A program made the translations under genes and the position numbers. A DNA stretch of 62,576 bases, the filler included, from Pirum gemmata (lineage: Eukaryota): NCBI GenBank assembly GCA_002812295.1. It is 20 parts of 20 records of this genome, joined end to end, with 100 filler letters (N's around TTAATTAATTAA, not from the genome) between each part and the next. Parts side by side here need not be neighbours in the genome. Positions count along the whole stretch, not along the records: positions 15,802 to 18,673 come from PDIN01004267.1; 19 more parts are not named here. One strand, written 5' to 3'. Below, piece by piece: positions 1 through 62,576 of the stretch. Numbering within the stretch: position 1 is the first letter of the stretch; each line of letters opens with the position of its first letter. The notes under the pieces were generated by a model. It did no database searches. It saw only the letters and a list, made by a program, of their open reading frames with translations, and was not told where the DNA came from.

Positions 1-217
1 AATTATTAATTATTAAATTATTAATAATAATAATAATATTTTCAAAGTTGATATTGTTGCTGTTACTATTGCTATTATCATTGCCATTTTAACTGTCCTT
101 GATGGTATATATATTATAGACGTTATTATATAAATAGTTAGTTAGTTAGTTAGGATGGGTTATTATTATTATTATTATTATTATTTTATTATTATTCATT
201 ATTAATATTTTTATTTA

Positions 218-2407
218 TTGTACTCATTTTTGGGTTGTAAAAGTGGAATAGAAAATGTGGTTAACGGAGTATCTGGTTCACGCAAAATACTTGAAAATGT
301 TGATGATTTTAATTCGGACCAATTAACGATCGAAAACAATGCATTTAATCGTGAAACTTATTTTAATCAATACGGAAAGGAATGTAAAACTCCCCTTATT
401 GCTGTGCTAACTACAATTTTTAAGCCAACTAAAGCAGTGGAAAATTTATGTAGACAAGGAATCCCAATGATCGTCATTAGTGACAGAAAATCACCAAAAA
501 ACTATACTGTGCCGAAAAATTGTAAATTGGATTATTATGATGTAGATAGACAAAAAAAATTAGAAATCGAAGACAGTGAATTAGGGAAATTTGTAAAACT
601 GATGCCTTGGGATCATTTTGGAAGAAAAAATATTGGTTTTTTATTGGCGGTAAAACAAGGTGCTTGTAAAGTTTGGGATTTTGATGATGATAATTGGCTG
701 ATCACAAAATTGAAAGATAAAATAAAGGGAAATGATTTAATTTTCAACAAGCAAACTATAGGAATCCGGCCTGCATCACATACACCTACACTTTTTCCAG
801 TAGTAAACCCATATACGATTTTTGGGCCCTCAAATTGGTATTGGCCTAGAGGAACCCCTTTGGAACAGGTTTCAGTATCAGAAAGAGATAGTTTAAATGT
901 TGAATTTGTTCGTGTCAAAGCTACTACTTACAAGAAAGTAGCTGTATACCAGGCTTCAGCTAATGGTAATCCTGACGTGGATGGTATTTTTCGACAAACT
1001 CAAAATTTTAAAATCCATTTTAAATCATACTTGGATCATATTTTAATGGATAACAAAGTATTTTGCCCCTATAACGCCCAAGCTACTTTACATACAAGCA
1101 TTGGATTATGGGCTACTTATCTTCCTATAACAGTACCAGGTAGAGTATCAGATATCTGGCGTTCATATTTTTCACAAGCCATTTTTAAGGTTTTAGGCTA
1201 CCACATCGCATTTGCAAGTTCGTGGGTACAGCATGATCGTTCTGCACACGATATTATTAAAGACATTAATGCTGAACGTGACTTACGTGATTTAGCAGGA
1301 CCTCTCAGTAAGTTTTTGAAAAAATGGGCAATAAAGAAGGAGGCGATTGCAGGTATATGTAGTGATGAGCTTTTATTAATTCTTTATCAAGACTTGTACT
1401 CTAGAAGAGTAATTAAAAAGGAGGATGTACGTGCAATAAAACAATGGCTTAAAGCAATGAATGAAAGTGGAATGTTTTTCCCATGCTCACCGAAAAAAAG
1501 TAAAGAAAAGTTTTCTCTCTCGCCAGTTTTCCCCCATAAACTCGATGCACATTACGGTGTTCATATTAATTCTAATTTTTGGCAAATTATTGGCCTTTGG
1601 CAAGCCATGTACTCTGCTCAATATAAATCAGTAACCTTTAACTTATTAAATTATGATTCAGTAAGGCAGTATAGATATTCGTCTTTCCCGTGGCAAACAC
1701 GTTTTACACCTTTGTCAGAGCAAATGACGAATAGGCATGTAACTGGAAGCTTGTCGTACAGTACTCTTTTGCATACCTTAAGAGATGCTGAAGTGAAATC
1801 GAACAATATAGTATGGGGTCATGATGATTTGTTTGTCGGCTATCATGCTGTCAAAAGATGGATAGATACAGAGAAAGAAATTGTTTACGGACCATTTGGT
1901 GGTTTTTTGGGTCCTATTTCTAGTTGGCGTAATTCAAATTGGTTAAATCGTTGGCCCTCAGCTATAAGTGCAGCTAAAATGTTCATCAGTGACAATTGCA
2001 ATGGCTATATACCTAATTATAAATGTAATAGTAAAAATGAAAAATTATTTAGAGGAGGAGCTTCTGATTTCTTTTTCGGAAAGCGGTCTGCTCTAAGTAA
2101 AAATTTTTATGAAACTCTTGGTGAATTTTCAACCAGGGGTTTCCATTTGGAAATTGCTTTAAGTACGGCTGTATATCTCGAAAAAACTGGTAAGAAATTT
2201 GAAGAACCAAATTTATTAACTTGGTGGGATAGAAATAGGGACAATATCGATTTGCAAAGTAAATATTTTAAAAAGAACGAGAATACCGACAGTGTTCACC
2301 CTGTAAAACTTTCAAGTCCATTTAACTTATTTAAGTTAATTGGTATGCGTGATTTATCATGGAATCGCGCCGTTAAATCAAAACCAAACCAAACCGAAAC
2401 AATGTAA
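218..2407 (+). CDS. STELLO-like (DUF288) putative glycosyltransferase; the 5' end probably lies in an upstream exon
   Basis: Family motifs in order: VISDRKSP, PWDHFGRKNIGFLLAV..GA..VWDFDDDN, VNPY..FG...WPRGTPLE, ANGNPDVDGIF, PYNAQAT, LPITVPGRVSDIWRSY.SQ, plus a second HDD-containing domain. The ORF starts at TTG. A hydrophobic stretch (VDIVAVTIAIIIAILTVLD, about 47-104, followed by GTATAT) may be the anchor exon. Confidence 0.85.
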   Translation: MYSFLGCKSGIENVVNGVSGSRKILENVDDFNSDQLTIENNAFNRETYFNQYGKECKTPLIAVLTTIFKPTKAVENLCRQGIPMIVISDRKSPKNYTVPKNCKLDYYDVDRQKKLEIEDSELGKFVKLMPWDHFGRKNIGFLLAVKQGACKVWDFDDDNWLITKLKDKIKGNDLIFNKQTIGIRPASHTPTLFPVVNPYTIFGPSNWYWPRGTPLEQVSVSERDSLNVEFVRVKATTYKKVAVYQASANGNPDVDGIFRQTQNFKIHFKSYLDHILMDNKVFCPYNAQATLHTSIGLWATYLPITVPGRVSDIWRSYFSQAIFKVLGYHIAFASSWVQHDRSAHDIIKDINAERDLRDLAGPLSKFLKKWAIKKEAIAGICSDELLLILYQDLYSRRVIKKEDVRAIKQWLKAMNESGMFFPCSPKKSKEKFSLSPVFPHKLDAHYGVHINSNFWQIIGLWQAMYSAQYKSVTFNLLNYDSVRQYRYSSFPWQTRFTPLSEQMTNRHVTGSLSYSTLLHTLRDAEVKSNNIVWGHDDLFVGYHAVKRWIDTEKEIVYGPFGGFLGPISSWRNSNWLNRWPSAISAAKMFISDNCNGYIPNYKCNSKNEKLFRGGASDFFFGKRSALSKNFYETLGEFSTRGFHLEIALSTAVYLEKTGKKFEEPNLLTWWDRNRDNIDLQSKYFKKNENTDSVHPVKLSSPFNLFKLIGMRDLSWNRAVKSKPNQTETM

Positions 2408-2498
2408 AATAAGTAAGCTCGGATGAAATCCCTTACCAAAAGATTCACATAAGGAGAATATAAGAGCAATGAAGTTAGGGTCGAGCCAAAGATCAATC

Positions 2499-2612
2499 AT
2501 GCAATTTTTTATATATAATAAAAGATCTACCCTCACATTGTTTGCCGGAAATTTAATAATTATATATGGTTACTTTTTTCCAGAGTTAATGAACTGTTTT
2601 AAAACTGATGGG
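2499..2612. repeat. Dispersed repeat fragment; reverse-complement copy at about 45601-45743
   Basis: Shared blocks AAAAGATCTACCCTCACATT and CAGAGTTA.TG.ACTGTTT.AAAACT.ATGGG. Confidence 0.6.
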
Positions 2613-2670
2613 TTAGTTAGGGTTAGGGTTAGGGTTAGGGTTAGGGTTAGGGTTAGGGTTAGGGTTAGGT
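2613..2670 (+). repeat. Interstitial (TTAGGG)n
   Basis: About 9 telomeric hexamers inside the contig. Confidence 0.95.
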
Positions 2671-2682
2671 GATGAGAAAGAC

Positions 2683-3122
2683 ATACCAGTAAAAAATCAG
2701 AAGATAGAAAAATCTGAACATGGAATTGAATCTAGAAAGGTATTTTTGTCAACTCTTTAATCGACATCTAGATACACTTTTTTTTTTTTTTGAGCAAAAT
2801 AAAGAATCAAAAAAAATATCGATTCAAACACTTATTCAAACGATGGTTTTAAAGTTTAAAAATACCAATCTAGATGTCTTAGTTGACAAAAATACCCTTC
2901 TAGATTCAATTCCATCTTCATATTTTTCCATCTTCAGNNNNNNNNNNNNNNNNNNNNNNNNNNNNNNNNNNNGAGCAAAATAAAGGATAAAAAAAAATAT
3001 CTATTCAAACGATGGTTTTAAAGTCTAAAAATACTAATCTAGATGTCTTAGTTGACAAAAATACCCTTCTAGATCCAATTCCATCTTCAGATTTTTCCAT
3101 CTTCAGATTTTTTACTGGCTAT
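2683..3122. mobile_element. MITE with about 70-bp terminal inverted repeats
   Basis: CCAGTAAAAAATCAGAAGATAGAAAAATCTGAACATGGAATTGAATCTAGAAAGGTATTTTTGTCAACT (about 2686-2754) is the near reverse complement of 3050-3119. The right half is duplicated across the N gap, likely an assembly overlap. Confidence 0.7.
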
Positions 3123-3821
3123 CCCAATCCTATTTAAACCCTAATTTTTGACCCTAACCCTAGCCCCAAAATGCATATTAATACGTAACCCTAAAGCTAA
3201 TATCATATTTAATATGATATCGTATGCATATAATGACCCCTTTTACTCTGAACGTAACTTTTTTTTTTTCTTTTTATCCATTGAGGAATGGCACCTATCA
3301 CCTTATTAAGGTGACATTCCAACCTACCCTCCACCCCTCGACCTTAGCTAGACTTCCGCTTACCATAGTCTAACCCTGACCTTGTTACCTTCTAATTAGT
3401 ACTCCTTAAAAAAATTAAACTTAACCTTGTAACCGAAATCAACTAACATTACCATAAACAACCCTAACCCTAACCAACCCTGACCCTAACCAACCCTAAC
3501 CCTAATCAACCCTAACGCTAACGCTGACCCTGTCCATACTAACGAATTCGAATATCAGATAATCCCTTTAAAGTCAAGTATATACTTCTTCTTTTTCTAA
3601 TTAAATTATAATGTAATATAATATTTCTATTATTCGTTCGTTCATTTATTTATATGGTAAATGCTGTACACAAAATAACACATTAAAAATACAAAAAGTT
3701 TTAACTATATTAAGCATTACTATTACAAATAGCAAAAAAGCATATATATTATATATATATATATATATAGCAGTAACAACTTGCAAACACTACGAAAGGT
3801 TATTTTACAACATAATTTCTA

Positions 3822-3921
3822 NNNNNNNNNNNNNNNNNNNNNNNNNNNNNNNNNNNNNNNNNNNNTTAATTAATTAANNNNNNNNNNNNNNNNNNNNNNN
3901 NNNNNNNNNNNNNNNNNNNNN
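3822..3921. other. Artificial contig linker N44-TTAATTAATTAA-N44, first of 19 (others start at 6817, 9794, 12790, 15702, 18674, 21589, 24567, 27519, 30491, 33484, 36476, 41842, 44816, 47750, 50710, 53664, 56630, 59621)
   Basis: Identical 100-bp spacer with stops in all six frames, recurring about every 2.9-3 kb. Confidence 0.98.
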
Positions 3922-4145
3922 GGTGAGGGGGGAGTAGCTGAAAAGTGAATAAAGAGGCAAGAACATAACAAGATAAATAAAAAGTTCATAGCAGGTGTTA
4001 TATAAATAGGAGTGAGGTCTTTAAGAAGAAATAAACATACGCTGATATGTACTAACCTGTGTACTAGTTGCCACCGTGAATATCATTTTTAGCAAAAATA
4101 GGAAACACTCAGATTAACCCAAACTTAACTATATATGTATATATA

Positions 4146-4306
4146 TGTGTGTGTGTGTGTTGTGTGTGTATTGTGTGTGTGTGTTGTGTGTGTGTGTGTG
4201 TTGTGTGTGTGTGTTGTGTGTGTGTGTTGTGTGTGTGTGTTGTGTGTGTTTGTGTGTGTGTGTGTTGTGGGTGTGTGTTGTGTGTGTGTTTGTGTGTTTG
4301 TGTGTG
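4146..4306. repeat. Imperfect (TG)n microsatellite
   Basis: Direct reading; it explains the four spurious ORFs at 4125-4415. Confidence 0.95.
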
Positions 4307-4561
4307 ACCACTTTTTTGCTAGACCGGGGGGTCTATATACATATATCATATATGATATATATATAAATATACATATTATATAATAATAATTATGATATCT
4401 GATAAAGTAGACCACTGGCTAGTAGACTAGCTACTAGTAGTTATCAATAAAATTATTATCATAATATAATTAAATATTGTAATATTACAGTCTACATTAC
4501 ATAATATCATAATATTATCAATGATATCGTAATAATTATTAATGTAAGTAGACAGCAGTAG

Positions 4562-4919
4562 CAGTGTTCGGTTCTAGCTAGCTAGCTAGCTACTAGCTAG
4601 GTAGACCTCAACCCCATTTTTTTCTTGACTACCCAGGGAGTCTACCCTCATCTACCCTCCCTGAGAGACAAGGAAGAAAAAAAAATCATTTTTTGTAAAT
4701 AATTTCAGTTCAAAGCATCCTATATATAGTCTCAAAATTAGACCAATTTTTTTTTAGATCATTTTTTTCAAAAATGTATTTAAATAGGTATTTTACTACC
4801 ATGTTTGTAATGTACGTCAAAATGACGAAAGAATTCCCAAAAATAAAATAAAATCCCCTCTCAAATTACAAAAAAAAAAATGTGTGGTCAGGTGAAGAAC
4901 TGCAATCCGAACAACCCTA
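4562..4919. mobile_element. Non-autonomous TIR element with hAT-like ends (TAGGGTTGTTCGG...CCGAACAACCCTA family)
   Basis: Colinear with the copies at 46330-47053 and 46597-46940 (shared CTGAGAGACAAGG, TGTACGTCAAAATGACGAAAGAAT, GTGTGGTCAGGT.AAGAACTGCAATCCGAACAACCCTA). Confidence 0.75.
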
Positions 4920-5226
4920 CTTTAGTTTCATAAAGTGTACAATAAATATTACCAAATTAATACAATATGAATCTATTTAATTTAATTTGGTATATTTTAT
5001 TATATATTCATTTATTTAAAAATATCAATTCAAATATTATAAACAACCAAATAAATATTCGGAGTGACAAAAGAAATGAAAAGCACGATAGTCTAGCTAG
5101 GTGGATTGCCTCTACTAGCTAGCTATCATAGCTATAGCTACTGGCTAGCTAGGCTAGAGCTACTATTAGCTAGCTAGGCTAGCTAGACTACTAGAGCCTT
5201 TCTTATTATAAAATAAGGAAAACAGG

Positions 5227-5271
<45 letters not shown>

Positions 5272-5448
5272 AGTCTATCGGCAAACAGGGTGGTCTAATG
5301 TGGTCTATTTAGGTCCGTGTCCTGGGAGAAGTCCTCTAGCTAGTAGCTAGCTAGCTAGCTAGATCATAGCTACCTACTAGCTAGCTAGCTATCATAGTAG
5401 CTAGCTAACTTTAGCTAGCTGGAGAGAGACTACAGTCACTACACTCGA

Positions 5449-5575
5449 GGGTTTTTTCTTCGGGTTTTTTCTTCGGGTTTTTTCTTCGGGTTTTTTCTTC
5501 GGGTTTTTTCTTCGGGTTTTTTTTCTTCGGGCTTTTTTTCCTCTATATAGTTTTTTTCTTCGGGTGTTTTTTTTT
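5449..5575. repeat. About 13-bp minisatellite (GGGTTTTTTCTTC)n
   Basis: About 8 copies. Confidence 0.9.
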
Positions 5576-5847
5576 CGTCTGCAAAGGTAGGTCTACTAGC
5601 TAGCTAGCTAGCTATCATAGCTAGAGTCTACTAGCTAGCTAGCAAGAAAAGCACTTCAAACCCGACCCGAGAAATTAGGCGAAAATCCCTGCAGAAAAAT
5701 TGTCAAAAAAAAAAAAAACTCTCAGCCGGGATAGTTTGGTATCCAGTACCGGTATCATATTAAAAAAAAGCCAATTTTATTATCATAGGGCTATTTTTGA
5801 GACCCCTTGATTTTTTTTTTTTTTTGCTATGATATCATGTAATATCG

Positions 5848-6110
5848 TAGCTACTCTAGCTAGCTAGCTAGCTAGATATCGATACTAGCTGTACTAGCTA
5901 GTAGTAGTCACTAGTAGTAGTAGTCTGTACTAGCTAGCTACAAGCTACTACTAGCTAGCTAGCTAGTAGTTGTTTAGTAGCTGGCTACTAGCTAGCTAGC
6001 TAGCTGTAGTCTAACTCCACTAGCCAGTCTATCGGTACCGGTAGCTAGTAGCTAGAGTAGTAACCTAGCCAGTCTATCGGTACCGGTAGACCTCCTAGCT
6101 AGTAGCTAGG
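5848..6110. repeat. TA-punctuated (TAGC)n/(TAG)n compound array; many more across the window
   Basis: The sequence parses as TA plus short spacers GC, G, C, GTC, CTC, GAG, CCGG, TCGA. Confidence 0.85.
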
Positions 6111-6538
6111 CACTTCGTTTATAAATTATGCACTGGCTTATTTTTACTATTGTTTTTATAGCTTGTAGTGAGATAATTTATTTATTTAATAATCATATAT
6201 ATAATATAAAAAAATATATAATTGATCAGCTATACTGTTTATTCATATTATTATTTTGTTAATTTATTATTTACCGTGGTATAGCAATAATAACTTACTT
6301 GAGTGTATATTAGTCCTTTAACATTTATTTGTAGTTTATTATATATTAAACAGATTTTTATTGTTTTGTGTATTGTTTGTTTATTTTTATTTTTATTTGC
6401 TACTCTTTCTTTCTGTCATTTTTTGCATTATTAGTTATTTTTATTACTGTTGGTTAAATTTTTTATTTGTTTTGCTTTAGTTTTATAAAGAAACGAACAC
6501 ACCACCGAGTTTTTATTAGAATATTGCCAAAAATAACA

Positions 6539-6613
6539 ATGGAGTTAAACTCCACTGTTCCTTTTCGTAAGATTCACAGAGTCCAGTTTGGCATTCTTGG
6601 TCCTTTGGAAGTG
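6539..6613 (+). CDS. RPB1: RNA polymerase II largest subunit, exon 1 (the gene runs off the contig)
   Basis: ATG-initiated MELNSTVPFRKIHRVQFGILGPLEV matches the RPB1 N-terminal motif S.xP(L/F)R.(I/V)..VQFG(I/V/L)LSP.E(I/L/V). It is followed by a phase-0 GTAGGT donor where RPB1 intron 1 commonly lies. Not in the ORF track. Confidence 0.85.
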
Positions 6614-6960
6614 GTAGGTTATCTATAATGTCAGTCGAATAAAACCTTTTCGGTGTCTAATTTAAATTTGTCTGTTACTTTTTTTGTCCGTACCTAACAC
6701 ACACACACACATACACCACACGCCCACGCCCACGCCCACGCCCACGCCCACGCCCACGCCCACGCCCACACACCCACACCCACACCAACACACCCACCCA
6801 TTCACCCACCCATTCANNNNNNNNNNNNNNNNNNNNNNNNNNNNNNNNNNNNNNNNNNNNTTAATTAATTAANNNNNNNNNNNNNNNNNNNNNNNNNNNN
6901 NNNNNNNNNNNNNNNNATTATTATTATTATTATTAATCGATCATATATATATATATATAG

Positions 6961-7827
6961 ATGTTGTTTGGTTTTTTGTAACATACCAAAAAGGAAAGGA
7001 TTTAAATGCAAACTCTTTTACTATTAAACCAAAAATTTCCACCATACAGAAAAATAGACAAGCGAAACCAAGAAATATTACTATTGATTTAAGTAAAGAG
7101 GACAATGATTTAGAAGTTGGTAATAATGAAATAATGAAAAAAGAAGAACAAGAAATTAAACAAAACGTTAAAGAAGAAATCGAACATAGAGAAGAAGATA
7201 GAAAATTAGTAGTAAGAAAAGATGGAAAATTAGTATTACTAGAAGATGATGAAAAAGAAGAAGTAGTTGAAGAATATGAAAATAGAGTAATTAATCAAAT
7301 TGGTCTTAGTAAAAATATGGACAAAGAGGGGCTAGCTTTCGATATCAATAACGATGAAATAAAGAAAAACAGCTCAAAGAAACAGAAAAAATTACCGAAA
7401 CCGAAAACAACAAAAACAACAAAAACAACAAAAGCAACAAAAAATACAAAAACAACAAAAAATGCACAACCAGCCAAAATAGCAAAAGCAACAAAAACAA
7501 CAAAAGCTGCGAAGACAAAAGGAACAAAAGCTGCGACAAAAGCAAAAACAACGAAAACAACGAAAACAACGAAAACAACGAAAACAACGAAAACAACGAA
7601 AGGCACTGCAAAAACGTCGAAAAAAACCAAAAAAACCAAACGAGAAATGAAAAATGAAGGAAATGATGAAAATGTCAACCCAAACACACAAAATAGAAAC
7701 ACACATCATACAAACAGCGGTACCAGCGAAGACGATAGTGAGAATGATTACCATAATACTAATGTTGGTGATGATTATGGAGAATGTGAAGATATACAGG
7801 AGCCTCACTACTTGTATCAAGAACAAG

Positions 7828-7876
<49 letters not shown>

Positions 7877-8048
7877 GCAGCAACAACACCAACAACAACA
7901 ACAACAACAACAACATCATCATCATCATCATCATCATCATTACCCTAACCCTAACAACAACAACAACAACATCATCATCAACATCAACATCAACCACAAC
8001 CACAACCACAACCACATCCACAACCATAACAACAACTCGAAAATTTGA
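6961..8048 (+). CDS. Probable terminal exon of a low-complexity protein (K/T/A-rich basic region, polyQ, polyH)
   Basis: The frame of ORF 7134-8048 is open back to a TAG acceptor at 6958-6960. No recognisable domain. Confidence 0.55.
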
Positions 8049-8411
8049 TAAATGTTCGATATTTTCAGATTTTTGAACGCGCACCTGAATTTTTTAATAG
8101 AGTAGAAAAAAAGACTAAAAAAAGAGTAAAAAACTAAAAAAAGGTAAAGTAAAGACTGTAAAGGAATTTTTACCTAATTTCGAAAAAAAAAACTTTCAAA
8201 TTTATTAACAATTACTTATGTTTGAACTTTTAAAAAAATAAATAACCGAAAAAAGAGGAGACAAAAATTATTAAAAGTATTCAAATATATTTATTTATTT
8301 ATCGTACAAACCCGAAAAATGGAAAAAATAATTTTCGAACAGGGCTGAATTTCGGCTTTTTTTTTTTCGAAATCAGAAATTCGAATTGTCTACAATTATT
8401 GGTTCTTGATT

Positions 8412-8695
8412 GACTTCTCCGAATTCTGCCCCTAAAACTCGACTTTCTGCTTCTGCCTTCTGCCCCGAAAAGCTCGATTTCTGCCGAGCAGAATTTTTGG
8501 TCTGTTTGGTCTGTTCGANNNNNNNNNNNNNNNNNNNNNNNNNNNNNNNNNNNNNNNNNNNNNNNNNNNNNNNNGAATCAATCTCCTTTTTTTTTTTTTT
8601 TTCAAAAAATTAATTTTTGATCGAGTTAGAGAGGAAGAACACCATTTTGTCATTTCTCGAAAAAGGCCAAATTCTGCCCGGGCAGAATTTTCGTC
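8412..8695. mobile_element. MITE with GACTTCTCCGAATTCTGCCC termini; opposite-orientation copy at 52454-52743
   Basis: The two copies are near-identical in reverse complement. Ends read TA|GAC... (52452) and ...GTC|TA (8693-8697). Confidence 0.75.
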
Positions 8696-9230
8696 TAGTT
8701 CTTGATTCCACTAAATTTTAGTTGGACCAGTCAAGAAGCGGCAGTTTTCAAGCGGCACAACCCCAACAAGCCCAACAATGGCCCCCTGGGTCAAAAAAAA
8801 AAAACATTTGTCGTAATTTAATTAGTTTAAAAAAAATAGAATTTTTTAAAATATTGTATGCATAATTTTTATTCGCACGATTTAAATAATTTCAATGTTG
8901 CACACTTTTTGAGTTTATCAATTGGTTAAATAATCCTTCTAGATCGGGAATTCGAAAGGGAATTCGAAGATTCTTTAAAAAAAAAAAAAAAAAAGACTAA
9001 AAAAGGTNNNNNNNNNNNNNNNNNNNNNNNNNNNNNNNNNNNNNNNNNNNNNNNNNNNNNNNNNNNNNNNNNNNNNNNNNNNNNNNNNNNNNNNNNNNNN
9101 NNNNNNNNNNNNNNNNNNNNNNNNNNTATATAATAAAATATACCAAATTAAATGAAATGGATTTATATTATATTAATTTGGTACTATTTATTGTATATTT
9201 TATGATGACAAAACAACTGAAAAGTACTAT

Positions 9231-9264
<34 letters not shown>

Positions 9265-9284
9265 ACTTGTCTAACACACTCTAA

Positions 9285-9418
9285 GGAAGCGTCCAAATAA
9301 TAAGTCACGTCAAGGGGTAGGTAGGTAGGTGGTATTTGACCGGAAATTAACATCGAGGGGTAGGTATTTGAAGCTGTATTTGACTGGAAATTGGCGCTAC
9401 TTAGTATTTGAACGCTCT
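9285..9418. mobile_element. PIF/Harbinger-like MITE; a second copy starts at 15660 and is cut by the linker
   Basis: TAA|GG(G/A)AGCGT(T/C)CAAATAATA.GTCACGTCAAGGGGTAGG at both sites; the right end ACTTAGTATTTGAACGCTCT is the inverted repeat. Confidence 0.6.
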
Positions 9419-9436
9419 GACATGTATCGTCTAGCT

Positions 9437-9601
9437 AGTTGTTCTTTTAATCTTTAATTTGGTACTTCTTAAGTGTATAATTGAACTTGTTTATAAAATA
9501 AAATATTAAGTAAAAAGTACCAAATTAATTAAAACATGTCTGATAGTTTAACCATAAAAATAATTTGGTACGTTTATTTCAGTTTTTGAACTGGGCAACT
9601 A
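9437..9601. mobile_element. About 165-bp MITE family with CAGTTGT...GGACAAC ends (Tc1/mariner-like); other copies or fragments near 21110, 34354, 49300, 50540, 51160, 59094
   Basis: Shared core ATAATTTGGTACGTTTATTTCAGTTTTTGAACTGG. Confidence 0.7.
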
Positions 9602-9663
9602 TTGATAAACAAGATATAATATCAGATACCGGTAGTCTACTCAAACACACTACACTCTACCCG

Positions 9664-9706
<43 letters not shown>

Positions 9707-10374
9707 AAATGATAGAACCAGTATGGTAGAAGTTTATAATTATTATACACAGATATCACACCGAACTTGTTTATAAAATACAACATTTTAAGTNNNNNNN
9801 NNNNNNNNNNNNNNNNNNNNNNNNNNNNNNNNNNNNNTTAATTAATTAANNNNNNNNNNNNNNNNNNNNNNNNNNNNNNNNNNNNNNNNNNNNTTTGCCT
9901 ATTGTATCGGAGACTGTATTGGAAACTATTGGAATTTATAAAAAAAAAAACAAAAAAAAAAGAACATAAACTAAAACAAGATACACTATCGATATTAATA
10001 AATCTACACAGATTATAAGCAAATGGTAAACTTTATTTATATTATCACTATCAAAATGTATAATATTATAATAAGCTTTTTAAATTAAAATTAAGAACAT
10101 AAATTAAATCTAAAACAAATTACAGGAAAAATTAATGATAAAATATAATTACTGTTAAATCTGTTAAATATCCTTAATTATTAATATTGTGATTATCACA
10201 TGAGTATTAAGAAAATACCAAATAAAAGCCAACAATAACATAAGTGATAACAATAATGACACCAATAAAATCAATATTATGATAACAATATATTATAATA
10301 ACGTTTAATTAAGCAAAAGTAACAATGATAATAACAACATATCAATTTATTCAATTTGTGGCTGTCGCTGTCAT

Positions 10375-10595
10375 TGTTGTCGTTGTTGTCGTTGTTCTTG
10401 TTCTTGTTCTTGTTCTTGTTCTTGTTCTTGTTCTTGTTCTTGTTCTTGTTCTTGTTCTTGTTCTTGTTCTTGTTCTTGTTCTTGTTCGTGTCCTTTTTCT
10501 TGTTCTTGTTCTTTTTCTTGTTCTTAGTGTTGTTGTTTGTTATTGCTATTGTTGGTGTTGATGCTCCTGTTGTTGTTGTTGTTGTTGTTGTTGTT

Positions 10596-10643
<48 letters not shown>
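10375..10643. repeat. (GTTCTT)n followed by (GTT)n microsatellites
   Basis: Direct reading. Confidence 0.9.
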
Positions 10644-11203
10644 GAGCATCATGTAATTATAAATGTTCTGTTAAAAAATCCTAAAAATTGAAAAAAACAT
10701 GAAAAACAGAAAAAAGAAAATAAGAAAAAATTATAAGAGAAAGTCACCAATGAGAAAGGCAGCGAAAATTTCCAAAAAAAAAATGAATGTAGAAAAAAAA
10801 GTTGTTCGAAAATTCCAGTCGAAAATTTGCTTTTTCCTTTTTTGACAGTCTCGACTCTCGCTCACCCGTCGTGACTCGTGACACTCAATACTCTGGCCTC
10901 ATACAGTGTAATTATGTCATACACTTCTCATACTCGGTCTGCTCAAACCTAGACTAAATCTTGATCCCAAATCGTCAAAATAATAACCCCCCTCCCCCCA
11001 AAGTCAAAACTCGAACAAACTTGCAATTGGTCCTTGTTTCATAGACTATTTATCACGATACTACAAATGATAAAAAAAATAATAATAATAATAAGAAAAA
11101 AGCTGATAAATTTAGGCCTATAAATTTCCTTATTTTTTTCTAGATTCTTTAGCTTTAGCTATGATACTAAGCTATGATAGGATTTTTAGCTGGATTTTTT
11201 CTA

Positions 11204-11241
<38 letters not shown>

Positions 11242-11619
11242 ATGGACGAGACTATCAGTTAGTTTATGTTCGTGTTGACTCAGCTTGACTGTGTGTTGTT
11301 GTTGATTGCTACAGTCTGGCTACAGAGACCCTATTGATTTGATAGTAGTCCATATATACATCTGATATTATGATATACTTTCTAACTTCTCCCTGATCAT
11401 ACGCTATATATTGTAATATATTATAATACATTATCATGATGTATGTTTATATGTTTCAATTTTCATAAGGTGACTCTTAATTAAGGTTAGAGTTAATTAG
11501 CGTTAGCGTTAGGTATAGGATAAAAGGTTAGTCCAGGGTTAGGGCCATAAAAAACATAAAGTTATAAATTAGGGTTAGGATTAATATTAGGGTTATTTGG
11601 TAGGCTAAATGTGTAGGAT

Positions 11620-11855
11620 TAGGGTTTTAGGGGTGTTTTAGGGTTAGGGTTTTAGGGTTAGGGTTTTAGGGTTAGGGTTTTAGGGTTAGGGTTTTAGGGT
11701 TAGGGTTTTAGGGTTAGGGTTTTAGGGTTAGCGTTTTAGGGTTAGGGTTTTAAGGTAGGATTTTAGGGTTAGGGTTTTAGGTTTCGGTTTTAGGGTTAGT
11801 CACCTAGTGTTAGGTTAGGGTTAGTTTGGGTAAGGGTTAGTTTGGGTTAGGGTTA
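11620..11855 (+). repeat. Telomere-like array with a 14-bp higher-order unit TTAGGG-TTTTAGGG
   Basis: About 9 alternating units with degenerate flanks. Confidence 0.9.
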
Positions 11856-12508
11856 GTCTCTACGCTAGTTTGTGGGATTAAGGCATGAATTAATAATTGG
11901 GGGAATAGCTGCCGTTCCCTCCATTAACCAAAATAGCTGGCTAGCTAGCTACAGCTAGCTAGAGCTACTACATGCTAGCTAGCTAGAGTAGTAGCTAGCT
12001 ACACCAGGCTAGCTAGCTACTATACAAGTAGAGAGAAATAGCGAATTGTTAGAGAGTTGAAAGATTTCAAAAATCCAATTTGGTAACGGTATATATTTAT
12101 TTATAAACAAAACTGGAAAAAGATTTTATTTGTAAACATATATATATGTGAAGTTTCTGTGTATGTTGTATGTTTTATATAAAAAAAAAAATAAAAAAAA
12201 TTTTTTTTTATTAAAATTGATTTTAAAAAAGAAAATTCAGTTTTTTAGTTTTATAATAATAATAATAATAATAAAAATAATATTAATTAATATTAATAAA
12301 AATATTAATAAAAACATTAGAAATAAATAATACAATTTATGATACTAATAATAGTAATATTAGTAGCAACAGTAAAAATAATCAGAATCAATATTATGAT
12401 AACCGATATTTTATAGTATACTTTTAAAAAATAATTACTAATTCAAATAATCAAAATATAAATGAATATAATGTTATATTATATTCATTTCTAACAAATT
12501 TAAATAAA

Positions 12509-12789
12509 ATGAAAAAAATTGGCGAACACGAAAATCATACTAAATTTAAATACGATTACTACAATAATAACAAAATAGAAAACAATAATAACGAAAAAAA
12601 CATTTATAATGATTACAATAAAAATGCTTCTAGCTACAATACTGACAATAGCAGCAACGTAATACAAAACATGAAAAAGTTTACCTTAAAAAAACATACT
12701 CGTGAACCCGCACTATGGCGGCCGTGGAGTTCAGATAATAGCTCCTCGATCATTATCAATACCAATGATAACATTAATGATAATAATAA
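12509..12789 (+). CDS. 5' part of an Asn-rich protein containing an LWRPW motif (truncated by the contig end)
   Basis: ATG in an A-rich context and an open frame to the linker; REPALWRPWS is a GC-richer island at about 12701-12730. Confidence 0.5.
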
Positions 12790-13372
12790 NNNNNNNNNNN
12801 NNNNNNNNNNNNNNNNNNNNNNNNNNNNNNNNNTTAATTAATTAANNNNNNNNNNNNNNNNNNNNNNNNNNNNNNNNNNNNNNNNNNNNATAATAAATAA
12901 TAAATAATAAATAATAAAATAATAAGTAATAATAATATAATAATAACAATAATATTTTAAAAACAGTAAATTAATGATGCAATAATAATAATATAAAATT
13001 AATTTTATTACTTGTTAGTTATATGTTAAAAAGAAACCAAACGAGAAACCACACGCTACTGTGCCCTTCAGTGCTTTTTAATATATACATATACAAACCT
13101 CCTGTCTGTTTATAAATCTGTTAAGAGATATTAGCATGTTGTTTCTCGAGAGGTTCAACATAAACAAGCCTTGTGATTATTTTCACAATACATAGTGTCA
13201 AACTGTATTAATTTTGTTTTGATCAACAACCACAATAATAATAATAAAAAACAAGTAATGTTAACACCTTCCAAGTTTATCCTTTTCGGTTTTGTTTTTT
13301 AGTTGACTGGAATTAGTTTTCCATACACATAACTACGTGTGTATGAATTATTTTAATAATTATTGTATTTAT

Positions 13373-14228
13373 TTATTGTAAGCTGGCAAGTTCTCTTTTA
13401 AATCTAAAGTACATAGTAATTCCTCTTATGAAAGTAAACCAACCGAATAAAATCAGTGCCCATATTACCCAAACCATAACCTGTTCATTAGCTCCATCAT
13501 TAACATGCTCTTGTGCATTTTTGATTTGTCTATTTCTGATATCAAAAGAGAGGCGTATTAAACCCAAACCAAACCCTGAAGTGGCACCACAACGTCCAGC
13601 CAAAGTACGACTGAAGAAATAAGAAAATAGGAAACCAATCCAATTTAAAAAGAAGGCAACGAAAAATGTAACGCAAAATGTCACATCATCACCAAGAGGG
13701 ATACCGAATCCAGGAACTACTGCCTCACTTACATACATGTAATCACCACTATTACTATGTGTCGCACTTTCTTCTACATTGGTTTCTTCGTATTCATCAT
13801 AGGTTGGAAGTTTGCCTGTTGTGTTGGCAGTATCATAGGCTGGAAGCTCATCTGAGAATAGAAATAAAAATTTTAAAACAGTAAGTACAAAATTTGGATG
13901 AAACTAATATCATAAGTATAAAAAGTAAATAAGTATAAATAGTAAAGACTTTATACTAAAAACCCCAAAAAACCCCACCCAGTAAATTAAAAAAAATAAA
14001 TAAACATTAGTAAAAAAATAAAATAAAAAAATAAAAAAACAAAAACTTACTTGATTCAGAAGCTTCGCTGGATATAACTACAGTTATATTATCATTTGTA
14101 CTTTCCGGTACAACCAAAGGGGTTGATTCATTATCATTATCATTATCATTTTCAAGTTCTAATTCTGTATCATGAAACTCAACTTCAACGTCAGAATCTT
14201 CGGTTGGAAGAGATTGGTAGCTAGGCAT
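13373..14228 (-). CDS. NDFIP: NEDD4 family-interacting protein (NDFIP/Bsd2 family); 2 exons, 14228-14051 and 13851-13373, about 218 aa
   Basis: A phase-1 GTAAGT...CAG intron (14050-13852) joins the two ORFs. LPAY and LPTY PY-type motifs precede GDD..F..TFFVAF.LNWIGF......T.AGRCGATSGFGLGLI and a third TM ending FIRG...Y, as in NDFIP1/2. Confidence 0.9.
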
Positions 14229-14512
14229 TTGATATTTTGCTAAAAATGACTGGGCAACTATTATTTGTTATCGTTGTTGTTGTTATTACTTTTGTTTTTG
14301 TTTTTGTTTTTGTTTTTGTTTTTGTTTACAAGCAAAAGGGAAAAGTATACTAAAACGAAAACTAGATAAATTATTTTTAAAAAAAATGAAAAAATAAAAA
14401 ATAAAATATAAGTATTAATAAGTACGTAATTGCATAAAAATTAATAAAAATTAAAAAAAATAAAAAATTCACAAAATGTAAAAGTTAGGCAATGAAATAT
14501 CATGTTTATATA

Positions 14513-14572
<60 letters not shown>

Positions 14573-15801
14573 AAAGAAAAAGAAAAAAAGAAAAAAATTT
14601 AATGCGATTCATAATTTCATATTATTATGAAAAAAGGCTGTGAAAAAAAGAAAGAAAATGAGAGAGCATTATTACATCATTTTCAGGTTTAAAAATTAAA
14701 ACTGGTTCACTGTTGCCAGCTCTGTAACACTTCTGTAATCCCTCTGTTGCCGAACTTGCCTTCCTAGACTTGCTTGCCTTCGAAAATAAAAAGTTAATCA
14801 TAAATATTTATTACTAAAAGTAATGTGCTCTTTTCTAAATATGGTTTAAATATTATTATTTTTGTTCATAAAAGCTCAAAAGATACTAAAAAAAGTAATT
14901 ATGGGTTATCTCTGGAAAACCCCCCTCTCTCCTATTTTTTTCTTTTTCTTTTTTTTAAATAAAGTAAGCGAATCGAATTGGCTGTAGATAAATTTCGATT
15001 TGATTCGTTGGTTAAAATTTTTCAACCAAAAAAAGATTGCACCTGCAGCTGAGGGCAGGTAAGGAAGGTCAAGTAGCGCGATAGGTATTAGGTAATAGGT
15101 ACCCGGTATTATTACAAGTAAGGTGGGATAACACCTCTAACTAAAAAAAATAAATAAAAATTATTTTTAAAAAAAATAAATAGGGGTGAGATGACGTCAT
15201 TTTATTATTACCGAGCAGCTGGAACTTTTCCGATTTTTATGGTTTTTATTACTATTAATGTTAATATTATAACTTTAATTGTTATCTACTATAATTAGAT
15301 TTACTATTTTAAGCTATTTAACTGCTATTATTAGTAAAGAACACGGAACCAAGGTTGGCTCGATAAGCATATGTTCGAAAAAAGTTCCAGTAGCACTATA
15401 CCGGTAGATGCATATCCCTGCTTTTTTTTTTTTTTTTTTAAAAAAAAAATTTTCAGCTGCGGGCCCTACTAAGCTAGACTATAGTCCACGTAGTAGACTA
15501 ACCCTAACCCTAACCCTAACCCTAACCCTAACCCTATTAAACCCTAACCCTGTAGCCTATGGCCCGATATGTAGACTATGGCCCGAGATGTAGGAGAAGG
15601 ATAGCTACAGGCAGTTATTATCATAGGATAGCTGCTAGCTAGCTCTAGTAGTTGACTAAGGGAGCGTTCAAATAATACGTCACGTCAAGGGGTAGGTAGG
15701 TNNNNNNNNNNNNNNNNNNNNNNNNNNNNNNNNNNNNNNNNNNNNTTAATTAATTAANNNNNNNNNNNNNNNNNNNNNNNNNNNNNNNNNNNNNNNNNNN
15801 N

Positions 15802-15832
<31 letters not shown>

Positions 15833-16481
15833 TTTATACTGTTACTAAACACACCGTATTTGGTCACCGTATTTGGTAAATGTTACTTTCAAAGACTACA
15901 TATTTGGCAAACATCTCTTTTTTAGGTAGAACGCACCAATTAAGTGTGGATGCTAAAAGCAGTCTAAAAGCTATGCTAACTAAAGTCTAACTAAAGCTAT
16001 GCTAACTAAAGTCTCTAATAAAGACTTAGTTATGAAATTGTAATGTCATTGTGTTATTATTATTATTTTTTTTTAATCAACACTCAAGGCGGATAAAATT
16101 TCAAAAACAAACACTCCAAAAACCTTTCATAATTATTTCAGAAATCGTCTTTATTAAAATATAATTTGAGAAAACTAACCCTAACCCTAACCCTAACCCT
16201 AATTAATAACTAAGCTCTAGTAGTGAGAAAACATACACATATAAGACGTAGAGGACGTAGGGGCTAAGACGCTGGTTAGCTAGCTAGTTAGCATTTTCTA
16301 GCAAAAAATCAGTGTTGTTTTTCAAAGAAGAGCTGGAGCATGTAATATTTGAGTATAATAAAATTATGAACCCAAGAATTGGGCCCATTGACTCATTGTG
16401 TTTAGTTTAAATTATTTTTGTTTCATATATTAATATAATTGGATTGATTATTTTGATTACACCCAAAATTTGGTAATTTTA

Positions 16482-16668
16482 TTGTGCTTTTCATTTACTT
16501 TCTCACCCCGAATAATTATTTGGTTGTTTATAATATTTAAATTGATACTTTTAAATAAATAAATATATAATAAAATATACCAAATTAAATGAAATGGATT
16601 TATATTGTATTATTTTGGTACTATTTATTGTATAATATTTATGACGACAAAATAACTGAAAAGCACGA
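16482..16668. mobile_element. About 190-bp MITE, TA|T(C/T)GTGCTTTTCA...TGAAAAGCACGA|TA; further copies near 4937-5088, 9127-9230, 21295-21482, 49750-49931, 50125-50263, 52753-52838, 53340-53503, 56387-56520
   Basis: About 12-bp TIRs with flanking TA; conserved internal ATATACCAAATTAAAT.AAATGGATTTATATTGTATT; about 9 copies in unrelated contigs. Confidence 0.85.
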
Positions 16669-16982
16669 TAAATGGTAACTGTTGTGTTTGTTCTTGTCGC
16701 TGTTGAATTTCTTAAAATAATTTAATACTACTAGTCGATAATATTATTCTTGATTCTTTTTTTTTCTAGCTTTTTTTTTTTATTTTAAAATTAATAATAT
16801 ATATATTTTTTTTACAACCCCATCCACTGCCGGTAAAAGATACATATATAAAGGTTATAAATAATAATGCAATTCATCCTTTTTATTTATTCTAACAAAA
16901 ATATTTATATTGTAAATAAAATTAACTCAAGAAAAAAAAAACAAACTTTTTAATTAATAATTAAAAATTAATTGTAATAATT

Positions 16983-18383
16983 ATGTTGATATTTACTGTT
17001 TCAAAATACTTAACGTTTTTTTCAAAATTTGAATTAATCATTATTTATTTATTAATACTGCAATGCAATAGTAAAGATATTCACAGAGATGGGGTAAGAA
17101 TCATTGAAAATACCGATCCTAATGCTAATTTTTTCCCAGGTAGTTCATTGTTGAAATATAATATTATGTAAATTGGTTTCTTATTAATCGGTTTATTGCA
17201 AAAATAATTTCTAATATTTATGTTCTTTGTAGACGGTTAGGTTAAAATGTATTATAATAATTATTATTAATAATATTCAAATATTGAATGACTGTTATTA
17301 ATTTTCATAAAATTAATTTGGAATTCGACTTTATAGTTATCTTAATTAAAACTTAAGTGTTATTTTTGTTTTAAAAAATAATGAATAATTTACATTTTTT
17401 AATAATTGTTAAATTATTATTCTTTCAGTGTTATTTTTATTGTTGTTATTGATGAAGTATAGTATAATGTAACCCTGACTCTAACCCTAAACTTAATCCT
17501 AACATCAACCTCAGCCTTAACCTTAACCCTAACCTTAACCTTAACCTTACCCTAACCTTTACTCTTAACCTTACCCTAACCCTTACTCTTACCCTAACCA
17601 TTACTCTTAACCTTACCCTAATCCTTACTCTTAACCTTACCCTAACCCTTACTCTTATCCTAACCCTAATCTTAACCCTAACCCTAACCCTAACCCTAAC
17701 CCTAACCCTAACCCTAACCCTAACCCTAACCCTAATCCTAATCCTAATCCTAATCCTAATATTTAATTTAATATAAAAGGTGATAATGATCCGATTCTGA
17801 GTGATTTTACGGTCGAATCTCCAGATACACCTTTTGTTCGACTATATCAAACTGAACAATTTTCCTATAACAAAGTTNCCCTAACCCTAACCCTAACCCT
17901 AACCCTAACCCTAACCCTAACCCTAATCCTAATCCTAATCCTAATCCTAATATTTAATTTAATATAAAAGGTGATAATGATCCGATTCTGAGTGATTTTA
18001 CGGTCGAATCTCCAGATACACCTTTTGTTCGACTATATCAAACTGAACAATTTTCCTATAACAAAGTTGCCTGGGACTTAGCTGCCAATGAAGCTAATCT
18101 TTTTTTTAGACACCAAAGTAAGCCAGACGATGGACCCTGGGTAAGCTCGTTTAGGATATCAGGTCAGGCACTAGCAAACTCATTTGCGATAACGCGAGAG
18201 AAAGTGCTAATTGGTAGTTATAATCAGTTGGGCAGAGATGATCAAGTTATTGATTTGGAGGTAAATGGCAATGTTTGTGCTCGAGTTGCAAAAAGTGGTA
18301 GTGGTCGTACTAAAGTTTGTATAGGTGATCTTTTGGAAAGAATTCAAACTTTAGAAAACATAATACAAGATTTACGAAATTAA
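16983..18383 (+). CDS. Spliced, probably secreted protein of about 189 aa resembling a bacterial tail-fibre-like beta domain with a C-terminal coiled coil; exons 16983-17139 and 17971-18383
   Basis: The phase-1 donor CCAG|GTAGTT and acceptor AAAG|GT join in frame. Exon 2 (missed by the ORF track) is stop-free for 137 codons: GDNDPILSDFTVESPDTPFVRLYQTEQFSYNKVAWDLAANEANLFFR...SFRISGQA...DLLERIQTLENIIQDLRN. Exon 1 has a hydrophobic LIIIYLLILQCNS segment. Confidence 0.7.
17470..17950 (-). repeat. Intronic (CCCTAA)n/(CCTAAT)n and 24-bp variant arrays, including a 191-bp tandem duplication of the acceptor and exon start
   Basis: 17780-17878 is repeated exactly at 17971-18068. Confidence 0.85.
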
Positions 18384-18838
18384 TTAAAAAAATAAAAATA
18401 AAACGAATAAAACGAAAAAAACCATAGTGTAGCTCATAGTGCTATATATTTTACTATATTTATTAATTCATAGTGGAATATTAATTAATATTAATGTAAA
18501 AACGAAAACTGTTTTTACTAAACCTCAAAAAGTGTCCAATCCCATTCATAAACGCTACCAATTTTTAATTTGAAAAATTATTTACATAATATTGTTATTA
18601 GTAAACTATTATCATTATTATCATTATTATTTATTTATTATTATCATTATTATTATTATTATTATATATATTANNNNNNNNNNNNNNNNNNNNNNNNNNN
18701 NNNNNNNNNNNNNNNNNTTAATTAATTAANNNNNNNNNNNNNNNNNNNNNNNNNNNNNNNNNNNNNNNNNNNNCAGGTAATAATTAAATAGCACACAACA
18801 TTAATTTTATTCATTTATTTGAATTTCGTTATATTCAG

Positions 18839-19671
18839 GTCTCACCGTAAAGAACGCTTTTCAGGAAAAAGTCAAAGAGTTAAAAATAGACACAAACACA
18901 TTAAACGAAAAACAAAAAATAGATTTGCAAAAAGAATTCAATAAACTTGATGTTGCTAAGGATTATAAGGAGTTTATGCAAGGTACATCTAACACCATTT
19001 CTCAAATTACTGATGCACTTTTGGAAGCATACTACAGTAACGAAATGTTGACCAGCCAATTCAGCGAAATAAGTACACAAATTGGCTTAAAATGGAATTC
19101 CCCCAAATCCCCCCCTAAGGATCCCCAACGCTTGGCTAATGATGTAATCAATTTAATTAAAAATGATTATAATTTTTTTGGTGACGGATTGCATTTCAAA
19201 GCATTGGCTTACAGGAAACGAGGTGGTTTTGAGAATCACTGTATGAGTGTTTATGAAAATATAATTCCTGTGGCTCCAACTCGATCAGCAGAAAGCACTT
19301 ATAAACACAGCTATAAGACTTGGAAGACACAAAGCTATGGCTCAATGAGATTATGGAACAAGTCTGGTAAAAATGATGACCGTTATGTTTTTATTTTGAT
19401 GTATTCGCGTAATAAACAAAATCTCAACTTTAACGGAATTTCTTGGTGGACACCAAAAGACGAATGTCGAAAGCATGCAAGTAAATTTAATTTGTTCGCC
19501 CAAATTAAGGGTACGCACGATATTGGTATTGCTGGGGATGCAGAAATTAAATCAGTACATAACAAAGCTTTTGATAGAAAGGATTGTAGGACTTATTGTA
19601 GCGGTCTTTTTTATTGTAACGAAGTTTGTCATACTGTTAAAGAGTATTCTACAATGTTGGCGGTTAACTAA
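18839..19671 (+). CDS. Terminal exon of an unknown protein (helical N-part, Cys-rich C-terminus)
   Basis: A 62-nt intron GTAATA...TTCAG (18777-18838) precedes a frame open to TAA at 19671, with ordinary coding composition. Confidence 0.7.
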
Positions 19672-21935
19672 AACCTCTAAATATTTTTAGATTGGAATAC
19701 ATTGGTATACTTCATTATATAGCTGGGGATGCAGAAATTAATTAAATCAGTACACAATAAATTTTTGATAGAGGGGATTGTAGGAATTATTGTACTGGTA
19801 TAGCTGGGAATGTAGAAACTAAATCAGTACACAACAAACTTTTGATAGTTCTACGATGTTGCCGGATAACTAAAATCTAAACCTTAATTGATATTTTGAG
19901 TTTTTTGCCATGTATTTTACAATGCTACTAGGAATTTTTGAAGTGGCATTTAAATTAATAACTAAACATTTAGAGGCAAACTTTGAAATTTTACTGTATC
20001 ATAAATTTCCAAACGAAAAACACTCTTCCTTTGTAAAGATATTGTTCTTCCTTTGTAAAGATATTGTTCTTAATGTTTTATTGTTTAAAAAAAAAATAAT
20101 AATTATTATTATATATATTATAAGGATTTTGTGCATATTGTTTTTTTTTGTTTTTGTTTATAAAATAAAGGACATTAATATTGTTTTATATTTTTAATTA
20201 AAATACAGAGTAAGGGTTAGGGTTAGGGTTAGGGATGGAAATCAAGCACATGTGGTAAACAAAGGTGGTGGGCGAAGGTGGTGGGCGATGGCGGTGGATA
20301 TATTATGATGATAAACATAATATTAAAGAAAAAGAGAGTTAGAGATATTAATATTGATAATGATATCGGTCATGACTATGATAATGGGTTAGAATTAGGA
20401 GGTTAGGGTTAGGGTTAGGGTGATAAGGATAAGGATAAAGATAATATTAATGATCATGATCAAGATAATGATAATGATAATAATAATGATAATGATAATT
20501 ATATGTATATAATGAAAATGATTAGCAATGAGACTAGAATGATAATAATAATATATATTAATCTTAACGAAAATAATATTGATAATATTTGTAATATAAA
20601 TTAAAATGAAAATAATAGTTATAATTAATGACAATGATAATGTTAATGGGCTGTTTAATTAATGTCTAAATATAGTAGTCTAAATTGTTTACATTTCTTT
20701 TTACCAGTAATATTTCCAAGCTAACATGTTGAATTTTCAAAATTGGAAGTTTGATAAAAATAATTTCAAAAAATTAATGGACTCTTCCAATCAACTATCG
20801 ATAACTATATAAATAAGGAGAAAAAGAAAAGTAATTATACATGAAGAATTGAAATTCAAAATTGGATAAAGCTTTATTATAAATCCTCTAAAAAATTTCA
20901 ATAAAACAGTAATGGCAGAAAAAGACTAACTGGATATTTGAATGAAAATAGTAAAGATTATAGGGAAATCAACAAAGAAGACATAGCTATTATTATTAGC
21001 TAGTATTATATCGCTAACCTAGCTAGCTATGATAGTATTATATTACCTCTAACATAGCTAGCTAGTATTATATCTCTAAGTTAGCTAGCTAGTATTATAT
21101 CTCTAAGCTATAATTGAACTTTTTATAATTTGGTACGTTTATTTCGGTTTTGGAACTGGATACATGTATCTATAGTCTACTGGTAGACCTATCACAGGCT
21201 GCTATATGTATGATACCAAAGGAATTGGTGCCAACGTTTTGTTTTTTAACTGGAATGATCAGTTTTCTAACACCCGTAAGTAGGCTATACCAGTTCAGTT
21301 GTTTTGTCATCATAAAATAAACAATAAATAGTTCCAAATCAATACAGTATAAATCCATTTAATTTAATTTGGTATATTTAATTATCTATTTATTGATTTA
21401 AAAATGTCAATTTAAAGATTATAACAACTATTATAACCCTCCAAATAAATATTTAGAGTGTCAAAATCAATGAAAAGCACGATAATGTGATCCTTGAAAT
21501 TTTCGAACATCATAAATTTTTTTTTTTAATTATGTAAATCATAGTATAAAAAAAGTAGGATGTTTTTTTTTTTTTTTTTTTTTTTTTTNNNNNNNNNNNN
21601 NNNNNNNNNNNNNNNNNNNNNNNNNNNNNNNNTTAATTAATTAANNNNNNNNNNNNNNNNNNNNNNNNNNNNNNNNNNNNNNNNNNNNTATTATTATTAT
21701 TATTATCATAAGCATTATTATCATTATTATTTAATAAAATATTTATCACACTTATTTCTGTAATATAATGATAGTTCAATATATAAGAATAATTGTATAA
21801 TATAATTATACTATTACATATCATTATCATTATCATTATCATTATCATTATCATTAATATCATTATTATCATTATTATCATTATCATTATCATTTAATAT
21901 ATTATTCATCACATTTATTTCTATAATACAATTAG

Positions 21936-23650
21936 GTAAAGATGAAAATGTTCTTAAATGTTCTGTATGTGAAGATAATCATAAAAATGTTGATGGTACT
22001 TGTACCCCCTGCCCAGCAGGTTGGTTTGCTAACGGTGGGGATAGTTGTATATATGGTCCTTGTTCATTTGATCCTTGTTTAAACGGTGGTATGTGTGATG
22101 ATTCAGGCACTGCTTCTACACATACTTGTAATTGTGTTAGTGGTTGGCTTGGTTCTGAATGTCAAACTGATATAGATGAATGTACTACTGGAACACATAA
22201 TTGTGTAAATGGTGAAATGTGTGTTAATGAATTAGGTAGTTGGGCCTGTCAACCATGCTTAGAAAACGAATATATTGGGGTTGGTAATGTGTGTACTATT
22301 TGTAATCAAGTACAATCACTGTGTGAAAATGGGTTTAATTCAAGTCGTTGCGTAGATGTATCTACTAATCTACAACGTTGTACTAAATGTCGAACTGATT
22401 ATTATGCTAATTCTGTTGGTGTATGTGTTAAGTGTGAAGCTGGTTCTTATTGTGAAAACGGTAATAAAAAGGTTTGCCCTGAAGTTTTCCAATGTCCGAA
22501 TGGAGTTCTTGAACAGTGCAGTAAGGCTGAGTATTGTGCTGGTGGGAATTCTATTGCACAAGCTTGTACTAAACAAATTAATTGTGATGTATCTGGTAGT
22601 AATTGTTTACTTAATGTTACAAGTCATATCGAAGGTTTGTTTTGTGAGGTTTGTTTACCAGGTTATTTTGTTGATGGTGATGGAGTTTGTGTTAAATTAA
22701 TTAATGAATGTGTGGAACAAATGGGTAGCTTGTGCAATAATAATGACACTTTTTGTGTAGATACTCAGAATAGTTATTATTGTGCAAAATGTAGTGAGGG
22801 TTATAACATATCTATGAACGGTACTTTAACGCGTAAACCTAATAAACAAGGGTTCAATTTTACAGGTGAATGTCAAGTATTAGATTTAGCTAATTCAAAT
22901 ATTACTGTGTTGCCGAATAATAAATTGTTTAGTGGTTATTCCGAACTAAAATTCTTAGATTTGACCCAAAATCAGATTAAATCTACCCCGTCTGGAGTGT
23001 TTAATGGGATATTTGAAGATCAAAGTGATTCTGAATTGTTACTAGATACTGAAACTAAATGCTCCATGTATGGTTTTATTTTGGATCAAAACAATGTGTT
23101 GATTAAAAAAAAAGGGGTAGAATATGATTATTTATATAATTGTAGTAATTTATATTTTAATGATAATAATATATTTAGTTTAGAAAAAGGGTTGTTTGTA
23201 CTTTTTGAAAAATTGTTCGAGGTTAGTTTTTCGAATAATCAAATATTATCGTTAGAGAATTGGGAGAATTATTTTTATAATAAGGGCGAGAAAATCACAG
23301 TTTTGGATTTTTCACACAATAGTATCGCTAATATTAGTATTTTCCAAAGTTATTTTTTAAATTTAGTTAAGTTAGAATTACAATTTAATAATATAATGGA
23401 GTTAGGGGTCAACACTTTTCACAATTTAGCCAAATTGCATTATTTAGATATCAGTAATAATGTTATTAACAATTTAATTAAAAATACATTTTTGTTATTT
23501 GATTCAAACAAGAATATGACTTTATTATTAGATAATAACAATGTTAAATGTTGTGGTAATAGTTATTATGAATTATTCGACTTAAAAACTAAACAGTTTT
23601 ACACCAATTGTTATAGTGAAAACAGCAACAACAACAACAACAACAACAAC

Positions 23651-23682
<32 letters not shown>

Positions 23683-24327
23683 TAATAATAATACTATTAA
23701 TACCATTGATTTAATAGAACATTGTGAAAGTCATTTAGCATTGGGAGTACAGGATAACAAAAATAATTATACTATTGGTATTATTTTTGGCAGTGTAGTA
23801 GGAGCTGTTTGTTTTATTGCNTTGGTGTTATTGCTTACGTGATATATAAACGTAAATCACAAAGTAAAGATAGTTTAAATGGATTAAGTGCGAATGAGTT
23901 TGTTATGGGTTTGGACCATCCAGTAGAATATATGGATATGAATACTAATTCACTTGATTTTGAACAAACTGAACCGAACAAAACTAATGATAAGAATGAT
24001 AAAAATAATGATAAGAATGATGAATATATGAACCATTATAATTTACATAATAATTATGATCATGCTAGTTTTGTTCAAGATACTTGTGAAAATGTTAATG
24101 TTGAATACAGTGAATGTGTTGATGATGGTGTTGTTATTGCCAAGTACCCTAAAGTTTTAAATGAAAATGATAATCTGGAATATGCAGACCTACAAATTAA
24201 CAATGCTAATAATGATGTTGGTGATAATTCAATCGAGTATTCAGACCTCCATCTTAATAATAATAATGTTGTTGGTAATGATGATATTGTTATTAATAAT
24301 AAGATGAATGAAGTTGATCATGTATAA
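21936..24327 (+). CDS. Single-pass receptor: Cys-rich/EGF (including Ca-binding EGF) repeats, LRR block, TM, Tyr-motif cytoplasmic tail; 5' exons missing
   Basis: Acceptor TAG at 21933-21935. PCLNGGMC...CNCVSGWLGSEC, DIDEC....HNC...EMCVNELGSWAC, LxxLDLxxNxI LRRs, TM IGIIFGSVVGAVCFI..GVIAYVIY then KRK. The two listed ORFs join at the single N (23821). Confidence 0.85.
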
Positions 24328-24666
24328 TATGAATAACTACAAGGCAATAATACTAATAATGTTGTTGTTAATAATTGAGTCGAGTATTCAGACCACTATG
24401 ATAATAGTAATATTGTTGACAATATTATTAATAATGTTATTGATGTTGTATTGTAGACTTCAATAATAATAAAGATGATGTTGATGATAGGGTTTGATAA
24501 AAAACATTTATGTAGAAGAAAAAAATAAAAAAAAATAAAATAAAAATAATAATAATAATGATAATANNNNNNNNNNNNNNNNNNNNNNNNNNNNNNNNNN
24601 NNNNNNNNNNTTAATTAATTAANNNNNNNNNNNNNNNNNNNNNNNNNNNNNNNNNNNNNNNNNNNN

Positions 24667-24706
<40 letters not shown>

Positions 24707-25054
24707 AACAACAACAATAATAAATAATAATAATAATATAAAGTTGCAAATAAAATTTTTATTATAATTATCTTTTTGTTAATGCTTCTGCATATACACT
24801 AAACCACTCGAAGTTTGTAAGAAAAAAAAATGAAAAGAAAAAAAGATACAAAAGTGAAAAAAAACCAAGAATAACAATAAAAAAGTTATTTTGTTATTAT
24901 TGTTATTATTATTTTTATTGTTATTTTTATTTTTTATTGTTATTTTTATTTTTATTTTTATTGTTTTTTATTTTTTATTGTTATTGTTATTTTTATTGTT
25001 ATTATTGTTATTATTGTTATAATATTTTTATTATATTTATTTTTATTTTTATTA

Positions 25055-52500: not shown

Positions 52501-52896
52501 TAACTCGATCAAAAATTAATTTTTTGAAAAAAAAAAAAAAAAAAANNNNNNNNNNNNNNNNNNNNNNNATACCACTATAAAAATATAAGCTTGAAATTTT
52601 CGAAACTATTTATTTATTAATAAACTCGAGAAAAAATTAATTTCAAACAGACCAAACAGACCAGAAATTCTGTTCGGCAGAAATCGAGCTTTTCGGAGCA
52701 GAAGGCAGAAGCAGAAAGTCGAGTTTTAGGGGCAGAATTCGGACTACTAATATCGTGCTTTTCATTTATTTTCTCACTCTAAATATTTATTTGGTAGGTT
52801 ATAATATTTAAATTGACATTTTTAGATAATAAATATACTTGGAATGTTTTCTCCATAGACCCCTAGCTAGACTATGATTTCAAATCGTGTGATATT

Positions 52897-52974
52897 ATAA
52901 GTATATTATAGTGGTTTCCAGTTATTTTGTCATAATACAAAAGAAAGGTTTCTGGTTCGATTCTCCGAGGGAGA
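52897..52974 (+). pseudogene. Possible degenerate tRNA(Asp)-like sequence or SINE head
   Basis: TATAGTGGT (A box), TGTCA, GGTTCGATTCTCCGAGGGAG (B box and 3' end); the stems do not pair well. Confidence 0.3.
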
Positions 52975-53774
52975 TTTTCGTTGTATTGTGTGTAAATAGT
53001 CTGTGTATGATTAATTGTGTTTCGGTTTGTGTTGTAGTTGATCAAGTTACTCTGCATGGGATTTGCAGGGGGAGTTGTCTGAGAGATGAGGACCTCAAAG
53101 CCTTCTTTTGTTAAACCTGGGGAACTGAGTGGGGATAATTTGGAGGTCTTCTACTGTATTTCTGAGTTCTTGTGTATTGTTGCCATTAAAATTATTATTA
53201 TTTAACCGACCGATGTGTTTGATCTTTAATCATTATTTCCAAGTAATTATCATTTTTTAGAAATAATTGTTTATAGTAATTGTTTACACTATCACTATCT
53301 GACAAAGCGCTAGCTTTTGTTATCCCCAGGTTTAACACATAATAAAATATACAATAAAAAGTATCAAATTAAAACAATATAATACCATTTAATTTTATTT
53401 CGTATATTTTATTATCTATGTATTAATAAAAAAAATGTCAATTTAAATATTATAACCCACCAAATTAATATTTAAGAGTAACAAAATAAATGAAAAGCAC
53501 AATATATTATGATAAATAACAGTCAGTTTTTCCAAGAAGACCTGTCTTGGTTCCATATTATAATAGGAGGTTATGACATCCCCTTTGGCAGAAATTTGGA
53601 GATAGGTTACAAAAGGAATTGAGATGGCAAAACTTATTACTTAAAATAGATATTTATATCCTTNNNNNNNNNNNNNNNNNNNNNNNNNNNNNNNNNNNNN
53701 NNNNNNNTTAATTAATTAANNNNNNNNNNNNNNNNNNNNNNNNNNNNNNNNNNNNNNNNNNNNGTGTTGTGGCT

Positions 53775-53937
53775 AGGGTAAGAGTTAAGGTTAAGGGGTC
53801 AGGGTTAAGGTTTAAGGTTTAAAGTTTATGGGTTATGGGTTATGCGTTATGCGTTATGCGTTATGCGTTATGCGTTATGGCTTATGGCTTATGGCTTATG
53901 GCTTATGGCTTATGGCTTATGGCTTATGGATTATGGC

Positions 53938-53977
<40 letters not shown>

Positions 53978-55000
53978 CCTTATGGCTTAGGGTTTAAGGT
54001 GTTGAGGGTGTTGAGGGTGTTGAGGGTGTTAAGGGTTAAGGGTTAAAGGGGTCATTAGGTGGTTGGTGGTTTAGGTGGTTGGTGATTTAGGTGGTGGTTA
54101 GGTGGCGGTTAGGTGGTGGTTTAGGTGGCGGTTTAAGTGGTGGTTAGGTGGCGGTTAGGTCACTCATCATCAAACAAATTAATAAATACAATATAGCAAC
54201 CCTAACCCTAACACTAACCCTAACACTAACCCTAACCCTAACACTAACCCTAACCCTAACCCCAACCCCAACCCCAACCCTAACCCTAACCCTAACCCTA
54301 ACCCTAACCCCTAAACCTAAACCTAAACCTAAACCTAACCCCTAACCCTAACCCTGATCCTAAATTTAACCGTAACCGTAACCGTAACCGTAACCGTAAC
54401 CCTAATCCTACCCCTACCCCTACCCCTATCCCTACCGCCTAACCCTAACCCTAACCCTAACCCTAACCCTAACCCTAACCCTAACCCTAATCTTAAACCC
54501 TAAACCCTAACCCTAATCCTAATCTTAAACCCTAAACCCTAACCCTAACCCTAACCCCAAATCACCCTAATAACCCTAACCCTAAATCACCCTAATAACC
54601 CTAACCCTAACCCTAACCCTAGTAGTAACCCTAATAACCCTAACCCTAACCCTATAGCTAACTACGTATACCCTAATCTAACCCTAACCTACCCTAACCT
54701 AACCCTAACCTAACCCTAACTAACCTAACCCTACTAACCTAACCCTAGCCTAACCTAATTATAACACTAACTACCCTAAGCCTAACCTAACCTAACCCTA
54801 ACTACCATAACCCTAACTACCCTAACCCTAACCTAACCTCACCCGAACCCTAACCCTTACCAACCCTAACACCAACACTAATTATAACCCTAACATTAAC
54901 CCTAACCATAAGCTAACTATAATAACCCTAACCCAACTCTAAGGTTAAAACCCAAACCCTATTTAAAATTAACCCAATCCTAATCCTAATTATAAGAACC
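53775..55000. repeat. Large compound telomere-variant array: G-strand variants (TTATGCG, TTATGGC, TTATGGA, GGGTGTTGA, TTAGGTGG) then C-strand (CCCTAA, CCGTAA, CCTAA)
   Basis: Direct reading; polarity switches at about 54160-54198. Confidence 0.9.
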
Positions 55001-55182
55001 TTAGCTCTAATAATAACTCTAACCACAAATCTAACCCCAACTGGCCATAATCCTAAATCTAACTCTTACCATAACTCTTAAATCTAACTCGTAACACGAA
55101 TGGTGTACCTAAAGACTTAGCAGCAACAGCAATGGAGATATTGGCGTTTAAAGAAAGCCTAGAGACCTGAGTCACTACCTGC

Positions 55183-55555
55183 CCCTAATTAACTTTGACC
55201 CAAACCCTTTTTTATACCCTAACTCTAACCTTAATCCTAACCCATAATCCTAACCTTAAAACCCTAATTATAACCCTAACTTTGCCACCCTAACCTCTTA
55301 ATTAATCTTTATCTTTGACCCAAACCCTTTTATACCCTAACTCTAACCTTAATCCTAACCCATAATCCTAACCTTAACCCTAATTATAACCCTAACTTTG
55401 CCACCCTAACTTCTTAATTAATCCTTATCTTTGACCCAAACCCTTTTATACCCTAACTCTAACCTTCATCCTAACCCATAATCCTAACCTTTTAATCCTA
55501 ATTATAACCCTAACTTTACCACCCTGACCTCTTATGATAATTAATCCTTATCTTT
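55183..55555. repeat. About 118-bp tandem repeat, three copies, built from degenerate CCCTAA-like units
   Basis: TTTGACCCAAACCC recurs at about 55194, 55313 and 55430. Confidence 0.85.
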
Positions 55556-56855
55556 ATCAGTCTAACTTTTTTGTTTGATTGTAAAAAAAAAAACATTTTG
55601 CTATTTTTTTTTTATTTATTTATGATATATTATAATATTATATCATTATCATAAAAAAATAAACTTTGAAAAATATGATTGACACTTGGTTGATGATAGC
55701 TAAATAATGCATTAAAATCTATCCCTTTTTCCGTCTCGACCTCATAAAAAATATTGAAGAATGCTATCGAGACAATAACTAGTAAAATTTTAATGTTCTT
55801 TTTAGCTTTCCTTGCAATTTAAATTTCTTTTCCTTAATACCATTTAGTCTATTAGTAACAATAACAATAAAAATATTAATAACAATAACAATAACAATAA
55901 CAATATATTAATTAATAACAATAACAATAACAATAACAATAACAATATATAACAATACAATATAACAATAACAATAACTATAACTATAACAATAACAACA
56001 ATGACAATAACAATAACAATAACAATAACAATAAATAACAATAACAATAAAAATACAACAATAACAATAATAAAAATAAAAATAAAAAATAAAAATAAAA
56101 ATAACAACAACAATAACAATATGATAATAAAAATAAAAATAAAAATAACAATAACACAATAATAACTAGTAGCTAGCTAGCTAGAGTAGTCTGGAGTAGA
56201 CTAGCTAGCTATCATGATAGTAGACCTGCCCTCATCAACAACCCATATATTACCATAAGAAGACAGAATTTCCAAATATATATATATATATATAATTATA
56301 TACCTATTTATGTAAGCATTATAACCAAAAAAAGAAACTTGTAACATGTTTTACCATATATGGTTCCGGCGGGACCAGCTAGAGTATTGTGCTTTTATAT
56401 AAACAAAAAAGAGTACCAAATTAATACAATATAAACCCATTTAATTTAATTTGGTATATTTTATTATCTATTTATTTTTTTAAAAAGTATCAATTTAAAT
56501 ATTATAAACAACCAAATAAATGAGCTACCGACAGTGCCCACTGCCCTCTGGAGTTTGCACTAGCTAGGGAGTCTACAGTGAGTCTGCAGAAGAGGGATGA
56601 CATGACGTCATAATACTAATACCAACCTANNNNNNNNNNNNNNNNNNNNNNNNNNNNNNNNNNNNNNNNNNNNTTAATTAATTAANNNNNNNNNNNNNNN
56701 NNNNNNNNNNNNNNNNNNNNNNNNNNNNNAAAATTAAAAAATAATAAACAAAAGGAGTATAAATAGAGTTCAGGCCTTTTTGGTGAATAAGCAAATAATA
56801 AAGGAAGAAATATAAAGAACACTTTTAAATGAATTAAAACAAAATAAAAATACAA

Positions 56856-57211
56856 ATGACGTTAAAAATTGTAAGCGAACTGAAACATAGGTTTGGGAGT
56901 GCATTTGGTTATAATGATACAAAAACAAGTAGCAACACAAACAATAAGACAACAGAAAACAATAAAATTACCAAAAGCGCAAAAGAAGAGATCATCAATA
57001 ATGAGGTAACTCAAGATCTTCCTTCAGCCGCCCAAAAAGGGTTGAATTCATTTGAAAATTTCTTACCTGCGAACAGTGTAGACATGTACCATCATCATCA
57101 AGAACATACACGCCACCAAATACCCACATTAGTAACCCCACAACCTCCTAGACTAAGATCATTTTTTGTCCCCAATAGTTTGGATGAAAAAAATATAGGA
57201 AAATATCAACT

Positions 57212-57245
<34 letters not shown>

Positions 57246-57504
57246 CCACAAATAAGAATAATTACAGATAACAGTAGTGATGAAGATGAAAATCAGGAAT
57301 ACAACAATGAGCGTGATGATGATGATGATGACGATGATGATGATGACGACGATGATGATAACTCTGCCACCCAACAGCATAGTCTTAATAGATTTGAAAA
57401 CTTTTTACCTAGTGATAGTGTTGATATGTATCATCATCATCAAGAAGAACATGGATTTGGTAACGAAGAAGTTAACAGGGGTAGTGATAAACGTAATAGT
57501 AATG

Positions 57505-57537
<33 letters not shown>

Positions 57538-58370
57538 TTCATAAATTAAAAACTATGCGTTCGAGATCAACCGAAATTCCCGAAGTAAATAGTTTCGATA
57601 GTCTAGAAACTGTAATAGAAGAAGAAATAGAAACCCCAAATTCATCAGCACAAAAAAAATCGGTAACGTTTGATGTCGCCTTTGTTACCTGGACTTGGAC
57701 CAAAGAACAATACGAAAGAAAAGGTAACATAGGTCCATGTATGGGTCAACTTAATGCTGAACAAATGAGAAATGAAATTGATGATTTTAAAGAGTTTGAA
57801 ATGAAAGTACATCCAGATAGTGCACGCCATACCCTTATCTACCGTAAAAATCGTGAAAAACGAACACAATACGAAATCAAAAAGCAACAATTTTTTAGGA
57901 GACAAGCTTACGAAAATACTTTATACCGTAGAAGGTTAATGGAATATATTAAAGGATTGTTTAGTGGACGTATTAAAAATGAGTCTTTGTTTAACTATTT
58001 AGTTAGTGTCCAGGATGCCAATGAGCCCATCGACACTAGTGTTTTTCCTATTCAAAGTAATACTGATTTGGGTCCGGAACTGTATTATGCTTATATTATT
58101 GCACAGAGGAAACATAAATTGGCAATGTCAAAGCAAGAGAAAGCAAACAAGGAGAATGCAACAAATAGTGAGATCGATGTATGTGTCACTAATATTGAAA
58201 ATGTTTGTTCTGTGGTTAATTCGCCTGTTAATAATATTTCTACTATCACTACTCCTACTCCTAATAATTATTTTAATAATAAGAATCCTAATGAGAGTAT
58301 CAAACAAGCAGAAAGTAAATTACTTTCTTTAAGTGAATCAGATTTTCTCACTATACATTGTATATGTTAG
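56856..58370 (+). CDS. PP1 regulatory subunit with a PHACTR/Bni4-type PP1-binding domain
   Basis: KKSVTF (RVxF)...TWTKEQYERKG...LNAEQMRNEIDDFKEFEMKVHPDSARHTLIY matches the PHACTR/Bni4 C-terminal pattern (YDR...IRKELNEFK..EMEVH..SR..T.F). Confidence 0.75.
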
Positions 58371-59502
58371 CTATTTATAATATTATTAAGTTTTAAGAAA
58401 ATAAAACAATTTTAATAAAATATTGTGGTATAAAAATTTATATTATATATAATAGTCAGGGTTAGGGTTAGGGTTAGGGTTGAAAAAGTGGTTAGGGTTA
58501 AGGTTAGGGTTAATGAAGTTTTCCTTGGATTACATTATAGCCCAATACCGTAGTTAAATTCAGGTTAAAAAGTAATCAAAACCCATATTATTGGCATCCA
58601 AAAAACTTACAAATATTATATAGGTTTTACAAAGTTACTGATTTATGCATAATATTATGTATAATATTTATAATATATATTGAGTAAAAAAATATAACAA
58701 TTTTATTTTTGCTATAAATATATAATATATAATTTTATACTACTTTGACTTATTTGACTTATTTGACTTCTAAGCATTTTTTAGTAATGAATCCATTTTT
58801 TTTTTACTATGATATTACCAGATGATAATACCATTAGTAGCCCAAACCCTAACACTCCCTTACCCTGACCCTAACCCTGACCCTAGTTTACTAGTATCTT
58901 AACAATTTTTCTGCTAGGTCTACTAGCTAGTAAAATAGCTATACGTACCTAGCTAAACTTTCCAAAGAAGTCTTTGGAAGCACTGAGATCACTATCTGAG
59001 TTAGTTCTGAGATCAAACACTCCTAAAGTCTACATAATAATATACAGTCTAGACTCTACAGCTCTGTGAAAGCAAAATATCTTCTATTTCATTACAGTTG
59101 TTCTCCCAATCTTTAATTTGGAATTGTTTGAGTGTATAATTGAACTTATTTATAAAATACAACATTATAAGTATAAAATTCTAAATTAATTAAAACATAG
59201 CTGATAGTTTAACCATAATAATAATTTGGTACGTTTATTTCAGTTTTTGGACTGGACAACACTACTCAGCAACACTACTGATCCAAACTTTATTGGTGCG
59301 TCTTTATCTAAAAAAGGAGCTGTTTTCCAAATATGTAGTCTTTTAAAGTACTATTTACCAAATATGATTCAATAAGTAAGAACTAAAACTTGTCTGGGTG
59401 CGTCTTTTTTAAATTTAGTAGTAATATTTTCAAATGGGCATGGAATATATATTTTTTTTTAAAAAAAACCATTTATATCACTTTGCCTTCGCCGACCTAG
59501 CT

Positions 59503-59568
<66 letters not shown>

Positions 59569-62200
59569 CTTGTATTTTAACTGCCAATACTACTACGGTA
59601 TTTATAATATAAAGTTACTANNNNNNNNNNNNNNNNNNNNNNNNNNNNNNNNNNNNNNNNNNNNTTAATTAATTAANNNNNNNNNNNNNNNNNNNNNNNN
59701 NNNNNNNNNNNNNNNNNNNNTTTTTTTTTTAACAAGAAGAAAAAAAGTTTTTTACAAAAGTTTTTTAAGAAAAAAAAAAAAAAAAAGAGTTTTTCCAAAG
59801 GTTATTATTTTATGGTGGCTTTTACCAAATTTCATTGGACAGATGTATTCATATGGAAAATTAGAGTTCCGCTGTCACCTATTTTTTTAAAAGGTAATTT
59901 TAGCTTTGATTTTGTAAAAATAACCACAATTTTTTTTTTGATATTTTCACGGCCCGTGATATTTTTCATAAATTTTATACGGCTCGCTTGAAAAAATTAA
60001 TAATAATTACGGGCTTTTCGAGAAAAATAAAAATGACATCATAGTCACATCTGACTAAAAAAAAAAAAAAAAATCATAGTCACCTCTGACAAAAAAAAAA
60101 AAAAAAAAAAAACTACCATGGTATTGTGCATACTACTTTTAAATAAGTGCTCAATGCATACTATCATATCGTAATATCTATAGAATATATATATATATAT
60201 AATATTAGTGACAATAATAACTAATTATAATAATTTATACAGATAATTTATATATAGTATGATATTAGTATCACTATAGTATCTTAGCTATAGTAGCTTC
60301 TATGACTCTACTACTAGTAGGTAGAGTAAGTATAAGTAATTTATCGATATAAGCTTTTTAAGGTATTATAAATAATAAGTTTTTTTTAAAAGTAATTTGT
60401 GGTGAAAAATTAATAATAATCGATGATTCGATATATTATATATATCATAAATTATCATAAAATTTAATAGCCTTGACTACTTCAGCATGTATTCATAGCA
60501 GTGGAACAAATCAACAATATAACATCAACTAATCATAACATTAATGTTATATACATGTGTATACGATAATTATATTTATACAAAAAGAAAATAATTAATA
60601 TTTTATAATATTAATTAATATATATTATATTGCATAGTTATGTTGGTCTACCGAATTAATTGTAATTGGTTTTATATCATTTAATAACTATATAAAAAGA
60701 AAATGATATTTTTATTCTGCATAGGTTGGTTGTATAGGTTGGTCTACTGGTATTAATTGTAATTGGTTTTATTTTGCTTATGCATAATTATAATATTAAT
60801 AATTATTATATAACTTATAAATTATAAGATTATTGGTGTTAATTAACGTTTTTTTATTCATTACATTAATACATCTAGATCTACTAGTGAATATATGTAA
60901 AAATGATCAATGTATTTTATTTGTAGTTCATTGCTATAGCTAGCGCTATNGGTTTTATTTTGCTTATGCATAATTATAATATTAATGATTATTATATAAC
61001 TTATAAATTATATGATTATTGGTGTTAATTAACGTTTTTTTATTCATTATATTAATACATCTAGATCTACTAGTGAATATATGTAAAAATGATCAATGTA
61101 TTTTATTTGTAGTTCATTGCTATAGCTAGCGCTATCAATAATATTTTAATATAAAATTAATTATGTATTGTAGTTTATTGTTGTTTTTATATAATATTAT
61201 TAGCATATGATACATATATGATATACATATAAATATTACTATTAATACAACGTTTTTCAGAGGATTGTTATGCCCATAAATTTCCAAAAGACCCAAATCT
61301 GGTTCCATATACCGGCATCTAATATTGCTATTTTAAAATAAAAATTTATAAATGTAATTATAACGCATAAACAATGCATAGACCTATATTATTTACTACC
61401 GGTATAATAAAAAGAAAAAATTATTAACTCAATAATCACTAGCTAGTATAGATAGGTAGTATTAATATCAATATCATAAATAAACTGTAAATAATCACTA
61501 GCTAGTAGCTAGTAGTAAATAAACTGTAAATAATCACTTGTATCAATAATAATAATAAATAGAATGGGTGCCTCACTGGAGTCACTGCCTCCTTCAAGTT
61601 CAAGTTGTGTACCTGGTACTCTCGTGTGTGGTCATAGTATCGTGAATCGTGATATATGCTCTCCTCCACGTTGTTTCATTTTTTGGCCGTTTTTTTTTTT
61701 GGAACGAGAAAAATTTTATAAACCAATTTGCACTTTGTTTCCTTTCTCTACTCTATCCCTACCTAGCTATCCCTACTACTAGCTAGCTAGAGCTCTAGCT
61801 AGTAGCTATTCCCTACTAGCTAGCTAATATCTGATAGCTGGAGTAGGGGTGAGATGACGTCATTTTATTATTACTGAATAGCTGCCGGAACTCTAGCTAG
61901 CTAGCTAGTAGCTAGTAGGCTATCATTGTATCAATACTCTCTCTAGCTAGCTAGCTAGTAGCTAGATACCCAAAGGAGGGATGAGATGACGTCATCTTAC
62001 CAATTGCACGCTCGGACCGGCGAACTTCCAGAAATTTGCCTAAAGTTACTATAAATAGTATAATAAACTCTTTTTAAAGTAACTACTTAAATAAGTAGCT
62101 ACTAAATAATTACAAATACTAAATATGGTAAGGTGAAACATTTACTTTGTGCCTCGGTCAAAAAAGTTCGCCATAAGAGTTCTCACCCCTCCTATACCCA

Positions 62201-62530
62201 GGCTAGCTAGATACCGGTAGTGCTCTAATAATAATAATCTATTTTTATAGTCTAGCTAGCTACTAGCTAGCTAGTAGCTAGAGTACTGGTAGTAGTAGTA
62301 CCGGTAGCTAAAAATGGCAGAGTAGTAGTAGCTAAAAATGGCAGTAGGGTTAGGGTTAGGCTGCTAGCTAGCTAGTAGCTAGTAGCTAGCTAGTATCCTG
62401 ATAGCTACTAGCTAGTTATGATATCTGATAGAGCTATCATCTACTACTATCATGATACCTGTCTACTATCATACTTTGTAATCGATGGCTTAGCTAGCTA
62501 GTAGCTAAGCAGCCTAAGCTACTACTATAC
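62201..62530. repeat. Dense TA-punctuated compound array
   Basis: TA-GTC-TA-GC-TA-GC-TA-C-TA-GC-TA-GC-TA-G-TA-GC-TA-GAG-TA-CTGG-TA-G-TA-G-TA-G-TA-CCGG-TA-GC-TA. Confidence 0.85.
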
Positions 62531-62576
62531 TTTTAAAATACTATGGTGGACGCAACTTATACATAACAGTATCTGC

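What the first reader, a model, noticed from the sequence alone, without database searches (positions are those of the whole stretch)
16983..18383. Intron-containing gene for a bacterial/phage tail-fibre-like domain (candidate domesticated HGT), missed by the ORF track
Seen: a clean two-exon model giving a signal-like N-terminus, then DTPFVRLYQ....Y....WDLAANEANLFFR......FRI...A..NS, a VLIG...LEVNGNV beta-repeat and a terminal heptad coil. From recall, not a search, this parallels bacterial hypothetical or tail-fibre-domain proteins with TP.(I/L)RLEQ...GG(F/W)..QTWD(I/V)AGNEANFF(V/I)RD.....LPFRI.PGA, often trimeric beta-structures ending in a coiled coil. Inference: a prokaryotic adhesin or fibre module repurposed as a small secreted eukaryotic protein. 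The spliceosomal intron argues against contamination.
Basis: partly seen in the sequence, partly recalled or inferred. Interest (0 to 1): 0.7.

Follow-up and report, generated by a model that had tools for sequence, protein, structure and literature searches.

The report
Bacterial fibre module in eukaryotic DNA
An AT-rich eukaryotic contig carries an intact reading frame for one unit of a trimeric fibre-shaft module otherwise found in bacterial surface fibres and some phage tail fibres, most likely a horizontally acquired gene, though its expression and splicing are unproven.

Summary
The sequence features are real. Frame 17958-18383 is open, and from the AG acceptor (exon 2, 17971-18383) it encodes 137 aa with no Met. 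Residues 9-105 score 40.4 bits (E 1e-14, Z=1) against a bacteria-only profile; the best of 2000 shuffles scores 9.9.

It usually lies upstream of Peptidase_S74. Pfam, NCBIfam and PHROGs do not cover it. It also occurs in three cyanophage tail fibres. By profile it links to the solved Bdellovibrio MAT fibre Bd2133 (8ond).

The C-terminus is a 2.5-heptad coil. A homotrimer is predicted (0.80 against 0.00 for controls).

GC3 is host-like (23%), there is no start codon, and a CCCTAA array ends 20 nt upstream. These argue for residence in eukaryotic DNA.

Weak points:
- Exon 1 (16983-17139) rests only on ATG, GT-AG and phase.
- No RNA run was listed.
- The "intron" holds a 191-nt assembly duplicate around an n.
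- The window is a chain of about 2.9-kb contigs joined by artificial spacers, so neighbouring genes prove nothing.
- The donor lineage is unresolved.

Verdict: a probable HGT-derived gene. Splicing, secretion and function remain inferred.

The parts
15802..18673 (.). The gene's own contig (2872 nt, GC 27%), bounded by artificial spacers N44-TTAATTAATTAA-N44. Only this stretch is physically linked to the gene.
   Evidence: Gap list. Spacer sequences. GC.
16983..17139 (+). Candidate exon 1 (52 codons plus 1 nt). It starts with the first ATG after an in-frame stop and encodes a hydrophobic, signal-like N-terminus (MLIFTVSKYLTFFSKFELIIIYLLILQC...). The donor is CAG|GTAGTT. Unverified.
   Evidence: GC is 18% for 16983-17070 and 35% for 17071-17139. 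No family similarity: 684 of 3000 shuffles of its tail score as well.
17070..17071 (+). Alternative in-phase donor (ATA|GTAAAG) from the same ATG. It would join the signal-like segment directly to exon 2.
   Evidence: Enumeration of ATG-plus-GT combinations.
17140..17970 (+). Candidate phase-1 GT...AG intron as assembled (831 nt). About 640 nt if the duplicate is collapsed.
17470..17759 (+). Telomere-like array inside the intron. It runs from degenerate CCTTAA/CCCTTA units to perfect CCCTAA units and then CCTAA x5. It ends 20 nt before the exon-2 acceptor in the collapsed sequence.
   Evidence: TRF. Sequence. Pattern scan.
17688..18069 (+). Two perfect 191-nt tandem copies either side of the single n at 17878. 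Probably an unmerged assembly overlap. It duplicates the acceptor and the first 33 codons of exon 2.
   Evidence: 190+190 matching bases. 3 of 6 single-n sites in the window show the same pattern.
17971..18383 (+). Exon 2: 137 codons plus TAA. It has no Met. GC is 38% and GC3 is 23%.
17994..18284 (+). One unit (residues 9-105 of exon 2) of the bacterial/phage fibre-shaft module. The family consensus reads ..TP..RLEQ...GF..QTWDvAGNEANFFvRD....LPFRIrPGAP..S..I...G.vGiGT..P...L.V.G.
   Evidence: Bacteria-only HMM gives 40.4 bits. BLASTP to P0008, P0006 and P0007 gives E 7e-11 to 4e-9 pairwise. Alignments A1 and A2.
18321..18377 (+). C-terminal amphipathic helix (residues 118-136, 2.5 heptads), predicted to be a three-stranded coiled coil. 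It is preceded by a Cys-flanked hairpin (C103, C117).
   Evidence: Sequence. AF2 helix 118-136 with block pLDDT 96-98. Trimer contacts 121-121, 125-125 and 128-128.

Best explanation
Exon 2 is the remnant of the 3' end of a bacterial (or phage-borne) trimeric fibre gene that now resides in AT-rich eukaryotic DNA. It encodes one divergent copy of a roughly 100-aa beta-helix shaft unit. This is the unit that bacteria repeat upstream of a Peptidase_S74 chaperone or another tip domain. A short C-terminal coiled coil follows the unit.

Shown here:
- The homology.
- The intact frame.
- The host-like codon composition.
- The lack of a start codon.
- The telomere-like array next to the homology boundary.

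Inferred, not shown:
1. The frame is expressed by splicing to a 5' exon at 16983-17139 (or 16983-17070), which supplies the ATG and a signal peptide.
2. The roughly 19-kDa product is secreted.
3. Three chains intertwine through the conserved motif (residues 18-24 against 35-44). They are held in register by the terminal three-helix coil, which stands in for the missing S74 chaperone.
4. The resulting stub fibre acts outside the cell as a binding or structural protein. It may bind bacterial or cell-coat glycans, as its bacterial relatives are thought to do.
For: Homology:
- The search of 1.84 billion representatives gave 10 hits at E<=1e-3.
- On re-scoring, 7 of these 10 have single stretches of 13-26 bits over the motif.
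- The bacteria-only profile (178 units) gives P0001 40.4 bits, E 1.1e-14 at Z=1. The best of 2000 shuffles is 9.9.
- P0001 keeps 22 of 41 columns that are at least 80% conserved in 120 bacterial rows. These include P18, R21, L22, Q24, W35, D36, N40, E41, N43, F45, R47, F61, R62 and I63.

Nature of the family:
- Peptidase_S74 was found in 3 of the 7 hits scanned, and phage Collar plus Gp10_C in 1.
- 335 short and 6298 long relatives were found.
- The motif's DNA pattern occurs in at least 119 stretches of prokaryote genomes from many phyla.
- Tail fibre genes of 3 Synechococcus podoviruses match a canonical unit.
- The family profile hits the solved trimeric fibre Bd2133, 8ond, at E 8e-14 and 4e-11, over the whole unit.
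- The MAT-fibre paper describes beta-helix shafts, a capping-loop motif V-G-G/N-pi-x-x-P-x-x-x-L, and S74 or other tips (PMC10769870, passages read).

Eukaryotic residence:
- GC3 is 23%, against 23-34% in the 8 other window ORFs read in frame.
- The frame has no Met, and a stop lies 4 codons upstream of the acceptor.
- A CCCTAA array lies 20 nt upstream. It is of the kind found in 23 arrays across the window's contigs.

Intactness:
- 141 stop-free codons in a 27%-GC contig.
- The AF2 model has mean pLDDT 77.8.

Trimer:
- Scores 0.80, 0.81 and 0.80, against 0.00 for the best of 3 controls.
- Partner pLDDT 77-79; the runs agree in at least 90% of contacts.
- The tool's calibration: 21 of 30 solved homo-pairs reach the mark, and 0 of 23 single chains do.
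- The calibration was made on two copies, not three.

Splice model: canonical GT-AG, matching phase, and the first ATG of its frame.
Against: - There is no transcript evidence of any kind.
- Exon 1 has no compositional or homology support in its first 88 nt, and an alternative donor exists.
- The intron (640-831 nt) is longer than the one other intron I could infer in the window, about 210 nt in the Kazal gene.
- The contig is only 2.9 kb, so linkage to undoubted eukaryotic genes is not shown.
- P0001 sits on the 4th-longest of 205 terminal branches.
- It has lost 19 of 41 conserved positions. Two of these, G29 and D48, are 100% conserved in the bacterial rows.
- Its second capping loop is degenerate (P to Q, plus an insertion). 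This could mean relaxed constraint.
- P0001 alone finds no PDB chain of the MAT family. The link to 8ond is through the family profile.
- The trimer result is a model's confidence, not a measurement.
- Secretion and binding function are pure inference.
Confidence: 0.55

Rival explanations
1. Dead relic. A fragment of a bacterial fibre gene was inserted into eukaryotic DNA. It is not transcribed or spliced, and the 'exon 1' is a chance ATG-GT combination in AT-rich DNA.
For: - The frame has no Met.
- Exon 1 is not beyond chance.
- Long branch and loss of 19 of 41 conserved positions.
- The frame lies in repeat-laden DNA.
Against: - 141 codons remain open in 27%-GC DNA, where I estimate about 8% of random codons are stops.
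- GC3 has the host's value. Unless the donor was equally AT-rich, this implies long residence, during which an unconstrained frame should have broken.
- The heptad coil is intact, and the fold and trimer are confidently predicted.
Confidence: 0.25
2. Contamination or chimeric assembly. The frame belongs to an AT-rich bacterium or phage in the sample and was joined to eukaryotic repeats by the assembler.
For: - The contig is short.
- It contains an obvious assembly artefact 90 nt into the frame: the n at 17878 with its 191-nt duplicate.
- The assembly is highly fragmented.
Against: - The frame is cut at its 5' end with no start codon, and no further family sequence is found anywhere on the contig or in the window.
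- The CCCTAA array and the exon-2 start both lie inside each of the two identical 191-nt copies. The array-to-frame junction is therefore present twice.
- No close relative was found in 185,579 prokaryote species genomes or in IMG/VR by pattern plus tblastn.
- P0001 gave no tblastn hit at E<=1 in 50,697 phage records.
Confidence: 0.07
3. The immediate source was a eukaryotic virus or virus-like element (giant virus, virophage, polinton-like virus) carrying a fibre gene of bacterial type, not a bacterium. The locus is the remnant of such an insertion.
For: - Paper listings show tail-fibre and intramolecular-chaperone proteins discussed in polinton-like viruses, giant viruses and virophages (PMC12220804, PMC13620141, PMC10741620; search listings only).
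- The STELLO-like ORF on another contig of the window has its nearest Atlas clusters among Nucleocytoviricota. This is a lead only.
Against: - No relative of P0001 was found in IMG/VR.
- No other viral gene lies on the contig.
- All named relatives seen are bacterial or cyanophage.
Confidence: 0.12

Closest known systems
Unnamed bacterial 'tail fiber domain-containing protein' repeat unit, e.g. the Hymenobacter, Emticicia and Acidovorax proteins ending in Peptidase_S74 (P0012, P0133, P0209, L006, L051)
   Same: It is the same roughly 100-aa unit, with the same core motif and the same following G-x-G...L-x-V-x-G loop. The profile score is 40.4 bits. Both are predicted trimers.
   Different: - The bacterial proteins are 400-2000 aa with 2-3 or more units. 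Many end in an S74 chaperone/protease (3 of the 7 first hits scanned) or another tip.
- The window protein has one unit, no S74 and no tip domain. It ends in a 20-residue coil.
- It has replaced 19 of 41 conserved positions.
- One bacterial fragment (P0102, named 'bZIP') also ends in a coiled coil.
Bdellovibrio bacteriovorus MAT (mosaic adhesive trimer) fibres: Bd2133 (PDB 8ond), Bd3182 and others (PMC10769870)
   Same: - The family profile aligns over a whole unit to the beta-helix shaft of Bd2133, chain residues 100-271.
- Both are trimeric beta-helix fibres with capping loops of motif V-G-G/N-pi-x-x-P-x-x-x-L.
- S74 and non-S74 endings both exist (passages read).
   Different: - MAT fibres are about 1000 aa, start with a conserved roughly 130-aa beta-rich domain, and carry adhesive tips (TNF-like, C-type lectin, beta-sandwich).
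- None of these is present here.
- P0001 by itself does not hit 8ond.
MYRF / MrfA (eukaryotic membrane-bound transcription factor with a phage tailspike-derived S74 ICA domain and triple-beta-helix stalk)
   Same: It is the precedent for a phage or bacterial trimeric-fibre element working in a eukaryotic protein as a trimerising device (PMC3742443, PMC3742440, PMC8326128; titles and abstracts seen).
   Different: MYRF keeps the S74 domain and its self-cleavage, and is widely and vertically inherited. The window protein has no S74 (Pfam gives no hit at E<=10), is tiny, and has no known eukaryotic relatives.
Tail fibre proteins of T7-like cyanophages S-CBP1, S-B28 and KBS-S-2A
   Same: They carry a unit 33-35% identical to the canonical bacterial unit (E 1e-5 to 8e-5), in the gene next to the internal virion protein gene.
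   Different: P0001 gave no tblastn hit at E<=1 in 50,697 phage records. These are 1169-aa virion proteins.

Membership tests
Bacterial/phage fibre-shaft repeat unit (unnamed; lies upstream of Peptidase_S74) | Significant match to a profile built from bacterial members only | tested here: met
   40.4 bits, E 1.1e-14 (Z=1), residues 9-105. 0 of 2000 shuffles exceed 9.9 bits.
Bacterial/phage fibre-shaft repeat unit (unnamed; lies upstream of Peptidase_S74) | Core motif TP..RLEQ...GF..QTWD.AGNEANFF.RD....LPFRI.PGAP | tested here: met
   22 of 41 columns that are at least 80% conserved are kept (P18, R21, L22, Q24, W35, D36, A38, N40, E41, N43, F45, R47, P56, F61, R62, I63 ...). G29 to S and D48 to H replace residues that are 100% conserved. 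It is a divergent member.
Bacterial/phage fibre-shaft repeat unit (unnamed; lies upstream of Peptidase_S74) | Flanking loop motif G-x-V-G-I-G-T-x-x-P-x-x-x-L-x-V on both sides of the unit | tested here: inconclusive
   The first copy is cut by the exon boundary (G1..P5..F10 remain). The second (VLIGSYNQLGRDDQVIDLEV) has Q for the conserved P, plus an insertion.
Bacterial/phage fibre-shaft repeat unit (unnamed; lies upstream of Peptidase_S74) | Homotrimeric assembly | tested here: met
   Prediction only. Score 0.80 against 0.00 for the best of 3 controls, partner pLDDT 77-79, runs agree in at least 90% of contacts. The calibration (21 of 30 solved homo-pairs, 0 of 23 single chains) was made on two copies.
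Peptidase_S74 intramolecular-chaperone proteins (endosialidase, tailspikes, MYRF) | S74 domain with the SDxxxK catalytic motif | tested here: not met
   Pfam gives no family at E<=10. The only S-D in the sequence (S8-D9) has no K four residues after the D.
MAT (mosaic adhesive trimer) fibres | Beta-helix shaft units related to those of the solved MAT structures | tested here: inconclusive
   The family profiles A1 and A2 (P0001 is 1 of 8 and 1 of 121 rows) hit 8ond at E 8e-14 and 4e-11. P0001 alone does not. Fold searches with the monomer model gave Z<=4.3.
MAT (mosaic adhesive trimer) fibres | A conserved roughly 130-aa beta-rich domain after the signal peptide, about 1000 aa overall, and an adhesive tip domain (PMC10769870) | tested here: not met
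   The whole predicted product is 189 aa. It has one unit plus a coil, and no room for either domain.
Expressed, intron-bearing eukaryotic gene of HGT origin | Canonical splice sites with compatible phase and a start codon | tested here: met
   ATG at 16983, CAG|GTAGTT donor, AAAAG|GT acceptor, phase 1. An alternative donor lies at 17070.
Expressed, intron-bearing eukaryotic gene of HGT origin | Spliced transcript | not testable with these tools
   No RNA run could be listed for 17971-18450, so no reads could be laid.
Expressed, intron-bearing eukaryotic gene of HGT origin | Host-like composition and physical linkage to host DNA | tested here: inconclusive
   GC3 is 23%, as in other window ORFs, and the CCCTAA array lies on the same contig. 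But the contig is 2.9 kb and the window's other genes sit on separate, artificially joined contigs. No genome is held.
Expressed, intron-bearing eukaryotic gene of HGT origin | Relatives are prokaryotic or viral, not broadly eukaryotic | tested here: met
   All named hits are bacterial. 2 of the 120 listed long hits come from a eukaryote-labelled transcriptome, but they have a bacterial-type signal peptide and an S74 architecture. The donor clade is unresolved. Unannotated eukaryotic copies would be invisible to protein searches.

The most novel reading that the evidence does not exclude
The locus may be a fossil of how foreign DNA enters a eukaryotic chromosome.
1. The 3' piece of a bacterial fibre gene was captured at a broken chromosome end.
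2. It was capped by telomerase. The (CCCTAA)n array ends 20 nt from the homology boundary and has the orientation of a left chromosome end.
3. That telomere was later internalised.
4. It became part of an intron when an upstream AT-rich stretch supplied a new ATG and signal peptide.

Only 1.65% of window positions lie within 45 nt downstream of such an array. This test was made after seeing the pattern, and such arrays are common in this genome.
Probability: 0.1. Interest if true: 0.75.

Novelty: new member of a known kind. Interest (0 to 1): 0.45.

Why it matters
If it is expressed, this would be a second, independent case of a eukaryote putting a trimerising element from bacterial or phage fibres to use. 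MYRF's S74 domain is the first. Here the element is the shaft unit, not the chaperone, and a short coiled coil appears to take over chain registration. A one-unit, 137-residue version is also a convenient minimal model for folding studies of triple beta-helix shafts.

Separately, the search shows that a very common bacterial repeat has no model in the copies of Pfam, NCBIfam or PHROGs used here. The repeat occurs in at least 6298 proteins across many phyla, and its structure can be linked by profile to the Bdellovibrio MAT fibres. That gap is worth closing whatever the fate of the eukaryotic gene.

Tried and rejected
Family and sequence searches with exon 2 alone:
- Pfam, PHROGs and NCBIfam: no family.
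- PDB by sequence: only chance rows at E>=0.5.
- Word-indexed search at near lengths: nothing.

Fold searches with the AF2 monomer:
- Foldseek against PDB and BFVD: nothing at E<=1e-3.
- VIA wide: best Z 4.3. T4 gp34 Z 4.1, rmsd 6.1, 64 aligned.
- VIA second look: best Z 3.8. P22 tailspike C-terminus Z 3.3-3.5.
- All are within the noise the tool describes. A single chain of an intertwined trimer is a poor probe.

Other attempts:
- Exon 1's tail (DGVRIIENTDPNANFF) as a relic of the capping loop: rejected. 684 of 3000 shuffles score as well.
- RNA evidence: no RNA holder was listed for 17971-18450.
- Whole genome: none is held.
- Paralogues in the window: none.
- Close relatives by pattern plus tblastn: none in IMG/VR or in prokaryote genomes.
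- Donor lineage: the FastTree tree used 205 units. 46 of 251 were dropped as at least 80% identical, and P0002, P0003, P0009 and P0011 were left out beforehand. P0001 sits on a long branch under a 128-tip clade with support 0.86, so no donor can be named.
- Three of the 10 first hits (P0003, P0009, P0011) were set aside. They are sums of many weak stretches, each at most 10.4 bits.
- Organism identity: Atlas look-alikes of a neighbouring ORF gave no lineage. I did not pursue which assembly this is.
- Of the 3 bacterial loci examined for context, the ORF I scanned in L044 was on the wrong strand, so only 2 are informative.
Full report
**What is in the sequence.**
- The region is AT-rich (contig GC 27%).
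- The frame 17958-18383 is open for 141 codons.
- From the AG at 17969-17970 it reads 137 residues ending in TAA (P0001).
- The frame contains no Met, and a stop lies four codons upstream of the acceptor. It therefore cannot be translated without an upstream exon.
The ATG at 16983 is the first in its frame. There are 52 codons plus one base, a CAG|GTAGTT donor at 17139/17140, and phase 1 matching the acceptor.
- All the quoted peptide strings are present.
- The terminal coil is a true heptad pattern: I118, L121, I125, L128, I132 and L135, spaced 3-4-3-4-3 (read).

**Two corrections to the picture.**
- The single n lies at 17878. It sits exactly between two perfect 191-nt tandem copies, 17688-17878 and 17879-18069, with 190 matching bases on each side.
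- Each copy contains the end of the CCCTAA array, the acceptor and the first 33 codons of exon 2.
- Three of the six single-n sites in the window have such flanking duplicates. I read this as an unmerged assembly overlap. The real intron would then be about 640 nt.
- The window is not one piece of chromosome. Nineteen spacers of the form N44-TTAATTAATTAA-N44 (stops in all six frames) join pieces of about 2.85 kb.
- The gene's own contig is 15802-18673.
- The STELLO, EGF/LRR, CBM1, Kazal and NEDD4_Bsd2 genes elsewhere in the window show what kind of organism the assembly comes from. They are not proven neighbours.

**Homology.**
- Exon 2 alone finds nothing in Pfam, PHROGs, NCBIfam or the PDB by sequence.
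- A full HMMER pass over 1.84 billion representatives gave 10 proteins at E<=1e-3, the best at 2e-8.
- On re-scoring, seven have single stretches of 13-26 bits over the motif. Three are sums of many weak stretches, and I set them aside.
- Pairwise BLASTP aligns 104-122 residues of P0001 to single units at 29-32% identity, pairwise E 7e-11 to 4e-9.
- A profile built only from bacterial units (178 sequences) scores P0001 at 40.4 bits, E 1.1e-14 for one comparison. The best of 2000 shuffles is 9.9.
- P0001 keeps 22 of the 41 columns that at least 80% of 120 bacterial rows share. It has replaced two that are 100% conserved, G29 and D48.
- It is a genuine but strongly diverged member.

**What the family is.**
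- Searching with the alignment found 335 short proteins.
- It found 6298 long proteins at E<=1e-5 among the 8000 candidates scored.
- Names given by the sources are 'hypothetical', 'tail fiber (domain-containing) protein', 'Peptidase S74 domain-containing', 'Chaperone of endosialidase', and once 'bZIP' for a fragment ending in a coiled coil.
- 90 of the 116 stored long hits contain at least one unit covering the profile core.
- The motif's DNA pattern occurs in at least 119 stretches of prokaryote genomes. These span Acidobacteriota, Bacteroidota, Pseudomonadota, Planctomycetota, Verrucomicrobiota, Chloroflexota, Actinomycetota and Patescibacteria.
- In Emticicia aquatica and Acidovorax delafieldii the genes lie among housekeeping genes, not in prophages. 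The third locus was not properly examined.
- P0007, P0010 and P0012 begin with signal-peptide-like sequences, judged by eye.
- A canonical unit also matches the tail fibre genes of three Synechococcus podoviruses (six records, E 1e-5 to 8e-5). In S-CBP1 this is the 1169-aa gene next to the internal virion protein.
- The family profile hits solved structures of Bdellovibrio fibres. 8ond (Bd2133) scores E 8e-14 with A1 and 4e-11 with A2, the latter alignment running through a whole unit. 8oml, 8ol4, 8ojn and 8on4 are also hit.
- The paper on these structures (PMC10769870, passages read) calls them MAT, mosaic adhesive trimers. They are surface-displayed trimeric beta-helix fibres of about 1000 aa. 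They have capping loops of motif V-G-G/N-pi-x-x-P-x-x-x-L, also noted in MyRF. They end in an S74 chaperone/protease or in other adhesive tips.
- The unit found here is therefore best described as a beta-helix shaft unit of that broad class of fibres.

**Structure.**
- AlphaFold2 with 121 aligned rows gives mean pLDDT 77.8.
- The model has a four-strand meander (residues 19-62), further strands, and a helix at 118-136 with block pLDDT 96-98.
- No fold search with this monomer gave a match above noise.
- A three-copy prediction scored 0.80, 0.81 and 0.80, against 0.00 for the best of three controls. Partner pLDDT was 77-79, and the runs agreed in at least 90% of contacts.
- The tool's calibration is 21 of 30 solved homo-pairs and 0 of 23 single chains. 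It was made on two copies and mostly on microbes, and the tool's caution is that a pass may reflect likeness to solved complexes.
- The closest contacts are like-with-like in the coil (121, 125, 128). Others join conserved-motif residues 18-24 of one chain to 35-44 of another.
- This suggests that the family motif is the trimer core. That is an inference.

**Is it eukaryotic DNA?**
- Exon 2 has GC 38% and GC3 23%. The 8 other window ORFs that were read in frame have GC3 of 23-34%.
- The frame is cut at its 5' end, with no start and no further family sequence on the contig or in the window.
- The CCCTAA array ends 20 nt before the exon. It is one of 23 such arrays scattered over the window's contigs.
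- The array-to-exon junction lies inside both identical 191-nt copies.
- No close relative exists in 185,579 prokaryote species genomes or in IMG/VR by the pattern method.
- P0001 gave no tblastn hit at E<=1 in 50,697 phage records.
- I put contamination at about 7%.

**Is it an expressed two-exon gene?** This is the weak link.
- The splice sites and phase fit. But the first 88 nt of exon 1 have 18% GC, like the flank. Only 17071-17139 looks coding, at 35%.
- A second in-phase donor lies at 17070.
- The resemblance of exon 1's tail to the capping loop is not significant.
- No RNA run could be listed.
- For function: the frame is open in DNA where I estimate about 8% of random codons are stops, the coil is intact, and the fold is confidently predicted.
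- Against function: the branch is long, 4th of 205, and conserved residues have been lost.

**Origin.**
- The tree places P0001 under a 128-tip clade with support 0.86, so no donor can be named.
- Two eukaryote-labelled hits come from a protist transcriptome. They have a bacterial-type signal peptide and an S74 architecture, and are probably bacterial sequences in that sample.
- A eukaryotic-virus intermediate cannot be excluded (listings).

**Verdict.**
- The observation on exon 2 and the recalled bacterial parallel are confirmed.
- HGT into a eukaryote is the best reading.
- The splice model, secretion and 'domestication' remain hypotheses.
- It is a new member of a known kind (HGT-derived gene; a phage or bacterial fibre element in a eukaryote, as in MYRF; PMC3742443, PMC3742440, PMC8326128, abstracts seen).
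- It is moderately interesting in itself. Its value is limited by the fragmentary assembly and the lack of expression data.

Noticed in passing
window 3822-59720 (19 sites, e.g. 15702-15801 and 18674-18773): The window is a concatenation of about 2.85-kb contigs joined by identical artificial spacers, N44-TTAATTAATTAA-N44 (stops in all six frames). Gene order across spacers carries no information. Any first-stage finding that relies on neighbours in this window should be re-read with that in mind.
   Followed up: yes
window, 23 arrays (e.g. 2617-2669, 15502-15531, 37330-37533, 54278-54836): Short interstitial telomere-like (CCCTAA)n arrays occur on both strands in most contigs of the window. 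There are 97 matches to CCCTAA x3 with up to 1 mismatch, where 0 are expected. This density is unusually high.
   Followed up: partly
window 26526 and 60950: Two further single-n positions are flanked by perfect direct duplicates (period 103 with 102+102 bases; period 186 with 85+36 bases). They look like the same unmerged-overlap artefact as at 17878. Frames crossing them will be falsely extended or broken.
   Followed up: partly
bacterial proteins P0007, P0010, P0012, P0054 and relatives: The roughly 100-aa unit (TP..RLEQ...GF..QTWDvAGNEANFFvRD....LPFRIrPGAP) occurs in at least 6298 proteins. It has no model in the Pfam, NCBIfam or PHROGs copies searched. It is a candidate for a new domain family, with 8ond as a structural anchor.
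   Followed up: partly
window 206-2407 (+): A 733-aa single-exon ORF has a STELLO glycosyltransferase domain (Pfam E 7e-14). By language-model features, two of its three nearest Atlas clusters are mostly Nucleocytoviricota. This is a lead only.
   Followed up: no
window 38335-38736 (-) and 38777-39187 (+): An ORF with cysteine/histidine-rich, zinc-knuckle-like spacing that I read by eye as retroelement-gag-like (not tested). The peptide ITEITTYIPKPKYQIIAFIPTSINIKS is encoded on both strands about 40 nt apart, so there is an inverted duplication at this site.
   Followed up: no
window 18823-19671 (+), on the next contig: A 282-aa open frame, Cys-rich towards its C-terminus, with no Pfam family at E<=0.01.
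   Followed up: no
P0141 / P0155 (protist transcriptome entries in EukProt): These are 1767- and 1608-aa fibre proteins with one full unit (46 bits), many capping-loop repeats, PF26696 and Peptidase_S74, and a Bacteroidota-style signal peptide. They are probably bacterial transcripts in a eukaryote-labelled data set.
   Followed up: partly

Follow-up and report, generated by a model that had tools for sequence, protein, structure and literature searches.

The DNA analysed here (the window, 62,576 nucleotides of the Pirum gemmata assembly) consists of 20 pieces, mostly of ~2.9 kb, separated by identical spacers of 44 Ns, a 12-base linker with stops in all frames and a further 44 Ns (e.g. 21589–21688 and 24567–24666). 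Its G+C content ranges from 22 to 37% in 2-kb bins. The pieces are unlinked, so the order of genes along the window says nothing of their order in the genome, and no gene-neighbourhood reading of the receptor described below is possible. The receptor gene occupies one such piece, with the spacers at both ends, and has an open frame of ~630 + 170 codons (Table 1). Its 5' end is missing. The signal peptide and the upstream exon(s) are absent from the piece and the first in-frame Met is residue 52, within an EGF domain.

Table 1 Features of the P. gemmata receptor gene, with positions counted along the window.
Feature	Position	Strand	Basis and remarks
Contig piece carrying the gene	21689..24566	.	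Bounded by spacers
Probable splice acceptor AG (21934–21935) and start of phase-1 last exon	21934..21936	+	Sequence, inferred
Cys-rich ectodomain: EGF, calcium-binding EGF, CxxC furin/TNFR-like repeats	21938..22792	+	Pfam, PDB match, Cys map
EGF	22061..22147	+	PF00008, E 4.8e-4, just under cut-off
Calcium-binding EGF	22169..22267	+	PF07645, E 1.4e-8, above cut-off
LRR block 1, short, Cys cap at each end	22871..23062	+	PF12799, E 3.5e-5, below cut-off
LRR block 2, Cys cap at end	23141..23611	+	PF13855, E 3.2e-10, above cut-off
Poly-Asn stalk, 22 residues, AAC/AAT microsatellite	23627..23692	+	Sequence
Single transmembrane helix, then basic stop-transfer KRK (23848–23856)	23768..23856	+	Hydropathy
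Cytoplasmic tail, 159 aa, stop TAA at 24325–24327	23848..24327	+	Frame 23827–24324
VEYMDM, Tyr28	23923..23940	+	Sequence; sole YxxM; 3/4 SHP2-ligand features
DEYMNH, Tyr60	24019..24036	+	Sequence; degenerate unit, neither ITIM nor YxxM
VEYSEC, Tyr87	24100..24117	+	Sequence; Cys at +3, not ITIM
AKYPKV, Tyr100	24139..24156	+	Sequence; YxxPhi, basic +2, no acidic -1
LEYADL, Tyr112	24175..24192	+	Sequence; ITIM consensus; 4/4 SHP2-ligand features
IEYSDL, Tyr131	24232..24249	+	Sequence; ITIM consensus; 4/4 SHP2-ligand features
Decayed copy of 147-base duplication (first copy 24160–24297)	24307..24444	+	103/138 bases identical

The Cys-rich N-terminal half (14.5% Cys) had its best PDB match in Notch EGF (E 1.5e-15), and the second LRR block matched IGFALS, LRRC15, LRRC32 and TLR3. 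The ends of the two LRR blocks carry similar Cys caps (14/46 identical, E 1e-4), all of which are intact. The two Cys-capped blocks (22871–23611, + strand) recall multiple-cysteine-cluster Toll ectodomains. Two database searches with the ectodomain yielded 5 matches among 3441 candidates and 22 among 3811, each with no more than generic EGF/LRR likeness at 22–40% identity, and none was found among five viral and 100 metagenome candidates. Its best ESM Atlas match, a SLIT3 fragment cluster (0.90), shares only 134 features and serves as a lead only. The tail matched no Pfam family at E 0.05, hence no TIR or kinase domain. The EGF-LRR single-pass receptor with a kinase-less, TIR-less tail that had been proposed from the sequence alone was therefore recovered by Pfam and by the joined frame described below. 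A single-sequence fold prediction (mean pLDDT 32.5) was discarded.

In the assembly, the reading frame shifts at a single N (23821), the remainder of the helix, the KRK and the tail lying in another frame. We compared the contigs of four sequencing runs (X1–X4) over 23697–24470, with 24 of the 146 pieces listed. Of seven runs listed, three contain the stretch; they represent three samples from as many studies, and no run is recorded as RNA. The N was covered by three of the four runs, in one contig each, X4 lying outside the join. All three covering contigs insert seven letters behind 23821 and bridge more than 31 letters on either side of it, which places the tail in the ectodomain frame and makes ectodomain, helix and tail continuous. 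The earlier proposal that the tail frame is joined to the membrane helix at this position thus held in every covering run. With the seven missing bases counted, the helix comprises ~27 uncharged residues (mean hydropathy 2.1 left of the N and 2.0 right of it), and the order of helix and KRK in the joined frame puts the tyrosine motifs of this single-pass protein on the cytoplasmic side.

X1 is possibly the assembly's own source, whereas X2 and X3 are other samples from other studies. X2 supplied one contig (23697–24247), as did X3 (23726–24394), the latter running from the helix through tail and stop without a joint; RNA status for X3 is a guess only, and the compared stretch is intron-free. 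X2 and X3 have in common four differences at 23739–23786, within the membrane helix or immediately outside it. Each of the four changes a residue and is absent from both X1 and the window. Their tails match the window tail. Because they differ left of the N yet agree in the tail, the assembly is possibly chimeric at this point, with sequence from one copy on the left and from the other on the right. Single Ns also occur within pieces at 17878, 26526, 37715, 40710 and 60950, and are probably gaps of unknown length, as demonstrated for 23821. Near-exact local duplications lie around single Ns at 17767–18383 (a 39-codon stretch at 17767 and again at 17958) and at 40206–40657 (a 65-codon stretch at 40206 and again at 40463); both are probably assembly overlaps.

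Pfam searches of the other pieces identified a NEDD4/Bsd2 (NDFIP-type) protein, a STELLO glycosyltransferase, a multi-pass membrane protein with CBM_1 repeats and Kazal proteins. The NDFIP/Bsd2 (NEDD4 adaptor) gene (13376–14267, - strand) carries PY motifs and has at least two exons, and the closest Atlas clusters to its exon are chordate (0.92, 0.90), followed by fungal (0.89). The STELLO-family gene is a 733-codon open frame (206–2404, + strand). An intronless-looking gene (27949–29379, - strand) encodes a 477-aa protein with a signal peptide, three CBM_1 (fungal-type cellulose-binding) repeats and ~7 hydrophobic stretches with no Pfam match, and is a candidate cellulose/chitin-sensing GPCR-like receptor. 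CBM is not mentioned in the available part of a survey, published in 2025, of the GPCRs found among relatives of animals (PMC12716839). At 42272–43790 (+ strand), a two-exon-looking gene encodes a single-pass protein in which Cys-rich repeats and Kazal domains are combined with a short tail. Frames at 37957–38736 (- strand) combine a coiled coil with CCHC-like zinc knuckles, gave no Pfam match above cut-off, and resemble a LINE ORF1/gag-like retroelement fragment. A further 18 window frames gave nothing above the Pfam cut-off and no kinase or SH2 fragment, Rfam had no match to the window, and exact look-up of five window proteins in a protein collection retrieved none. The mix of genes in the window points to an opisthokont, and likely to a unicellular holozoan such as an ichthyosporean.

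The receptor tail is acidic and Asn-rich (32 Asp + Glu, 32 Asn) and contains eight tyrosines. All motifs named in the sequence-only reading were found in the tail frame, although their labels fared differently: LEYADL and IEYSDL fit the ITIM consensus and VEYMDM is a YxxM, whereas DEYMNH (His at +3) and VEYSEC (Cys at +3) fit neither description. Units are spaced 19–49 residues apart, and Tyr131 lies 19 residues beyond Tyr112. Such a spacing is at the short end of the range for paired ITIMs. No strict ITAM (YxxL/I-x(6-8)-YxxL/I) was found in the tail; one relaxed match (Tyr100–Tyr112) arises only if Val is allowed, and the ITAM reading was rejected.

Motif frequencies were compared with those of control tyrosines drawn from 16 other window frames, bearing in mind that all motif P values treat duplicated units as independent, though they are not. 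The ITIM consensus, (S/I/V/L)xYxx(I/V/L), taken as in the sequence-only reading, matched twice in the tail (shuffle P = 0.046) and at 15/180 control tyrosines (Fisher P = 0.16). The single YxxM had a shuffle P of 0.23. A Glu directly before Tyr was far more frequent, occurring at 5/8 tail tyrosines compared to 12/180 controls (Fisher P = 0.00016, shuffle P = 0.00007). The pattern [VIL]-E-Y-x-[DE] was present four times in 159 tail residues, compared to none in 5166 control residues and none in 100000 shuffles, although the pattern was derived from the tail, which makes its P value circular. The four units have only 8–15 bases in 21 in common, with differences at synonymous positions, and the amino-acid pattern is kept. 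Retention of a pattern with different codons suggests an old duplication with constraint on the protein.

High-affinity SHP2 ligands have an anionic residue at -1 and hydrophobic residues at +1 and +3, libraries favour A/S/T/V at +1, and the SHP2 N-SH2 domain requires an anionic +2 (PMC12878756). Scored on these features (anionic -1, small/hydrophobic +1, anionic +2 for N-SH2, aliphatic +3; PMC12878756), two of the eight tail tyrosines, those of LEYADL and IEYSDL, carried all four, compared to 0/176 controls. Two further tail units carried three, as did 5 of the 176 control tyrosines. The shuffle P value for two four-feature units was 0.00018, or 0.019 if the related pair is counted once, in a test devised after the tail had been seen. 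The proposal of SH2 docking therefore fared unevenly, two units fitting SHP2-type preferences closely and the loose ITIM consensus lying near chance. Docking of PI3K p85, also proposed, found no backing: it depends on one YxxM, expected by chance in 23% of shuffles, and the SH2 inventories of five ichthyosporeans, as far as the source text extends, include no p85 or PI3K label, although a p85 may be among their unlabelled SH2-SH2 proteins (PMC4342544).

The same tyrosines could be unphosphorylated YxxPhi sorting signals for AP-2/AP-3 in an endocytic or scavenging receptor that does not signal through SH2 domains. Four of the eight tail tyrosines fit YxxPhi, AP-3 has an acidic preference, and sorting would require no tyrosine kinase. 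YxxPhi was, however, not enriched (shuffle P = 0.09), fitting 49/180 controls as well. The enriched feature was instead Glu at -1 with an aliphatic residue at -2, even where no Phi stands at +3 (VEYSEC), and the tail contains no NPxY or dileucine motif. Sorting also does not need a signal repeated five- to seven-fold. Protist LRR membrane proteins with tail sorting motifs do exist, those of Trichomonas BspA being of the dileucine/NPxY types (PMC2843621). Taken together, we regard sorting as an improbable explanation for the tail as a whole. One unit, AKYPKV, is a candidate AP-2 sorting signal, and it alone may serve sorting alongside signalling.

The tyrosine units have multiplied by tandem duplication, as had been proposed. 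No codon shuffle in 100000 reached the identity between the two halves of the duplication (103/138; maximum 83). The decayed unit previously noticed after the stop, near 24379, is part of this larger duplication. The decayed half holds two broken units (24322–24339 and 24379–24396), so the tail once had ~7 Glu-Tyr units, and is interrupted by in-frame stops at 24325, 24334 and 24376.

X1 contained two tail versions of similar depth (185 and 226), one identical to the window and the other with 23 differences in 303 bases, which are either alleles or paralogs. The second copy has an in-frame 84-base skip (28 residues) that deletes VEYSEC, and carries VEYMNM in place of VEYMDM (YxxM kept) and VEYAKL in place of LEYADL. 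Both of these units thereby lose the anionic +2 (Asp to Asn and Asp to Lys, respectively), which counts against the docking proposal. In another X1 contig (record 5), the 24325 stop is replaced by Glu and the protein extends to the next stop, three codons on. X3 retained the 24325 stop. Variation in unit number was thus seen as the duplication, as decayed units and as a second copy that lacks one unit and reads through the first stop.

Such turnover could mark a decaying or freely drifting gene, whose units would have arisen through slippage within an AT-rich, low-complexity tail and would have no present function. Among the listed changed codons between copies, 22/24 were non-synonymous (14/16, 4/4 and 4/4). 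For the second copy (14/16, with 17 of its 23 differences listed and the other six probably near DEYMNH and AKYPKV) this compares with a neutral expectation of 0.74–0.81 (P = 0.15–0.34), and its Glu, Tyr and +3 residues of three units were unchanged among the 17/23 listed differences (P = 0.10, not significant). These changes appear compatible with neutral drift. The three stops in the duplicated half, the copy-variable stop, the 28-residue deletion and the lack of detected homologs point the same way, and duplicated units inflate the motif statistics. Against drift, the long open frame is read as one frame in all covering runs, the Cys-rich N-terminal half has kept its caps intact, the 84-base skip preserves the frame and the older units retain their motif despite synonymous differences. 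Disordered tails also commonly drift around fixed motifs. We consider drift without function slightly less probable again than sorting.

Homologs of the tail were sought widely. None was present among 724 longer candidate proteins or 115 metagenome candidates, and a search of 1.84 billion representatives gave one match, a moth repeat protein (P0008), which proved spurious as the match runs through a Cys-rich EYSQC repeat. RM2-type proteins (see below) were not among the tail matches. A third explanation is that the gene is a receptor tyrosine kinase (RTK) that lost its kinase domain or is spliced to it, the units being left-over juxtamembrane phosphorylation sites of a decoy or co-receptor. 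The ectodomains of ichthyosporean RTKs use EGF, TNFR and LRR modules and turn over quickly by shuffling and gene disruption, and Capsaspora has a 40-gene LRR RTK family (PMC4342544). The piece ends 239 bases past the stop, leaving room for a distant downstream exon, and holds one donor-like site (23852–23862). Nevertheless, kinase-like sequence was absent from those 239 bases in every frame, the X2 and X3 contigs cross the donor-like site without a joint and X3 retains the stop. In addition, three AATAAA signals follow downstream (24468, 24524 and 24534), and the Pfam accessions of the 22 longer ectodomain matches included no kinase family. A lost or distant kinase is in our estimate the least probable of the three, although an origin by kinase loss would be compatible with a scaffold receptor, and an RTK family with this same ectodomain may be present among the architectures of PMC4342544.

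We lean, by a small margin over doubt, towards a kinase-less phosphotyrosine scaffold receptor whose tail would be phosphorylated in trans, with Tyr112 and Tyr131 docking mainly a tandem-SH2 phosphatase of the SHP type. The Cys-rich/EGF and LRR ectodomain would bind an outside ligand or a partner receptor, and the resulting clustering would allow a separate tyrosine kinase, either of the Src family or an adjoining RTK, to phosphorylate the Glu-Tyr units in the tail, which is acidic and probably disordered. A tandem-SH2 tyrosine phosphatase from the PTPN6/11 (SHP) family would in turn dock on the Tyr112–Tyr131 pair, with the remaining units binding further SH2 proteins, so that the receptor would act as a signalling scaffold or brake. 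The number of units varies with duplications in tandem, deletions that keep the frame and shifts of the stop codon.

If the host is an ichthyosporean, the partners are to be expected because Src is listed in 5/5 ichthyosporeans surveyed and SH2-SH2-PTP proteins in 4/5 (PMC4342544). Creolimax has a PTPN6-family phosphatase and active Src, and the SH2 preferences of unicellular organisms may differ from human ones, as noted for Creolimax Src (PMC5876402). The ichthyosporeans studied lack Syk and Jak (PMC4342544). A unicellular precedent comes from Monosiga, in which the disordered tail repeats of RTKB2 are phosphorylated by Src and bound by an SH2 domain (PMC3584944). The immune character assigned to this design in the sequence-only reading has nothing beyond the LRRs in its favour, and the receptor could just as well sense host tissue, neighbours or its environment.

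The overall design resembles CD300f (PMC7247439), FcoR and Alr, which are type I proteins without a catalytic domain whose long tail carries ITIM-consensus tyrosines in pairs. In CD300f, PI3K-binding motifs accompany the ITIMs, and its SHP binding has been shown (PMC7247439), whereas the likeness of the receptor here is at motif level only. Alleles of Botryllus FcoR differ in their tyrosine motifs, Hydractinia Alr proteins are candidates, and ITIM receptors have been traced back to cnidarians (PMC12065747, a review). All three are animal proteins with Ig-type ectodomains, in contrast to the EGF/Cys-rich and LRR ectodomain here, for which no homology was found. The closest parallel in a unicellular holozoan receptor is RM2 of Monosiga brevicollis RTKB2, with tandem acidic tail units in which Tyr follows acidic residues and which are a shown Src substrate and SH2 ligand (PMC3584944). 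RM2, however, spans ~80 residues behind an active kinase, fits the Src SH2 consensus (EEVYEAI) and was not found outside its family (PMC3584944). The P. gemmata tail has no kinase, its units are short and their fit is to SHP-type SH2 domains.

At single sites, the units are like gp130 pY757 and the PD-1 ITSM, both kinase-less, with Glu at -1, Ser/Ala at +1 and an aliphatic residue at +3, a likeness of motif only (PMC12878756). The SHP2 site of gp130, entered in the SHP2 ligand table as V-E-pY-S-T-V, has V-E-Y-S in common with one tail unit (PMC12878756), although gp130 needs JAK, which the ichthyosporeans studied do not have (PMC4342544). Toll-like receptors similarly have an LRR ectodomain, with two Cys-capped blocks, but the tail here lacks TIR. 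The LRR/EGF RTKs of unicellular holozoans likewise place EGF, TNFR-like and LRR modules before one helix, followed by the kinase domain that this tail lacks (PMC4342544). Judged by these comparisons, the receptor is not a TLR, an RTK, an ITAM receptor or an RM2 protein. Its tail carries a tyrosine motif shaped like the SHP docking sites of animal inhibitory receptors, making it a candidate ITIM receptor.

Tandem-SH2 phosphatases (PTPN6/11) have been reported from ichthyosporeans and choanoflagellates (including PMC4342544 and PMC5876402). ITIM-type receptors of unicellular holozoans were not found in the literature consulted, a weak absence given that the main Monosiga kinome paper lay outside its scope, and the available parts of PMC12911872, PMC12716839, PMC11286789 and PMC3753549 do not cover AP-2 preferences, CBM receptors, ITIMs or p85. 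Domain-based catalogues of kinases, phosphatases and SH2 proteins would miss kinase-less receptors with short docking motifs.

At present, this is one orphan gene with motif-level evidence, of a known design in a new variant. A bolder possibility, which we hold to be unlikely, is that the inhibitory ITIM-to-SHP receptor module known from the immune cells of animals already operates in one of their unicellular relatives, where a fast-evolving kinase-less LRR receptor, with copies differing in the number of docking units, would recruit a tandem-SH2 phosphatase and damp tyrosine-kinase signalling. If true, receptor tails would gain and lose docking units through duplication and moving stops, two peptides would provide a cheap direct test of binding by a pre-animal SHP phosphatase, and the gene would represent the first candidate receptor for the pre-animal PTPN6/11 phosphatase.
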